From Candidatus Harrisonbacteria bacterium (lineage in GTDB: Bacteria > Patescibacteriota > Minisyncoccia > UBA6257 > 1-14-0-10-44-23), in the NCBI GenBank assembly GCA_023255625.1, contig JAHFLF010000002.1, positions 39,734 to 103,733 on the forward strand: a DNA stretch of 64,000 nt, read 5' to 3'. The position numbers and the translations under genes are program-made. Positions within the stretch are counted from its first letter, which is position 1. Each line of letters begins with the position of its first letter. Below the pieces are notes generated by a model. The model had not been told where the DNA came from and ran no database searches. It was given only the letters and a program-made list of their open reading frames with translations. Positions 1 to 64,000 of this stretch are shown piece by piece.

Positions 1-303
1 CATCGCGGCGCGGCGGCCTAGACCGAAGACTCTACGGCCCTCGCCCCGCAGTCGGTCCCCGATGCCCCTTACGAGAGGGATCTCGGGACAGACCACGACG
101 AGATCGGGCTTCTCTGTGGAGGCGAGGCGAGAAATCCCGTCGAGGTCATCGGCCTTCATCGGCCGGTTCTCGCACTTCTCTTCCTCTGCGGTGCCAGCGT
201 TGCCAGGCACCACCAGGACTTTGTTCACGCCAGAGCTTCTGCGGAGACTGCGGGCAATTCGGTGTGTTCGCCCGTCGCTACCTACAACCATGACTGTGCT
301 CAT
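1..303 (-). CDS. purD: Phosphoribosylamine--glycine ligase (PurD), N-terminal part; 5' partial, runs off the window. GC-rich.
   Basis: Reverse-strand translation from ATG at 303: MSTVMVVGSDGRTHRIARSL...NKVLVVPGNAGTAEE...KPDLVVVCPEIPLV, matching the GARS N-domain pattern (V-G-SGGREHA... / V-PGN-GTA). Not in the ORF track because it is truncated. Roughly 62% GC against a ~43% backbone. Confidence 0.55.
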   Translation of the reverse strand, partial: MSTVMVVGSDGRTHRIARSLRRSSGVNKVLVVPGNAGTAEEEKCENRPMKADDLDGISRLASTEKPDLVVVCPEIPLVRGIGDRLRGEGRRVFGLGRRAAM

Positions 304-427
304 GACCTGAGTAACTCCCTTCGAGGCGGTGATGGGCAGCACGACGCGTGCGCCCATCGGGAGTATAGGTCTCCTCGACTACTTTTTGCAACCCTTTTAG
401 TATTTTCTACAAACTACTCACTACCAA

Positions 428-1570
428 CTACAAACTTTCTAAAAAAATCTCCCCGGCGCGTTTCCAGGACAAGCGCGTACTGCCAAGGACGCGGGCTTTG
501 AGTCCCATTTGAGCGAGCTTCTCCGGATCTTTGAGTAGCTCTTGAATCGCGTCAGCAAAAACATGTGGATTGCCGGGCGGGACGAGCTTGCCGGTGATGC
601 CATCATCAACCTGTTCGGGCAGACCACCAACTTCTGTGGCAATCACTGGCCGGCCGATAGCGAGTGCCAGCGAGATCATGCCCGACTGACTCGCCTGCCG
701 ATATGGCAGCACAAGCAGGTCGCAGCCAGCGACAAAGCCGGCGGTTTCGGCGGGGGTGAGCCAGCGGTTTTCAAGGATGACTCCCAAGTCGTGTATCTTG
801 TAGCGCGTATCGTCATCAAGCTCGCCGCGGCCAGCAATTAGCAAGTTTGCGTTAACTCCGCGATTTTTCAAAATTTGGAAAGCATCCACAAGATCAGAGA
901 TTCCTTTGTAGGGCTCTATTCGGCCGATGCAGGCAATCAGCGGCTTGGTTTTTTCAGCAAAGCGCGGGTCAATCTTTATGTCTTTGGTGGCAGAGATGTA
1001 CGCGCCGAGGGGAAGAGCGGTAATCAGCTTGTCAGGTAATCGGGTAATCAGCTCGGAGCGGACGAAGTCGCTATAACAGACAACGGTGTCAGCCGATTTG
1101 AGAAATGATTGCTCAAGATTTTTGGAAAAACTGTTTCGGGTTTCCTTCTCACCAAAAGGATTTTCGTGCGCCGCGGCAAACCACCGGACTTCGCTAAAGC
1201 TTCGACCGGCAAGTCGGAATTTGAGCACGCTATGTGCCCGCGCCACAATCCAGAGCCAGGGGTGGAAGTGGGTGGTGAAAATAGTTAGTTGGTTAGTTGG
1301 TTGCTTGGTTAATTGGAGAATCAACGAAAGAAGCCGTAGTGGGCGGATTAAGGTGCAGCTCCAAAAAATGAACGAAAACGGTGAAGATGAAAAAGTCGGG
1401 ATAATTTTAACTGTACGAAAGCGATTGGAGATAAATTCTTTCTTGAGCTCATTGCCTGCGGCAATAATAATGTCGTGCTCTGTGTGTAGTTCGCACAGTG
1501 CGTTAGAAAACTCCAGAGAGTCCCGCGGCGCCGCACCGGATTTTTGCAGTGAAATAAGTAAAAGTTTCAT
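428..1570 (-). CDS. Glycosyltransferase family 4 (GT-B fold)
   Basis: C-terminal half carries GRIEPYKGISDLVDAFQIL...LLIAGRGELDD and E(Q)VDDGITG, typical of GT1/GT4. The N-terminal region holds an in-frame TAGTTGGTTAGTTGG-type repeat. Confidence 0.7.
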   Translation of the reverse strand: MKLLLISLQKSGAAPRDSLEFSNALCELHTEHDIIIAAGNELKKEFISNRFRTVKIIPTFSSSPFSFIFWSCTLIRPLRLLSLILQLTKQPTNQLTIFTTHFHPWLWIVARAHSVLKFRLAGRSFSEVRWFAAAHENPFGEKETRNSFSKNLEQSFLKSADTVVCYSDFVRSELITRLPDKLITALPLGAYISATKDIKIDPRFAEKTKPLIACIGRIEPYKGISDLVDAFQILKNRGVNANLLIAGRGELDDDTRYKIHDLGVILENRWLTPAETAGFVAGCDLLVLPYRQASQSGMISLALAIGRPVIATEVGGLPEQVDDGITGKLVPPGNPHVFADAIQELLKDPEKLAQMGLKARVLGSTRLSWKRAGEIFLESL

Positions 1571-1763
1571 AATAGGCTGCGCCCCTCCAATATTTCATTT
1601 TCAAGCGGCCGCTTGGAAGTGTAATATTGGGCGGAGTAAATTTAGGGTAAGGAATGACAGCTTATTTATAAAATTGATCAGGTGCTAATTTTAATATCTT
1701 ACCGACATTAAATCAAATGCATTCCCCTCTTATTTATGTTAAGATTTTTAAAATCTTAAGCGC

Positions 1764-3146
1764 ATGCTTTTTAATTCGTTTTCTTACATTGTTCTCTTTT
1801 TGCCGGCAGTTTTTACCATTTATTTTTTGCTTGCGAAATTATATAAAGGCCGCGCCGCACAGTGGTGGCTCGTAATCGCTTCCTTGTTTTTTTACGCTTA
1901 TTGGGATATTCGTTTCCTACCGTTATTGCTTCTCTCGATTTTAATTAATTTTTTTCTCGGTCGCTATCTACACCGGGCCAAACAGCAAGGAGCGCCCGGT
2001 CGCTGGATTTTTATCGCCGGTCTTATTTTTAATATCGGCCTTTTACTTATCTTCAAATATACGAACTTTTTTATTGAAAACGCGAACTTCCTAACCGGAA
2101 GCCACCTTTCGCTTTTCACCTTAATCCTGCCTCTTGGTATAAGTTTTTTTACTTTTACTCAAATTGCTTATTTGGCCGATGTGTACGCGGGCAAAGCCGT
2201 AAGCACCGATATAGCGGATTATTCGCTCTTCGTTACATTTTTCCCGCACCTACTGGCCGGGCCGATAATCCATCACAGCAAAATCATGCCGCAGTTTCGT
2301 GAGCCGGAAAATCATTTAGTGCAACCATCAAATATCCGAACCGGCCTTTTCCTTTTCTTTTCCGGCTTGGCCAAAAAAGTCGTCATCGCTGATTTTTTTG
2401 CAAAATGGGCCGATGCCGGTTTTGGTACAGTCGCGCCGCTTGGCACGACGGCCTGCTGGGTGGCAATTCTCTCCTATACTGTCCAGATTTACTTTGATTT
2501 CAGTGGTTACAGCGACATGGCGGTCGGTGCTGCTCTCTTTTTTAACATCAAACTGCCGATCAACTTTAATTCTCCTTACAAAGCGCTGAACATTCAAGAT
2601 TTTTGGCGAAGATGGCATATCACTTTAGGCAGCTTTTTGCGAGAATACATTTACATCCCGCTGGGCGGCAGCCGCAAAAGTAATCGCACAACTTATCGAA
2701 ATCTATTTCTGGTCTTTCTGATCGGCGGACTCTGGCACGGTGCCGGCTGGACATTTGTGATTTGGGGCGCTTTGCACGGCGCGGCAATGGTTGTCCATCG
2801 TTTTTGGAGCAAAGCCGGATATAAGTTGCCGACTCCGCTGGCCTGGTTTTCCACCTTTCTTTTTATTAATATCACTTGGGTCTTCTTCCGTTCGGGAAGT
2901 TTAACCCAGGCGCTAATCATGCTTCGCTCTCTCTTCACATTTACCCCCTCCCCGACCGCTTTTAGCTGGACGATAGTGGCTGCGCTTTGCGGAATCTTTG
3001 CTTTTATTCTATTGCTTAAAAATTCCAACTATTATGCCGAAAAATTCCGGCCCTCACTCATTGGCACAGTGTATCTCTACGCGTTATTTTTTATCGGATT
3101 TTACTTTCTGAACAATTTTTCACAATTTATTTATTTTAATTTCTGA
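1764..3146 (+). CDS. MBOAT-family membrane-bound O-acyltransferase (AlgI/DltB/PatA-like)
   Basis: Multi-TM protein with W..W.ITLGSFLREYIYIPLGG and the conserved His region characteristic of MBOAT. Confidence 0.8.
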   Translation: MLFNSFSYIVLFLPAVFTIYFLLAKLYKGRAAQWWLVIASLFFYAYWDIRFLPLLLLSILINFFLGRYLHRAKQQGAPGRWIFIAGLIFNIGLLLIFKYTNFFIENANFLTGSHLSLFTLILPLGISFFTFTQIAYLADVYAGKAVSTDIADYSLFVTFFPHLLAGPIIHHSKIMPQFREPENHLVQPSNIRTGLFLFFSGLAKKVVIADFFAKWADAGFGTVAPLGTTACWVAILSYTVQIYFDFSGYSDMAVGAALFFNIKLPINFNSPYKALNIQDFWRRWHITLGSFLREYIYIPLGGSRKSNRTTYRNLFLVFLIGGLWHGAGWTFVIWGALHGAAMVVHRFWSKAGYKLPTPLAWFSTFLFINITWVFFRSGSLTQALIMLRSLFTFTPSPTAFSWTIVAALCGIFAFILLLKNSNYYAEKFRPSLIGTVYLYALFFIGFYFLNNFSQFIYFNF

Positions 3147-3150
3147 TTTT

Positions 3151-4116
3151 ATGAATTTTAAAAAAATCATAAATGACAAAGCTCTTATTTGCATCTTTGT
3201 CGCGCTCGCGGCATCAACCCTGATGTTAGGATCCACTCTATTTTTGCTAGATATTTCAAGAAGTAGCGATGACGAGCTAAGAAAATTTCGAATTGCAAAG
3301 CTCACGGAGCCCACCGCCGTAAGCACAATAATTATCGGCGACAGTTCCGCCGGCGCAGCTCTGAATAGCTCCCTTTTTTCTAAACTTTCCGATCGTAGCA
3401 CTAAAAATCTTTCCCTGACTGTTGACGACGGAATTGTCGGGAGTTATTTGATGCTGGAAAAAGCATTGGCCGTTCATCCGGAGATCGAAACGGTCATCAT
3501 AATGCAGACTGCGGATGTTTGGCGCAAGCATTTTTCTAGTGAGGCGTATTTTGAACTAACCCGCCGGCCTGATTTCTGGCCCGGGCAGACCCGTTTTAGC
3601 TCCAGCACATCACTCATCGATTTTATGGCATACGCGACCGACCTGCACCGGCCACTTCGCGTAATCAATTACGCAGCGAAAAAGGTGTTTAATCCGCAAT
3701 GGCGCATTAGTGTTGATCCGGAGCTTGAGCAGGTAACACAACTACCGGAAACCTTTGCCGGCGGGCAGCTGCAAGTTGAGCCGTCATTTCGCCTATCTCG
3801 AACCATGGAGCCGGTTCAAATTTCATCATTCAAAATGATTGACCAGTTATGCGCGCGCCGTTCCCTGCGATGCGTTTTCCTTTTCGGCCCCATTCATGAA
3901 GCGGTCATTAAAAATTCGCCTGCGGAGCTAGCGGAGATTATTCATAATGTTACCGAGATCGCAAAACATATAAAAGTTATTCAAACAGTCCTGCTGCTAA
4001 AAAATGAGCAGGTGGGCGACACAATCAACCATGTGCTGCCGGCGTATAAAGACAAGATCACGGAAAAAATCTATCGAATTATAGAAAACGATTTAGCGTC
4101 AACTGACAGAAAATAA
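3151..4116 (+). CDS. Putative SGNH/GDSL-like partner of the MBOAT protein (DltD/AlgJ-like), N-terminal anchor
   Basis: Starts 5 bp after the MBOAT stop. N-terminal TM helix, then IIIGDSS (GDS-type) motif. Adjacency to an MBOAT gene is the classic two-component O-acetylation arrangement. Confidence 0.4.
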   Translation: MNFKKIINDKALICIFVALAASTLMLGSTLFLLDISRSSDDELRKFRIAKLTEPTAVSTIIIGDSSAGAALNSSLFSKLSDRSTKNLSLTVDDGIVGSYLMLEKALAVHPEIETVIIMQTADVWRKHFSSEAYFELTRRPDFWPGQTRFSSSTSLIDFMAYATDLHRPLRVINYAAKKVFNPQWRISVDPELEQVTQLPETFAGGQLQVEPSFRLSRTMEPVQISSFKMIDQLCARRSLRCVFLFGPIHEAVIKNSPAELAEIIHNVTEIAKHIKVIQTVLLLKNEQVGDTINHVLPAYKDKITEKIYRIIENDLASTDRK

Positions 4117-4170
4117 CCGGTTATCCGGCAAGATTTTTTTCTTTTCCGCCGGGTAATGTTTCCATCGCAT

Positions 4171-4797
4171 CTAAATTATCAGTTGATATACCTCAAAACC
4201 CTCAAAATATTTTCCTCCATGGTAAATCTGCAAGGCCATAAAATCAGCCAAACCTTTCACTGCCCGGTCCGCCATATAAACATTGGCTCCTTGAGAGTGA
4301 TGAATTTTTGTGGCTTTGGTTTTGAGATTAATCGTCGCGGTAACATCAACATACATATTCGGTGTAAATTGCCGATTCGAGCTCGGCGTTTGATAATATA
4401 AAATCATTGGCACAAATCGCCCTGCTGAAACTGCCGCCCGGGCAACTGCGCGATGATCCTGGTGGGTGTCGTTTGGAGAATTGACAATAATGCAGGTCGG
4501 TTTGAACTCTTTGATGACATGCTCCAGCATGGAGATCGTTGGATGTCCCTCCGGAATTGCGGTATCCGGTAGTTCACCAAAATACACTTTGGCATTAATC
4601 AGTTTCGCCGAGGTGAGCGCCTCATCGCGGCGCTTCTGTTCCTCGCCGCCAACTCCGCCGCAGGTTGCCACAAAATGAGCAATCCGACTCCCGTGCTTTC
4701 TATATTTTGCGAGAGTACCAAAACAACCTAGCTCAATATCGTCCGGGTGCGGTCCGATTGCTAAAATCCGACTGAATAATTCGGTAGGTTTTTTCAT
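4171..4797 (-). CDS. PIG-L/LmbE-family N-acetylglucosaminyl deacetylase
   Basis: ILAIGPHPDDIELGCFGTL (AHPDDE-like motif) and a downstream HQDH motif. Confidence 0.75.
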   Translation of the reverse strand: MKKPTELFSRILAIGPHPDDIELGCFGTLAKYRKHGSRIAHFVATCGGVGGEEQKRRDEALTSAKLINAKVYFGELPDTAIPEGHPTISMLEHVIKEFKPTCIIVNSPNDTHQDHRAVARAAVSAGRFVPMILYYQTPSSNRQFTPNMYVDVTATINLKTKATKIHHSQGANVYMADRAVKGLADFMALQIYHGGKYFEGFEVYQLII

Positions 4798-4843
4798 ACA
4801 AAAAATTATATCATGATTTTTAAAATTTGCAAGAGAAGCATCA

Positions 4844-5566
4844 TTACTTTTCCACCCGCTTCATCAAAAAATCATAACCCTCAAGCACAGTCATCAAACG
4901 AAAACCGAGCGCATCGAGCTCACTTAAAGTTTTTAAATAATCGGAGCTGTAATCGCCGTTTTGGGTTGGCCAAATTTCGATCAAAAGATAATCAGTCTGG
5001 CGCAGCATCATTTGTGCGCCAGCAATCACCTCTTGCTGCACGCCCTCTACATCGATTTTCATAAAATCGATACGTCCGATATTTTCTTGTTTTGCTATAG
5101 CATCCAGTCGTTCCAGTTGAATGGTTTCCTGACCGATATGTATTTTTTGCTCCATTGTCAAAGAGCTACGGTCAGGATTTGGGTGGAGATTGAGCCGTCC
5201 CTCGCTCGCCCTGCTGAATAATCCAATTTTAAAGAAAAGGACGCGTTCGCCAAAGCGTTTTAATTTTTTGCGCGCGGCTAAGAATGAAGAGGTCTGCGGC
5301 TCAAAAAAATACACGCGTGCTGCGGGAAATTTTTTTAAATAGGCAAAGGTAAATTCACCGTCTGCTCCCCCAACCTCGACGATCGTTTTCATTATTTTCC
5401 CCTGTTTATGTTGGTCTTTTGCAATAATTTCCATTGCCAGGTGAATGCCGTTTTTACCGACAAGTGCGTGCTTAAGCGGGCGCAGGATGCGCTTGGCTGT
5501 TTTTACGGACTGGTATCCGAAAAATTGATCTGCGAAAATACCGTATAGTTTATCTAAAAATCCCAT
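4844..5566 (-). CDS. FkbM-family SAM-dependent methyltransferase
   Basis: VEVGGADGEFTFAYLKKFPAARVYFFEP...KIDVEG pattern of FkbM methyltransferases. Confidence 0.7.
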   Translation of the reverse strand: MGFLDKLYGIFADQFFGYQSVKTAKRILRPLKHALVGKNGIHLAMEIIAKDQHKQGKIMKTIVEVGGADGEFTFAYLKKFPAARVYFFEPQTSSFLAARKKLKRFGERVLFFKIGLFSRASEGRLNLHPNPDRSSLTMEQKIHIGQETIQLERLDAIAKQENIGRIDFMKIDVEGVQQEVIAGAQMMLRQTDYLLIEIWPTQNGDYSSDYLKTLSELDALGFRLMTVLEGYDFLMKRVEK

Positions 5567-5597
5567 AGCGCAATCGTATTACAGAAGATTAAGTAAA

Positions 5598-6263
5598 TCA
5601 ATAATCTCCATTCATCAGAAAATCTAATTCTGAACAATAAGGCAAAAACGGCTCATATTGTTGCTGGTATGGTTTTTGCATTATTTCTTCCGGAGTGAGA
5701 AAAATCACTTCTATGTTATTTTTATTAAAATCCTCTACTCGCAGGTTATCCTTTGCCCAGGATGTGCCGGTATAGTATTTATCGGCCTTCAGTGCCAGAC
5801 AAATTTCTAATACCTTGTCTGATCCCTTGCTCGCAATACGCATCTCCGATGCAAAAGTGATGGTCGCGCGCAGATTCAAAAGTTCCTTGAAAAGAATGAT
5901 TAGGTCGGCGTTTAATGCAACCAGATATTGGTGATTTTTAGAATAAACCGCGGCTATTTTTGGAAACACATTTTGGAAATTTTTTGCGCGGCTGTAATGC
6001 ATTTCTATTTTTTTCAAATGCCCGACTCTCCAGTCTTTTGTAGTGTCAACGAGTATGTCTTTGATTAAAGTCTCTCTAGGTTGATGTTTCACCGGTACAG
6101 TCAGCCACTCCTCTCCCTTCTCGGTCCGAATCTTAACCCGATTATGGTATTCTTTTCGCTCGTACTGGACATCGTCAAATAAAACAAAGCAGTCGCACAA
6201 AACCATTTTGCCAAAGAAACCCGACCAGGGCATAAAATTTGGTTGATGTATACCGACCTTCAT
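5598..6263 (-). CDS. WbqC-like family protein (polysaccharide biosynthesis accessory)
   Basis: MKVGIHQPNFMPWSGFFGKM... matches the WbqC-like N-terminus (MKVAIMQPYFFPYIGYF). Overlaps the downstream gene by 4 nt. Confidence 0.65.
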   Translation of the reverse strand: MKVGIHQPNFMPWSGFFGKMVLCDCFVLFDDVQYERKEYHNRVKIRTEKGEEWLTVPVKHQPRETLIKDILVDTTKDWRVGHLKKIEMHYSRAKNFQNVFPKIAAVYSKNHQYLVALNADLIILFKELLNLRATITFASEMRIASKGSDKVLEICLALKADKYYTGTSWAKDNLRVEDFNKNNIEVIFLTPEEIMQKPYQQQYEPFLPYCSELDFLMNGDY

Positions 6264-7297
6264 ATTTTTTTTATTTTTAAATACTTTTGAATATTTTCCA
6301 GGTGCTTCTTACAGACCGCCTCCGGACTATGAATTTCATTAATGTAGCGGGCATTTTTTTCAACGAAATCTAAGCGGAACTGCGGATTGGCCAAAAGCCG
6401 CATCGCTAGCTCCGGCAATTTTTCCATCGGTACTTTAATAATTTCGTAGTTGTCGAGCGTCACAATTGGTTTTTTACAAGCCATAACCTGCATCGGCAGA
6501 AGTGAAAGCGCGCCAATCGCAGAATCGCCAAAGACCAGATCGCTGCCCCGAATAACTGCCGCTAATTTTGGCTTGTCCATATACGGAAGCCAGGAATAAT
6601 TGGGGGAGTTTTTAGTTACTTGTTTGTAATGAGCAGTTAATTCCCCGGTTTCAAGCAAATGTAGCACTGCTTCCGGATATTTCGGCAGGATATTTTTTTC
6701 AAAAATATCAAAAACAAATTCTATTTTTTTATCACCGTGCAGCCGTGCCGCTAAAAAAATCGCTGGATTACCGGCTAATTTTATAACTGGCCCGGTCGGA
6801 TTAAACTGCTCGGTATCAATCGGGTTTGGCAGCCACTGTGGAGTGCGACCGCACCACTCTGCGATTGGTTTTACTAAATCGGGTGTAGAAACATACAGAA
6901 TATTTGGTTCTTGGATTTTAGCAATCACTTTTTTCTCAATCAGCTTATCAAAAAATTTACCAAGCCAAACCTTCCAAGAAGTATGCAAATCTTTCAGGTA
7001 GTCTTGGCCGCGGACACCGATATCAAATCCATGAATTTCAAATATTGATATCTGTTTCGGATATTTTTTGAAAAGTAAAAATGCTTCGGCCCGATTGAAT
7101 TGTACAACATCAAACTTTGCAACCTCGCCCCGAACATACATTTTTTTAAGAAGCAGATAATTCCGCCACACATACGAGATAGCTCTCTCCGGCTTATCAT
7201 ATCCGGGCGGCATAAAAGTAAAATCAAACTGCTCTGATAAATGCGCCTTGAAGAGCTGGTACTGAAAGTAAAAGGAATTAATAAGATATGAGCGCAT
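6260..7297 (-). CDS. Hypothetical protein, possibly a GT-B glycosyltransferase-like fold
   Basis: C-terminal SAIGALSLLPMQVMACKKPIV resembles the E-x7-E/EAMACG-P-I segment of GT4 enzymes. Otherwise unrecognised. Confidence 0.35.
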   Translation of the reverse strand: MRSYLINSFYFQYQLFKAHLSEQFDFTFMPPGYDKPERAISYVWRNYLLLKKMYVRGEVAKFDVVQFNRAEAFLLFKKYPKQISIFEIHGFDIGVRGQDYLKDLHTSWKVWLGKFFDKLIEKKVIAKIQEPNILYVSTPDLVKPIAEWCGRTPQWLPNPIDTEQFNPTGPVIKLAGNPAIFLAARLHGDKKIEFVFDIFEKNILPKYPEAVLHLLETGELTAHYKQVTKNSPNYSWLPYMDKPKLAAVIRGSDLVFGDSAIGALSLLPMQVMACKKPIVTLDNYEIIKVPMEKLPELAMRLLANPQFRLDFVEKNARYINEIHSPEAVCKKHLENIQKYLKIKKI

Positions 7298-7300
7298 AAA

Positions 7301-8152
7301 TTAAAAAAGCATTTTAATGCGGTACTTAAACCAACCAAGCTCGCCGAAATTTGGTCCGCGGGCGTTGCGCCGCGCATATTCATAGGCAAAACTGCCGGAC
7401 TTAGCAGTTAGGAACATTTTAAACGGTAGCGGCAGATATATTTTTTTTGCTTGTTTCGCCGCCCAGGCATGTTTTTCGGTCGTTCTTTTGCATAAATCAG
7501 CGCCGCCGTCTAGAAAAACAGTATTCTCGCGCGGTGGGAGCATTGATGTATATTCCCGACGGTCATCAAGTTGCCACACGACATCTATTTTTTCGGCAAA
7601 ATAACCAGTGAAATCCCAGATCACATCTAATGTTTTCGCGCACAAAGCATCTACTTCATTTTCGGAAATATTCGGAAAGCGAGCCCGAGCATCACGAATT
7701 TTTAAAAGCAGCTCGCGGGCAAAAAATTCATACTCCGGCACCCATTTTGTAATATATTCAACATCATTTAAATGAATTAGTTTTTCACGAACATACCCGG
7801 AAGTTTTTTTGTAGCGATAAAAATTATGTTGAAATGCATAAAAAAATGCGCAGCCCAACTTAATGAAACCGGCATTCTGCGGTGCCGGAGCCGCCGGCGG
7901 TATCGGCTGACCGAAGATACACTCCAGCCCTTCATACGGTAAATAGATTTGCTTGGTTTTAAATTCATCGACTAAGAAAATTTTCCGGATATCAACATCG
8001 GGATAGGAAAATTTTATAGGTATTTCCGCATCGGTGGTTAGGACAACAATCAGATCCAAATCGGAAAGTGGCGAGCCGTCACTAAAACCCGCTCGATATA
8101 CGGCGGCGAGCCGTTCGCCAAAATAATTCTGTAGAGCAGTAAGAACCTTCAT
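7301..8152 (-). CDS. Hypothetical protein with nucleotidyltransferase-like N-terminus
   Basis: GFSDGSPLSDLDLIVVL resembles the GS-x-DxD minimal nucleotidyltransferase motif. Confidence 0.3.
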   Translation of the reverse strand: MKVLTALQNYFGERLAAVYRAGFSDGSPLSDLDLIVVLTTDAEIPIKFSYPDVDIRKIFLVDEFKTKQIYLPYEGLECIFGQPIPPAAPAPQNAGFIKLGCAFFYAFQHNFYRYKKTSGYVREKLIHLNDVEYITKWVPEYEFFARELLLKIRDARARFPNISENEVDALCAKTLDVIWDFTGYFAEKIDVVWQLDDRREYTSMLPPRENTVFLDGGADLCKRTTEKHAWAAKQAKKIYLPLPFKMFLTAKSGSFAYEYARRNARGPNFGELGWFKYRIKMLF

Positions 8153-8158
8153 GCTAAC

Positions 8159-9103
8159 CTATAAATTTTTGAAATACTCGATCGTTTTTAAAAGTCCTTC
8201 GTCCGCAATCAACCGCAAGCACGAGTGTCTCTCGCAAAGTTTTTTTAAAGTTTCGTTATCGGAATCGAAAAGGAATTGCCAGCGCGTTGGATCAACTAGG
8301 GCGAGAGAGCCGTACGGACTATGCTGGGGTAATTCGGCGGTCAGATTATTAACTGCTAACATCGCCTGATATGCCTGTTCGCGCGGTAAAATATATTTTG
8401 CAAACCCCTCTCCGTGCGTTAAAAAGTAAATACCGCCGATCGGACAGGGCGCTACATCACTGCTTTGACCTTCAGGAAACGGAAATAATCTTTCGCCATC
8501 GGTCAATGCGAAATTTTCAGCTAATATTTCCGCATGCAATTCTCTCCGCAATGCGCTAACGAGCGTGCTTTTACCGCTCCCCGGTAGACCGACCGCCAAA
8601 TGTGCCTGACCTCCTATCTTGAAAGCAGCGGCAGAAATACCAACAATCTGCCAGCGCAAAGCGAGCTGCATGAATACGAGCTGCTGCGCGAATAAACGAA
8701 TTAAAGATCGGTAATAATTATTTTTAGTTTTAGAGCCGGAAAAAAATAATCGGTGAGCTAGATATCTAAAAAAATTCTTCTTAAACTTTACTTCGGCGTG
8801 CCACGGCGCAGTTAAGGTTGCTCTGGCCTCGATTTCATTTTCAAAAATGTACAAAGTATTATTTTTCTCATCCCAACCAAGTCCGCCGCCGAGAACATGC
8901 GGAGCATATTGCGACTGATTCAATCTCCAGGAGAAGCCTGGTAAAAATTGAACGACGACATGTACATCCGCTACATAGGCAGCATCTTTCCGCGGAGTAT
9001 CTATTTCAAAACCACGGAAGTATTCTTTAGCAAAAGCCAAAAAATCCCGATTGGAACTGGTGAGCACAAGTTTAACGCCATGAACTAGAAAATGTTGCCG
9101 CAT
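8159..9103 (-). CDS. Hypothetical P-loop NTPase/kinase-like protein (HprK-related-like)
   Basis: Walker-A GLPGSGKST in the C-terminal half. Sits inside the polysaccharide locus. Confidence 0.35.
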   Translation of the reverse strand: MRQHFLVHGVKLVLTSSNRDFLAFAKEYFRGFEIDTPRKDAAYVADVHVVVQFLPGFSWRLNQSQYAPHVLGGGLGWDEKNNTLYIFENEIEARATLTAPWHAEVKFKKNFFRYLAHRLFFSGSKTKNNYYRSLIRLFAQQLVFMQLALRWQIVGISAAAFKIGGQAHLAVGLPGSGKSTLVSALRRELHAEILAENFALTDGERLFPFPEGQSSDVAPCPIGGIYFLTHGEGFAKYILPREQAYQAMLAVNNLTAELPQHSPYGSLALVDPTRWQFLFDSDNETLKKLCERHSCLRLIADEGLLKTIEYFKNL

Positions 9104-9122
9104 AAAAACAGATTAATCTTAC

Positions 9123-10205
9123 TTATTGCAAAGAGACTTGCTTAGCAAACTCCTCTGGGCCGATCATATTCTGTACTTGCATATTAGTCCATTCTGCCAC
9201 ACTAGCCATATCTGCACGAATTGCGGCCGCAAAGTCATTTACGCCGGAGCATAGTTTACCAAGGCCAGATTTTTCTAATTCAGAAAAAATCGGAAGATCA
9301 GAAAACAAAACTTGGCAACCAGCCGCCGCCGCCTCAAGTGCGACCAGTGGAAGTGCCATAGTATGCATTTCGCTTGAAGGTGGTAAAATAACCGTATTTG
9401 TAGCTGCCAAGAAGGAGCGCATCTCTGGAATATTCCGCATAATTCTTATGTTGGCGGGCAACAATGGGTTCATTTCGGAGAGAAATTTTTGAATATGGCG
9501 CTCCTGCCTTGTACCAAACTTTCGGATCGCGAGCGTGAAATCGGCCTCTGGAATCTCGCGCGCCAGTGAAATTGCTGTATGCACGCCCGATTCAACATCG
9601 CTAGAGCTTAAATATGCGATACGGTAGCGATCCGCGCGGATTTTTGGTAAAACATCTTTTTGCTTAGTGAAAAAAACGGGCTCAACTTGATTTTGCTCCG
9701 CAGGAACACCGAGATCAATCAATCGATTAGCTAAATATTTAGAAAAGCAGCGGAAGCGAAGATTTTTTCGATGAGAATTTCTTATAACAAATCTTTTGCC
9801 CGGTCCAGACAGCTCCCGCATCGAAAAAATGCAGACAGTCACCGGCAAATTCTGTAGCTTTCGAAGAACGCTCTGCAGTGCTGGTAAGAAAGACCAGTCT
9901 AGGGAAAAAATAATCAGCTTTTCCGGCTGAAAATCAGTAATTTGGTTCACAATATTTTTTGCTGAAAGAAACCAGTGTAAGTACTTTAAAAAGCGAATTT
10001 TATTTGTAGAAAAGACATATCGTACATCACGGGTAAAAACCCCGGCCTCGCCGATGAACTTTTGATCCGGCCCGTAAGAATTTTGTGAAAAAATAAGCAA
10101 AGTATTCCCTGCTTCGCGCAGCGCACGGCAAGTTTCGTGCGCACTTTTCTGAATCCCTTCAATCAGCGGTTCGTGCTGTTCGGGAGCAAATAAGCAAATT
10201 TTCAT
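9123..10205 (-). CDS. Glycosyltransferase (GT-B fold, GT1/GT4-like)
   Basis: C-terminal LPLVALEAAAAGCQVLFSDLP matches the EA-x-A-G-PV donor-binding segment. Confidence 0.6.
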   Translation of the reverse strand: MKICLFAPEQHEPLIEGIQKSAHETCRALREAGNTLLIFSQNSYGPDQKFIGEAGVFTRDVRYVFSTNKIRFLKYLHWFLSAKNIVNQITDFQPEKLIIFSLDWSFLPALQSVLRKLQNLPVTVCIFSMRELSGPGKRFVIRNSHRKNLRFRCFSKYLANRLIDLGVPAEQNQVEPVFFTKQKDVLPKIRADRYRIAYLSSSDVESGVHTAISLAREIPEADFTLAIRKFGTRQERHIQKFLSEMNPLLPANIRIMRNIPEMRSFLAATNTVILPPSSEMHTMALPLVALEAAAAGCQVLFSDLPIFSELEKSGLGKLCSGVNDFAAAIRADMASVAEWTNMQVQNMIGPEEFAKQVSLQ

Positions 10206-10207
10206 AT

Positions 10208-10978
10208 TTAAGTAATAAATGCTCGATTTAATCCAAACAGAAAACCGTTGTGTTTTGCTACGATAAAATTATTTTTACGCAAAATTTCGATCAATGGTTC
10301 TGGTTTCTGTTCAGGTTCAAAATGGTGATACTCCATGGCAATTTTTTTGATTCGGGCAAAATCAGCCGCTACCATCGAAGGTATAATTTTATATTCCGCG
10401 CCCTCACAATCCATTTTTAGAAAATCAATTTTGCCGATCGCCTGCTGCTCGCAAAAAGAAGCGAAACTTATCGTCTTGACCTCCACGATTTTTGCATCCT
10501 CGTCTCTCTTTGAAAAGCTATGCCGTGCGCTATTTTTTGATGAAAGGTAAAATTTTTCTGTGCCATTCTTATCTGCAAGTGCAACTGGCAATACAGTAAC
10601 ATTGGCAAGTTTATTAGCTGAAACATTTTGGCGAATCCGCTGGGCGAGTTCTGGAACCGGCTCAAGGGCGAAGACATGTCCTTTGTTAGCTCGCTGGGCA
10701 GCTAAAACGGTAAATGTACCAGTATTACTGCCAATATCAACTACGATGTCTGCGGGACCTATGTCGAAAAACGGCGGCGTGTACACCTTTTCATACCAAA
10801 TTTCTGTTAAAATAGACAGTTCGGCCCTACCGATTTGACCATTTTCATTCATAAATTTTGTACCGTCGCGCATAAGGATTTCCTGCACTGGAAACCTGGT
10901 TAATTTAGAAAAAAGAATCAGCATCCAGTTTGCGCACAGGGTTCTGACCGCAGAGAAGGTAAAAAGAAAGGTATTCAT
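10208..10978 (-). CDS. FkbM-family methyltransferase (second copy)
   Basis: VVDIGSNTGTFTVLAA...ALEPVPE...KMDCEGAEY. Confidence 0.7.
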   Translation of the reverse strand: MNTFLFTFSAVRTLCANWMLILFSKLTRFPVQEILMRDGTKFMNENGQIGRAELSILTEIWYEKVYTPPFFDIGPADIVVDIGSNTGTFTVLAAQRANKGHVFALEPVPELAQRIRQNVSANKLANVTVLPVALADKNGTEKFYLSSKNSARHSFSKRDEDAKIVEVKTISFASFCEQQAIGKIDFLKMDCEGAEYKIIPSMVAADFARIKKIAMEYHHFEPEQKPEPLIEILRKNNFIVAKHNGFLFGLNRAFIT

Positions 10979-11005
10979 AAAGGATTATTGTAACAGTTTT
11001 TGTGA

Positions 11006-12088
11006 TTATTTGAAAGAAAAAAGTTCGTCTAATTTTTTATCCGTTATCATCTCTGTATAACCATGGATTATTAACTTACGCGCTTTTATATTATGATCGT
11101 GCGCTAGTTCTATATTCTCTAAATATTTGTTTAAGTTTATGGCGAGTTGATCCGGATTGTAAAGCGAGTGAAAAAGCGCGCAATCGGTAAAAACAGTATT
11201 AAATTGAATAGTGTTTGGCAGACAAAGAGCCAGTCCTGAAAGCGCCGCTTCATAAACTGACAAATGCTGGCCGCTGCTGATTGCTGAATTGACAAAAATT
11301 GCAAAGGTCGGTAGCAACCGCGAAAGCTCGCTATGCGGAATGTATCCATGTTCTTTGATGCTACTACGAATACCTAAATGATCTACGAGTTCATGAAATT
11401 CCGGTATTCGAATTTCGCCAATAATGTGTAATTTAATTTTGGGTTTATTCATGTGCACCTGTGCGAATGCTCGCAAAATCGTCGGCAGATCATTGTCTGG
11501 TGTAACATTGCCAAGATAGACGATGTCATTCCCCGGGGTGATGTTGGGTTTGAACAGATAAGTATCAATCGCAATCGGCACTACAAAAATTTTCCCGGAG
11601 GCGATCCCCTGCCGGACGAGAAATTCTTTTTCACCCGGCGCTATGACTCTAATTCTCCAATAAAATCGCAACGCGGCTGTTTCAATAAATTGCTTTAGAC
11701 GAGAACGGCGAATAATGCTGTCGTGCGCCATAAACACTGTTTTTCGACAGAATAGCGGCACTAAAAGGAAGTTCTGCCAGATAACCGAGTTGGCATACAC
11801 GAGTGCGTGCCGGTTTATCCAAAGAAAACGGATCATCTGCCACAGACCGTCGTACTTCACGATTTGAGTTTCCGGGTCAAAGTGCGGATCATCCTGAATT
11901 CTTACCGTCGGAGAAATCATATAACCGATCGTTTTATAGCCTGCTTCTTTGGCCAGTCGGAGAGCGTTCAGTTGGTAATTCTGAACTTTAGAAAAACCGA
12001 AAAATTGCTTATGATAACCCCAGATGATGGAAACGAAAACTTTTTGTTGTGTCATAGTGCCTTTGTATAGTACCCTTAGGAGATACAC
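11006..12088 (-). CDS. Glycosyltransferase (GT-B fold)
   Basis: Length and C-terminal segment (HLSVYEAALSGLALCLPNT) fit GT1/GT4. Start abuts the divergent flippase gene. Confidence 0.5.
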   Translation of the reverse strand: MYLLRVLYKGTMTQQKVFVSIIWGYHKQFFGFSKVQNYQLNALRLAKEAGYKTIGYMISPTVRIQDDPHFDPETQIVKYDGLWQMIRFLWINRHALVYANSVIWQNFLLVPLFCRKTVFMAHDSIIRRSRLKQFIETAALRFYWRIRVIAPGEKEFLVRQGIASGKIFVVPIAIDTYLFKPNITPGNDIVYLGNVTPDNDLPTILRAFAQVHMNKPKIKLHIIGEIRIPEFHELVDHLGIRSSIKEHGYIPHSELSRLLPTFAIFVNSAISSGQHLSVYEAALSGLALCLPNTIQFNTVFTDCALFHSLYNPDQLAINLNKYLENIELAHDHNIKARKLIIHGYTEMITDKKLDELFSFK

Positions 12089-13360
12089 ATGGCAACGCTA
12101 CGCGAACTTTTCTTCACAAATACAACAACGCGACATACTGTTATCCGGAACGGTTTTTGGCGCAGTTTTTCTATTGGCTTTAACAAATTGATCCGTCTTT
12201 TAGCGATTTTACTGGCGGCCAGATGGCTCGGCCCGACACTTTTTGGCGAATACAGTTATGTTGTTTCTCTAATGACGCTCGCATTTATTTTTTCGGATTG
12301 GGGAATTAATCTTCTGCTGACTAGAGATCTGCAGCAGAAAAAAGACGGAAATAAAGTTTTTTCTGTCGCTCTTGCTGCTAAACTGCTGATTAACATCGCT
12401 GCCGCGATTGTCGGTTTGGCGCTGCCCTTTTTTGTCAGTGGCGCTCCGGTAATTTTATGCAGCATCATTGTCGCTTCAATGGTTGTCGGTAATATCAGAG
12501 AATTATTTGTAAATGCGATTATCGCAAGGCAACGAGGAGAACTTGAAGCGATTGTTTCCGTCTTAGAAGGAATTTTAACGGTTTTTTTAATTTTCACTTT
12601 GCTTACTGGCTATAGAACCGGCTCCGGTTTCGCACTGATAAATCTGATCACTAATTCAGCCGCATTGGTAATTTGTATCGGTTTAGTTTATCACTGGCTG
12701 GGCTTTCGATTCAAATATGTATCGCCTTCAGAAATCACTCTTTTTTTGAAGGCCGGACTGCCACTCGCACTTTTTGGGATTATCGGATATATCTTTTTTG
12801 CTTCAGATCAGCTTTTTATCAAGCATTATCTAGGCATAGAGCAGGTTGGTTACTACGCCCTAGCAACGCGAGTAATTTATGCAGCGCAATTACTACCTAG
12901 TTTGATAGTTTCAGTTTTGTTTCCAGTCATTTCGCGTTATGCGACAGACCGAGAGCGTCTTGAACCGCTTTTCAAAAAAATATTTTGGCTGCTTGTGGGA
13001 ATCGGCGCTCTTGTCGCCGGCATTATTTTTATCGCAAAGCCGCTTCTGATTATTGCCGCCCCTCAATATTTATCAGCATTACCGATTGTATCCGGGCTTA
13101 GCGGTATTCTAATTTTCATGTTTCCTTCGGTCTGGCTCGATAGTGTGCTTGTCGCGCTGAATAAACAAAAACAGGATTTTTATCTAACTTTTGGCGCGGC
13201 CGGTTTAAACATTATTTTACTTTTTATACTTGTCCAACCATATGGATTTTCTGGCGCGGTGTACGCAACTATCATCAGCCAGGCAATCAATACGGTCGCT
13301 ACCTATATTTATGCCTGGTTGGTGATCCAGAAAATCCAACCGGCAAAAATAATGGCCTAA
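12089..13360 (+). CDS. Wzx-type oligosaccharide/polysaccharide flippase (MOP superfamily)
   Basis: About 12 TM segments, with the N-terminal pattern of polysaccharide biosynthesis protein/Wzx. Confidence 0.7.
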   Translation: MATLRELFFTNTTTRHTVIRNGFWRSFSIGFNKLIRLLAILLAARWLGPTLFGEYSYVVSLMTLAFIFSDWGINLLLTRDLQQKKDGNKVFSVALAAKLLINIAAAIVGLALPFFVSGAPVILCSIIVASMVVGNIRELFVNAIIARQRGELEAIVSVLEGILTVFLIFTLLTGYRTGSGFALINLITNSAALVICIGLVYHWLGFRFKYVSPSEITLFLKAGLPLALFGIIGYIFFASDQLFIKHYLGIEQVGYYALATRVIYAAQLLPSLIVSVLFPVISRYATDRERLEPLFKKIFWLLVGIGALVAGIIFIAKPLLIIAAPQYLSALPIVSGLSGILIFMFPSVWLDSVLVALNKQKQDFYLTFGAAGLNIILLFILVQPYGFSGAVYATIISQAINTVATYIYAWLVIQKIQPAKIMA

Positions 13361-13390
13361 CATTGTTTGCGTACCGCACCGAGCGCTTTT

Positions 13391-14047
13391 TTATGATTGC
13401 GAGTATTTAATTTTAAAAAAATAAAATGCTTTGCGAACCAAGTGAAAGCGTTTTAAAAAACGATAATATAGGAATTTCGGCCAACTAAAATAATCAGTGC
13501 GCGTAACCTCCCGTAAACCCCACTGTTGCTTAAATTTTGCCACAGAAGCAAGCGCCGGATCCGGACAGCCCATGTATTGCAGTAAGCCAAAATTAAAGTG
13601 GGAGAACCCTTTGGCTCGTAAATCAAGAAACATTTCCCAAAATAAGAGATAGTTAGCACGTTCGTTTGGATAATTGTTATCCCAGGCGAATGCACGGCCA
13701 ACAGCTATATCACCCGGGCCGATGTCCGAAGCCCTTTCTTTTGTCACAAAATAACAAGAAAGCAGCTGGCCGTTTTGCATTGCCCCGTAACCAATAGCCA
13801 TCGAATCGGTGACTATATTTTTATAAAATTGATCATAAGGTATCTCTATAAAAGCGAGGTGCCGCTTAATAAGCGTCTGACACTCGGCAAGAAGCGCAGA
13901 ATTATTTTTATCAATCTCCACGACATACACTTCTTTTTTGCGCGCCTGCCGAATTTTTTTGCGGGTATCCTTGCTAAGTCGCTGTTCGTACTGTGCAAGC
14001 GGCGCAGTAAGATCGACAATGGCAAGAGTATACGATACTGAAGGCAT
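13391..14047 (-). CDS. FemAB/Acetyltransf_6-like GNAT-fold acyltransferase (putative)
   Basis: YLLFWEMFLDLRAKGFSHFNFGL resembles the W-E-x3-AK-x-G-x3-FDFGG motif. Confidence 0.4.
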   Translation of the reverse strand: MPSVSYTLAIVDLTAPLAQYEQRLSKDTRKKIRQARKKEVYVVEIDKNNSALLAECQTLIKRHLAFIEIPYDQFYKNIVTDSMAIGYGAMQNGQLLSCYFVTKERASDIGPGDIAVGRAFAWDNNYPNERANYLLFWEMFLDLRAKGFSHFNFGLLQYMGCPDPALASVAKFKQQWGLREVTRTDYFSWPKFLYYRFLKRFHLVRKAFYFFKIKYSQS

Positions 14048-14051
14048 GTCT

Positions 14052-15158
14052 TTACGACGCTAAAAACAATTTATAAATGATTCCAGTTTCATTGAACATT
14101 TTATCGTCGGTAAATTCAGCTGCTCGAAGAAGTGCCGCCTCGCCAAAGTGCTGGCGCAATATAGGGTCAATAATAATTCCTCTAAGTCCTTTTTCAATGG
14201 ATTCCGGGCTTTCAGAGCTAACAACTATTGCACTTTGCCCTAATGTTTCGGCTACACCACCAACATCAGTGGCGATAATCGGCAAACCGGCCTGCATCGC
14301 TTCAAGGATCGCAAACGGCATCCCTTCTTTGCGCGACGGCAAAACAAAAATATCAAACGCTTTGAGCAGCCGCGCGGCTGATTTTTGTGCGCCGCAAAAT
14401 TTAATTACTTTTGAAAGTCCCTGTAAAGTAACCATTTTCTCTAATTTCTCTCGTTGCGGGCCTTCACCGATAATTGCGATCATGGTAATTTTTTCTAAAA
14501 TATCCGGCGATAACTTGGCCGCTGCTTGAATAAGAATATCCACGCCTTTATTCGGATACAGATTCGCAATAGTTCCAATGCATAATCCATCAGCAGGCAA
14601 ACCCAGCTGCTGCCGCGCCGCCTGCTTGCCCAAAAAATCCATCGCCGGGATTCCGTTATGAATAATCTGCATCTTTTCTGCGCTAGCGCATTTAGAAGAC
14701 AGCAGTCCATTGTAGTCCTCCTGCGAAACCGCGATTGTATATGCTCGGCGACGGGCAGCCCGGCGCTCTAAAAATCCATAGAATGACTTTTTCAACGCGC
14801 TTAGCGCTTCATTAAGCACCAGCCCGTGAACTGTGTAAATGACCGGAATCGAACTTTTTTTCGCCGCAAAACTACCGATAACTCCCGCTTTTGAAGAATT
14901 AAGATGAATAAGATCCGGCTTAACTTCGGCTATCACTTTACGCAGTTCAAAGTACGCGGCCAAATCATGATACGGAGAGATATCCCGTTTCAGGTGTTTC
15001 AGGCGGATAGTTTCGATACCCAATCTTTTTGCCTCTTCAAAAAGCCAGTCATGTTCTATGCCACAGCCAATAATACCCCCAAAGTATTTAGCTAATTGCA
15101 ATGTATAGGTTTGGGCTCCACCTAAATCAGCGGAGGTAACTATATAAAGAATCTTCAT
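14052..15158 (-). CDS. Glycosyltransferase family 4
   Basis: MKILYIVTSADLGGAQTY... N-domain and EGMPFAILEAMQAGLPIIATDVGG C-domain. Confidence 0.8.
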   Translation of the reverse strand: MKILYIVTSADLGGAQTYTLQLAKYFGGIIGCGIEHDWLFEEAKRLGIETIRLKHLKRDISPYHDLAAYFELRKVIAEVKPDLIHLNSSKAGVIGSFAAKKSSIPVIYTVHGLVLNEALSALKKSFYGFLERRAARRRAYTIAVSQEDYNGLLSSKCASAEKMQIIHNGIPAMDFLGKQAARQQLGLPADGLCIGTIANLYPNKGVDILIQAAAKLSPDILEKITMIAIIGEGPQREKLEKMVTLQGLSKVIKFCGAQKSAARLLKAFDIFVLPSRKEGMPFAILEAMQAGLPIIATDVGGVAETLGQSAIVVSSESPESIEKGLRGIIIDPILRQHFGEAALLRAAEFTDDKMFNETGIIYKLFLAS

Positions 15159-15182
15159 ACGGTAATCCTTAAGTATCTCGAA

Positions 15183-15482
15183 CTATTTTCTATTCTTTAG
15201 CCGCTCAATCGCTTTGGTAAGACGGCTTCTCTGCCCTTCGTTCCATCTCTTAGAAATTTCAATCAGTCGCCGAATGAATTCTACTTGATCCGGTTCGGTC
15301 AAATCATCAAAAATCATTGCAAAATTTAGAAGTATTTTTGCGGTGGCCTCATCCTCTGTAAGTGCAGGATCAAGGGCGAGGGCAGCAATATCAGCCAGCT
15401 GGTCCGGCTGTATTCTTGACTCTGGGGTTTTGGCTTCATCAGCTATAGATTGAAGGGCTCTTTCAAGCTGGTCATTACTCAT
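15183..15482 (-). CDS. Hypothetical small protein
   Basis: ORF only. Confidence 0.3.
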   Translation of the reverse strand: MSNDQLERALQSIADEAKTPESRIQPDQLADIAALALDPALTEDEATAKILLNFAMIFDDLTEPDQVEFIRRLIEISKRWNEGQRSRLTKAIERLKNRK

Positions 15483-15494
15483 TTTGATGGAACT

Positions 15495-16103
15495 CTAATT
15501 TTGATTAATTTTTATTCTGTCGTGTCTGTGATAATAACTCATAATGATTCCCGCCGGAATAGCGCCTAAAAGGTTGAAAAGCAAATCGAGTGCATTATTC
15601 ATGTAGTCCCCAATCTCTTTTCCAGCATTCAGGAAAACAACCGCAAAAAGTTCCATAATCTCGTTCAGCACACCAACCCCTATTGTAAGAAGAATTATCA
15701 AAAGGGCAAGCAGGAAGAGATTATGTTTTATTTTTTGATCAAGATGCGGAGCCAGCAAGCTGTAGATAATAAGACCGAGAACAAAAGAACCCCAAAGATG
15801 AATAATATTGTCATAGCGCAGAATATCCTGAATAAACCATAGATCATAGAGCCGTACTCCATGCACGGCGATGTTTATACCCGCCACGTGCAAAAGACCG
15901 AGAACAGAAAGTCCGGCAATAATACTCGGCGCTATGTGAAGCGTCTTGTGAAAGTAATAAATTAGCGCTACCGGCAAGCTGATAAAAAAAGCAGTAATGA
16001 AAAATTCATATTTCCCGGCTTGCACCGCTATTAAACCGAAAAAAAGCAGGTAGCTGATGTTAAAAAACAGAAGCGCATTAAAACTTTTTTGGGTTTGCGT
16101 CAT
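15495..16103 (-). CDS. Hypothetical integral membrane protein
   Basis: Five to six hydrophobic helices; no recognised motif. Confidence 0.35.
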   Translation of the reverse strand: MTQTQKSFNALLFFNISYLLFFGLIAVQAGKYEFFITAFFISLPVALIYYFHKTLHIAPSIIAGLSVLGLLHVAGINIAVHGVRLYDLWFIQDILRYDNIIHLWGSFVLGLIIYSLLAPHLDQKIKHNLFLLALLIILLTIGVGVLNEIMELFAVVFLNAGKEIGDYMNNALDLLFNLLGAIPAGIIMSYYHRHDRIKINQN

Positions 16104-16259
16104 AGTTTGACTGCTGGCAAATTATTAGGATTCTTGCTATTAATTATAGTTATAGTATAGAGCATTTGGTGGGGTCGTCCCAGTACCAGAGCACGAAGTC
16201 TTGTTCCCGATTTGTCTGCGAGAACTTGAGCAGGTACAAATCGTAATCCCGTCCAAAGC

Positions 16260-16344
16260 GGAGGTGTCGCATAGCGGCTTAGTGCGCAGTCTTGGAAAGA
16301 CTGTGTGCCGAAAGGCACCGTGAGTTCGAATCTCACCACCTCCG
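16260..16344 (+). tRNA. tRNA-Ser (anticodon GGA), class II with long variable arm
   Basis: Hand-folded cloverleaf: acceptor GGAGGTG/CACCTCC, anticodon stem CAGTC/GACTG with loop TTGGAAA, variable arm GTGCC-GAAA-GGCAC, T-arm GTGAG-TTCGAAT-CTCAC, discriminator G. Confidence 0.85.
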
Positions 16345-16390
16345 CTTTGGACGGGAGAAAGGCGGCATGCCGAAAGTTTACCCGCCTTGG

Positions 16391-16425
16391 GCGGGGCATC
16401 GAGGGTTCAAATCTCTCCCCCACCG
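16391..16425 (+). ncRNA. tRNA-like fragment: GC hairpin, T-arm and acceptor-like 3' strand, with no recognisable 5' half
   Basis: CCCGCC-TT-GGGCGGG hairpin, then GAGGG-TTCAAAT-CTCTC (T-arm-like), then CCCCACC-G. The complementary GGTGGGG occurs only at 16168-16174, upstream of tRNA-Ser. Confidence 0.3.
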
Positions 16426-16453
16426 TAGGCATATTTATTATCGACAAAAGTGT

Positions 16454-17743
16454 CTATTGTCGGCCAAACAAACGGCGAAGAAAAGATGGCTTTTGTACTG
16501 GTTCTGCCGGTTTTTTTGGCGCAGGCACAGGTGAGTCAATATCCCATGATTCATCTGGCGTAACAGGCGCGCTTCTCTCAACGCGCTGCGTCTGCAGAGT
16601 TGGCATTTTTTGTATCGGTCGAGAAGTTGTAGATCCCGGCTCGAAAACCACAGCCCCATTGCATAAAGAAAAGGGTTTCGATCGGCCTATCGGATCCAGA
16701 AATTTATTGAGGGTAACAGTATAAGAGAAGCCGTCAGGCGGCATTAGCGTAACATTGACCCGAAATTCAACATCTCCGTCATGGTGGGTTGAGCCGTAAC
16801 TGCCGGGGCGTTCCGAGTACAAATGTAGGATTGCGTCAACAACATATTCCGCATCATTTTTTCTATAAAACTTGAATTCTGATGGGTCCACATTAGTTAG
16901 TCGCCCAGATGGCAGTCCTTCCTGAACACTTGAATTCTGGGCAGAAAAAATTTGCTCATTGCGTATTGCTCTTAGCTCTGGCGGCCATTTTCCTGGCTCC
17001 GTCTCAATACGAGTTAGGGCGGGTTCACTCGTAGAAACTTTTTCAACGGGCTTGGGTGCTGGCGCTGGCTCAACTGCCCGGCGGACTACCGGAGCCGCCG
17101 GCGCTGGCAGAACAGGCCTTTCTATTTTTACGGGCGGCCTTGGCGCTTCTCTTAACTTCGCATATCTTCCATTGCCATATATAGCTGGTTCTAAAGTAGT
17201 ATAGGTTCTCTTTTCGTCATGCATTCCGTCAGGCACGCTCTCAAAGGAAAATAATCCTGGAATTGCGAATGATTCTTCAGAATTTGCAACTTGACCTCCG
17301 ACATAATACTGAAAGTCGCTACCTGGATCAGACGAAACGCACATATCTAACAAACGGCACGCTCTTCTAAACGCATCCTGAATTTTTGGAATTTTTCTTG
17401 CGACCTCTTGTGATAGGGGTTTTGCAATATCGTCTTTGGTAGAAGATTCAAAAGCATATACGCCATTTTTTCCTCGTACTGCACCCCTGAAAATGCTCTG
17501 AAATAGTATATGGACAATCGTTCTTTGCTGCTCTATCTTTTTTCCTTGATCTGCAAGTTTGCCGACATTTTGATAGTCAAGCAAAATGTGTCGGATGTAT
17601 CTGTCCTCTCCTGGATCAAATTCAGGCAGAAGTTCTAATATATCTCTTAGTTCAGCCGGTGCCGCCGCTATCTCTTCTGGTGTTAATCGTTTTGGCGCAC
17701 CAGTGGGAGCCCGCCCCATCGCCCCGTCAAAATTTTCAGACAT
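16454..17743 (-). CDS. Hypothetical protein with Pro/Ala-rich linker
   Basis: Long ORF; central PAPAAPVVRRAVEPAPAPKP linker; no known motif. Confidence 0.4.
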   Translation of the reverse strand: MSENFDGAMGRAPTGAPKRLTPEEIAAAPAELRDILELLPEFDPGEDRYIRHILLDYQNVGKLADQGKKIEQQRTIVHILFQSIFRGAVRGKNGVYAFESSTKDDIAKPLSQEVARKIPKIQDAFRRACRLLDMCVSSDPGSDFQYYVGGQVANSEESFAIPGLFSFESVPDGMHDEKRTYTTLEPAIYGNGRYAKLREAPRPPVKIERPVLPAPAAPVVRRAVEPAPAPKPVEKVSTSEPALTRIETEPGKWPPELRAIRNEQIFSAQNSSVQEGLPSGRLTNVDPSEFKFYRKNDAEYVVDAILHLYSERPGSYGSTHHDGDVEFRVNVTLMPPDGFSYTVTLNKFLDPIGRSKPFSLCNGAVVFEPGSTTSRPIQKMPTLQTQRVERSAPVTPDESWDIDSPVPAPKKPAEPVQKPSFLRRLFGRQ

Positions 17744-17775
17744 AAAAACGAGGTTATATTTTATCTACCAAATTA

Positions 17776-18477
17776 TTACGAATGTATCATCGTCCCCTGT
17801 GCCTCTCTGCCTTCAATCAGATTGCGGAGATTGACTAAATCGCGGCCATTTGCCATACAGACCGTCAGATTGTGCTCTGCGGCGTGTTTTGCTGCGGTTG
17901 GGTCAAACGGGGCGCTCATGCCCGGTTTCCAGTCATTTGGAATATAACCCATGTACTCTTTCCAAGTTACATCAAAAAGTTTTTTAGCGCTCGGATCCTT
18001 TTTCGGGTCTGCAGTATACACAAAATCAGCGGTACTCAAGTTAATGACCGCCTCTCCGCCGTAATGAATGGCTAACATTGCTGAATCGTGGTCTGACGAA
18101 CGGCCTGGAATCCAGCCGCTGCCAATTACAACCGGTTTAGTTACGGCCGGCGGATGCGAGGGGTCCTCAATGACCTCGGGGTGTGCGATGTCGGTTAGGA
18201 TACTACGCAGAAGTTGGGCGTTTAGCCGCGTACTGGCGATGCCAATCCAGTCAAGGTCTGCATCTGTCGGTTTCCCGACTGTCCGCGCGGCCTCTTGATA
18301 TACTCTACACAACCTTCCTCCGCCGGTAATAATAATGAAACGATACCCCTCGCTTACATATTGACGAATCTCGTTGGCAAATTCTTTCAGGTAAGCAACA
18401 TCAAGTTCGTTCGGATAAAAAATAGAGCCGCCCAAAGAGATAACAATTAGCTTTTGCTTATCAAAATTGAATTTCAT
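17776..18477 (-). CDS. Amino-acid-kinase family protein, UMP kinase (PyrH)-like, short archaeal/CPR type
   Basis: LVISLGGS...IIITGGG...SDHDSAMLA fits the uridylate/carbamate kinase fold; about 230 aa. Confidence 0.55.
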   Translation of the reverse strand: MKFNFDKQKLIVISLGGSIFYPNELDVAYLKEFANEIRQYVSEGYRFIIITGGGRLCRVYQEAARTVGKPTDADLDWIGIASTRLNAQLLRSILTDIAHPEVIEDPSHPPAVTKPVVIGSGWIPGRSSDHDSAMLAIHYGGEAVINLSTADFVYTADPKKDPSAKKLFDVTWKEYMGYIPNDWKPGMSAPFDPTAAKHAAEHNLTVCMANGRDLVNLRNLIEGREAQGTMIHS

Positions 18478-18609
18478 ACAGTTTATTATAGCAAATCAGC
18501 GCTGGTTTAGCGCTAGCGGCAATTCTCGGAGCAGCTTGGCTGTGAGAGCATAGGGCCATTTTCCAGCAGAAAAATACGCCTGGTGCCGTCTGCGCTAAAC
18601 CCGTGCTGA

Positions 18610-20268
<1,659 letters not shown>

Positions 20269-20378
20269 TTAATTTTCATTTTATAATTTTCATTTTTCAA
20301 ACAATTTTCAATTCTTTAATTTCGAAATTTCTAGATTGGAAATTGTTTGGGAATTGAAAATTGAAAATTAGAAATTCT

Positions 20379-20666
20379 TCAAACGAGTACGGCTAGCACA
20401 TCATCTTCATCTCCGACCAAATATTTTTTTCCTTCAATTTCTATCTCATCCGGACCGTATTTTTTGAATAAAACTTTGTCGCCGACTTTAACCGTCATAG
20501 CAACCAGTTTTCCCTCGACAGTTTTACCCGGGCCGACAGCCACCACCGTACCCATCATGGGTTTTTCACCGGAGCTGTTCTCTGGCAGTACAATTCCCGA
20601 CTTGGTTGTTTTTTCAGCGCTAAGCCCCTCAATAAATAGCCGATTAGATAGTGGTTTAAAGTTCAT
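20379..20666 (-). CDS. groS: Co-chaperonin GroES (Cpn10)
   Basis: MNFKPLSNRLFIE...KTTKSGIVLPE...GTVVAVGPG. Confidence 0.9.
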   Translation of the reverse strand: MNFKPLSNRLFIEGLSAEKTTKSGIVLPENSSGEKPMMGTVVAVGPGKTVEGKLVAMTVKVGDKVLFKKYGPDEIEIEGKKYLVGDEDDVLAVLV

Positions 20667-20735
20667 AAGAGCTACGAATTACGAATATTGTACAAAAGTA
20701 CGAATATATTAGATATAAAATAACCGACTTGATAA

Positions 20736-20764
20736 AAATTTTAGCATTTTAGAGCCGATTTTAT
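20736..20764 (-). promoter_or_regulatory. Putative sigma70 promoter for groES-groEL (TTGACG-17-TAAAAT on the minus strand)
   Basis: -35 at 20759-20764 and -10 at 20736-20741, about 70 nt upstream of the groES ATG. The 5' UTR has three ATTCGTA(C/A) direct repeats; no canonical CIRCE seen. Confidence 0.45.
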
Positions 20765-20776
20765 GAATCGTCAATG

Positions 20777-22339
20777 CTACTTAGTCGGCGCCAAATTTAT
20801 ATAACCGGCATAATCAATGCCAAATCTTTGTTGGCTGCCGACGCTCTGTACGGTATAAACAGCAATTTTATTTTTACCCTTGGCAAGGTACGGAGCAATG
20901 TTGAGTACGGTTGGCGTGCTGGGAACGATCAAACCGCGTTTCTGCGGCGGTACGCTGTAGATACTCACGCCATTCACGCGCACTTCAATCTGCTTGTTGG
21001 TGCTTAAAACTGCTAAATAACCCTCGGCTGGTGCTGCCGGTAGATCAACTGTTTCCACCGCAACCATAATTGTATTTTGAACCGGGCCTTTACCATTTTC
21101 CTGCATCCCGGGTCGAAAACCAATCCAGGAGGAGTCGGGCAGGGTGGCTTCCCACGGTTGGGTCGTGCCCGGCAAAATAACCGACGGGCGCAGCTTGCTC
21201 GCTTCATATTCTACATAATGATCCTCGTCTTGACTATGGAAGTACTGCTGCGACTGGGTGGTGATTTTTAGTTCGTTAGCGGCGATACTCCCGAGCTGTG
21301 ATTCTACGCGGAGGGCAATTTTTTGCGCGCGTGCGGCAGCCGTTCTGTCGGCTTTTGGTACATCGTCCTCTCTAAGGCATTTTTGGCTATCAATGTTATT
21401 TTTGAAAAGATCAGCGCTCATGTCCCGGAGCCCGTCAACTGCTACAGCATACAGAAGATTAATAGTGTAAGCCGCGCGCACGCCATTTTTAATCGTTTTG
21501 AAGTTATTGATTCGCGTGATCGCACGATCCCGAACTTGCATAACGCTAATTTTGGGATCAGGAATAGGATTATTATCTTCTTGGAATTGTAAAAGCTGGC
21601 TCACGGAAGTCTGACAGATCTGCTTGCTTAGTTTATCTAAAACAAATTTTGCCTCTTTCGTGATGGCGGCGACTGCTTTAGTTGCTGTTTGTGGAATAGA
21701 AATTTCCGGAAGACGCACAACGGCGACCGGCGTTCCTTCGGCGCGTTTTGCGGCTGTACCAGAAAGAGGCAGGCCACTTGGGCCGGCGCCGGCCAGACTG
21801 GCAAAATTGGCCCACCCGGAAACGGTCGAAACCGTGCTGATTACCTCCCCAGCCGCAATAATCAGCGGGTCTGAAAACAGTGAAGCAGTGCCAATGATTG
21901 AGGCAAATGTCTCGCTGACAACGGCGGTAGCGCCCGTCACATCACCCAAAAAAGCCAGAGGTGTTGGGACACCGACCACCGCCAGTGCCACGCCAACGAT
22001 CACTGGCAGGCCGGTTGGTGCATCAGGAATGCGGCCATAGTTTGGCGCAAACACGCCAACCCGTTCATTACCATCGCTCCCAAATTTGATAACTTGTCCG
22101 CCCGATAATGGATTAAGTGGTTCTCGTCTCTCAACCGGTGATTTGTCGATTGACTCTGCCTGACTGGCCGAAAACTGTGCGCTCTGATTAGCGACATAAA
22201 TAATTCCGAGCGCCATGCCAAAAACAATGCCGACGATAGCCCAGGCGTACCAGCTGTGGACGCGGTGACGGCCAACGATGGTAAAGTCTTTCTTAATGTC
22301 CGCAACCGTCTTTTCGCCGAGGTTGTGTTTGTTCTCCAT
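20777..22339 (-). CDS. Membrane-anchored protein, paralog A of a tandem family with a shared N-terminal module and large unknown ectodomain
   Basis: N-terminus ...ADIKKDFTIVGRHRVHSWYAWAIVGIVFGMALGIIYVANQSAQFSASQ is near-identical to the N-termini of the two downstream paralogs. Confidence 0.5.
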   Translation of the reverse strand: MENKHNLGEKTVADIKKDFTIVGRHRVHSWYAWAIVGIVFGMALGIIYVANQSAQFSASQAESIDKSPVERREPLNPLSGGQVIKFGSDGNERVGVFAPNYGRIPDAPTGLPVIVGVALAVVGVPTPLAFLGDVTGATAVVSETFASIIGTASLFSDPLIIAAGEVISTVSTVSGWANFASLAGAGPSGLPLSGTAAKRAEGTPVAVVRLPEISIPQTATKAVAAITKEAKFVLDKLSKQICQTSVSQLLQFQEDNNPIPDPKISVMQVRDRAITRINNFKTIKNGVRAAYTINLLYAVAVDGLRDMSADLFKNNIDSQKCLREDDVPKADRTAAARAQKIALRVESQLGSIAANELKITTQSQQYFHSQDEDHYVEYEASKLRPSVILPGTTQPWEATLPDSSWIGFRPGMQENGKGPVQNTIMVAVETVDLPAAPAEGYLAVLSTNKQIEVRVNGVSIYSVPPQKRGLIVPSTPTVLNIAPYLAKGKNKIAVYTVQSVGSQQRFGIDYAGYINLAPTK

Positions 22340-22362
22340 AAAATTTACTGTACTATGCCCTA

Positions 22363-23382
22363 TTAATTCAGTTTTAGCGGTTCAAGTGGTGATTTTGGAG
22401 AATTAAAAGCATCTTGCCGATAATAACGCAATAAGCCGTTAACGCCAGAGCCAAAATCGTCGGTCATCTTGTAGTATTTTGCAATCATTGAATAAAGATA
22501 AAATTCATTAGTTATCGAAGAGGAATTTTCTGTGAAAGGAGTCGTGCCCAATTCACGATCGCAATTAGATCCTTTTAGTCCTTTGCGCGCTCCATATTTG
22601 CAAATAACATGCCCTCTTATTTTCCTATGCCCAAATTCATGAACAATGGATGGCAGTATATAAACATCTTTCTCTGGACTGATTCCGGTCATAACATGAA
22701 ACCATCCTTTTACGCATAAATGTATATTTCTCTTCCCTGTAGCACCTTCAACATATGCCGGTTGAAACGGGCCGCATTCGGCACCATTTCTAACAATACT
22801 TTTAACATTTTCGATAATATAGTCGCCTAGCGGCTTCCCATCGGGAACATAAGAGGCAAAACCGGCACTATTTTTTGTTAAGGAATTAAAAAATAGCATA
22901 GCCGACGCGACATCTGATTCCTCGGACGGACAAGGGAATTTCGCGCCCTTTCTATTCAAAAACCCTTTTAGTTTAGAAGCATTGGCTCTCCACCAGTCAT
23001 TTTGCTCCGCACAGCTGGCGTATCCCGGCATTGGCGGCAAACCAGCCGATGGCGCAGCCGGTACAGAGGTGTATCCAGGTGGCAAATCAGATGCCGAGGC
23101 GATAATCAGTTCATCAATATCAGCATCCGCTTCTTCTGCGATCGGAATACCATAATCTAAGCCCCCCTCCTCGTTACTGCTCGGAGCGTAATATTTAGCC
23201 GCCTGCGACGCGCTAAACTGCGCGGATCGATTCGCCACATACACAATGCCGAGCGCCATGCCGAAGACAATGCCTACGATGGCCCAGGCGTACCAAGCAT
23301 GGACTCGCTGTTTACCGACGATCGTGAAATCTTTTTTAATGTCCGCAACCGTCTTCTCGCCGATGTTGTGCATATCGGGCAT
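22363..23382 (-). CDS. Membrane-anchored putative zinc metallopeptidase (HExxH), paralog B of the tandem family
   Basis: Same N-terminal module (KKDFTIVGKQRVHAWYAWAIVGIVFGMALGIVYVANRSAQFSASQ). Ectodomain contains VHEFGH. Confidence 0.5.
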   Translation of the reverse strand: MPDMHNIGEKTVADIKKDFTIVGKQRVHAWYAWAIVGIVFGMALGIVYVANRSAQFSASQAAKYYAPSSNEEGGLDYGIPIAEEADADIDELIIASASDLPPGYTSVPAAPSAGLPPMPGYASCAEQNDWWRANASKLKGFLNRKGAKFPCPSEESDVASAMLFFNSLTKNSAGFASYVPDGKPLGDYIIENVKSIVRNGAECGPFQPAYVEGATGKRNIHLCVKGWFHVMTGISPEKDVYILPSIVHEFGHRKIRGHVICKYGARKGLKGSNCDRELGTTPFTENSSSITNEFYLYSMIAKYYKMTDDFGSGVNGLLRYYRQDAFNSPKSPLEPLKLN

Positions 23383-23533
23383 ATTTATTTAATTATTATT
23401 TTTTTATGCGAAAGTAATACTATAAAGAATATTCTCATCCAAAAATTTGTCAACCGAAAAACCAAAACCGTCCGCCAGATGGCGGACGGTTTTGGGAAAT
23501 GGTGGTTAAACCATTTCCCCTATTACTTACTAC

Positions 23534-24328
23534 TTAGGGTTGGCTACCAGAATTAAGACTCGGCAACAGTCCTCCATCTTCATTTGATTTTTCTCCACCG
23601 GGTGTTATCGGACCAGTTTCTTCTCCAGCCGGAGGTGGAGGTGCTCCGCCAGGACCATTCCCGGGGTTTCCTGGAAGAGTAGAGTTTCTTTCGCAATATA
23701 CGCTAAAATAAACAGTTGCTGATTGTGCTCTTGAAATGTACTTCCCCTCTTTTGCGTGAAAACCAGGAGTTTCCTCTCCTTCAGGCGCAGAAGTAACAAG
23801 CTTGCATTTTGGATCTCCATCCGGCTTAGCTATCCTAAGCGTACACTTGTCGGCTGCCACATCGCACTTATCTCCTTCGTCGAAAGCCGCGGTATATTGC
23901 CTATTAAACGAGCCATTACACTTCTCTATTGCTTTTACATTTGCCTGATGCACGGCATTCATAACTTTTTCTTCTGCCTTTTTTGCCTTATCGCTTTTAT
24001 CCTCTCCACTTTGATAACTAATCGCAAGAGACCAATCAGCAGAAGTTATGGCCACCTCGGCCGGTGTATCCGCATATACCGTAATGTCTTTAGAAAACGG
24101 ACACATTTTTGTATTTCCTGACGACGAAGAACCCCCGCCACCATCGGCGCGGCTGGCGCTAAACTGCGCGGAGCGGTTGGCGACGTAGACGATACCGAGA
24201 GCCATACCGAAAACAATGCCGACAATGGCCCAGGCATACCAGCTGTGGACGCGCTGTTTGCCGACGATCTTAAAATCCTTTTTTAAATTTGCAACTGCAT
24301 CCTCGGCCTGATTCGACTGCTGATCCAT
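23534..24328 (-). CDS. Membrane-anchored Cys-rich protein with Gly/Pro-rich tail, paralog C of the tandem family
   Basis: Same N-terminal module (KKDFKIVGKQRVHSWYAWAIVGIVFGMALGIVYVANRSAQFSASR). Gly/Ser linker, 8 Cys, C-terminal PGNPGNGPGGAPPPPAG. Confidence 0.5.
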   Translation of the reverse strand: MDQQSNQAEDAVANLKKDFKIVGKQRVHSWYAWAIVGIVFGMALGIVYVANRSAQFSASRADGGGGSSSSGNTKMCPFSKDITVYADTPAEVAITSADWSLAISYQSGEDKSDKAKKAEEKVMNAVHQANVKAIEKCNGSFNRQYTAAFDEGDKCDVAADKCTLRIAKPDGDPKCKLVTSAPEGEETPGFHAKEGKYISRAQSATVYFSVYCERNSTLPGNPGNGPGGAPPPPAGEETGPITPGGEKSNEDGGLLPSLNSGSQP

Positions 24329-24345
24329 ATAATTAATAAATAAAA

Positions 24346-24813
24346 TTATTTTTTGAATAATGGCTTCAAGACATCGTAACGACTAACGACGCCAACTAAT
24401 TTTCGCTGCGGATCGATGACCGGGATTGGATTAATCGCGTGATGACTCTGAAAAGCTTTAACTACCTCTTCATACGAAGAGGTGCTGGCGAGCGAAAAAG
24501 GATCAACATTCATAATGTCTTTAGCCGTTAACTTCGTAACCGAGGCGACATCATCAGAAAAATCCTTTTGATCCTTGCTAAAAACCGGTAGATCGCCGAG
24601 CACCTTCTGCAGCGTCGGTAAATGAATACCCATTTGCCCGCTAATCAAATTATATTCAGTGATAATTCCAACTAAAGTATTTTCTGCATCAACAACCGGC
24701 ACGCCATTGAATTTATTGTCGGTCAAAAGTTTGGCAACATCAACTAGCGCCGTTTCCGGGCGTACCGTCATCGGCTTTTCAGTCATGATGTCTCGGATAC
24801 TTAATTCAGTCAT
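24346..24813 (-). CDS. CBS-domain pair protein
   Basis: Two CBS repeats (IMTEKPMTVRPETALVDVAKLL... / IMNVDPFSLASTSSYEEVVKAF...). Confidence 0.75.
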   Translation of the reverse strand: MTELSIRDIMTEKPMTVRPETALVDVAKLLTDNKFNGVPVVDAENTLVGIITEYNLISGQMGIHLPTLQKVLGDLPVFSKDQKDFSDDVASVTKLTAKDIMNVDPFSLASTSSYEEVVKAFQSHHAINPIPVIDPQRKLVGVVSRYDVLKPLFKK

Positions 24814-24869
24814 TGATTTAACTATATATCCGCTAGATATTTATGTCCACTGTGGATAAGACCGGGGGA

Positions 24870-25820
24870 TTACTTATGGGCGCCGGTGAGCTGGTTGCGA
24901 TGCAAAAAATCGTAAATGTTCAATAGGCCCTTTACCGCATCTCCGGCCGAGATATTGTTTTGCTTGTAAAGAACATCCGAGACATCGCCAGCCGCCCAAA
25001 TCCCAACGCAGGAGCTTTGCTGCGTTTTATGATCAACCACAATCTCGTTGCCCGGATTCAGAGTAACAAGCTCTTTAACAAAATCAGAATTTGGGAGCGA
25101 GCCGATTTCCACAAAGAGCCCTTGGGCCTGTATTTCTTTTGTCTGGCCAGTCGCTTTGTCTTGATATTTCACTGAATTAACCACTTTTTCTCCGAGTACC
25201 TCCGTGGGAACCGCCCCATATATAATTTTTACTTTCGGATGGCTTTTAACCTTATCTTGCGTGACTGAATCCCCCTTTAGCTCGGTGCCGCGCACCAGCA
25301 GCGTGATGCTACTAGCATACGGGATTGAATCAACGATTGCCTCGAGACCGGCATTGCCAGCACCGACAACAACCACATCTTTATTCTTAAAAAGCGGCGC
25401 GTCGCAGGTGCTGCAAAATACAACGCCCTTGCCGTCCAAACGATCCTCGCCCGGGATGCCGAGCCGTCGCCTCCGGCTGCCGGAGGCAATCATAATGGTC
25501 TTAGTTTCAAAAATTTTACCGCTAGAGGTTGTAAGCGAAAAATGGCCAGCCGGCGGGCCTCCGTCAACTTTCGCAACTGCGGTAACCCGTTCGCCGTCAA
25601 CAATCTCTATTCCGTGAGCGCGAACATGCTCCTCCAAATCCTGCGCGAGTTTTAATCCAGAGATGGCCTTAGTACCAACCCAGTTATAAATTTCGTTCGA
25701 GACAATTGATTGTCCACCGAAAGTTTCGGTGATGAGCGCCGTCTTAATTTGTTTTCGGCCGGCATAGACGCCGGCGGCGACAGCCGCCGGCCCGCCTCCG
25801 ATGATGATTAATTCAAACAT
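24870..25820 (-). CDS. trxB: Thioredoxin-disulfide reductase
   Basis: IIIGGGPAAVAAGVYAGR FAD site, CSTCD redox-active disulfide, second GAGNAGLEA NADPH site. Confidence 0.9.
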   Translation of the reverse strand: MFELIIIGGGPAAVAAGVYAGRKQIKTALITETFGGQSIVSNEIYNWVGTKAISGLKLAQDLEEHVRAHGIEIVDGERVTAVAKVDGGPPAGHFSLTTSSGKIFETKTIMIASGSRRRRLGIPGEDRLDGKGVVFCSTCDAPLFKNKDVVVVGAGNAGLEAIVDSIPYASSITLLVRGTELKGDSVTQDKVKSHPKVKIIYGAVPTEVLGEKVVNSVKYQDKATGQTKEIQAQGLFVEIGSLPNSDFVKELVTLNPGNEIVVDHKTQQSSCVGIWAAGDVSDVLYKQNNISAGDAVKGLLNIYDFLHRNQLTGAHK

Positions 25821-25822
25821 AA

Positions 25823-25921
25823 ATTGGTTAGTTGGTTACTTGGTTGGCTGGTTAGTTAGTAATGCAAATAGCAAGACAAATTAATTGATTTTTTACCAAC
25901 TAACTAGCTAACTGACTAACA
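25823..25921. repeat. Imperfect inverted repeat built from GGTTAGTTGG/TTGGTT units
   Basis: ttggttagttggttacttggttggctggttagttagt ... accaactaactagctaactgactaac in the trxB-grx spacer. The same unit (agttagttggttagttggttgcttggtt) recurs at about 1274-1312 inside the first GT gene. Confidence 0.4.
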
Positions 25922-25927
25922 AAGTAA

Positions 25928-26161
25928 CTATCCCGCCAGGGCGCGCTCCACCTCGCTCTTATTAAAACCGACAAAAATCTGCCCATCAATATCAATCACC
26001 GGCACACCCATCTGACCGGATTTAGTAACCATCTCGTCGCGAGCCGCATCGTCCTCGGCAACATTCACATCAGAATAAGCCAGCCCTTTGCTTTTGAAAT
26101 ATTCTTTGGCCATTTTGCAGTATACGCAGGTCGGAGTCGAATAAACTTTGATTGTTTTCAT
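25928..26161 (-). CDS. Glutaredoxin/NrdH-like small redoxin
   Basis: 77 aa, CVYC active site, KVYSTPTC...GVPVI fold signature. Confidence 0.85.
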   Translation of the reverse strand: MKTIKVYSTPTCVYCKMAKEYFKSKGLAYSDVNVAEDDAARDEMVTKSGQMGVPVIDIDGQIFVGFNKSEVERALAG

Positions 26162-26345
26162 AGAGTAATCGCTAATAATGCGAATGATTAGGTAATAATG
26201 CGAATGAGAGATGAACGATAAATATTATAGCATGCGAAGAAAATAGAAGAAGTCTGAATCGGGGGCGGTTTGCTGACAAAAAGGCGGCCGTAAAGAAGTC
26301 CTGGCCGATCTTTTGTCAGCAAACCGCCAACATGCGCAAACTACT

Positions 26346-27023
26346 CTACTTCTTAGCTAGCTCATCGTCAATCGCCTTTTTGAAGGAATCGTATGGGTAC
26401 GCCCCCTCGATGAAAACATTGTTAACAAAGCTGGCTGGCGTACCGCTGATTCCTAGATTAATTCCGTCTTCTAAATCTTTTTTCACCTCGGCGGCGGTTG
26501 CCGGATTCTTCAAACACGCGCCAAAAGCGGTGGTATCAAGCTGAAGTGAGCCGGCCAGTTGACTAAAATCTAGCTTCGGAAGCTCGCTTTGCTTTTCAAA
26601 CAGCGCGTCATGATATTCCCAATACTTTCCCTGCGCTCCGGCACACTGCGCTGCGATTGCCGCAGGAGTCGCAAAAGGATGGATATTTTCAAGCGGAAAA
26701 TCGCGATGCACCATGCGTAACTTCCCAGTTTTTACATATTCTTCCCGCAATCGACTTTCTACCGTATCAAACTGTTGCTTGCAAAATGGACACTGAAAAT
26801 CGCCGAAGATAATCATCGTTACCGGCGCATTAACATCTCCAAGCACAGCATCGTCGTCGATAGACAAAGTCGCCTTCCGCGCATCGCCGACTGGCACTAT
26901 CTCCGATTCCGCTCCCGGCTTATACATCAGTGCGCCGGCAATCAGCACTCCGGCAATGATAATACTGACCGGCAGTAATAATTTTGATGTTTTGCCCGAC
27001 GACTCTATTTGTTGTTCATTCAT
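26346..27023 (-). CDS. DsbA-family thiol:disulfide oxidoreductase, N-terminal TM anchor
   Basis: FGDFQCPFCKQ (CxxC) in a thioredoxin-like domain, with an N-terminal hydrophobic helix. Confidence 0.8.
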   Translation of the reverse strand: MNEQQIESSGKTSKLLLPVSIIIAGVLIAGALMYKPGAESEIVPVGDARKATLSIDDDAVLGDVNAPVTMIIFGDFQCPFCKQQFDTVESRLREEYVKTGKLRMVHRDFPLENIHPFATPAAIAAQCAGAQGKYWEYHDALFEKQSELPKLDFSQLAGSLQLDTTAFGACLKNPATAAEVKKDLEDGINLGISGTPASFVNNVFIEGAYPYDSFKKAIDDELAKK

Positions 27024-27135
27024 AATGAAAAAGTTATTGAATTAAATCCGTATAAAGAGTATACTATATTTTAAGTTTGCGTCCATTCGGTTTGGTAATT
27101 CAGGGTCAGCGGGGCGCTTTTTTAATGTAAAATAT

Positions 27136-28548
27136 ATGCGAACTAACACGCATTCACAGCGCCCATCACCGCAGCCAGCCGGTTGGCTTCATGGTGGCGC
27201 GCGCTACGCACTACTACTTTTTGGCGATATTCTGATTTTTTATACAACCCTCATTTTAACCTTAGTCCTGCGCTACGGTTATGAAGGATTCGAGAGCGAG
27301 GTATTTTTCGCCCACCGATACGCGTTTACTATCGGTTTACTTTTATGGCTGATCATCTTTTACCTGGGCGGGCTATATGACCGGTTAGTCGTTGTCCGCA
27401 ACATTTTGGACCGGCGTTTTTTCGCTTTAGTCGGCATCGGCGGATTATTTTTAATCCTGATGTTTTATTTTATGCCATCGCTGGGCATTACACCCAAAAC
27501 AACTCTTTTAATTTTTATCTTTGTGTACGCCGTGGTTGGCTATGGTTGGCGCATGATTTTTAATGCACTGGTGCGTGGTGCGGCTGGCCGCGGAGCAGTG
27601 CGAATCATGATGATCGGCTCATCTCTTGCCGCCGGAGAAATTTGCGACGCCATCGCAAACCAACCTGGCTACGGCTACACGATCGGCTATTCTCTGAAAG
27701 ATGGCCTGCAAACTTTTCAAAATCCAGAACTCTTTCTCAAAGAAATACGCGACCACAACATCGATCTGCTGGTGATTCCTCAACAATTAGAGCATGACCC
27801 GGGCGCGGTGCGAATTTTGTATGCCGCACTTTTAAATGGTACTTCAATCAGTACCTTGCCGGACTTTTACGAACGGCTTTTTGAAAAAGTCGCACTTTCA
27901 ATTTTGGACGAAACCTGGCTAATTCGAAATTTGGCCGACCGGCGATCGCGCTACCAAACACTCCGCCGTGTCAGCGAAATCAGCATCGCCATTATCCTCT
28001 GGCTCTTGGCCAGCCCGATTTTACTGCTGATTACACTACTCATACCGCTTACTTCCAGCGGCTCTGTTCTGTATCGACAACCGCGCATCGGCTACGATGG
28101 AAAACTATTCACATTGTACAAATTTCGCAGCATGTACTCGCACAAAGAAAAAAATCCGGATGCTGATGCCGGCTCTGCGCAGTGGTCTAGCGGCAACGGC
28201 GACGCCCGGGTAACACCATTTGGCCGTTTCTTGCGGAATACTCACCTGGATGAGCTACCGCAACTTTTTAACATTATCTGCGGAGACATGTCCTTTGTCG
28301 GGCCGCGTCCGGAACGCCCGGAGTTCACCGCCGATCTGGAAAAGAAAATACCCTATTATACTCTTCGTTACCTAGTTCGGCCCGGCATTACCGGCTGGGC
28401 ACAACTTAACTATCAATACGGCGCTTCAGTTGATGATGCTTATCAAAAACTGCAATATGATATTTACTATATAAAACGCCGCTCTTTGTGGCTGGACATG
28501 ATCATTATTTTAAAAACAATTAAGCGGCTGTTCGTGGAGCCCGATTAA
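27136..28548 (+). CDS. Polyprenyl-phosphate sugar phosphotransferase (WbaP/bacterial sugar transferase family)
   Basis: Four N-terminal TM helices plus C-terminal LYRQPRIG..G..F..YKFRSM...DELPQL.N...GDMSFVGPRP. Confidence 0.85.
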   Translation: MRTNTHSQRPSPQPAGWLHGGARYALLLFGDILIFYTTLILTLVLRYGYEGFESEVFFAHRYAFTIGLLLWLIIFYLGGLYDRLVVVRNILDRRFFALVGIGGLFLILMFYFMPSLGITPKTTLLIFIFVYAVVGYGWRMIFNALVRGAAGRGAVRIMMIGSSLAAGEICDAIANQPGYGYTIGYSLKDGLQTFQNPELFLKEIRDHNIDLLVIPQQLEHDPGAVRILYAALLNGTSISTLPDFYERLFEKVALSILDETWLIRNLADRRSRYQTLRRVSEISIAIILWLLASPILLLITLLIPLTSSGSVLYRQPRIGYDGKLFTLYKFRSMYSHKEKNPDADAGSAQWSSGNGDARVTPFGRFLRNTHLDELPQLFNIICGDMSFVGPRPERPEFTADLEKKIPYYTLRYLVRPGITGWAQLNYQYGASVDDAYQKLQYDIYYIKRRSLWLDMIIILKTIKRLFVEPD

Positions 28549-28552
28549 ATCT

Positions 28553-29464
28553 ATGAAAAAATTAAAGATATTAGTTACCGGCGGGGCGGGCTTCATCGGC
28601 AGCCATGTGGTGGATGCTTATATTTCCGCCGGCCACTCGGTTTCAGTAATTGACAATCTTTCGACCGGCAATCCGGCCAATGTGCACCCGAAGGCGCGTT
28701 TTTACAAAGTGGATATTCGCGACAGCGCCGGGGTCGCCGCAGTTTTTAGCCGCGAAAAACCGGAAATAGTAAACCATCAGGCGGCGCTGGCCTCCGTAAC
28801 TCTTTCTCTAAAAAGGCCACTGGAAACATATGAGGTTAATACACTCGGCACAATCAATCTCCTGTTAGCCAGCGCACCGTATATTAAAAAATTTATCTTT
28901 GCCAGTAGCGGCGGTGCTATTTACGGGCAGCCAAAAAAAATCCCGACTACCGAACAGGAACTGCCCAGCCCAATCTCTGCTTATGGATTTTCCAAACAAC
29001 TCGCCGAAGATGCCGTTCGTTTTTATGCCGGGCAACTCGGTTTTGAATATATAATTCTGCGCCCGTCGAATGTTTTCGGCCCGCGACAGAATAATGGCGG
29101 CGAGGGTGGCATTTTTGCAATTTTTACCGCTCTGGCGGCGACCGGTTCGCAGCCAACTATATATAGAAAAGAATCAACTCGCGATTATGTTTATGTTACC
29201 GATATTGCAAAGGCCAATCTGCTGGCCACCACAAAAGCCAAAAATGAGACACTGCATATCAGCTCGGCCAGACAAACTTCCAACCAGCAGGTTTACGAAA
29301 TAATCGCCAAAGAATTTGATTGGCAGAAAAAACCAATCTATCAAGCCGCCCGGCCGGGTGAAATTGCCCGAAGCGCTCTTTCTGCCGTAAAAGCTGAAAA
29401 AATGCTTGGTTGGCAGCCCACCGTCAGTATTCCGCAAGGCGTCAAAAACATGAAACTTTATTAG
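28553..29464 (+). CDS. NAD-dependent epimerase/dehydratase (UDP-sugar 4-epimerase-like, SDR family)
   Basis: ILVTGGAGFIGSHVV Rossmann motif; the YxxxK catalytic region is present. Confidence 0.85.
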   Translation: MKKLKILVTGGAGFIGSHVVDAYISAGHSVSVIDNLSTGNPANVHPKARFYKVDIRDSAGVAAVFSREKPEIVNHQAALASVTLSLKRPLETYEVNTLGTINLLLASAPYIKKFIFASSGGAIYGQPKKIPTTEQELPSPISAYGFSKQLAEDAVRFYAGQLGFEYIILRPSNVFGPRQNNGGEGGIFAIFTALAATGSQPTIYRKESTRDYVYVTDIAKANLLATTKAKNETLHISSARQTSNQQVYEIIAKEFDWQKKPIYQAARPGEIARSALSAVKAEKMLGWQPTVSIPQGVKNMKLY

Positions 29465-29476
29465 TCGTTTTTTATT

Positions 29477-30934
29477 ATGGCCCTTGCTAATTTAAAACGG
29501 CTTTTTTTCTCAAACAGCAGTACCAGCCAGACAATCGCTAAAAATACTGCGTGGCTTTTTATCGGCGAGATTGTCGGGCGACTGATTCGTTTTTGGATTG
29601 TCGTCTACGCCGCCCGCGTTTTGGGTGCCGCTGAATACGGAATTTTTTCTTATGTACTCACGCTGGCCGCATTTGCCACAATCTTTGCGGATATCGGACT
29701 TTCCGCCCTGCTGACGCGCGAGACCAGCAAGGCCCCGGAGCTTCGCCAGAGTTACTTTAACTCAATGCTCACGGCTAAGGCCGGATTGATTTTAGTTGTC
29801 GGCTTAGGAATTTATTTAATTACTCCGCTGATTACTAACCTAACCGGCGCGATGGCGCTTCTGCCGCTGGTTATTTTGATGTTCATTTTTGACTCTTTGC
29901 GCGAGTTTGGCTTTGGCATGCAACGCGGGCTGGAAAGAATGGAGCTCGAGGCCATCACGAAAATAATTATGAATGCGCTAATTACCGGTTTGGGCTTTGC
30001 GGCTTTGTGGTATCAGCAAAGCGCCGGCTCGCTGGTTACCGGCTATGTTCTGGGCGCCGGCATTGGCTGTCTGATCACTGCTTGGCTCCTGCGCCGATTC
30101 ATCGCCCGGCTGAAAGACGGAGTCAATTTAAAACTGATCTGGCCAATTTTTAAGATGGCTTGGCCGCTCGGAGTGCTGCAACTGCTCGGGGCGATTATGA
30201 TTAATACCGACATGCTGATTCTCGGCTGGTTTCGCAGCCCGGTCGAGCTTGGCTATTACGGCGCGGCGCAAAAAATCATTTTGCTGCTCTATGTGGCGCC
30301 AAATTTACTGGCTTCAGCGGTTTTTCCGGTCTTCTCCCGGTTGGCCAGAGTCAATAACGAGCGATTCCGTTTATTATTCGAGAAGGTAGTTGCCTGTTCG
30401 GAGATTTTAGCCATTCCTCTGGCCGTCGGTAGCATCGTGCTGGCACCGCAAATTATCCGACTTTTATTTGGCGCTGAATATCTGCCGGGCACAGCGACTC
30501 TAGCACTGCTGATGACCACTCTAGTCATCGTCTTTCCAAGCACAATTTTTTCTAACGCGCTGTTTGCTTTTAATCAGCAGAAAAAATTTATGCTGTATGT
30601 GGCCATCGGAGTTGTTTCTAATATTATTTTAGACATTATCTTTATCCCCCGCTGGGGCATCGAGGGTTCGGCTTGGGCCACAATTATTTCCCAGGTGCTG
30701 ACCAACATCTTCATATGGCGAGCGATGTACAAAACTAATCCGTACAATATCTTAAAGCGTATTCTCCGCCCGCTGACCGCCGCAATCCTGATGGGTGCGT
30801 TGATTTACGGCCTGGCTGTTCTTGGCCTGCCGCTTTTGTTAATTATTGCTCTCGGCGCAGCCAGCTACCTAGCACTGCTCTATCTTTTACGCGAACCGCT
30901 GCTGGCTGAAGCAAGAACCCTTTTCAGGGGCTAA
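29477..30934 (+). CDS. Wzx-type polysaccharide flippase (second copy, MOP superfamily)
   Basis: About 14 TM segments; N-terminus parallels the 12089..13360 protein. Confidence 0.7.
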   Translation: MALANLKRLFFSNSSTSQTIAKNTAWLFIGEIVGRLIRFWIVVYAARVLGAAEYGIFSYVLTLAAFATIFADIGLSALLTRETSKAPELRQSYFNSMLTAKAGLILVVGLGIYLITPLITNLTGAMALLPLVILMFIFDSLREFGFGMQRGLERMELEAITKIIMNALITGLGFAALWYQQSAGSLVTGYVLGAGIGCLITAWLLRRFIARLKDGVNLKLIWPIFKMAWPLGVLQLLGAIMINTDMLILGWFRSPVELGYYGAAQKIILLLYVAPNLLASAVFPVFSRLARVNNERFRLLFEKVVACSEILAIPLAVGSIVLAPQIIRLLFGAEYLPGTATLALLMTTLVIVFPSTIFSNALFAFNQQKKFMLYVAIGVVSNIILDIIFIPRWGIEGSAWATIISQVLTNIFIWRAMYKTNPYNILKRILRPLTAAILMGALIYGLAVLGLPLLLIIALGAASYLALLYLLREPLLAEARTLFRG

Positions 30935-30958
30935 ATTTGACTTAATAACAGAACTTAT

Positions 30959-32341
30959 TTATCGGGAACTCAAAGATTGCCGGATAAACGCGACTAATTC
31001 TCCGGCAGCGCGCTGCACGGTGTAATTCGCAAGTGCCTGCTGGCGAGGATGATAATTCGGCAAATTCTCTAGAAATTTCTGCAATGCACCGGAGAAATCT
31101 TCCGCATTTTTGAATACGGCACCGCATTCTTTGGTCGGGTCTTCGGTGGAAATCTCGGACTCTTCGGTCATTGCTGGCTCTGCGCCATACTGGCCCGGTT
31201 GCCAAGAGAAGGTTGGAACATCAGCCATCCAGGCCTGCTTCAGTTCCTGACCGGTTAAGTCATGGCTGGCAATAAAAATCAGGCAGCGGGCACGCTGCAG
31301 AAGCCGCCGATACTGTCTCTCTGAAAAAAGGGCATTTTTTGAAACAACAATCGGCATCTTTTGATCCCACAACTTCGCGGTAATTTCGTGAAACAGTTTT
31401 TCTGGCGCGTCTTTAGCATAAACGATGCAGTGTCCGGTCTCCGCCGCACTACTTTCCCGAGAGCCAAAATCGGTAACTCCATTTGACCAGATGATCGCCT
31501 TTTCAAAATATTGATCGACACTCATCAGCCACTTCTTAATCCAACTCATACTGACTAAAATCAAATCAATTTCCGGAGAACGAAGCAATGCGCCGGGTTG
31601 GGCTGGCGCGGAAAGAATCTCTGGCCCGGCCAAAATCAACCGGACAAATCCCCTATTTTTTTGTTCAATCGCCAAAGCCAGATTTTCTTCGCCCGAGATA
31701 ACTAAAACTGTATCCGTAATTAATTCTGCCGGTGGATTGACCCGCACCTCAATTCCCAATTTGGCTAGCTCTGTGCTTAACTCTGATACAGGAGAGCCCG
31801 TCCCCCTTCGAATCGAATTAAAAAAACTGGTTATACGGCTAATTCCAAAAACCGGCTGCTGCGTAAAAATACAAATCTTACCAAGATCAGAGGGCAGCAG
31901 CGATGCCGGCAGCCGAATTTTTGCCGGTTGAGGAGCTTCGGACTCATTATCTGAACCAAGTGTTCTGACTAAAACACAGGGCACGCCAAGCCGCAGAGCC
32001 AGCCGGCCGTCATCATGCAAAGAATCGCCGATGACTACTATCGGCTTGTTTTTAACCTGCAGTTCCTGCAAAACTCGTCCGACATAGGGCTTTGGAGTAT
32101 CAAGCGACAACCACTGAATCGGCATTTTTAAATTTTCGTTTTTTTTCTGTGCTTCGGTAGTGTCGCCGTTGCTGCAAATATAAATTTCATTGCCTTGCGT
32201 AGCCAGCCGGCAAATAACCTCGGAAGATTCCGGATCAATCTCGCTGCTTATTGGCGCGGTAATCGTGCCGGTCAAATCCAACAAAATTAACGAGTCATGA
32301 AGCCGGGAGAGATCCAGCTCTTTGAAGTATCGGCGGTTCAT
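30959..32341 (-). CDS. Hypothetical two-domain protein: HAD-like N-terminal domain plus unknown C-terminal domain
   Basis: LLDLTGTI (DxDGT-like motif I) and VVIGDSLHDD (motif IV-like) at the N-terminus; C-terminal about 300 aa unrecognised. Confidence 0.4.
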   Translation of the reverse strand: MNRRYFKELDLSRLHDSLILLDLTGTITAPISSEIDPESSEVICRLATQGNEIYICSNGDTTEAQKKNENLKMPIQWLSLDTPKPYVGRVLQELQVKNKPIVVIGDSLHDDGRLALRLGVPCVLVRTLGSDNESEAPQPAKIRLPASLLPSDLGKICIFTQQPVFGISRITSFFNSIRRGTGSPVSELSTELAKLGIEVRVNPPAELITDTVLVISGEENLALAIEQKNRGFVRLILAGPEILSAPAQPGALLRSPEIDLILVSMSWIKKWLMSVDQYFEKAIIWSNGVTDFGSRESSAAETGHCIVYAKDAPEKLFHEITAKLWDQKMPIVVSKNALFSERQYRRLLQRARCLIFIASHDLTGQELKQAWMADVPTFSWQPGQYGAEPAMTEESEISTEDPTKECGAVFKNAEDFSGALQKFLENLPNYHPRQQALANYTVQRAAGELVAFIRQSLSSR

Positions 32342-32344
32342 ATT

Positions 32345-34582
32345 TTACAATTCGCTCATTCCGAGTTCGCTAAAAATTTCCTGGAAAGCTGGATAATTTT
32401 CCGATTCCTTCAGATCCGGAACCTGCTTGCGTAACAGCGTAAAGTACTCTCTGGCTTTCTCCTGGTCGTCGCGGTAATAACTGATAATCCCAAGTTTCGC
32501 CAGAATCTCGTTATTTTCCGGCGCTAATTCGTGTGCAGCCAAAAATAATGAATATGCACGATCATATAAACCCTCCTCGCCAAAATATCCGCCAAGCTGC
32601 GCATATTCTTGCGCGCTTTCCGGATGATAGCCAAGCTCCAGCGCCTGATCAAACATTTTAAGCGCATGCGTTTTATCGCTCGAGTACGGATATTCCAGTA
32701 AACCGTAATGATAATATGGCGCGGAAGCGATTGGATCTAAGTCAATAGATTCTTGCAGATCAGCCAGTGCACCGCTGAAATCATTTGCAGTTAATTTTAG
32801 TTTAGCGGAGACATACCAGTTTTGCTGTCGTTTCGGAGATAGTTTAAAGGCAACTGCCAGATCGCTCGCAGCATTGGCCAAAAACTTTTTGCCGAAACGA
32901 CCGAGAGTAATTTGAGCATCAGCAAAAGAAATTCGGAGCGGATAGTTATCCGGCTGCTGCTCTATAGCCGCTCTGGCGTCGGCAAAAATCGGTGCGATGT
33001 AGCGCGCAGAATCCGGAACAAGCACAAGCTGCGACTGCCGGCTAATTAAACTAAACGCGTCCTGAACCAGCAATGTTTTAAACGGGTAGTAACTTTGCTG
33101 CGCATTTTGGTAAGCCACCATGCCCGGTTTGGCGTCCTCGCCGGTAAAATGATCGAGCATGACATAATGCTGCGTGTTCGCGTATACGGTTGAGGTATGG
33201 GCGTAAAAAAGCGCCGCAACTCCCAGCCCGCCGACCAAACCGGTAAAAATACGACGGAATTTATTTTTCGAATTGTCGGTCGCACCAGTCGGTGCCACAG
33301 ACGCTGTCCCTTGGCCAAAAACCAAGAGCGCCGCCAAACCAGCAAAAAGGTTTAAATATGTACCAAAAGTATCAAACAAGAAAAATCCCTGAATAAGATA
33401 GCCGATAAAAGCAGCGTAAGCCAACCTCCGATGGTTTGGCGAAATTTGGAGACGAGAAATCCCCCGCCAGATTATCCAAAGCAGATAAATATACGCGGCA
33501 AAACCGATAATACCGCCGGTCGCGAGCATTTCAAAGGGCGTACTATGTGGCTTATCAAAATATGTTTCGCTAAACCCGCCACGCAGCTGCCTCGGATCAT
33601 AGTTCGCATCGCTGATCTCACGAAAATTTTCAAAACCAACACCCAGAATCGGGTTTTGGACAAATCCTTTCAGTGCAATTCGCCAGCCGATCAGTCGGTT
33701 GTTGATACTGGCATCATTAGCTGAAAATGCCAGTAAACGGTTAATGCCGGGTACATTACGCCAAAGGTTTGAGTCATGCGTAGAATAAACCAAACCAATG
33801 AGCACAATGACTATGCCGGCAGCTACCGCAATCAGCTTGCCTCCAGATACTCCGGAAACTGCCTTGTAGCGGTCATAAAGAAATCCGCCGATTAGTAAAG
33901 CCAGGCCGGCTAAAAAGCCAAGCATCGCACCTCGGGTATTAGCATTTAGAAAACTGAAAAGTACGATCAAAGTAGCGATAGAAACATAAATCCGGTTGGC
34001 TGGATTTTTTGAACTGGTGCGCAGAAGCGCCCAGCCCAAGAAAAGATAAGTGAGAAGATAGCCGGCCAGATAAGCGGGGTTACCGAGTGTGCCGCCCGGC
34101 CGTTCACCGCCGCCGACATAAAATACGGAGGGGGCAATATATTGTAGAAAAGCAAAAAGCGAAACCGCTACTGATACCCAAAAAAGATATGTCAGGTATT
34201 TTTTCCAGTCCTGCTTCTCCAAAAAAATTGAAAGCAGCAGAAAATACATATAAAAATGCCAGAGTCCGATGATTCCAATCGCGCGTTCCGGAGTTGAGAA
34301 AAGCGCCTGAAGCGGGTTGTGGCTGATTAGTCCGCCTACAGTAAAAACCGCCAGAAAAATCAAAATTGCAGAGTGGATCCGGTTCAGATGAGGCCGATAT
34401 TGACTACCCTTGAATGCCAGGTAAAACCAAGCGAGCGCGGCTAACTCAATGACCAGATAAAAGCCGTAAGTCTTGAGAGTGATAAACGGATAAAGAGTCT
34501 GTTTGTAAAAAACCAGCAAAAAAAGCGGAGCAACATAAAGTCCGATTGTAATCGCCCGCTTGCAAAAATGTTCTAAGGTCAT
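32345..34582 (-). CDS. O-antigen ligase-like (Wzy_C) polytopic membrane protein with C-terminal TPR repeats
   Basis: About 12 N-terminal TM helices with a large periplasmic loop; C-terminal about 250 aa contain TPR-like repeats (YDRAYSLFLAAHELAPENNEILAKLGIISYY...). Confidence 0.55.
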   Translation of the reverse strand: MTLEHFCKRAITIGLYVAPLFLLVFYKQTLYPFITLKTYGFYLVIELAALAWFYLAFKGSQYRPHLNRIHSAILIFLAVFTVGGLISHNPLQALFSTPERAIGIIGLWHFYMYFLLLSIFLEKQDWKKYLTYLFWVSVAVSLFAFLQYIAPSVFYVGGGERPGGTLGNPAYLAGYLLTYLFLGWALLRTSSKNPANRIYVSIATLIVLFSFLNANTRGAMLGFLAGLALLIGGFLYDRYKAVSGVSGGKLIAVAAGIVIVLIGLVYSTHDSNLWRNVPGINRLLAFSANDASINNRLIGWRIALKGFVQNPILGVGFENFREISDANYDPRQLRGGFSETYFDKPHSTPFEMLATGGIIGFAAYIYLLWIIWRGISRLQISPNHRRLAYAAFIGYLIQGFFLFDTFGTYLNLFAGLAALLVFGQGTASVAPTGATDNSKNKFRRIFTGLVGGLGVAALFYAHTSTVYANTQHYVMLDHFTGEDAKPGMVAYQNAQQSYYPFKTLLVQDAFSLISRQSQLVLVPDSARYIAPIFADARAAIEQQPDNYPLRISFADAQITLGRFGKKFLANAASDLAVAFKLSPKRQQNWYVSAKLKLTANDFSGALADLQESIDLDPIASAPYYHYGLLEYPYSSDKTHALKMFDQALELGYHPESAQEYAQLGGYFGEEGLYDRAYSLFLAAHELAPENNEILAKLGIISYYRDDQEKAREYFTLLRKQVPDLKESENYPAFQEIFSELGMSEL

Positions 34583-34610
34583 AGAAAGAATTTTACCATA
34601 AAGTTAGCTT

Positions 34611-35315
34611 TTAGTGGAAATTCTGATCGTTCTGCTCTTTGCTGAAATTGCTTAATAGCTGGCACTGTCCATCTGCCGGCAGCGGGCCCCAAATCTTTTC
34701 AATCTCTTGTTTAGCTGTCGCCGCCCTGCCTTCATCCCGCCCAAGTCGATACAGACAATACAAACTATTCCAAATAGCATAATCGCCTTTCGGCCGTTTC
34801 TGGAGTCCCTCGTTATAGTATGCTACGGCTTTTTCGTAATCAAGATAATTCTTGTCGGTGCCAAATAATAATCCGTACGCTGCGCCGAGATTCAGCGGTA
34901 TCGTGATGTCATTTTTATTGATTGGATTGTGCGGCTCTAAAAGCGCAATAGCGCTGCGCCAACTTGCTAATTGCTGGCCGCTGACAATTTGATCTTTTGC
35001 GGTTTTGTAAACTCTAAATAGCAATGTCTGATTATCAATCGGTGGATATGCGTCCAGAAGCGCCGCCGCTCCTTTTGCAAACTGCTCCGGTTCCATCCCC
35101 CGCTCGTCATACAAAAAATGGCTAATCTGAATATCTTTACGAATAAAAGTAAAACTTGTGTATAAGCAAAGAAGAGTTAAAAAAAATCCCAGGATGAATA
35201 AAACCCTGGCGGAAATAGATAAAGGTTTTTCTGGAAATCTCTGGCGCTCGCTCATGCACTTAAAAATAGCATATAGATTGTCCAGAAACCACAAAGGGCC
35301 CCGTGAGGAGCCCAA
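34611..35315 (-). CDS. Hypothetical membrane-anchored TPR-like protein
   Basis: N-terminal TM segment plus helical repeat-like C-terminus. Confidence 0.35.
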   Translation of the reverse strand: MGSSRGPLWFLDNLYAIFKCMSERQRFPEKPLSISARVLFILGFFLTLLCLYTSFTFIRKDIQISHFLYDERGMEPEQFAKGAAALLDAYPPIDNQTLLFRVYKTAKDQIVSGQQLASWRSAIALLEPHNPINKNDITIPLNLGAAYGLLFGTDKNYLDYEKAVAYYNEGLQKRPKGDYAIWNSLYCLYRLGRDEGRAATAKQEIEKIWGPLPADGQCQLLSNFSKEQNDQNFH

Positions 35316-35354
35316 TTGTGGTGATTCTGATAACCGAATCCCTTACAGCTATTA

Positions 35355-38300
35355 CTAGATGTAGGTAACGTCGGCGATCGTGAACGGAGCAACGCCAGTT
35401 TCAAGCTGGATGTTGGCCGTTGTACCGTCGTTCCAGAGAACATCGCCAGCCGCGTTGATCAACAGACCGAGACTCTCGGTGTTGGTGTCCGGGTTAGCAA
35501 AGCTCGTGGAGACTACGCGAATCTGCGCTACATCCGGGCTGTTGGCATAGATTTCTATGCTCGGCTCGAAGGTTACGCTGCAAGTGTCGCCAACCGTCGG
35601 AGTGCAAGTCTTGTTAGTCGCACTACCGAAGGCGGTTCCATCTGTGCGAACCATTGACACTGTAAAGGCGGTCGTGCTTGAAGCAACGGCGCTGCCGATG
35701 AACTTCAAGGAGACCGACTGCAGGGTCAATGTGTAGCTGCCAGTGTTGTTGAAGGTAATATTCGCAAGTTTGTCGGTCGCCTGACGGCTGCGGCTGGATG
35801 TAGTACCAAGCACTTCAGCTGCCATACCGAACTTCGTGCGGTAAACCTTCTGCGTGTTACTGGCAATCGTCGTACTGCCACCAGCGGCGCTACCAGAAAC
35901 GGTAACGGTCGCGGATGCAGAACCGACTGCTTTAGCCGTGATATCGGTCGCGGCTTGGATCTTGAAGACATGGCTGCTGTTACTGACAGCACCACCCGAA
36001 CTTACATCCGGAACATCTGCCTTCAAGGTTAGAGCCAGAGTCTTGTTCTTCTCAACCACCACGCCCGAACCAAGCAACGCTAGGTCAATGGTCGAAGTTG
36101 TGATTGAAACCGAGGTTGCCTGAACAGTGCCGGAAACAGCGGCACCGGTCGAATCAACCAATTGGAAGTTCTGGAACGAAGTCTTACCCGTAGCACCGCT
36201 AGCGATTGTGTCGCTGACGATCACGCGAGTAATGCGGACTGCATCAACACCGTTGTTCGCGAAGTTCATCGTGTACAATGGGTTGTTCCTTGTGTCCATA
36301 GACAAGTTCTGGGCCTTTGGCGAGGTGTTGTGCTTCGATACCGTCAAGGTCGGACCAGTGGAGATCGTTACGGTCTGACCAGCTTGCTCGCTGGTAAACG
36401 CAATCGAGCTACCAGAGATTCCGCCGTTGGCGGTCCAGTTCTTGAAGTCGATGACAGAGGCGTAATCTGCCGCGGTTGAACTGTTGAGAATGTCAGCAGT
36501 TACATCGAAGCGAGTTGAACCACCTGCCGGGACAACTACGTCACCAGAGAAGGTCATGCCAGTTTCAGTGGCAGCAACCGACTGCTGGGTGTAACCGTAC
36601 TGCGCGCTACCAACCCAAACCCTCAAATTCTGAAGGTCTAAGCCAGAGTTTGCATCGCGGTCAAGAGTAATCGTGCGGATCGTGGCTGACTGGGCCGAAG
36701 AGGCGGTCAGAACGAAGGCGGCGATTCTGGCGTCAGAGGCACCGTTAATGTATGTCGGTCCGTTTAGTGACGGATCAACAGCAACGGTCAAAGGAGTGCT
36801 GTTAACAGTACGAGTCGCACCGGTAGCTGCACCAGAGTCAGCGGCCTGGAAGGAAACTTGTCCCTCCAAAGCACTGCTGCCGGCGACGAGAGCCGCGGCG
36901 ATCGTGTTGATATCAGCGTTGCTACCAATGTCCGCAATCACCGAGAAGACCTGGGTGGTGTTCGGGGCGATTACGAAGTTGATGTTGCTGCTGCTCGTAC
37001 CAAAGTGACAAGTCAGGACTGTGGTCGAGGAGACCGTACAGTCATTGTTGCCACCGGCACCAACGATCGTAGTGATTGAACTACCAAGCTGTCGTCCATC
37101 ATCCGCAACAATGCGAACATTGGAGAGATCGTCCTGGTAAGTAGCTGCGGCAACCCATCCCTCGGTCGGAACCGGGCTGATGCGCTGCGTCAAGCTGACA
37201 TCCAGGAACTTAACCTTCACAGCTTCACCGGCAGCATAAATGGTGAACTTAGCGAGGGTTACGCCCGAGGCGCCAACCGGAACATCATAAGTCGGGGAAT
37301 CCGAAGCGGTCGAAACCGTTATGGAACCCTTGTTGATGGTGATCGAGGTCGAGCTACCGCTCAAACTGGCAGTGATGTTCTGGTGGTACTGCGAGTCCAT
37401 AGCAACAGCATCAAACGGACGAAGGATCGAGAATTGAATGCTTCGGTTTGGGCTGCCCGTCACATCAGCGTAAATCGAAATGTTCGAGTTACCGGTCTGA
37501 AGACGAACCGGGTTAGCGGCCATGCTGAAGACAATCGTGTTTGCGCCCATCGGAACTGAAGCCACCTGCGTTCCGTTTACACGGAGAGCAATGTTCTTCA
37601 GGTCGCCGACATTTGCCGAGCCAACCAGGGTAACCTGGATGCTCTTCAAATCAACCGGGCTGTTGGTAACTGCAGCGGTCCACGAGCCAACATTGACACC
37701 ATTGGTGCCGGCGTTAACTGTGCTACCAACTGCCTGCGCCGTAAGAGTCAGACCGGCGATGGACGGGTTGCTAACGGTTGTAACGGTGAGGACGTTACCA
37801 CGGACCGGAAGACCGGCCACCGGAGCATTACCCGAGGTCATAACACCTGTCAGATCAAAGGCGATTGTGTTACCAGAAGCGGCCGAGGTCGAAACATCAG
37901 CACGCAATTCACCGCGCCACGACTGGCCGGCCGGAACATTCAAGTTCAAGCCAGAGAAGGTAGCGATGCCGCCGTTAAGCGACTGGAATTGAGCGATAAC
38001 TGCACCGGTCGCAACATCAGCGAGATAAAGGTTGCTGATGAGCGAGTCAGAGAGAACACCAGTCTTGGTGAAGGAAAGGCCTGTAACGGTAACACCCATA
38101 GTGGACGGAGCCGTAAAGGTGTAACCAGCTACGCGAACCTGGCCTGCGCCAGAGATGATGCTGCCAGTAACATTGCCGGTGTTATCCGCAGCGATCCAAA
38201 GTGAACCGCTCGAGTTAACAATCGGAGCCGGAGTACCTGGAGTTGCCGGAGTTCCTGGCATGGACGGAGCCATGGCCATAAACCTTGCGCGGGACAACGG

Positions 38301-38738
38301 ACCGAAGTATCCGGTGTTTGAAACACCGCTAGCCATCTGCCATTTCATGACAGCGGCTTTGGTGAGAGCACCAAAGTAGCCGGTGTTGTAACCAGCGCCA
38401 AGGTGACCACCTGAAATCAAAGCGTTTTGGAGGCAGGTAACATCTGTACCTCGAGATCCGACCATCAGGTCGCGAGTAAAGGTGCAAGATGAGCTCACTG
38501 CCATGCTACCGCCCTGCAAAGCAGCCAAGGCAGCTGTCAGCTGGGCAATCTGTGCCTGGAGCTGTTCAACTGTCATGGTCTGTGCACCGGCGACGCTTGC
38601 AAACGAGCCAAGGCCCGAAAGCGAAACAATCGTCGTTGCAGTCAGAACTGCGGCAGCAACTTTTTTGGAAAACGTACTCATGATATATAAGTTGCTAAAT
38701 AACTTTATTACTAATGGATTTATAATTCTTTTCGGCAA
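35355..38738 (-). CDS. Giant secreted/cell-surface protein (1127 aa): signal peptide, coiled coil, peptidoglycan-binding (PG_binding_1-like) module, long Thr/Ser/Ala/Val/Gly-rich beta-repeat region
   Basis: N-terminal ...AAAVLTATTIVSLSGLGSFASVAGAQT signal; QLQAQIAQLTAALAALQ coil; DVTCLQNALISGGHLGAGYNTGYFGALTKAAVMKWQMASGVSNTGYFGPLSRARF resembles PG_binding_1; then about 900 aa of T/S/A/V/G-rich sequence. Confidence 0.6.
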   Translation of the reverse strand: MPKRIINPLVIKLFSNLYIMSTFSKKVAAAVLTATTIVSLSGLGSFASVAGAQTMTVEQLQAQIAQLTAALAALQGGSMAVSSSCTFTRDLMVGSRGTDVTCLQNALISGGHLGAGYNTGYFGALTKAAVMKWQMASGVSNTGYFGPLSRARFMAMAPSMPGTPATPGTPAPIVNSSGSLWIAADNTGNVTGSIISGAGQVRVAGYTFTAPSTMGVTVTGLSFTKTGVLSDSLISNLYLADVATGAVIAQFQSLNGGIATFSGLNLNVPAGQSWRGELRADVSTSAASGNTIAFDLTGVMTSGNAPVAGLPVRGNVLTVTTVSNPSIAGLTLTAQAVGSTVNAGTNGVNVGSWTAAVTNSPVDLKSIQVTLVGSANVGDLKNIALRVNGTQVASVPMGANTIVFSMAANPVRLQTGNSNISIYADVTGSPNRSIQFSILRPFDAVAMDSQYHQNITASLSGSSTSITINKGSITVSTASDSPTYDVPVGASGVTLAKFTIYAAGEAVKVKFLDVSLTQRISPVPTEGWVAAATYQDDLSNVRIVADDGRQLGSSITTIVGAGGNNDCTVSSTTVLTCHFGTSSSNINFVIAPNTTQVFSVIADIGSNADINTIAAALVAGSSALEGQVSFQAADSGAATGATRTVNSTPLTVAVDPSLNGPTYINGASDARIAAFVLTASSAQSATIRTITLDRDANSGLDLQNLRVWVGSAQYGYTQQSVAATETGMTFSGDVVVPAGGSTRFDVTADILNSSTAADYASVIDFKNWTANGGISGSSIAFTSEQAGQTVTISTGPTLTVSKHNTSPKAQNLSMDTRNNPLYTMNFANNGVDAVRITRVIVSDTIASGATGKTSFQNFQLVDSTGAAVSGTVQATSVSITTSTIDLALLGSGVVVEKNKTLALTLKADVPDVSSGGAVSNSSHVFKIQAATDITAKAVGSASATVTVSGSAAGGSTTIASNTQKVYRTKFGMAAEVLGTTSSRSRQATDKLANITFNNTGSYTLTLQSVSLKFIGSAVASSTTAFTVSMVRTDGTAFGSATNKTCTPTVGDTCSVTFEPSIEIYANSPDVAQIRVVSTSFANPDTNTESLGLLINAAGDVLWNDGTTANIQLETGVAPFTIADVTYI

Positions 38739-38766
38739 ACCGCCAGCGCTGTCTCTCCCGCAGGAA

Positions 38767-38846
38767 ACACAGAACTTAGAACACAGAACTTAGAACATGG
38801 AGCTTCCGCCCCTGTCCTTAGTTCTTAGTCCTTTGTCCTTAGTTCC
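38767..38846. repeat. Short tandem repeats upstream of the giant surface-protein gene
   Basis: cacagaacttagaa repeated twice in tandem, then tccttagtt three times (gtccttagttcttagtcctttgtccttagttcc). Confidence 0.4.
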
Positions 38847-39255
38847 CCAAAGGATCGACCTACACAGCTGCTAGTAGTTCTGGATCAAATTCAGATCCGA
38901 AACCGTGTGAGGTAGAGCCCGTTTTGGCTCTAGTGGTCCCGAAACCTTGCTAATAATACATAAGCCCCGCGTGAGCGGGGCAAATGAATTAAGAAGCAAG
39001 CGTGCGGGCGTAAGTAGCGCAAGTCAAAAAGTAAATAGACTTTCAACTTGCGCCAGCTTTCTACCAGCGCGCCTACCTCCAACGCATCCTGCCTCACGCA
39101 AGAAACGAAAGAAGAAACGAAAAAGATTTTATCTGATGACTATATCAAAGTTCCTCTGCACTGTCCATTTCAGATTCTCATCATCGCAAATTTCCGAATA
39201 CTCCAACAAAAATACTGACAGCTACTAACCACTACAGAATAGAACGAGCCGACTA

Positions 39256-39954
39256 CTAACTGGTTACAAGCTGTGGATAACCTTCCTCCTTAATTTTGAT
39301 CACATAGTAGTTACTTGGCCCACCATCCCCTTGCCGCATTATTTTTCCGGAATCTGTAAGAATTTTTAAATCATTCCGAATAGTTCTTTCACTTAATTCC
39401 GGAAATACGGCAATAAAGTCTCTTAATTGCAATTTTCCGGAAATTGCCGAACCTAATAATTCCATTATTTTGTCTTGCCGCATTTTTGCCGTATATTCTG
39501 CCGTATTATCTAATTCTGAAGTTACCGGCTCATTGCCTATTTCTGAATCATCGATGATTACCTCCTGAAAATCATTTTTTGACCTTACCTCTGGCGCTGA
39601 TCTTGCTACTTGTTTTTTTATTGGAACTTTAACAGTAAATAAAGAGGCAGCATCAATCTTCTCGGCCAGTCCACTAATTTGCCGGATATCGGTCTCTAAA
39701 GATTCAAGTTCGCGTTCTAAAATTTTGGCATTTACCGGTTCGATCTCGTAAAGATTCTTGCCCAAAATAATAAATTGCCGGATAGCATTAAAAACCGGCA
39801 AAATCGTTTCCGGATTACTGAATGCCATATTCTGAAGCAGATCGTAGCTTAATTTCTCAATTCTTTGCCGCAATTCGGTTCGGCGGATGTATGCGGCAAT
39901 CTTTATTACGGCAAAAGCAATTTCCTGACCCTTCTGAATGATCATTTTTTGCAT
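39256..39954 (-). CDS. Hypothetical regulator: four-helix-bundle-like N-terminal domain plus C-terminal HTH
   Basis: C-terminal LRDFIAVFPELSERTIRNDLKILTDSGKIMRQG resembles a DeoR/winged-HTH segment. Confidence 0.35.
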   Translation of the reverse strand: MQKMIIQKGQEIAFAVIKIAAYIRRTELRQRIEKLSYDLLQNMAFSNPETILPVFNAIRQFIILGKNLYEIEPVNAKILERELESLETDIRQISGLAEKIDAASLFTVKVPIKKQVARSAPEVRSKNDFQEVIIDDSEIGNEPVTSELDNTAEYTAKMRQDKIMELLGSAISGKLQLRDFIAVFPELSERTIRNDLKILTDSGKIMRQGDGGPSNYYVIKIKEEGYPQLVTS

Positions 39955-40080
39955 GCATATATACTAGCAGTTATGCCGTATTATGTCAATACATTCAATA
40001 AATAAAGCTTTGACATAAAAATCTAATAAGGTTATCGTTATTGTGCTAATGATACCCATCAGACAGAAAGGGGGTGGACG

Positions 40081-40527
40081 ATGGCCACCAAAAAGAAGCC
40101 GGGCGTGCGTGGACCGTACCGCCACTCCTCTGACTTTTTAGGGGGACAGATGCGTAAGGCAAAGGCGCGGAAAAAGGCCCAGCACGAAAAGGCCTGGCTT
40201 CCGCGAAACAGGCCGCGCATCAAGATCCTGGCCAGAATGAGGCAACGGGGAGCAAGTGGAGCAGAGATCGGACTGGCGCTTGGCGGATTGTGCAAGCAAC
40301 GGATCGGGGAGATCCTGAAAAGAGCCGAACGGCTCCTGGGGAAGGAGATGTTCGAGCCCAAGGAACCGATGGTCACGCTGCGAGAAGCGGCGGCAAGGTT
40401 CGGCGTCCGAGCCAGTTGGATCCGCTATCTCTGCAAAAAAGATAAGATCCCTCATGAGCGGTGCGGCAGACGCTACCGCTTAACCAAGGAGAGCATGGAT
40501 TTCTTACAGGAATGCCTGGAGGAATAA
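40081..40527 (+). CDS. GC-rich small basic protein with C-terminal excisionase/AlpA-family HTH (HTH_17-like)
   Basis: Arg/Lys-rich N-terminus; C-terminal MVTLREAAARFGVRASWIRYLCKKDKIPHERCGRRYRLTKESMDFL fits the excisionase-family pattern. Embedded in an about 540-bp >60% GC patch. Confidence 0.45.
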   Translation: MATKKKPGVRGPYRHSSDFLGGQMRKAKARKKAQHEKAWLPRNRPRIKILARMRQRGASGAEIGLALGGLCKQRIGEILKRAERLLGKEMFEPKEPMVTLREAAARFGVRASWIRYLCKKDKIPHERCGRRYRLTKESMDFLQECLEE

Positions 40528-40580
40528 GCATCGGCCCGGGCCAGAAGCGTCCCCGACGCTCCTCGCCCGGGCCGCTTTCA

Positions 40581-42344
40581 TTATTCCACTGTCCCTCTAA
40601 TCCTCCTGACGCCTGACGACACCGGCTCTTCTTTCGCAATTTTGAACCTTCCCACTTCAGCGGTGTGGCCAACATGCGGACCGCCACAAAACTCTTTGCT
40701 GAAACAATTATCGATTGACTCCCCCATCACATATACTTTGACCGGGTCGCCATACTTGGCTTTGAAAAAGAAAAGGGCGCCAGTTTTTTCGGCCTCTTTT
40801 TTGGGCAGCAGATGAAAAGTAACCTGCAGATCGTCGGCAACCGCCTTATTCACCAAATCCTGTGTCTTTTTTATCTCCTCTGGAGTTAATTTGCGGGGAA
40901 AGGTAAAATCAAAACGAGTGCGTTCGGCGGTGATATCTGAACCGGCCTGATGCACCTCATTACCCAAAACCTGCCGCAGCGCTGCCTGCAGCAAATGAGT
41001 TGCTGTGTGCAAACGAGTAACTTTAACTAATTCAATTTCATCTTTGGCTTTGAGCTCGCCGGTATCGAGCAACAAACCGTGTCCGCCAAATTTCTTTTCT
41101 GTACCCGCTCGGGAAATCTCCTGATGCTTCTTAAATTCCCGGTCAAAATCATGCTGCGAAATACCGCTTGTCGGCTCCGGAGCCATCTCCTTCATAAGTT
41201 CAAAATTAAGTCCGTAGGTCGAGGAGATCCCAAAAGCGCCGGCGGCATCAAGCACCGCGTGCTTTTTTAATTCAGCAAGTCCGCCAACTACCGCCTTTTC
41301 AAACTTATCCTGCTCATCACTAATAACATTGAGAATCTCCGGATTATTCAGTTCCGGGTAAATAGTACCAAATTTCTGCTGGACTACCGGCACAAGCGAG
41401 CCAAAAATATCCCCATGAATATCGGCCTTAATCTTGTGAGCCAAAACTCGCCGGATCAAACGGCGCAAAATGTATCCGGCATCTTTGTTGGCAGGACGGA
41501 CTCCATCAGCGATCAGGAATACACTTGCACGGATGTGGTCAGCAATAATGCGCTGCACTCGTTCCTCTGCTAGTGGTGCGAGCTCCCGAATCTTCGCCAT
41601 TATGCCGACGAATAGATCGGTATCATAATTACTTTGTACTCCCTGTTTGGTCATTACAACGCGCTCAAGCCCGGCGCCAGTATCAATACCTTGAATTGCG
41701 AGCGGCTTGAGCTCCTTGCCGGGTACACCTTTAAGCAGCTCGTCGCGACTACCCGGATAAAAAAACTGATTAAAAACAATATTCCAAATTTCAACATCCT
41801 TGCCTTCCGCATTCTTACAATAAATTTCAGTCGTTGGACCGCATGGGCCGGATGTACCGGTTGGCCCCCAAAACACATCCTCCATCCCTTCTTCCCGAAT
41901 ATCTTTTATGCCCAGCGATTGCCAAATTGCACGACTTTCTTCATCTTTCGGCACAGCAGCCGAACCCCGGAAAATCGTCACATACGAAATTGGCATGTTC
42001 AAATGCTGCGTAAACAGTTCATAGGCAAAGGTAATTGCTTCTTTTTTCCAGTAACCACCGAAGGAAAAATTGCCAAGCATTTCAAAAAATGTCTGGTGTG
42101 TGGCGTCGCCCGTCTCTTCAATGTCTGAAGTACGGAAAGACTTTTGAATCGAAACGGTGCTCATGCTCCCAAAATCTTTCTGCGCGTCGAGATCACCCGT
42201 AAAATAGGGCTTAAACTGCTGCATGCCCGCGGTCGTGAGTAAAACGGACGGATCACTCGGCGAAAGCGAAGAAGACTTCACAAGTGTGTGCCCGCGACTC
42301 GTAAAGTAATCAATAAACTTTTTGCGAATCTCTTCAGAGGTCAT
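40581..42344 (-). CDS. alaS: Alanine--tRNA ligase, catalytic plus editing domains only (587 aa, no C-Ala domain)
   Basis: N-terminus MTSEEIRKKFIDYFTSRGHTLVKSSSLSPSDPSVLLTTAGMQQFKPYF; editing-domain H-x3-H...CGGPHVGHTAEVGRFKI at the C-terminus, then stop. Confidence 0.9.
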   Translation of the reverse strand: MTSEEIRKKFIDYFTSRGHTLVKSSSLSPSDPSVLLTTAGMQQFKPYFTGDLDAQKDFGSMSTVSIQKSFRTSDIEETGDATHQTFFEMLGNFSFGGYWKKEAITFAYELFTQHLNMPISYVTIFRGSAAVPKDEESRAIWQSLGIKDIREEGMEDVFWGPTGTSGPCGPTTEIYCKNAEGKDVEIWNIVFNQFFYPGSRDELLKGVPGKELKPLAIQGIDTGAGLERVVMTKQGVQSNYDTDLFVGIMAKIRELAPLAEERVQRIIADHIRASVFLIADGVRPANKDAGYILRRLIRRVLAHKIKADIHGDIFGSLVPVVQQKFGTIYPELNNPEILNVISDEQDKFEKAVVGGLAELKKHAVLDAAGAFGISSTYGLNFELMKEMAPEPTSGISQHDFDREFKKHQEISRAGTEKKFGGHGLLLDTGELKAKDEIELVKVTRLHTATHLLQAALRQVLGNEVHQAGSDITAERTRFDFTFPRKLTPEEIKKTQDLVNKAVADDLQVTFHLLPKKEAEKTGALFFFKAKYGDPVKVYVMGESIDNCFSKEFCGGPHVGHTAEVGRFKIAKEEPVSSGVRRIRGTVE

Positions 42345-42436
42345 ACAGTATTCGCGAACACGCTAATAAACCTAATATGCGTATAAAAACTAACCATTAG
42401 CATATTAGCGTAAATTAGTATGTTAGTGAATACTCT

Positions 42437-43327
42437 CTAAAATGCCCTGATCAGTAGCAAATTTTTCAAATCAATCAGCTGCTGATTGCCGGCTAATTCC
42501 GGAGAGTTCAGCAAAAACAAAACCGTCTGCAGGCGCTCACCGGAACTACCGGCGGCAGAGCCGATCTGGCTTACTAGCGCCAAACCGCCCTGGATAGCAA
42601 TTCTGGTCAGGATAGCTGCGCGCTGCTCCAATAAAGTTGTAGCAACTTGATTACTGCCCTTAAAAGCCGCCTCTCTAGCGATTAGGTCAAAAACCTCTGC
42701 TGTCCGTAATTGTTCTACCGGTGCTTTTTCTGAAAGACCTTCGGTGGCAATCGAAACAAATTTTTCACTTCCTATAACCGATTCAATTTCTGCAACGGCG
42801 ACCGAACTCATCCGCTCTTTAACATCGCCCAAAACCGCCTGATGTGCGTTACTCAAATTTGACCAGCCGGTCATTTCATCGACTAGGCGCAGATTACTCA
42901 TAAATGTCGTAACAATGCCGGCCGACAGCCCCAATTTATCGCCGGCAGCTGACCAATTAAAATGCGAAAGCGTCAGCCCGTATTGATAATTCGCAAGCTG
43001 ATAATCCCGTAGCGCCTCAAGTGTCAATTTATCGTTTTTCGGACTGACCTCGTAAGTCTTTAAAAGTCGGGCTGCATATTGATTTAGCAGCAGAGTCCGA
43101 GAAGCGAGCTTGTCGTCGGCGAATGAACTTTTTATATCATCAACTACGCGCACTAACCGGAAAAATGGATTAGAGCGAACAAATGTAACCTGCTCCACAC
43201 CGAACATATCGGTAGTCGACGATCCCGGGGCCATTGGTTTAGTTTTAGCGCCAACTGGAGTAATCGCTAATACGCTAATAGCCAATAATGCTAATAGAGG
43301 AAAAAATGTTTTTTTTATCTTTTTCAT
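42437..43327 (-). CDS. Hypothetical secreted protein
   Basis: MKKIKKTFFPLLALLAISVLAITPVGA signal peptide; no known motif. Confidence 0.4.
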   Translation of the reverse strand: MKKIKKTFFPLLALLAISVLAITPVGAKTKPMAPGSSTTDMFGVEQVTFVRSNPFFRLVRVVDDIKSSFADDKLASRTLLLNQYAARLLKTYEVSPKNDKLTLEALRDYQLANYQYGLTLSHFNWSAAGDKLGLSAGIVTTFMSNLRLVDEMTGWSNLSNAHQAVLGDVKERMSSVAVAEIESVIGSEKFVSIATEGLSEKAPVEQLRTAEVFDLIAREAAFKGSNQVATTLLEQRAAILTRIAIQGGLALVSQIGSAAGSSGERLQTVLFLLNSPELAGNQQLIDLKNLLLIRAF

Positions 43328-43369
43328 AATCTTATTCGTATGATTAGAGCGTTCGTATGTTCGTGAACA

Positions 43370-44599
43370 CTAATATCCCTCCAGCATATTCGCCTTCAAA
43401 TGCCCGCGAATCCGTTGCAGCGCTTTGGCCTCGATCTGACGAATGCGCTCGCGCGTAACACCGAACTCTTTGCCAACCTCTTCCAGGGTGTGAGTAACGC
43501 CATCCTCGAGCCCAAAACGCATTTGCAAAATTTTCTGCTCGCGCTCCGCCAGATCAACCAAAATATCTTTAATCCGCTCGCGCAGTAAAGTCTGACTGGC
43601 GATTTGTGCCGGCGTCAAACTCTTGTCGTCTTTAATAAATTCAGAAAGCGTCGAGTCATCGTCGTCATCACCAACCGGCGACTCGAGCGAAACAACATCC
43701 TGGCTGATTTTCTGAATGTAATGGATTTTATCAATCGGTAGCTCCATTTCCACGGCGATCTCCTCAACGAGCGGTTCGCGCCCTAACTCCTGGGTTAGTC
43801 GGCGCTTAACTTGCGTATACTTGGAAATCGTCTCCACCATATGCACCGGAATTCTAATTGTCCGGCTCTGATCAGCCAGTGCTCGGGTAATGGCCTGACG
43901 AATCCACCAGGTGGCGTAAGTTGAAAATTTAAAACCGCGCTTGTAGTCAAACTTGTCGACGGCGCGGGAAAGACCAATATTGCCCTCCTGAATTAAGTCC
44001 AAAATACCCAAATTTGCCGAACGATTCACATAGCGCTTGGCGATAGAGACAACCAAACGCAGGTTGGCGGAGATAAACTTTTTGCGGGCCTCTTCATCGC
44101 CGGTTGCAATCTTTTTCGCCAGCTCTCGTTCATCCAGAGCTTTAAGCAGCGGCGCCTTACCGATTTCTTTCAAATACATCTGCACTGAATCCGGCATTTC
44201 TAGCTCGACATTGGTTGCCGCCACCAATTCTTTTTCGCTGACCTCTTCTTTTTCCGGTACGCTGATGAGCTGGCTAGTCTCGATTACCTTGATATTATGC
44301 TTATCTAGCGAAGCATAAACATTGTCTAAAAATGTAACATCCTGCTCAATATGCGGGAAATAACTTAAAACCTCTGTATCGGTTACATAGCCACGATCCT
44401 TTCCGCGCTCAATCAGTTCTTCAAGCTGCTGCTCGTTCAGTTCCAGCCGCTTAGCAGCTTTTGGCGGAATCTTTTTAGAATGCTTGATTGGCTTTTTAAA
44501 AACTTTCTTGGTGCTTTTAGCGGCTTTTTTCACCGCTTTCTTAGCGGATTTATGCTTCTTCACCGGCTTTTTAAAAATCTTTTTAATACTCTTAGCCAT
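43370..44599 (-). CDS. rpoD: RNA polymerase sigma-70 factor RpoD with Lys-rich N-terminal extension
   Basis: Regions 2-4 recognisable ([16 protein letters not shown]; C-terminal region 4 HTH). Confidence 0.9.
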
Positions 44600-44696
44600 A
44601 AACAGGAAAAGCCCGGAGACACTCCATTAAACCCGTCTCAAAGCTCAAGTATTAGTATACCCTACAAAAGCACTTTTGTCCACCAGATGAGTAAAA

Positions 44697-46508
44697 CTAC
44701 CCACGAGCCAGATCCCTATAATCTTCTAACAATTTTGTCAATTTTTCGGCATCTTTTGAAAGCTCCGCCTTACGGATCTCCTCTTGCAGCTCCTTCCGGC
44801 GCAAAGACGCCCCCTCTTTCGAAAGCTCGGCAAAAAGCTGCTCTGTCTCCCCTTTTCCCGGCTCAAACCCGGATTCTAAATAAATCAGGTTGACTATACC
44901 GATAAGCTCCGGAGCCAGTGCGCTATCGCTGATTTGCGTGCCGGTAACCAAATTCTGCGCTAAATATTCCAAAACCGGTTGATACGCACTGGGAAAATAC
45001 TTTTTACTATCCAGCGCCTGCTGCATAACTATTTTATCGCGCAGCGCCAGAGAGAGAATCCGCCGGACTATTCTCTCCAGCCGATTTATGGGCTGATCAA
45101 CGAAAGCCACTGCAGATTTTGGCTCCTCTACCTTTGCGCCGGCCGCCGCCGAGATCTTTACAACATTCATTTCGGCGCTAATCGCCTGCTCCGACAATCC
45201 GGTTCTTGAAGCCAGTAGCTGCAGCCAATGCTGCTGCTCAATAGGACTAGCAATTCCTTTTATTTTTTGCAGCGCCTGCCTAATCCCCTTTTTTAAAATA
45301 GCAAAGTCCCCGCCCCGGCCGCGATCAATTCCGTAATAGTTAAAATAATATTCCATTGCCGGAATTGCTTTACCAATTAATTCGGCGAAGTGGCCCGGCT
45401 TATTCTTTGCAATGTCGGCTGGATCTTTAAGTGTCGGGTCGTTTCCGACGCCTGATGGGTCGGAACCCCGACCTTGCACCGCAAGCGTCGGGGCATACAC
45501 GATCACCTTCGTATTCAAGTCATTTTGCTGCGCCAGATCAATCGTCCGCTCCGCCGCCGCCTTGCCGGCACTGTCGTTGTCAAATGAAAGCACTAAATTT
45601 TCTGCCAGCCGGCGCAGTAGCTTCAAATGCTCATCGGTCAGAGCCGTTCCAGAGGTAGCCACCACATTTTTCACTCCGTCCTGGTAAGTCATTAAAAAAT
45701 CCATCTGCCCCTCGACAAGCACCGCCTGATTCTGTTCGCGCACGCTATTTTTTGTCTTCCAAAACCCGTACAGTAACTTTGATTTCTGAAAAATCGGAGT
45801 TTCCGGCGAATTAACATATTTTCCGACCTCCGGACTTTCTTCGCCTGGTTGGACACGCCCCGTGAAACCAATTACCTTGCCGAAGTGATTATGCAAAGGA
45901 AACATAATCCGGTTTCGGAATCGGTCATAATACATCCCGCGCTCGGTTTTAAAAATAAGTCCGGCTCGTTCAATGTCGGCTGCCGAAAAACCAAGTTTGA
46001 CTAGATGCCGCATCAGATTATCGCTACCCGGCAATGCTACGCCAAGCTCAAATTCGTTGATGGTCTCTTCTTTCAACCCGCGATCTTTCAGATACGCAAG
46101 CGCGGGGTTGCCCGCTGCAGCGGGCAACCCCGCGCCCTCCCACATACTTGCCCGAAAATAATCTTTAGCAATCCGGTTAATCTCGTAAAGCACCTCATAT
46201 TTTTTCTGGTCACTCGTCCCGACTCGCTTTAACTCAACTCCGGCTCGGTCAGCCAAAACTTTCAGCGCCTCGATAAATTCAATATTTTCAAACTGCATCA
46301 AAAATGCAAAAATATCGCCGCCCTTGCCACAACCAAAACAATGCCAAATCTGCCGTTCCGGATTGACCATAAACGACGGCGACTTCTCTTTATGAAAAGG
46401 ACACAGCCCTTTCAAGTTCCGGCCAGCCGGTTTAAGCGCAACATAACCGGCGACAAAATCTTTAACATCTATTTTTTGCTTAATCGCGTCGATAGTTGGG
46501 TCGGCCAT
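44697..46508 (-). CDS. dnaG: DNA primase DnaG
   Basis: CHC2 zinc finger (GLCPFHKEKSPSFMVNPERQIWHCFGCGKGGD); TOPRIM core (VLVEGQMD). Contains two GC-rich palindromic in-frame insertions. Confidence 0.9.
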   Translation of the reverse strand: MADPTIDAIKQKIDVKDFVAGYVALKPAGRNLKGLCPFHKEKSPSFMVNPERQIWHCFGCGKGGDIFAFLMQFENIEFIEALKVLADRAGVELKRVGTSDQKKYEVLYEINRIAKDYFRASMWEGAGLPAAAGNPALAYLKDRGLKEETINEFELGVALPGSDNLMRHLVKLGFSAADIERAGLIFKTERGMYYDRFRNRIMFPLHNHFGKVIGFTGRVQPGEESPEVGKYVNSPETPIFQKSKLLYGFWKTKNSVREQNQAVLVEGQMDFLMTYQDGVKNVVATSGTALTDEHLKLLRRLAENLVLSFDNDSAGKAAAERTIDLAQQNDLNTKVIVYAPTLAVQGRGSDPSGVGNDPTLKDPADIAKNKPGHFAELIGKAIPAMEYYFNYYGIDRGRGGDFAILKKGIRQALQKIKGIASPIEQQHWLQLLASRTGLSEQAISAEMNVVKISAAAGAKVEEPKSAVAFVDQPINRLERIVRRILSLALRDKIVMQQALDSKKYFPSAYQPVLEYLAQNLVTGTQISDSALAPELIGIVNLIYLESGFEPGKGETEQLFAELSKEGASLRRKELQEEIRKAELSKDAEKLTKLLEDYRDLARG

Positions 46509-46618
46509 GCCTTTACTATATCCCTACGCGCCCGCTGGCGCAATAAAAGATTGTAAATTTATGAACCCTGCGCTATGTTGAATCTGTGACGCCTCGCGCG
46601 TCCGGAAAGGAGTCGGTC

Positions 46619-46792
46619 ATGACAAGTTTGCAGTTCTTTGGCGGGATCCTGATTCTGGTGGGAATCCTGCTCTTCCTACTCGGCTACAACCTAGTCGGTA
46701 AGAACGGGGGCGGCGTGATAGCCGGACTCTTCGGCATGCTGTCAGTTGCCTGCGCCGCAATCGGTATGGTGTTTTTCCTTGGGAGGGGCTAA
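46619..46792 (+). CDS. Small hydrophobic protein (57 aa, 2 predicted TM), GC-rich
   Basis: SD GGAAAGGAG 5 nt before the ATG at 46619. MTSLQFFGGILILVGILLFLLGYNLVGKNGGGVIAGLFGMLSVACAAIGMVFFLGRG. Confidence 0.45.
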   Translation: MTSLQFFGGILILVGILLFLLGYNLVGKNGGGVIAGLFGMLSVACAAIGMVFFLGRG

Positions 46793-46944
46793 TGAACCCC
46801 TTGCTAACGATTGCCGGCGTCATCCTGGTTCTCGCTAGTGCCGCTCGTGGCTACAGAGCGGTGTGGCAGGAGGAATACGAGGAGGCGGCTGGATACGCAT
46901 TTCTGTTCCTGGTCGGCGCCTGCTTCCTGGTGGCGGCCCGATGA
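46792..46944 (+). CDS. Small hydrophobic protein (50 aa, 2 TM), translationally coupled
   Basis: ATG overlaps the upstream stop (TAATG). MNPLLTIAGVILVLASAARGYRAVWQEEYEEAAGYAFLFLVGACFLVAAR. Confidence 0.4.
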   Translation: MNPLLTIAGVILVLASAARGYRAVWQEEYEEAAGYAFLFLVGACFLVAAR

Positions 46945-47354
46945 TGAACATCTTCGTGCTCGCACCGTTGTGCATCCTTCCCGTGCTGGTGTTCGGCCTG
47001 ATCATGATCGGGCGCGTGCGAGTTATCTTCCGAACCTGCTACCCGCCCGGGGCAGAGCGCCCACCCTGCATCGTTCGGTGGCCACGACATCGCTTCGAGG
47101 CCTGGTTCTACCTCGCTGTAGGATCAGCGCTGATAGGAACGGCGAGCGCCTGCCTCGTCGGAGTTCTGCTTCTACTCGCAGGCGTCGACCAGGTCCGGCG
47201 AGAAGAGATCTTCTGGTTCCAGAGCGCATGGTGCTGGCTGGCCGGTGGAGGCATCCTGGCGAACCTCTGCGGATTCACCACGCAGCGGTTCGATGGACTC
47301 AATCGTGATTGGACGAAATTCAAGGAGGAACAACATAAGTGCGCGACCAGCTAA
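46941..47354 (+). CDS. Small membrane protein (137 aa, 3-4 TM), translationally coupled (ATGA overlap)
   Basis: MMNIFVLAPLCILPVLVFGLIMIG... The ORF track's longer N-terminus (from 46863) is probably spurious. Confidence 0.4.
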   Translation: MMNIFVLAPLCILPVLVFGLIMIGRVRVIFRTCYPPGAERPPCIVRWPRHRFEAWFYLAVGSALIGTASACLVGVLLLLAGVDQVRREEIFWFQSAWCWLAGGGILANLCGFTTQRFDGLNRDWTKFKEEQHKCATS

Positions 47355-47376
47355 CATCACGCTCGGTCCCGCTTAG

Positions 47377-47425
47377 CTCGAACCCGTCATGCAGACTCGT
47401 CGTCCGCCCGACGGGTTCTGCATTT
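47377..47425 (+). terminator. Hairpin after the small-membrane-protein operon
   Basis: GAACCCGTC ... GACGGGTTC 9-bp stem followed by TGCATTT. Confidence 0.35.
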
Positions 47426-47516
47426 AAAGCTGCCCCTTGCACTTTTTATATATTTCTAGTATTCTATCTCTTATCTTATTCGCATTATTAGCTATCCGCG
47501 TATTAGCGATTACTCT

Positions 47517-47831
47517 ATGAAACACTGTGAAGTTTGCAAAAAGACCTCAATCATGGCCGGCACCAGAATTCTTTTGCGTGGTCACTACAACCCGACCAAC
47601 TGGAGCCGTAAGTACCCGAACCTGCAAAAATCAGTTAATCCGGCCGGCGAAAAAGTTTTTTGCTGCACCGGCTGCATCCGCACCTTTGGCAAGGTAGCAC
47701 GAATGAAAGATAAAAAAGCAAAAGCAATTGTTGCTGCAGCTGCGAAAGCCGCTGCGCCGAAGCCAGTTGCAAAGCCCGCCGCTCCAGCGAAAGTAAAGAA
47801 ACCGAAAGCCGAAAAGAAAGCGGCAAAGTAG
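47517..47831 (+). CDS. rpmB: Ribosomal protein bL28 with Lys/Ala-rich C-terminal tail
   Basis: C-x2-C...RKYPNLQK...C-x2-C pattern like bL28 (KRRFLPNLQ). Tail AAAAKAAAPKPVAKPAAPAKVKKPKAEKKAAK. Upstream TTGCAC-17-TATTCT promoter-like; downstream hairpin ATCCCT/AGGGAT with T-run at 47858-47892. Confidence 0.6.
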   Translation: MKHCEVCKKTSIMAGTRILLRGHYNPTNWSRKYPNLQKSVNPAGEKVFCCTGCIRTFGKVARMKDKKAKAIVAAAAKAAAPKPVAKPAAPAKVKKPKAEKKAAK

Positions 47832-48081
47832 TTGGAAAAAAATCAAAGTAAATAATCAAAATCCCTTTGCCAGACGGCGAGGGATTTTTGAATGCTGCAG
47901 AATACTAAATATCACTTATTATTACGGCCGTGATAATAAGTGATATTTGAATAAAAAATAATTTTAGAAAAAATATTTTTGTTGCGGCCAACCCGTCAAT
48001 AAGCTATTCTGTAGTCAAAACTTAAATTAAAACAGCTTGTCTAACTAATTGAATTCGCGCTGACAAGTCGTAGGCAGATAA

Positions 48082-48152
48082 CGGGATGTGGTGTAGTGGT
48101 AGCACGCGTGGCTGGGGGTCATGCAGTCCGGGTCCGATTCCCGGCATCCCGA
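48082..48152 (+). tRNA. tRNA-Pro (anticodon GGG)
   Basis: Hand-folded: acceptor CGGGATG/CATCCCG, D-arm GTGT-AGTGGTA-GCAC, anticodon stem CGTGG/TCATG (2 G-U) with loop CTGGGGG, T-arm CCGGG-TCCGATT-CCCGG, discriminator A. The GC-rich island starts immediately 3'. Confidence 0.75.
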
Positions 48153-48414
48153 CCTTTAAATAAATTATGACGGGTAAATATATGGCAGACTCAGTTTCGG
48201 CTGATCCCTTCAGGGTTGTCAGCTTTTCGGCTACCTGCTATGTTGGGGTAGCGAGCCAGAAGCTCTGGCTTCTGTCCTCGCTACCCCGTCGTGCAGAATA
48301 GGCAAAAAGCTGCACAACGCGGTGTAAAGATACTTTTGAGACGGGTTCTGGAGTAAGATAAAATTTCGGTTGTTCGGCCACCGAAATTAAAGTGCCGACT
48401 TAGGGAGATTCCCG

Positions 48415-48849
48415 ATGCAGACGCATGAGCCACTTTTTTGTGTCGCTGGCGGATTTCCCGCTGCAACAATCGCCTGTTTCGGTCCGACCGCGACGGCACA
48501 TTTCGTCGAGATGACCGCAGTAGAGGCGGTCGGCTGGATCCGCGCCAAGGACACGGCAACACTGAAGCTCCTTTGGCGATACGGCCCAGAGGAGTCGCTG
48601 CTTCGTGAATTCATGGCTGGTCAAGGCCTGGCCGACCTGCTCAAGGGACGCGATCGCCCAGACCGTCTGAACGGCAGCCGCTTCGAACGGCTCGAGGCGA
48701 TCATCGTCTTTCGCACCGAAAGCGGGGCTGTCCGTATTCGTCTGTTGACAATGGAGCCAACCTGTCCCCTCGACTCTGAAGAAGAGCCGACGGTCGAGGT
48801 TCAACTGCCACCAGAGGAGATCGCTGACATCAACCAACTCGGCGAGTGA
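48415..48849 (+). CDS. Hypothetical protein (GC-rich island)
   Basis: GGGAG SD 8 nt before the ATG. Competing minus-strand ORFs exist in this high-GC stretch, so the frame choice is tentative. Confidence 0.3.
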   Translation: MQTHEPLFCVAGGFPAATIACFGPTATAHFVEMTAVEAVGWIRAKDTATLKLLWRYGPEESLLREFMAGQGLADLLKGRDRPDRLNGSRFERLEAIIVFRTESGAVRIRLLTMEPTCPLDSEEEPTVEVQLPPEEIADINQLGE

Positions 48850-48964
48850 GTAACCTCGCCAACCGCACCAGGGGCCCCGACGCAAATGCGCTCGGGGCCC
48901 TCGGACTATTCGGTCTCAACGCATAAGCTCCGAAGTCCCGCCAAGATGAGATATAATCGGCTAA

Positions 48965-49033
48965 CCCCCAAACTTTTCCCCAAGATGAGCAGGGATACCT
49001 TTTACTGCTCCCTTTGGGGAAAAGTTTGGGGGG
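48965..49033. repeat. Core-conserved palindromic element, copy 1 (+ orientation)
   Basis: Arm ccccaaacttttcccc, core CAAGATGAGCAGGGATACCTTTTACTGCTCCCTTTGG, arm ggggaaaagtttgggg; the arms are exact reverse complements. Confidence 0.6.
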
Positions 49034-49038
49034 CCGGC

Positions 49039-49103
49039 AACCAAAAATTCCCGCCATAGGGAGCAGTAAATCCTATCTGCTCATCTTGACGGGAATTTTG
49101 GGA
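49039..49103. repeat. Core-conserved palindromic element, copy 2 (- orientation, variant core), convergent with copy 1
   Basis: Arms ccaaaaattcccg / cgggaattttgg; core variant CCATAGGGAGCAGTAAATCCTATCTGCTCATCTTG. Confidence 0.55.
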
Positions 49104-49264
49104 TTGCGCTTTTATTAAAAGACTATTTTTGTTTTTTATATTTCTAAATTAAAATCTTAAAAATCACAAAGGGCCGGACGAAGATCGTCACGGCCCTTGT
49201 GCTGTTGCGAGGACACTTACTTCGGGCGGTCCTCGACTTTGCCCGTTGAGCTTGCGCTCCATGT

Positions 49265-49873
49265 CTACCTCCTCCGTCGCGACTGCGACGGGATCTCGTA
49301 GCCGCCGTAGCGGCTGCGAGGCAGGTTCACGCCTGCCGAGCGGTGGGTCCATGTCCCGCCGCCGTTGCCGCTGTTGTACCCGCCGACATATGCCGGCTGA
49401 TACAGCGGCGTAGAAGCCGACGACGCCCCGATCGCGACGCCGGTCGCATATGACTGCGACTGCGTCGTCGGCTGGGAGTCCGGCGGCTCCCATCCGGCCT
49501 CGATGAGGAGCTTCCTCATCTCGTCCGGCGAAACGCCCCCCAGCCCCGTCGTCGCGGCCGCGCTGACCGCAGCCGCGTTGGCAGGCGTCGGCGTCGCGGA
49601 GTGGGCGCGAATCCATTCCTTGATCAAGGAAGGCGGACCGTTGAACTGGTCTCCTCCCTCCTTGATCAATCGCCTCGTGCCGTCGGGGTCGGTCGAGTTC
49701 GTCGACCCCTCCGAGGAATGCCGCGTGAACTCCACGGATTCCTCGGGCTCGTCCGACTCGACGATCTGAACGAACGTCTGCCGGACCTCTTCCATCGGAT
49801 TCACGGCCCGACACCCCGTCGCGACACCCAGTGTCGTCGCGATGACACACAGAACGATGAGGGGGTTCCTCAT
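49265..49873 (-). CDS. Putative lipoprotein (GC-rich island)
   Basis: Likely start MRNPLIVLCVIATTLGVATGC (lipobox ATGC) with GGAGG SD. Ser/Thr/Gly-rich mature region. Confidence 0.5.
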   Translation of the reverse strand: MRNPLIVLCVIATTLGVATGCRAVNPMEEVRQTFVQIVESDEPEESVEFTRHSSEGSTNSTDPDGTRRLIKEGGDQFNGPPSLIKEWIRAHSATPTPANAAAVSAAATTGLGGVSPDEMRKLLIEAGWEPPDSQPTTQSQSYATGVAIGASSASTPLYQPAYVGGYNSGNGGGTWTHRSAGVNLPRSRYGGYEIPSQSRRRR

Positions 49874-49930
49874 GTTCGTCTCCTTCCGGCCCGTAGGCCT
49901 CCCCAACTGCACTATGCGTTGGTGGAATAT

Positions 49931-49959
49931 ATTATACACCTATTGTATCAAAATGTCAA
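49931..49959 (-). promoter_or_regulatory. Consensus sigma70 promoter TTGACA-17-TATAAT driving the 49265..49873 gene
   Basis: Minus-strand read: tttgacattttgatacaataggtgtataat. -35 region motif ttgacattttgat shared with the other three island promoters. Confidence 0.55.
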
Positions 49960-50000
49960 ATCTAACACCAGCGAATTCAGCAAGTAAGTAAAAGTCCCGA

Positions 50001-50070
50001 GCCCCTAAACTTCCCGCCAAAGGGAGCAGTAAAAGGTATCCCTGCTCATCTTGGCGAGAAGTTTAGGGGC
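50001..50070. repeat. Core-conserved palindromic element, copy 3 (- orientation)
   Basis: Arms gcccctaaacttc / gaagtttaggggc flank the exact complement of the copy-1 core. Confidence 0.6.
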
Positions 50071-50085
50071 TCATTTTATTCATAA

Positions 50086-50292
50086 AAATGAAAAGAGCCG
50101 AGTACCAGTGAAGGTATCCTCGGACTCTTTTCGCTACCGGTATTTCTCGGGTCTTCCTGCCCGCGTTCCCACCGGTAGGAACAACTCTCACTGGAACGAA
50201 CTTTCACCTCTCAATCTGGGAATACTCCTTTTCTTCAGCTACTCTCAACCAGATTCCCCTTTGGTTGAGTGGCTGTGGCGCGAAGTTGCGCC
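50086..50292 (-). repeat. 207-bp duplicated element, copy 1, starting 1-2 nt after a stop codon and ending in a hairpin plus U-run
   Basis: About 99% identical to 52250..52456. On the transcribed strand it begins with a GGCGC-AACTTC-GCGCC hairpin, contains CTCAACCA/TGGTTGAG and GTTCC-TACCGGTGG-GAAC hairpins, and ends GAGTCCGAGGATACC..GGTACTCGGCTC + TTTT. The ORF-track proteins 50051..51097 and 52221..52619 on the plus strand just translate it. Confidence 0.6.
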
Positions 50293-50293
50293 G

Positions 50294-50998
50294 TCAGAGC
50301 CGAGCGAGATCATCGACCAAGCTCTTCGCCAAGTCAGTGTCCCGCACATGGGCATTGATCTGCTCGATCATCTTCGAGAGACCAACGTCCGCGATGAGCG
50401 CCGGATAGCTCCGACGCATCGCCTGCCGCCGATCTTCGGCGACCTTGGGCAGAGGCGGCCTGGACGTGAGAGCTGCGAAATAGCTCTCCGCGTCCTTGCC
50501 GAACGCCTCCAAGGCGGCGTTCTGGACCACCTTCACCTTCGCCGCTGCCTGCGCGTCGGCGAAGTCGCGCATCGCCGCCCGGATCAGATCCGGCGTCTTC
50601 GCCTGCTGCTCGGCCAGGTCCTTGACCTGCGCCGCCAGCGCGACGATGGCCGGGTCGACTCTCGGCGCCTTCTCGAGCGCCTCGAGTCGCTTCTCGAGCG
50701 TGCTCTTGTCGGCGAGCTGCTTCGCCAGCCCGGCGATCTGCGCCTGCAGCTGCTTGAAGGACTCGTCGGACACCTGCGATGCGGCACTCTGTGTGCCGGA
50801 CAGTCTGGCGAGACTCGCCTCCGACGCCGCCAGCCGCGTCTCGAGCCGGTTGATCCCCTCGGTCGCCGCGTCGACGCGCCCGGAGACCTCGTCGGCGTGC
50901 TGACTGCCGCCGCCGAACTGTCCGTAGGAAACCCCCCACGCGACGGCGCCCAGGACCGCGACCGCCCCGACCCACAGAAGAATATTCGTGAGCTTCAT
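50294..50998 (-). CDS. Membrane-anchored coiled-coil protein (GC-rich island)
   Basis: Likely start MKLTNILLWVGAVAVLGAVAWGV (TM anchor) after SD GGAGAGGGAGGG; Ala/Gln/Leu-rich heptad-like remainder. Confidence 0.5.
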   Translation of the reverse strand: MKLTNILLWVGAVAVLGAVAWGVSYGQFGGGSQHADEVSGRVDAATEGINRLETRLAASEASLARLSGTQSAASQVSDESFKQLQAQIAGLAKQLADKSTLEKRLEALEKAPRVDPAIVALAAQVKDLAEQQAKTPDLIRAAMRDFADAQAAAKVKVVQNAALEAFGKDAESYFAALTSRPPLPKVAEDRRQAMRRSYPALIADVGLSKMIEQINAHVRDTDLAKSLVDDLARL

Positions 50999-51079
50999 AA
51001 AACCCTCCCTCTCCGACCCTACTTGGGGTACGGACCAACGGCTTCTGGCCGCTGGCAATCGGGCATTTCCGACCTAAAT

Positions 51080-51109
51080 ATTATAGCATATAAATAGCAT
51101 CTCTGTCAA
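51080..51109 (-). promoter_or_regulatory. Consensus sigma70 promoter TTGACA-18-TATAAT driving 50294..50998
   Basis: Minus-strand read: cttgacagagatgctatttatatgctataat. Confidence 0.5.
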
Positions 51110-51234
51110 GCAATCAAATTGTTATAAAAACGGCACGCCCCCAAAGTACAGTTCTTCTGTATCTCCAGGGGCGCATGCTCGGACTGATTTTGCTTGATTC
51201 CGATGAAGTCCGTAGACATCGGAGCAATTGGTGA

Positions 51235-51900
51235 TCACTTCTTGAAGAAGATCACCGGGTGCGGCTTCTCTGCCGGAGCCGGAGTCGCGTGCGGCTGTCG
51301 GCTCGCCCGAATGAAGTTCAGGACGGCGAAGCCGAGCAGGATCACCAGGACGGCGAAGACAATCCGCAGCGGCCAGCTCGTCCTCGGCTGCTGCTCGACG
51401 ACCTCGTCGGACTCCGGCTGCTCGGAGACCTCCGTCCGATCGTCGGCAGCTGGAGCTGCCGGGCGGCCTCGTCGAAAGACCTCCTGGACAGCCAAGGCGT
51501 CTGGCTGCCTTGCAGCCGCAGGGACTTCGTCGACGAAGGTGTCCTGTCTCGAGATCTCGACCGTCGCCATCCTCGGCTCGGCCGACGACAGGTCCAGGTC
51601 GTCCCCCTCGCCGAAGATCAGGTCGTCGGAGGCATCCTCCGAGTCGCCCTTCTTCCCAGCCGAGAGGTCGATGACGCCCGTCTCCTCTTCGGACCGCACG
51701 CCGGTCAGGTCGAGGTTCTCGACGTCCGCCTTGCGGAACTTCATGACGTCGATCTTCTGACCAGGTTTCGCCGGATCATCCTGCTTCTCGCGTAAGGCGC
51801 GGATCTCTCCCTCCGAGACCAGCCGCTTCAGCTTGGGCTCGTCGATGGTGAGGCGCTTCAGGACCTCGTCGAATGTCAAGAACTCGCCGCTCTTGCCCAT
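51235..51900 (-). CDS. HTH (excisionase/MerR-like), acidic linker and C-terminal TM-anchor protein (GC-rich island)
   Basis: Likely start MGKSGEFLTFDEVLKRLTIDEPKLKRLVSEGEIRALRE (HTH_17-like); Asp/Glu-rich middle; C-terminal WPLRIVFAVLVILLGFAVLNFI helix. Confidence 0.45.
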   Translation of the reverse strand: MGKSGEFLTFDEVLKRLTIDEPKLKRLVSEGEIRALREKQDDPAKPGQKIDVMKFRKADVENLDLTGVRSEEETGVIDLSAGKKGDSEDASDDLIFGEGDDLDLSSAEPRMATVEISRQDTFVDEVPAAARQPDALAVQEVFRRGRPAAPAADDRTEVSEQPESDEVVEQQPRTSWPLRIVFAVLVILLGFAVLNFIRASRQPHATPAPAEKPHPVIFFKK

Positions 51901-51980
51901 GATCGTCTCCCTTCCCTCCGTGCAAAAACACAGAGGAACGCAGCACAACGCCGCGTTTAACGGTCATTTCCGTCAAAATT

Positions 51981-52009
51981 AACATAGCATTTTATTATCA
52001 AAATGTCAA
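51981..52009 (-). promoter_or_regulatory. sigma70-like promoter TTGACA-17-TATGTT driving 51235..51900
   Basis: Minus-strand read: tttgacattttgataataaaatgctatgtt. Confidence 0.45.
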
Positions 52010-52049
52010 ATCTAACACCGCGAGTTCAACAAGTAAGTGCAAAGCCGCA

Positions 52050-52118
52050 AACCTAGAGTTTCCCCCAAGATGAGCAGGGATACCTTTTACTGCTCCCTTT
52101 GGGGGAAACTCTAGGTTT
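52050..52118. repeat. Core-conserved palindromic element, copy 4 (+ orientation)
   Basis: Arms aacctagagtttccccc / gggggaaactctaggttt; core identical to copy 1. Confidence 0.6.
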
Positions 52119-52130
52119 GCGATTCGGAAT

Positions 52131-52202
52131 GAAAACTTAAGATTCTCCCCATAGGGAGCACTAAATCCTATGTGCTCATCTTGGGGAGAATCTTAAGTTT
52201 TC
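52131..52202. repeat. Core-conserved palindromic element, copy 5 (- orientation, variant core with compensatory stem change), convergent with copy 4
   Basis: Arms gaaaacttaagattctcccc / ggggagaatcttaagttttc. Inner stem GAGCAC/GTGCTC replaces GAGCAG/CTGCTC. Confidence 0.55.
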
Positions 52203-52249
52203 TGATTAATCAACATCGGTATGTGTTTTGGGTTAAATACATTCAACAA

Positions 52250-52456
52250 AAAAGAAAAGAGCCGAGTACCAGTGAAGGTATCCTCGGACTCTTTTCGCTA
52301 CCGGTATTTTTCGGGTCTTCCTGCCCGCGTTCCCACCGGTAGGAACAACTCTCACTGGAACGAACTTTCACCTCTCAATCTGGGAATACTCCTTTTCTTC
52401 AGCTACTCTCAACCAGATTCCCCTTTGGTTGAGTGGCTGTGGCGCGAAGTTGCGCC
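52250..52456 (-). repeat. 207-bp duplicated element, copy 2, directly after the TAG stop of 52456..53043
   Basis: One mismatch against copy 1 (tatttttcgg vs tatttctcgg). Confidence 0.6.
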
Positions 52457-53043
52457 TACGGGAGCTGGGCGGTCGCCAGCCCGATCAGCCCACTGTGCTT
52501 GGTGGCCACGACGGCCGCCAGACAGGTGGCGTTGTCGGGAAAGGGCTTGCCGCCGTTGCCCACCCTGCGGAACTTCCGCACCAGGAACACCGCTTCGGCG
52601 CTCCTGCCGTCGTCGATGAGCGCCGCGGCCTCGGCGAGCAGCTTGTCCGCGACCGGACCCGCTGCCGGAGCCGACTTCTTCTCGAGGACATCGACCCGCG
52701 CCCCGAGGTCGACGACCTCGTCGGCGATCGCGCCGACGACCGTGGACGATGCCCAGTCCTTGGGGTTGAACCCCGCGGACGACGCCGGCACGGCAGTCTG
52801 CGCGGCGACCGGAGCGGTGGCAGAGGCCGCCGGCGCAGGGGCCGCCACCGCCACCGGCTGGCTCACGACCGGCGTCGGCAGTGTCGCAGCCGGAGCCGCC
52901 ACGACAGCCGCCGGCGTGGCGGCAGTCGCCTGCTGCGGGCACGAACCCGCAGTCGGATCGGCGCTGACGCCGATCCCGAACACGCTCCGACATCCTCCCG
53001 CCGCGAGCACCGCGGCGAGCACGACCAACCTTCGCGTCTGCAT
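52456..53043 (-). CDS. Putative lipoprotein, Ala/Pro-rich (GC-rich island)
   Basis: MQTRRLVVLAAVLAAGGC signal/lipobox; PAAVVAAPAATLPTPVVSQPVAVAAPAPAASATAP linker; SD GGGAGGAG. Confidence 0.5.
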   Translation of the reverse strand: MQTRRLVVLAAVLAAGGCRSVFGIGVSADPTAGSCPQQATAATPAAVVAAPAATLPTPVVSQPVAVAAPAPAASATAPVAAQTAVPASSAGFNPKDWASSTVVGAIADEVVDLGARVDVLEKKSAPAAGPVADKLLAEAAALIDDGRSAEAVFLVRKFRRVGNGGKPFPDNATCLAAVVATKHSGLIGLATAQLP

Positions 53044-53123
53044 CGTTCGATCTCCTCCCGGGGTTTTACCCCGTTCTAATGGACCCGCCCGACCCTCGCT
53101 GGGTCAGTCCGAATCGCCTAAAA

Positions 53124-53152
53124 TATATAGCATATTGCAATAAAAATGTCAA
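53124..53152 (-). promoter_or_regulatory. sigma70-like promoter TTGACA-17-TATATA driving 52456..53043
   Basis: Minus-strand read: tttgacatttttattgcaatatgctatata. Confidence 0.45.
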
Positions 53153-53191
53153 ATATCGTTCTATTGAGTTCAAAACTAGGCCAGCATTTAG

Positions 53192-53263
53192 CCAATGCAA
53201 AATCCGCACCAAGATGAGCAGGGATACCTTTTACTGCTCCCTATGGTGCGGACTTTGCATTGG
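53192..53263. repeat. Core-conserved palindromic element, copy 6 (+ orientation); a degenerate partner lies at about 53271-53300
   Basis: Arms ccaatgcaaaatccgcacc / ggtgcggactttgcattgg (1 mismatch); core CAAGATGAGCAGGGATACCTTTTACTGCTCCCTATGG. Confidence 0.55.
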
Positions 53264-53391
53264 CTGTCTCGCCAAATAGATCTTATCTGCTCACCTTGGG
53301 GAGAAGCTTGGGGCAACTGCTCTAGCCAAAATGACCGCTCTATAGTTCAATATTGCATTTCTGTTAGATTTTCAAATAAAAACTTAAATCT

Positions 53392-53425
53392 CCATGTTAC
53401 AGCGTACTAGTACGCTGTAACATGG
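53392..53425. repeat. Perfect 34-bp palindrome
   Basis: ccatgttacagcgtac-ta-gtacgctgtaacatgg with no flanking T/A run; lies between the island and the leuS terminator. Confidence 0.6.
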
Positions 53426-53463
53426 CTAGGAAATAAACTGAAGTAAAAAATGAGCGACAAGAT

Positions 53464-53520
53464 AAAAAATTACGGGATTTTGGCAATAGAACCCCGTTTG
53501 CCAAAATCCCGTAATTTTTT
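53464..53520 (-). terminator. Bidirectional intrinsic terminator downstream of leuS
   Basis: 23-bp perfect inverted repeat aaaaaattacgggattttggcaa / ttgccaaaatcccgtaatttttt with A/T runs on both sides. Confidence 0.65.
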
Positions 53521-53540
53521 ATTGCCCGCCAAAACAAAAA

Positions 53541-55964
53541 TCAAATAATTAGATTAATCAGCCGGTCTGGCACAAAGATCACTTTCTTCGGAGCGCCGCT
53601 CACCCATTTTTTAATACTTTCTTGCAAAAGAGCCAACTCAATCGCCTCGGCTTGAGTAATCCCCTTTTGTGCCTGTATAGTCCCACGCACCCGGCCGTTC
53701 ACCTGAATAATTAAATCAAAAGTATGCTCGATAATAAGCGAGGGATCAAAGGAGGGCCAGGGCTGTTGGCACAGTAGTAACGAATCGCGAGTAGCGAGTA
53801 GCGAGTTTAATTCTTCAGTGATATGCGGAGCGAAGGGCGACAAAATTTTCAGGAATTTCTGCCAATCTTCATTTGTAATCTGTAATTTGTAATTCGTGAT
53901 TTGATTTATGAATATCATCATCGCAGAAACAGCTGTGTTAAACGACATGCTCTCAATGTCTTCTGAAACTTTTTTGATGGTCTTATGCAGTAAACGAACC
54001 ACTTTGGTATCACTCGTGCTCACCCGTGCCTCACTTGTGCCCACATGTATCCCTATCTTCCATATCTTCTCCAAAAACCTGGCCGTACCTAATACGCCAT
54101 GGTTATCCCACGCCGCCGCTTGATTAAATGGTGCGATAAACAAAATGTAGAGCCGCAGGGCGTCAGCACCAAACTCTTTAACAAAATCATCCGGGTTGAC
54201 AATGTTGCCAACGGACTTGCTCATCTTAGCTCCATCGCTGGCAAGAATAGTCCCCTGCGCCGTTCGCTTTTGATACGGTTCTTTGACCGGTACAAGCCCC
54301 TGATCGTACAAAAATAAATTCCAAAAACGGGAATAAAGTAAATGTAGCGTAACATGCTCCATGCCGCCGTTGTACCAATCCACGGGCAGCCAATAAGATA
54401 GTTTATCAAGTTCCAAGTTCCAAGTTGCAAGTGAGACAGGATTCTTAAAAGCATTCGGACTCAAAAGATACGCCATGTAGTACCACGAAGAACCGGCCCA
54501 GTTGGGCATAGTGTCGGTCTCGCGCTTGGCCGGCCCCTTACACTGCGGGCACTTCGTATTTACCCATTTCGTCATTGTTGAAAGCGGCGACTCGCCGTTG
54601 TCTGTGGGCTGATACTTTTCAACTTTAGGCAGCTTTACGGGTAAATCTTTTTCAGGCACCGCAACCCAGCCGCACTTTGCGCAGTTAATAAGCGGGATCG
54701 GTTCACCCCAATATCGCTGGCGGCTAAAAACCCAGTCACGCAGTTTATAGGTAACTGTTTTTTTGCCACCGGTAATTGCCAATGCTTCATCAAAGGAGAT
54801 GAGCGGCTTATCAACAATCGGCAACTTGAATGTCTCTGCGAAGGCCCGGTCGCGCTCGTCATGTTGCGGCACTGCCATAATAGCTCCGGTTCCATAAGCG
54901 ACGAGCACATAATCGCCTATCCATACCGGGATCTTTTCTTTTGTCGCCGGATTAATAACTTTAATGCCTTTTAGCTCAACTCCGGTTTTTGCTTTCCCTT
55001 CCGAGGATCGGTCAAGATCGCTCTTCAGCTTTGTTTCTGCAATGTACTCTTGAACCTCTTTATAATTTGCAATTTGCAATTTAATTTTCTCGATAATTGA
55101 ATGTTCCGGCGCAAGCACGAGATAGGTCGCTCCGGAAATAGTGTCCGGCCGGGTGGTGAAGACCTTGATTAACTGGATTGCCACGCTACGCCCGCCAGAG
55201 GCGGGCAAGCTCGCAATGACAAGCGGGAATTCAATTTCCGCTCCCTCGCTGCGTCCAATCCAGTTTTCTTGCTGCGCTTTTATCTCCGGCAGATACTCAA
55301 CCTCTTTCAGCCCTTCAAGCAGTTTATCGGCATAAGCCGTAATTTTCAGCATCCATTGCTCCTTCTCACGCTGCTCAACTGCAGTGCCACATCGTTCGCA
55401 CTTGCCGCTAATAACTTCTTCGTTCGCCAGACCAATTTTATCTTTTGGACACCAGTTAATATTGACCCGCGCCTTGTAAGCCAGTCCGGCCTTAAATAAT
55501 TGCAGAAAAATCCACTGCGTCCATTTGTAATACTGCGGATCGGTCGTATTCACCTCGCGACTCCAGTCAAAAGAATACCCAAGCGACTGTAGCTGTTTAC
55601 GAAAATTTGTAGTATTTTGTTTGGTCGCAGTCTGCGGCGGAATACCAGTTTTAATCGCATAATTTTCAGTCGGCAGGCCAAAAGCGTCCCAACCCATGGG
55701 AAAAAGCACATTGTAACCTTCCATACGCCGCTTGCGGGCAAGCACATCAAAAGCCGTATAGGAACGCAGGTGGCCCATATGCATGCCCGCGCCAGATGGG
55801 TATGGAAATTCAACCAGGGCGTAGTACTTCTCCGACGCTTGCGGCGCAAGGTCGGAGCCCCGACCCTCCAGGCGTCGGGGTGGATCATCCTTGGCCTCGA
55901 AAACTTTTTCCGCTGTCCATTTTTTCTGCCACTTTTTTTCTATTTTCTGCGGATCGTAGTTCAT
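53541..55964 (-). CDS. leuS: Leucine--tRNA ligase
   Basis: MNYDPQKIEKKWQKKW start (the ORF-track N-terminus from 56066 is probably spurious). HMGH and KMSKS (AKMSKSVGN) motifs, CP1 editing domain. Contains a GC-rich palindromic in-frame insertion (PPRRLEGRGSDLAPQASE) just before the YPSG motif. Confidence 0.9.
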   Translation of the reverse strand: MNYDPQKIEKKWQKKWTAEKVFEAKDDPPRRLEGRGSDLAPQASEKYYALVEFPYPSGAGMHMGHLRSYTAFDVLARKRRMEGYNVLFPMGWDAFGLPTENYAIKTGIPPQTATKQNTTNFRKQLQSLGYSFDWSREVNTTDPQYYKWTQWIFLQLFKAGLAYKARVNINWCPKDKIGLANEEVISGKCERCGTAVEQREKEQWMLKITAYADKLLEGLKEVEYLPEIKAQQENWIGRSEGAEIEFPLVIASLPASGGRSVAIQLIKVFTTRPDTISGATYLVLAPEHSIIEKIKLQIANYKEVQEYIAETKLKSDLDRSSEGKAKTGVELKGIKVINPATKEKIPVWIGDYVLVAYGTGAIMAVPQHDERDRAFAETFKLPIVDKPLISFDEALAITGGKKTVTYKLRDWVFSRQRYWGEPIPLINCAKCGWVAVPEKDLPVKLPKVEKYQPTDNGESPLSTMTKWVNTKCPQCKGPAKRETDTMPNWAGSSWYYMAYLLSPNAFKNPVSLATWNLELDKLSYWLPVDWYNGGMEHVTLHLLYSRFWNLFLYDQGLVPVKEPYQKRTAQGTILASDGAKMSKSVGNIVNPDDFVKEFGADALRLYILFIAPFNQAAAWDNHGVLGTARFLEKIWKIGIHVGTSEARVSTSDTKVVRLLHKTIKKVSEDIESMSFNTAVSAMMIFINQITNYKLQITNEDWQKFLKILSPFAPHITEELNSLLATRDSLLLCQQPWPSFDPSLIIEHTFDLIIQVNGRVRGTIQAQKGITQAEAIELALLQESIKKWVSGAPKKVIFVPDRLINLII

Positions 55965-56034
55965 GGGAATGAAGTATGGGATAAGAATTATGAAGTATGG
56001 AAAATAAATTCCCGCTGCCCTTAATTCATACTTC

Positions 56035-56937
56035 TCACTTCTTAATTCCGAAAATGCGTTCCGCATTTTCGGTGGTTATTCTTGCCATTTCATCATACGA
56101 CACTCCCTTAATTTCCGCTAATTTTTTTACAACCTCTGTAATATATGCCGGCTCGTTGCGCTTCCCGCGGTGCGGCTCGGGGCTAACATACGGGGCGTCG
56201 GTTTCGGTCAGCAGCCGGTCAAGAGGAATCATTTTAATCTGCTCATCATAGTCCGGGCACTTGCCCGCCTTAGGCGGGAAGGTAATGACACCACCGAATT
56301 CAAAGTTAAATCCTGCTTGAAGAAATTTCTTGGTCATTGCTGCGGAGCCAACATAGAAATGTAGGACTCGCGGAAGTATGAAGTTAGAATTATGAATTAT
56401 GGCAAGGAGGTCTTCGTAAGCATCATCGGTGCTTTTGCCGGGCTTGCCCTCCGTAGCTTTAGCGAAGGAGGGCCGGCAATGAATCATGAGCGCTTTACCG
56501 ACCTCCTGCGCAATCCGTACATGCTGCAAAAACACATCTTTCTGTTTTATTCGTACTTTCGTAAAAGATTCGTCATTCGTAGCTCTATAGTAATCCAACC
56601 CGCACTCGCCGATAGCAACGACTTTTGGGTCGCGCGCTAAATTCAAATAAAAATCGTAATCAAACTCTTCCTCGCGACTCGTAAAACTCTTTGCCGCCGC
56701 TCCGCCCCCAAGCTCATTCTCATCATGATACGACTTTGCGGTGTGAACAGGATGCAAGCCGATCGCGGCGTAAACATCCTTTTCATAAAAGTTGGCAATC
56801 TCAACCGCCCGCGCAGAGGTATCCCGCTGCGTACCAACATTAATGATTGAAACGCCGGCAGCTAAAGAGCGGTCAATGACCTCTTTCCAATCCTTTTCAA
56901 AAGCGGCAAATTGTACATGCGTATGGCAATCGAACAT
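56035..56937 (-). CDS. tatD: TatD-family metal-dependent hydrolase/DNase
   Basis: MFDCHTHVQF (HxH), later GLHP and GECGLDY motifs. Confidence 0.8.
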   Translation of the reverse strand: MFDCHTHVQFAAFEKDWKEVIDRSLAAGVSIINVGTQRDTSARAVEIANFYEKDVYAAIGLHPVHTAKSYHDENELGGGAAAKSFTSREEEFDYDFYLNLARDPKVVAIGECGLDYYRATNDESFTKVRIKQKDVFLQHVRIAQEVGKALMIHCRPSFAKATEGKPGKSTDDAYEDLLAIIHNSNFILPRVLHFYVGSAAMTKKFLQAGFNFEFGGVITFPPKAGKCPDYDEQIKMIPLDRLLTETDAPYVSPEPHRGKRNEPAYITEVVKKLAEIKGVSYDEMARITTENAERIFGIKK

Positions 56938-57296
56938 AAAGAGTAATCGCTAATATACGAATAGCGAATAATGCTAATGGAAATATGATACCAGAAAAAT
57001 TAATTTCAGATAGCCGCTTGACTTAAATTCATTGCTGTTATAGATTACTAAGCAACGGAGAGAGAAAATCTCTCTGGTAAACATAACCTGTGAATCGGAG
57101 TTGGGGTTGAGATGTGGGTTACACGGCCCACCCCGTTAGTCGAAAGAGTCTTGTAAAGCGACTTGTCGAGCCAACTGGAGGGTCTTCCGATCCCTCTTCA
57201 TAACTCGGCATTAGCCACCCTAACTCCTCCATCCTCGCGCGACCCGACAGAAGCTCTGCCGGGTCTTTGATTTTTAAAATATAATCGCTCAACTTG

Positions 57297-57367
57297 TCGG
57301 GATGCCGGGAGTTGAACCCGGGCCGCACAGTCCCGAACCGTGCATACTACCGCTATACGACATCCCG
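57297..57367 (-). tRNA. tRNA-Pro (anticodon CGG)
   Basis: Minus-strand fold: acceptor CGGGATG/CATCCCG, anticodon stem CACGG/CTGTG with loop TTCGGGA, T-arm CCGGG-TTCAACT-CCCGG, discriminator A. Same acceptor as the tRNA-Pro(GGG) at 48082. Confidence 0.75.
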
Positions 57368-57615
57368 TTTTTACCCGCCTCCGGCAGGCCTTCGCTGAAA
57401 GCCCGCTCCGCTACGACATCTAGCATAAAGCATTTGCTCAATTTTGAAAAGTTCATGTATGAGGCCTTATACGGTTAAAAATTCTCCTCTTTCGTTTATA
57501 CCAAATTATCTCCGGAAAAAACTTGATATCATTAAAAGACGACCGTTCTTTAATTATATCAAGTTGCTATCGGACAAAAAATGGGGAAAAAATATCCTGC
57601 TCTTCTACATCTCTT

Positions 57616-58191
57616 CTACAAAAGCTCTCTTGTAGTTCCCGAACTGCCAACCTCTATGATCTCTACATATTCCTCAATGCTAAATTTCAAAAGATCATTG
57701 ATAAATTCTTTTGGCAATAAAAACTTACCTATCCAGACGCTGTTCTGCAACTTTTGGAAGCCGAGTCTTTTGAGAACTGCACGGAGCCATTCGCGCTGCT
57801 TACGCAGCTTTTCTGGAATGTCATATGCGATAACGATTAACTTCTTGCCCGGCTTGGCCTCGTAGCTAGCGCCGATTGCTCTGCGTGTATTCTCGGCACG
57901 CAAAACATCGCGGCGCCTCCTACCGTCTGCTGTGAGAGAGTATCTAATTACATCACCAACCTTCCGCGCTGAAATAAGCTCATTTTTCTTAATGTAAGAA
58001 AGCATATTCATATAACGCATATAGCGCTTGCGTCGCTGTACACGCAGAACCCTTGCCTCTGCTACACTACCAAAGATATTTTGAGTGAACTCGTCGGTCA
58101 TCGTTAGCACCCCAATCACCTCTACTGCCGTCAGGGCGCCGTCGCTAAGCGCATCAAGGATTTTAATTGTCAGATTCGCCGGCTTTCCCAT
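57616..58191 (-). CDS. PaaX-family-like regulator: N-terminal winged HTH plus C-terminal Cas2-like domain
   Basis: C-terminal KKLIVIAYDIPEKLRKQREWLRAVLKRLGFQKLQNSVWIG closely resembles the Cas2 core (VV-YDI-d-krr-kv-k-L-yG-rvQnSVF). No CRISPR array or other cas genes in the window. Confidence 0.45.
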   Translation of the reverse strand: MGKPANLTIKILDALSDGALTAVEVIGVLTMTDEFTQNIFGSVAEARVLRVQRRKRYMRYMNMLSYIKKNELISARKVGDVIRYSLTADGRRRRDVLRAENTRRAIGASYEAKPGKKLIVIAYDIPEKLRKQREWLRAVLKRLGFQKLQNSVWIGKFLLPKEFINDLLKFSIEEYVEIIEVGSSGTTRELL

Positions 58192-58292
58192 AATCCATGT
58201 AAATGAATTTGATATAGTTATTGAACGACCGTTTTTTAATTATAGCACTTGATGACCTAACGGATACGCCAAAAACGATTCTTTCCTTGTGG

Positions 58293-59840
58293 TTATTTTA
58301 CGAAATACCTCTTCTTAATCTCCTCATCGATCGAATTTTGCGCTGCGGCTGCACGCTCTTTTGCCTTGGCTTTCAGAGGTTCAAGCTCATCGTTTGATAG
58401 TTTCGCAAGATCAGCGGCTCGCTTCAACAAAATTTCTTTCGTGTTTAATGTCGGGTCGCCAAGCACCTCTTCGAGCAATACCGCAATAATCTGCCCGATT
58501 AAACGGCCGGCAGGAATCTTGAGCTCCTTCATCAAGTCCTCGCCGTTAATCGCCAGCATCTTCGCGCTGATCGGATCAGTTTTCACCTTTTCAATCATGG
58601 CGAGCAGATAGCGTAGACGATACGGCTGGGCTTTGGGCACGCCGCTACCAATCCGGTCGGCCTCGCGGACGCGAACCAAATCATCAATATTTTCTGCGCC
58701 AACCCGTGCCAGCAGTCGCCGCACACCGGCCAGCGTAACAATTTCCGGATCATAGACAAACATGTGCTCGTACACGAGCATGCTGACCTGATCAATAATC
58801 TCGTTACTGAAATGCAACCGCGTCAGCATCTTTGCCGCCATCTTTGCCCCGACTACCTGGTGACTATAGAAAGTCCAATCGCCTTTTTTGCCTGCACGCA
58901 CCTTTTTACCCGTTGCCGTATCTTTCCAAACCCGGGTTGCCGGCTTGCCAACATCGTGCAGTAGTGCCGCAAGCCGCACCGCCAGCGAATGGCCCTTAGT
59001 TGCAGAATATTCCAACGATTTTAGATTGTGCTCATAGACATCGTAAATATGATGCTGGTTCTGCTCGCAGCCCACACCATCGAGGAGTTCCGGCAGCACG
59101 AACTTCAGCAGTCCGGTCGTACGCATGATCTCAATTCCCTCGCCGGCACGCTTAGTCATGATCATCTTCGTCAGCTCATCGCGGATCCGCTCGGCGGCGA
59201 TGTGCTCGAGTAATTTTGCTTCGGCTTTAAGCGCCTCCATTGTTTCTTTCTCAATCTTAAAACCAAGTTGAGCATGGAAACGAACTGCTCGCATCAGCCG
59301 GAGCGCGTCTTCGCGAAATCGCTCGCCAGCGTCTCCGACTGCGCGAAGCATCCCTTCGACAAGGTCATGCTGACCGCCGAATGGATCAACTAATAACTTA
59401 TGACTCATAACTAATAACTGGAAACGCTCGCCCTCGTTATTTGTTATAAGTTCTAAGTTATGAGTTAAGTCGACCGCCATCGCATTCACAGTAAAATCCC
59501 GCCGCGCCAAATCCTCTTCAATAGTTTTCACAAACTTCACCTCATCCGGCCGGCGCTTGTCGCTGTAACTGCCCTCGGTACGGAAGGTTGTAACTTCGAT
59601 AATCTTGCAAGTCGGATCCATACTCTCGGTCTTCACGCCGACCGTACCAAAGCTATTTTCGTAAACGCTATCCGGAAACAATAAATGCACCTGCTCTGGC
59701 AAAGCATCGGTAGCAATATCCCAGTCCTTTGGCGGAACATCAGTCAGCAAATCGCGCAAACAACCGCCGACTAAATACGCTTTGTATTTATTAGCGTGCA
59801 GAATAGCGGCGATTTGTAAAACCTCTTTGGCAATTTGCAT
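58293..59840 (-). CDS. cca: CCA-adding tRNA nucleotidyltransferase / poly(A) polymerase family with HD domain
   Basis: Likely start MQIAKEVLQIA...; LVGGCLRDLL...DWDIAT head domain; HD motif LAALLHDVGK. Confidence 0.8.
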   Translation of the reverse strand: MQIAKEVLQIAAILHANKYKAYLVGGCLRDLLTDVPPKDWDIATDALPEQVHLLFPDSVYENSFGTVGVKTESMDPTCKIIEVTTFRTEGSYSDKRRPDEVKFVKTIEEDLARRDFTVNAMAVDLTHNLELITNNEGERFQLLVMSHKLLVDPFGGQHDLVEGMLRAVGDAGERFREDALRLMRAVRFHAQLGFKIEKETMEALKAEAKLLEHIAAERIRDELTKMIMTKRAGEGIEIMRTTGLLKFVLPELLDGVGCEQNQHHIYDVYEHNLKSLEYSATKGHSLAVRLAALLHDVGKPATRVWKDTATGKKVRAGKKGDWTFYSHQVVGAKMAAKMLTRLHFSNEIIDQVSMLVYEHMFVYDPEIVTLAGVRRLLARVGAENIDDLVRVREADRIGSGVPKAQPYRLRYLLAMIEKVKTDPISAKMLAINGEDLMKELKIPAGRLIGQIIAVLLEEVLGDPTLNTKEILLKRAADLAKLSNDELEPLKAKAKERAAAAQNSIDEEIKKRYFVK

Positions 59841-59847
59841 AATAATT

Positions 59848-59919
59848 TGTGCCCTCGTGAGGAATCGAACCTCAATCCTCTGGTTCGAAGCCAGAAGTCC
59901 TATCCGTTGAACGACAAGG
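59848..59919 (-). tRNA. tRNA-Arg (anticodon TCG)
   Basis: Minus-strand fold: acceptor GCCCTTG/CGAGGGC (one G-U), D-arm GTTC-AACGGATA-GGAC, anticodon stem TCTGG/CCAGA with loop CTTCGAA, T-arm TGAGG-TTCGATT-CCTCA, discriminator A. Confidence 0.85.
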
Positions 59920-59954
59920 GCCACATACAAATCCTACCCTAATCAGACAAAAAC

Positions 59955-60022
59955 AAAAAGCCCGGCATCGTTTCGCGGGACTGTGAGTCAAGTGTCTCGC
60001 GAAACGAACCGGGCTTCATTTT
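59955..60022 (-). terminator. Long bidirectional intrinsic terminator after the 60030..60725 gene
   Basis: AAAAAGCCCGG-cat-CGTTTCGCGGGAC...GTCTCGCGAAACG-aa-CCGGGCTT-ca-TTTTTT. Confidence 0.55.
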
Positions 60023-60029
60023 TTCTAAT

Positions 60030-60725
60030 CTACTTTCTCATCTCCTCTCCCCAGCGGCCAAGAAAACGCGCCGCCTGATCCTTACCGCCCAGACCAAAGG
60101 CCAATCCGCCGGCCAGAGCCAGCATAGCAATGAGCCCAGTAACTAAAGTTTGGATGATGCCGGTGTTAACTCCGACCTGCGGCAAAGCCGTCAGGAAACC
60201 GAAAACAACGACAACCCACCAGACTAATACACCAAGACCTCGGGCGTGATGCAACTTTGCACCAGCCACCGAAGCGGTAACCAGGTTACGAAGGAAGTTG
60301 GCAACAACCATTGCAGCCAGCATAATCAAGGTCGCGATGATGACATTCGGGATAAAGGCCAAAACGCTCTTCAAGAAATCCGAGAAGGCGCCAAATTTGA
60401 GAATCTCCGAAGCCGCGAGCAGGAATGCCACGACGATAAACCAATAAACTAGCTTACCGACAAACACGCCGACATTCAGCTTGATGTTGGCGCGCTCCAG
60501 GTAACCCTCAACCTCTGCCTTGCGCATGACCGAATCAATTCGCAGATAGTGGACAATGCGCTCCACCAGCTTTTCCAGCAATGAGGCGATGATTAAACCG
60601 ATAATAAAAACAACCACCGCGCCAATCAGCGCCGGCAAGAAAGAAACAACCGTGCTCCACAAACCGGAAAGCGAATTACCAGTAGTGTTAATCCATTCGT
60701 TAAAAATCGTGCTGTCTGGGTACAT
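60030..60725 (-). CDS. Hypothetical polytopic membrane protein (TM-helix-repeat type)
   Basis: Five to six TM helices; no catalytic motif seen. Confidence 0.4.
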   Translation of the reverse strand: MYPDSTIFNEWINTTGNSLSGLWSTVVSFLPALIGAVVVFIIGLIIASLLEKLVERIVHYLRIDSVMRKAEVEGYLERANIKLNVGVFVGKLVYWFIVVAFLLAASEILKFGAFSDFLKSVLAFIPNVIIATLIMLAAMVVANFLRNLVTASVAGAKLHHARGLGVLVWWVVVVFGFLTALPQVGVNTGIIQTLVTGLIAMLALAGGLAFGLGGKDQAARFLGRWGEEMRK

Positions 60726-60902
60726 ATAGTTAGTGAATGTAATATTAATTGATAGTTTTTGTAATATGCGCTGCCACGGGTTGTCCTAAGAAACAGGACT
60801 AATTCGACCGTTCCCGTTTTCTTTACTCATATAAGTATAACCCCGCCAGTAACAGGCGCAAGCATATTTCATGCACAGCCCCGTTGATCCTATAAATTTG
60901 TA

Positions 60903-61346
60903 CTACTGAATCCGCGAAACCAGTAGACCCAATAGGTTTTTGACCGCCCATTGCGCGTCTCTTTCTGTAGCGCTAGTGGTAAATCGTTGCCAAGACGCCA
61001 GTATCTCCTCGTCCTCGAGATCGCGGACGGCGCTTTCCAGTTTCAAACGGGTCTCAAAATCAATCTCGTTATCGGCCTTCAGCACCTTATCAATAAAAAG
61101 CTGGGTGAAGGCCAGGACTTTAGTATTCGTAGCGGCCGCCGTCTGTCGACTTTGAACACGCACAAGCTCCTGGCCGACATCTTTGTAAGCCAGGAAAAAA
61201 TACGCCGAGAGCATGGCGAGCAGAACAATCACGATGCCGGCCAGAATATCTATGCCGGTAACATGGCTGGTCAGGAAGGATTTTAGGGTAACTTCCTTTT
61301 CAATTTTCGAGAGAGTAATTTTTTCCATAGTAGCTAGTAATAACAA
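60903..61346 (-). CDS. Hypothetical membrane-anchored protein
   Basis: Single N-terminal TM helix and a helical C-terminus. Confidence 0.3.
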   Translation of the reverse strand: MLLLATMEKITLSKIEKEVTLKSFLTSHVTGIDILAGIVIVLLAMLSAYFFLAYKDVGQELVRVQSRQTAAATNTKVLAFTQLFIDKVLKADNEIDFETRLKLESAVRDLEDEEILASWQRFTTSATERDAQWAVKNLLGLLVSRIQ

Positions 61347-61366
61347 GTGATAACTATTGCCTGGCC

Positions 61367-63334
61367 TTACGGCAGGCCCTGAACATCCTCCCTTCTTGGC
61401 GGCCCTACTCCGAGGAGAAGTCGTTCACGGCGTTCTCTTAGTTTATCACGGTAGAAATTGTAGACCAGGAGAAGGAAAACGATGAGCAGCATAATCTCTT
61501 TCCAATCCAGAGACTTTAGCAATTGGAAACTAGTGGCCAGCTCAATATTTTCATGAACTGCCCGGCCATCCTGCACGATAAACGGCTTGCCTTCGTGAAC
61601 TGAATACCCCGGCGCTTCGACCTTGATTTGATACCAGCCCTGTGGAACTAAAAATGAGTACTGCCCCGTCTGATCAGTAATTTGCGGATTCACCTGCTGG
61701 AATTCTGCGGCCGGCCATGGCTTATATGTGTCTGTTGTCGGGTCAAGCCAGGAAAGCGTTACTATTGCCCCGGGCACGCGCACCTCTTTACCACCTGGAG
61801 CCAATTCATAAACATATCCCTCCGGATCAACTACGGTAACCATTTTCAGTAACTGATCGCCGAGTTTTACATCTTGATAGGAAATCAGAGTGAGTACCTC
61901 GTACTCTCCGCTAGCTACTGGTGCATCTACCTGTGCAGTATAAATACCGTCCTGATCCGGGTCGGTGAATTCAAATTCAGATAAAACTAATGCTGTTTGA
62001 GCGGCTTCGGCGGCATGCGCCGTACTAACACCAAAAAAATCTGCCAGTGGCTGCTCTAGCTGCACGCCAGAGATAACACGATTACGGAATACAATATACC
62101 CTTTCACGCTACTGGCTGAATATTGTGGACGAACAGAGAGTGTTAAAGTTTTACCGACTAAAGTTCGGATTACTTGTTCGCTCTCGCCGCCAGAAGTCAG
62201 GTGCAGGTTTGGTGAAATATCAATTAGCCCACCGGCAAATTTTGCAAATAAAACTCCTTTCGGAAATTTCGCGCGCAGATCAGGCGTCAGTTCAGCAATT
62301 TGCAATGATTTGCCTCCGGAAACTTTTCCGCCAGAAACTGCGGTAATGGGTAGGCGGAGTACATCGGTCAGCCCGGGCATTTTCAAAGAAATTTTCCGCA
62401 GCTTCTCCAGGTCACCGAAACGATTAATCCCGACCTCGGCAAAAAGCTTGCCCAGCTGCGGCACCTGGCCGGCTAAGTTGCGCAATTCTTCCGGAAGCGG
62501 CCGGAAGACAAATTCGTTGAGTACCTCGCGGGAAATCAACCGCCATTTTGCTTGAAAGGCCAGCGGCGAATTTTTTGGAACAACATCTTCCAGTGGCACT
62601 TTGCCGATAACTAACGGCGGCGGCTTTGGCTGAAAAATCCCGCTGATTACATCTACAATTTTATCAATAATGCCGACCGGCGGTTGCTCGACCGGAGTTA
62701 CGATAATTCCCGGTGGCGGCATGGCCGGTGACGGCCCAGGACTGATATATATTGGTGGCGCATAGCTACTACCACCGCCACCGCTGGCGGCATGGAAAGC
62801 TTGAGGAAATGCCGAAACCTCCAGCGAGGTCGCGACAACGCTGCCGCTCTCTTTTACCCGAACAACAAAATAGTACTGTTGCGAAAAAGACAGATTAGAA
62901 ATAATCGCCGAAAGTCCGCTTTGGCCGCTAGCAAAGGTGTATGGCCCGCCGCTAGTCAGCGAAACACCCGGTTCATAACTCGGGCTATTAACCTCCTGCG
63001 CCGCAGTCCAAGTCAGTGTTACATCGCCGTAATCCGGCCCGCTGATTGCAGTTACAACCGGCGCCACAACATTTACACCAACTCCGGCCTCGCCAGGAAC
63101 TATCTGAAAACCGGTTGAAGTTGCTTTGCTACCGGAAATAAACGGGATTCCTCCCTGAACTCGAAAACTGGTCGAAGTGGAAACGCCGCTCAATTCTTCA
63201 ATGCTTGGATTTCTAACCTTAAAGTTTGAAGACGAAAAATCTGCAGCAAAAATTGGCGATGCGCCAAGTAGACCAATGAGTCCGGCCAGACCTATCAGCC
63301 CTATCGGTCGTATAAGCCGCGTGCGGAAAATCAT
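61367..63334 (-). CDS. Secreted/cell-surface protein with Fn3-like and carboxypeptidase-regulatory-like (prealbumin-fold) domains and a C-terminal TM anchor
   Basis: Signal MIFRTRLIRPIGLIGLAGLIGLLGASPIFA; YGDVTLTWTAAQ...YYFVVRV (Fn3-like); DQTGQYSFLVPQGWYQIKVEAPGY (CarbopepD_reg-like); C-terminal EIMLLIVFLLLVYNFY helix. Confidence 0.45.
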   Translation of the reverse strand: MIFRTRLIRPIGLIGLAGLIGLLGASPIFAADFSSSNFKVRNPSIEELSGVSTSTSFRVQGGIPFISGSKATSTGFQIVPGEAGVGVNVVAPVVTAISGPDYGDVTLTWTAAQEVNSPSYEPGVSLTSGGPYTFASGQSGLSAIISNLSFSQQYYFVVRVKESGSVVATSLEVSAFPQAFHAASGGGGSSYAPPIYISPGPSPAMPPPGIIVTPVEQPPVGIIDKIVDVISGIFQPKPPPLVIGKVPLEDVVPKNSPLAFQAKWRLISREVLNEFVFRPLPEELRNLAGQVPQLGKLFAEVGINRFGDLEKLRKISLKMPGLTDVLRLPITAVSGGKVSGGKSLQIAELTPDLRAKFPKGVLFAKFAGGLIDISPNLHLTSGGESEQVIRTLVGKTLTLSVRPQYSASSVKGYIVFRNRVISGVQLEQPLADFFGVSTAHAAEAAQTALVLSEFEFTDPDQDGIYTAQVDAPVASGEYEVLTLISYQDVKLGDQLLKMVTVVDPEGYVYELAPGGKEVRVPGAIVTLSWLDPTTDTYKPWPAAEFQQVNPQITDQTGQYSFLVPQGWYQIKVEAPGYSVHEGKPFIVQDGRAVHENIELATSFQLLKSLDWKEIMLLIVFLLLVYNFYRDKLRERRERLLLGVGPPRREDVQGLP

Positions 63335-63349
63335 TCTAAAAGTATAACA

Positions 63350-63835
63350 CTACTTCTTGTTCTGCTGATAGTTCGCGATGGACTTAACTACATTACTGTC
63401 GCTGCGCAGGTCTTCAACAAGCAAAATCTGGTCGCGGTTGATGTACATTTTATCGGTCGGCCCGTGCAATTCAGCGCCCAACTTTATGAGCGAAAGAATT
63501 GGCTCCGGATCCGGATTTTTCTTAGTCGTTGGCTGCACCTGTTGATGCAAATAATAAATATCCTCGAGCTCAACAAACTGACTGCTCAAACTGTTTGTGA
63601 TTTTGCCAAAATAAACCTGGTTGTTGACCAAAAAAACCGCCTGGTAATCACTGGATTTAACCACAACGGCCGGCTCGACAACTGGCGCTGCACGATCCAA
63701 GGACGGAATGGTAAATCCCGCCAAAAGCAAATAAGAGACAACGGCCAAAGCAATCGCGACAACCAAAATCAAAATTACCAACGACTTCTTCGAGCTGCGC
63801 TTTTTTGTGTTATCTATATTTTCCTCCATAGTCAA
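63350..63835 (-). CDS. Hypothetical membrane-anchored protein
   Basis: N-terminal TM (LVILILVVAIALAVVSYLLLAGF); no motif. Confidence 0.3.
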   Translation of the reverse strand: MTMEENIDNTKKRSSKKSLVILILVVAIALAVVSYLLLAGFTIPSLDRAAPVVEPAVVVKSSDYQAVFLVNNQVYFGKITNSLSSQFVELEDIYYLHQQVQPTTKKNPDPEPILSLIKLGAELHGPTDKMYINRDQILLVEDLRSDSNVVKSIANYQQNKK

Positions 63836-64000
63836 TAAAAAATTAAGAAACTAATGCTGAAAGTGTATTCTAAATATAGCACACGCTATACTGGTTTCCT
63901 AAAACCTGGCTGCTTGTGGATAAACTCTACTGCTATTCCCTTTCCAGAACTTTGATAATTTTTCCGATTATATCTTTCTTGTTAACCAAACCAAACTGCG

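What the first reader, a model, noticed from the sequence alone, without database searches (positions are those of the whole stretch)
50086..52456. A 207-bp element duplicated at 99% identity, each copy starting 1-2 nt after the stop codon of an envelope-protein gene
Copies at 50086..50292 and 52250..52456 differ by one base. Both sit on the transcribed strand directly after the stop codon of a membrane or lipoprotein gene (TGA at 50294; TAG at 52456). Both open with a GGCGC-AACTTC-GCGCC hairpin, contain at least two more internal hairpins, carry an AAAAGGAG box, and end in a long imperfect hairpin flanked by A- and U-runs, which is an intrinsic terminator. They are followed by the palindromic elements. 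The plus-strand proteins in the ORF track that cover these regions are artefacts of translating the repeat. Candidate roles are a conserved structured 3'UTR or small RNA such as a stabiliser, sRNA or retron-like ncRNA, or a cryptic 48-codon GTG-initiated ORF (VRVVPTGGNAGRKTREIPVAKRVRGYLHWYSALF...) on the same strand.
Basis: seen in the sequence. Interest (0 to 1): 0.7.

Follow-up and report, generated by a model that had tools for sequence, protein, structure and literature searches.

The report
Duplicated 3′ untranslated tail with terminator
Two unrelated envelope-protein genes of an uncultured ultra-small (CPR/Patescibacteria) bacterium carry the same ~207-base structured tail, running from the stop codon to the transcription terminator; it is most likely a recently copied 3′ untranslated region, not a known RNA gene, mobile element or hidden protein gene.

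Summary
Window 50084-50292 and 52248-52456 are a 209-nt direct repeat, 99% identical, with one internal mismatch. On the minus strand each copy starts at the stop codon of a gene (g2 TGA + 1 nt; g4 overlaps the G of TAG). Each ends in the U-tract of an intrinsic-terminator hairpin, so the repeat unit is a whole 3′UTR.

It matches no Rfam family. It has no terminal inverted repeats or target duplications, no conserved ORF, and no reverse transcriptase, integrase or transposase in ~81 kb of this genome. I found no other copy in that 81 kb, in syntenic relatives, or in viral, phage or plasmid collections. The single metagenome scan gave only a chance hit.

The four GC-rich genes (g4-g3-g2-g1) appear to be a conserved cluster downstream of LeuRS in related CPR genomes. 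There too each gene has its own consensus promoter, a long structured 3′UTR and a terminator. The g4 counterparts all have a GC hairpin abutting the stop codon.

Best reading: a lineage-specific 3′UTR/terminator module recently copied from one gene onto another, in an island rich in repeated promoter modules and covarying 80-nt palindromes. Structure conservation and function cannot be tested with near-identical copies. Interest is modest.

The parts
50084..50292 (-). Copy A of the repeat: the complete 3′UTR of g2, from 1 nt after the TGA stop to the terminator U-tract
   Evidence: R1 276 bits
52248..52456 (-). Copy B of the repeat: the complete 3′UTR of g4; its first G is the last base of the TAG stop
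   Evidence: R1 274 bits
50277..50292 (-). H1, GC-clamp hairpin GGCGC-AACUUC-GCGCC abutting the stop codon (copy B: 52441-52456)
   Evidence: -10.1 kcal/mol
50236..50275 (-). H2, predicted hairpin CAGC..CUCAACCA-loop-UGGUUGAG..GCUG (copy B: 52400-52439)
   Evidence: prediction only, no covariation available
50225..50232 (-). AAAAGGAG Shine-Dalgarno-like box in a purine-rich linker (copy B: 52389-52396); reads AAGGCG in the ENA variant contig
50134..50178 (-). H3, predicted hairpin CUACCGGUG...UACCGGUAG with an inner GGGC/GCCC helix (copy B: 52298-52342)
   Evidence: prediction only
50084..50132 (-). Intrinsic-terminator-like hairpin (GCGAAAAGAGUCCGAGGAUACC...GGUACUCGGCUCUUUUC) plus U-tract (copy B: 52248-52296)
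   Evidence: sequence read directly
50294..50998 (-). g2: N-terminal TM segment plus coiled-coil protein, 234 aa, GC3 0.86; no other sequence in the protein database
52456..53043 (-). g4: lipoprotein (signal peptide ending ...AAGGC), 195 aa, GC3 0.87; syntenic counterparts in L003, L086, L087
51235..51900 (-). g3: HTH_17-like N-terminus plus C-terminal TM segment, 221 aa, with its own different 3′UTR and terminator
49265..49873 (-). g1: Gly/Tyr-rich lipoprotein, 202 aa, with its own different 3′UTR and terminator
49995..50076 (-). Palindromic P element (A-type loop), 8 nt downstream of copy A by these coordinates
52127..52206 (-). Palindromic P element (B-type loop), 42 nt downstream of copy B by these coordinates; paired with the inverted A-type copy at 52043-52124 (+)
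52043..52124 (+). Palindromic P element (A-type loop)
48958..49111 (.). P-element pair, A(+) 48958-49039 and B(-) 49032-49111, beyond the g1 terminator
53187..53320 (.). P-element pair, A(+) 53187-53268 and truncated B(-) 53266-53320, between the LeuRS terminator and the g4 promoter
49931..49959 (-). g1 promoter TTGACA-17-TATAAT (12/12). Others: g2 51080-51109 (12/12), g3 51981-52009 (10/12), g4 53124-53152 (TTGACA-17-TATATA, read by eye)

Best explanation
The repeat is a self-contained 3′ untranslated region plus intrinsic terminator. It is transcribed as the tail of two strongly promoted, monocistronic envelope-protein mRNAs (g2 and g4).

Anatomy, 5′ to 3′ on the minus strand:
- a 5-bp all-GC hairpin that begins 0-1 nt after the stop codon;
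- a second hairpin;
- a purine-rich linker with Shine-Dalgarno-like boxes;
- a third hairpin;
- a long A-run/U-run terminator hairpin.

Inferred function: it ends transcription before the next gene's promoter, and it caps the mRNA 3′ end with stable secondary structure that protects against 3′-5′ exonucleases. The stop-adjacent hairpin may also affect translation termination.

The two copies are nearly identical although the genes are unrelated. I infer that one gene's 3′UTR was recently overwritten by the other's through non-reciprocal recombination or gene conversion. This happened within an island full of repeated modules (promoters, P palindromes). g4 is the more likely donor, because g4 counterparts in relatives all carry a stop-adjacent hairpin.

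Shown: position, boundaries, strand, predicted folding, absence of mobile-element or RNA-family hallmarks, and the same gene-plus-long-structured-3′UTR architecture in relatives. Inferred: termination and stabilisation activity, and the copying mechanism.
For: - Exact boundaries at the stop codons and at the terminator U-tract, with unrelated flanks on both sides.
- No second terminator lies between the element and the next promoter, so the element occupies the terminator slot. g1 and g3 each have their own different 3′UTR and terminator there.
- g1, g2 and g3 have sigma-70-type promoters matching 10-12 of 12 consensus positions (8 promoter-like sites found vs 1.4 expected); the g4 promoter was read by eye. 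No promoter-like site lies inside the element.
- The minus strand folds into four hairpins, MFE -81 kcal/mol, z = -3.5.
- The genes are real: GC3 0.84-0.87 vs GC2 0.41-0.59.
- Syntenic relatives L003, L086 and L087 have the same layout downstream of LeuRS: GC-rich lipoprotein or TM-coiled-coil genes, each with a consensus promoter. Most carry an 80-270 nt structured 3′UTR and a terminator.
- All four g4-type genes have a -10 to -17 kcal/mol hairpin starting 0-5 nt from the stop, although the sequences are unrelated.
- No Rfam hit. No reverse transcriptase, integrase or transposase in ~81 kb.
Against: - Only two near-identical copies and one 3-SNP variant exist, so nothing shows that the structure, rather than just the sequence, is maintained.
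- The plus strand folds at least as well relative to shuffles (z = -6.3).
- Gene conversion would not by itself be expected to end exactly at the stop codon on one side and the transcript end on the other. That precision is unexplained and also fits a discrete inserted unit.
- A 207-nt 3′UTR is long for a reduced genome, which hints at a function beyond termination.
- No expression data are available.
- The element has no detectable similarity to the relatives' 3′UTRs.
Confidence: 0.55

Rival explanations
1. Regulatory RNA. The tail is processed from the mRNAs, or acts in cis, as a 3′UTR-derived sRNA or a protein/ribosome sponge. The purine-rich single-stranded linker (AAAAGGAG, GAGAGGUGA) would be the active part. 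Both genes carry it so that they feed the same regulator.
For: - It is longer and more elaborate than a terminator needs to be.
- It has SD-like GA-rich boxes in the predicted unpaired region.
- Near-identity is kept on two unrelated genes.
- Relatives' 3′UTRs are also purine-rich between hairpins.
Against: - The population variant destroys the AAGGAG box (AAGGCG) and a stem pair.
- No relatives with a similar sequence or CM hit.
- No pairing with the genes' own 5′UTRs above shuffled controls.
- No Rfam family.
- No expression data.
Confidence: 0.2
2. Small non-autonomous mobile or dispersed repeat that carries a terminator. It would be analogous to MITE, ERIC or Correia-type elements, would have landed behind two genes, and was retained because it supplies termination.
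For: - A discrete unit with sharp ends and unrelated flanks.
- It is associated with another repeat family, the P palindromes.
- All three differences between ENA contig L002 and the window fall inside copy A. That would fit a third copy elsewhere confusing the assembler.
Against: - No terminal inverted repeats and no target-site duplications.
- Only two copies in ~81 kb, both in the same orientation and both at stop codons.
- No transposase or RAYT nearby.
- Absent from relatives and from viral, phage and plasmid collections.
Confidence: 0.12
3. Recombination scar or attachment site. The two direct repeats flank a 2.16-kb g3-g2 cassette that entered, and can leave, by recombination within the 207-nt sequence.
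For: - Direct repeats flank a two-gene segment, spacing 2164 nt.
- g3 has a weak excisionase-like HTH_17 N-terminus (E = 0.003, below the Pfam cut-off).
Against: - The gene order g4-type, HTH/TM/coiled-coil, g1-type is shared with relatives L003 and L087. So g3 and g2 are resident genes, not a newly inserted cassette.
- No integrase is present.
- This model still does not explain why both repeats begin at a stop codon.
Confidence: 0.05
4. Protein-coding. A small ORF within the element would be the functional unit: the 48-codon GTG ORF, the 14-codon UUG ORF after AGGGG, or the open plus-strand frame.
For: SD-like boxes precede possible starts, and one plus-strand frame is open across the whole element.
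Against: - The 48-codon ORF runs through the terminator, and its C-terminus differs between the copies.
- Both variant SNPs inside it are radical replacements.
- The plus-frame peptide has no match among 5.8 billion proteins, even at E <= 10.
- The upstream reading frames enter the two copies in different phases, so read-through products would differ.
- Gene callers called nothing there.
Confidence: 0.03

Closest known systems
Intrinsic (Rho-independent) terminators with extended structured 3′UTRs
   Same: The 3′ end is a GC-containing hairpin, preceded by an A-run and followed by a U-tract. It lies downstream of a gene on the transcribed strand, before the next promoter.
   Different: The unit is about 160 nt longer than a terminator needs, with three more hairpins. 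It is duplicated at 99% identity on two unrelated genes.
REP/BIME elements of enterobacteria in 3′UTRs, including REPs within ~15 nt of a stop codon reported to stall terminating ribosomes (Liang, Rudd & Deutscher, Mol Cell 2015; recalled from my own knowledge, not retrieved here)
   Same: Repeated intergenic structured sequence placed directly behind stop codons. The known roles, mRNA 3′-end protection and modulation of translation termination, are plausible here. It co-occurs with inverted pairs of palindromes, as in BIMEs.
   Different: The 207-nt element is not itself a palindrome. It has two copies, not hundreds. No RAYT transposase was found, and it carries its own terminator. The P palindromes have a conserved apex and covarying lower stem, the opposite of REP conservation.
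3′UTR-derived small RNAs (e.g. CpxQ, SroC, DapZ in enterobacteria; from my own knowledge)
   Same: An RNA that shares the terminator of an mRNA, with an unpaired seed-like region upstream of the terminator hairpin.
   Different: There is no evidence of processing or of an internal promoter. No targets were identified. Known examples are single-locus and conserved across species, whereas this one is duplicated and lineage-restricted.
ERIC/IRU and Neisseria Correia elements (transcribed intergenic repeats that can carry terminator or promoter functions; from my own knowledge)
   Same: A repeat of 100-200 nt located in transcribed intergenic DNA next to genes, and predicted to fold.
   Different: Those are imperfect palindromes with terminal inverted repeats, many copies and either orientation. 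This element has no TIRs or TSDs, only two copies, and one orientation.

Membership tests
Any Rfam 15 RNA family | Covariance-model score at or above the gathering threshold | tested here: not met
   A gathering-threshold search of the whole window finds only 4 tRNAs. A permissive search of 48800-53500 at E <= 10 finds nothing over the element except a 38-nt SpF10 chance hit at its edge (E = 6.6).
Intrinsic terminator | Stable stem-loop immediately followed by a U-tract on the transcribed strand, downstream of a gene | tested here: met
   The hairpin occupies 50090-50132 and 52254-52296, followed by AUUUUUAU and UUUUUUGUUG. The simple consensus scanner missed it, probably because the stem has bulges.
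Intrinsic terminator | Transcripts actually end there | not testable with these tools
   No transcriptome data are available.
MITE / IS end | Terminal inverted repeats and flanking target-site duplications | tested here: not met
   The ends GGCGCAAC... and ...CTCTTTTCATTTTT are not inverted repeats. The flanks of the two copies share no duplication.
MITE / IS end | Multiple dispersed copies and/or a cognate transposase in the genome | tested here: inconclusive
   Two copies and no transposase in ~81 kb. The rest of the genome could not be searched.
Retron ncRNA (msr-msd) | Adjacent reverse transcriptase gene | tested here: not met
   No RT domain appears among the called genes across the window and its flanks. 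The element lies 3′ of envelope genes.
REP/BIME/REPIN | Short imperfect palindrome, highly repeated, with a RAYT (Y1 HUH) transposase | tested here: not met
   The 207-nt element is not palindromic overall, has two copies, and no RAYT was found. The neighbouring P elements are palindromic, but only 7 clustered copies are seen.
Integron attC / gene cassette | R''/R' core sites (RYYYAAC ... GTTRRRY) at the stem base, a variable apex, and an IntI integrase nearby | tested here: not met
   P elements have a conserved apex and a variable base with no consistent R boxes. There is no integrase. Every gene has its own promoter, and gene order is conserved in relatives.
Small protein gene | An ORF conserved in frame, with homologues or synonymous-biased variation | tested here: not met
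   No homologue. The candidate ORF's variant SNPs are both non-synonymous, and its end differs between copies.
3′UTR-derived sRNA | A discrete processed or internally initiated RNA species sharing the mRNA terminator | not testable with these tools
   This needs RNA-seq or a Northern blot. No internal promoter-like site was found.

The most novel reading that the evidence does not exclude
The repeat unit is delimited by RNA landmarks: first base after the stop codon, last base in the terminator U-tract. This could mean that whole 3′UTRs are exchanged between genes as discrete modules. The route could be an RNA-templated copy or a dedicated recombination process linked to the neighbouring covarying palindromes. 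That would be a portable 'tail cassette' system for envelope genes in CPR bacteria. Alternatively, the tail could be a new class of 3′UTR regulatory RNA specific to this lineage.
Probability: 0.1. Interest if true: 0.7.

Novelty: new member of a known kind. Interest (0 to 1): 0.3.

Why it matters
If the reading is right, this is an ordinary class of feature, a structured 3′UTR with terminator, in an unusual state: copied precisely from stop codon to transcript end onto an unrelated gene. It adds to the sparse knowledge of non-coding RNA architecture in CPR/Patescibacteria. It also draws attention to a peculiar, apparently conserved envelope-gene cluster whose genes stay 65-73% GC in 45-57% GC genomes. 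Each of those genes has a consensus promoter and a long structured tail. The practical value is mainly as an annotation warning. The plus-strand ORFs are artefacts, and short-read assemblies break at this repeat. It is also a candidate for metatranscriptomic 3′-end mapping.

Tried and rejected
- **Rfam** at gathering and permissive thresholds: nothing.
- **Exact-pattern scans for the element and the P-element core in viral contigs:** 0 hits.
- **blastn against phage and plasmid collections:** no match.
- **The single metagenome scan,** with a 21-mer from the linker, returned one locus (L083).
None of the 80 loci contains the element or P elements.
- **The element's open plus-strand frame as a protein query,** to catch spurious ORF calls elsewhere: no candidates.
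- **g2 protein search:** the protein has no homologue in the database.
- **Local alignment of the element to relatives' 3′UTRs:** not above shuffled controls.
- **Covariance model R1:** it found only the window copies, plus an 18.7-bit hit in L003 (15780-15941). That hit spans the end of a CDS and its terminator. I judge it terminator resemblance, not homology.
- **5′UTR-3′UTR duplex energies:** not different from shuffles.
- **Campbell-type cassette insertion:** rejected because gene order is shared with relatives.
- **Stop-codon read-through:** rejected because the two upstream frames enter the element in different phases.
- **Integron attC reading of the palindromes:** rejected, since the apex is conserved and there are no R boxes.
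Full report
**1. Observation**

The repeat finder and blastn both report a 209-nt direct repeat at 50084-50292 and 52248-52456, 99% identical, 2164 nt apart. The internal difference is 50146 C vs 52310 T. A second difference lies in the A-run at the edge. No further full or partial copy exists in the 64-kb window (blastn word size 7; covariance model R1).

On the minus strand, copy A starts one nucleotide after the TGA of ORF 50294-50998 (g2). The first G of copy B is the last base of the TAG of ORF 52456-53043 (g4). Identity stops abruptly at both ends. Upstream lie two unrelated coding sequences. Downstream, identity ends inside the U-run that follows the last hairpin.

The arrangement is independently supported.
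- ENA contig L002 (2415 nt) spans both copies.
- Other contigs from two samples (ERZ27297344 and ERZ27280176) terminate inside the repeat, which is how de Bruijn assemblers treat a true repeat.

**2. Context**

The window is chromosomal DNA of a CPR/Patescibacteria-type bacterium. It carries RpoD, DnaG, L28, LeuRS, TatD, the CCA-adding enzyme, tRNAs and envelope-polysaccharide genes. It has about 48% GC overall, and the housekeeping genes checked have GC3 of about 0.5. The nearest LeuRS in 5.8 billion proteins is 71% identical, and the nearest GTDB genome is 61% identical and labelled Saccharibacteria. The lineage is therefore poorly sampled.

Between LeuRS and tRNA-Pro/L28 lies an island with four minus-strand genes.
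- g4 is a lipoprotein.
- g3 has an HTH_17-like N-terminus plus a TM segment.
- g2 has a TM segment plus coiled coil.
- g1 is a Gly/Tyr-rich lipoprotein.

These genes are 65-73% GC, with GC3 of 0.84-0.87 and GC2 of 0.41-0.59. That is the signature of real coding sequence. Each gene has its own promoter: TTGACA-17/18-TATAAT matching 12/12 for g1 and g2, 10/12 for g3, and TTGACA-17-TATATA for g4. Eight promoter-like sites were found against 1.4 expected. g1 and g3 have their own, different 3′UTRs and terminators. No reverse transcriptase, integrase or transposase is called anywhere in the ~81 kb of this genome that I could reach.

**3. The palindromes**

Seven copies of an ~80-nt hairpin-forming element ('P') occur only between 48958 and 53320. 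They lie between each terminator and the next promoter, mostly as inverted A(+)/B(-) pairs. The apex is conserved: CAAGATGAGCAG-loop-CTGCTCCCTWTGG, with two loop types. The 23-bp lower stem covaries.
- 15 of its 23 pairs show changes on both sides.
- 92% of all cells are paired.
- 0 of 500 shuffles reach this, and slid controls pair at only 36-54%.

The P elements are not attC-like, because the apex is conserved and there are no R boxes. They were not found in relatives or in viral contigs.

**4. The element itself**

It has no Rfam match at gathering or permissive thresholds. The minus-strand RNA is predicted to fold as follows (MFE -81 kcal/mol, z = -3.5).
- H1: GGCGC/GCGCC, abutting the stop codon.
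- H2: CUCAACCA/UGGUUGAG, inside CAGC/GCUG.
- A purine-rich linker with AAAAGGAG and GAGAGGUGA.
- H3: CUACCGGUG/UACCGGUAG.
- A long A-run/U-run terminator hairpin followed by a U-tract.

The plus strand folds equally well (z = -6.3), so folding does not identify the functional strand. Gene and promoter layout does, since no promoter-like site lies within or just upstream of the element on either strand.

With only near-identical copies, none of the 60 predicted pairs can show covariation. A population variant of copy A (contig L002) carries three substitutions.
- One turns AAGGAG into AAGGCG.
- One breaks a terminal H3 pair.
- One lies in an unpaired region.

There are no differences in the remaining 2.2 kb of that contig. 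This argues against the SD-like box being essential. It also argues against the 48-codon GTG ORF: both SNPs inside it are radical replacements, the ORF runs through the terminator, and it ends differently in the two copies. The open plus-strand frame has no counterpart in the protein database. The element has no terminal inverted repeats and no target-site duplications.

**5. Relatives**

Three syntenic loci show the same design directly downstream of LeuRS: L003 (a GTDB MAG), L086 (a Logan assembly) and L087 (a JGI metagenome).
- They carry GC-rich (66-73%) lipoprotein and TM-coiled-coil genes in genomes of 50-57% GC.
- Each gene has a near-consensus promoter.
- Most have an 80-270 nt structured, purine-rich 3′UTR and a terminator.

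The gene order matches g4-g3/g2-g1: a g4-type lipoprotein, then an HTH/TM/coiled-coil protein, then a Gly/Tyr-rich lipoprotein. Sequence similarity is weak (best E = 0.007 in a small database), so the equivalence rests mainly on synteny and architecture. On that basis the cluster is inherited, not a recent cassette insertion.

The 207-nt sequence itself is absent from these relatives. Alignments to their 3′UTRs do not exceed shuffled controls. Model R1 finds only an 18.7-bit terminator-like hit in L003 that overlaps a CDS end. All four g4-type genes nevertheless carry a stable hairpin (-10 to -17 kcal/mol) beginning 0-5 nt from, or overlapping, the stop codon. A stop-adjacent hairpin therefore looks like a conserved property of this gene's tail.

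**6. Interpretation**

The most economical reading is that the repeat is a complete 3′UTR-plus-terminator module. It sits in the slot where g1 and g3 have their own terminators, and no second terminator follows it.

I infer its role to be transcription termination and insulation from the next strong promoter, together with 3′-end protection of the mRNA. It may also modulate translation termination through the stop-adjacent hairpin. Such an effect has been reported for stop-proximal REP elements in E. coli; that comparison comes from my own knowledge and was not retrieved here.

The 99% identity on two unrelated genes implies a recent non-reciprocal copy of one tail onto the other gene. g4 is the likelier donor, given the conserved stop-adjacent hairpin in its counterparts.

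This account leaves one thing unexplained. The copied tract ends exactly at the stop codon and at the transcript end. That keeps alive two rivals, a discrete mobile or portable unit and a regulatory RNA kept identical by selection. I put the 3′UTR/terminator reading at 0.55. The rivals are sRNA or sponge 0.20, dispersed or mobile repeat 0.12, recombination site 0.05 and sORF 0.03. The remainder covers assembly artefact, retron-like RNA and other readings.

**7. Novelty and score**

The element belongs to no described family, but the kind is familiar: a repeated, structured intergenic or 3′UTR sequence with a terminator. Without diverged copies or expression data, nothing here would strongly surprise a specialist. 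I rate interest 0.3 and classify it as a new member of a known kind.

The surrounding features may be the more intriguing leads.
- Persistently GC-rich envelope genes in lower-GC CPR genomes.
- Covarying 80-nt palindromes confined to one island.
- Near-consensus promoter modules, two of which share 24 identical nucleotides.

Noticed in passing
window 48958-53320 (seven copies: 48958-49039+, 49032-49111-, 49995-50076-, 52043-52124+, 52127-52206-, 53187-53268+, 53266-53320- truncated): An ~80-nt palindromic repeat family confined to this island. The apex is conserved (CAAGATGAGCAG-loop-CTGCTCCCTWTGG, two loop types) and the 23-bp lower stem covaries strongly: 15 of its 23 pairs change on both sides, and 0 of 500 shuffles reach this. 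The copies sit between terminators and promoters, mostly as inverted pairs. No Rfam family matches, they are not attC-like, and they are absent from relatives and viral contigs.
   Followed up: partly
window 49265-53043; L003 12626-16572; L086 12497-13204; L087 12569-15530: The envelope-gene cluster downstream of LeuRS stays 65-73% GC (GC3 0.84-0.87) in genomes of 45-57% GC, across relatives whose LeuRS is only 61-71% identical. The proteins evolve fast, and g2 has no homologue among 5.8 billion proteins. The cause of the compositional contrast is unexplained.
   Followed up: partly
window 49931-49969, 51080-51109, 51981-52019, 53124-53152: Each of the four small genes has a near-perfect sigma-70 consensus promoter. 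The g1 and g3 promoters share an identical 24-nt module (TATCAAAATGTCAAATCTAACACC on the plus strand) and about 20 more similar bases reaching the adjacent palindrome. This suggests that promoter modules have also been copied within the island.
   Followed up: partly
window 50178, 50184, 50226 vs contig L002: All three differences between the ENA contig and the window lie inside copy A of the element, and none lies in the other 2.2 kb. This could reflect a strain variant or a third copy elsewhere that was threaded in by the assembler.
   Followed up: partly
window 50105-50113 / 52269-52277 and the P-element loops (e.g. 52078-52086): The 9-mer GGATACCTT (read on the minus strand of the element) occurs in the element's terminator hairpin and in the loop of every A-type palindrome, followed by ACTG one or two bases later. 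It could be a shared protein-recognition motif or coincidence (rough chance estimate 0.01-0.05).
   Followed up: no
first 32 nt after the stop codons of window g4, L003 12626-13231, L086 12497-13204 and L087 12569-13681: All g4-type lipoprotein genes have a stable GC hairpin (-10 to -17 kcal/mol) starting 0-5 nt from, or overlapping, the stop codon, although the sequences are unrelated.
   Followed up: partly
window 53389-53432 and 53462-53522: Two strong palindromes lie just downstream of the LeuRS stop (53541). One has 25-nt arms that are 100% complementary with an 11-nt loop (ATAAAAAATTACGGGATTTTGGCAA / TTGCCAAAATCCCGTAATTTTTTAT). The other is a 34-nt hairpin (CCATGTTACAGCGTAC...). They are probably terminators.
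   Followed up: no
window 46586-47354 and 48415-48849: Further moderately GC-rich small ORFs (GC3 0.64-0.72) sit between DnaG, L28, tRNA-Pro and the island. They comprise three small predicted membrane proteins and a 144-aa ORF convergent with g1, and none has a Pfam match above the gathering threshold.
   Followed up: no
window 55965-56066 (5′ end of the LeuRS ORF): The longest LeuRS ORF starts ~33 codons upstream of the conserved MNYDPQKIEKKW start and overlaps the TatD gene. The true start is probably the internal ATG.
   Followed up: no
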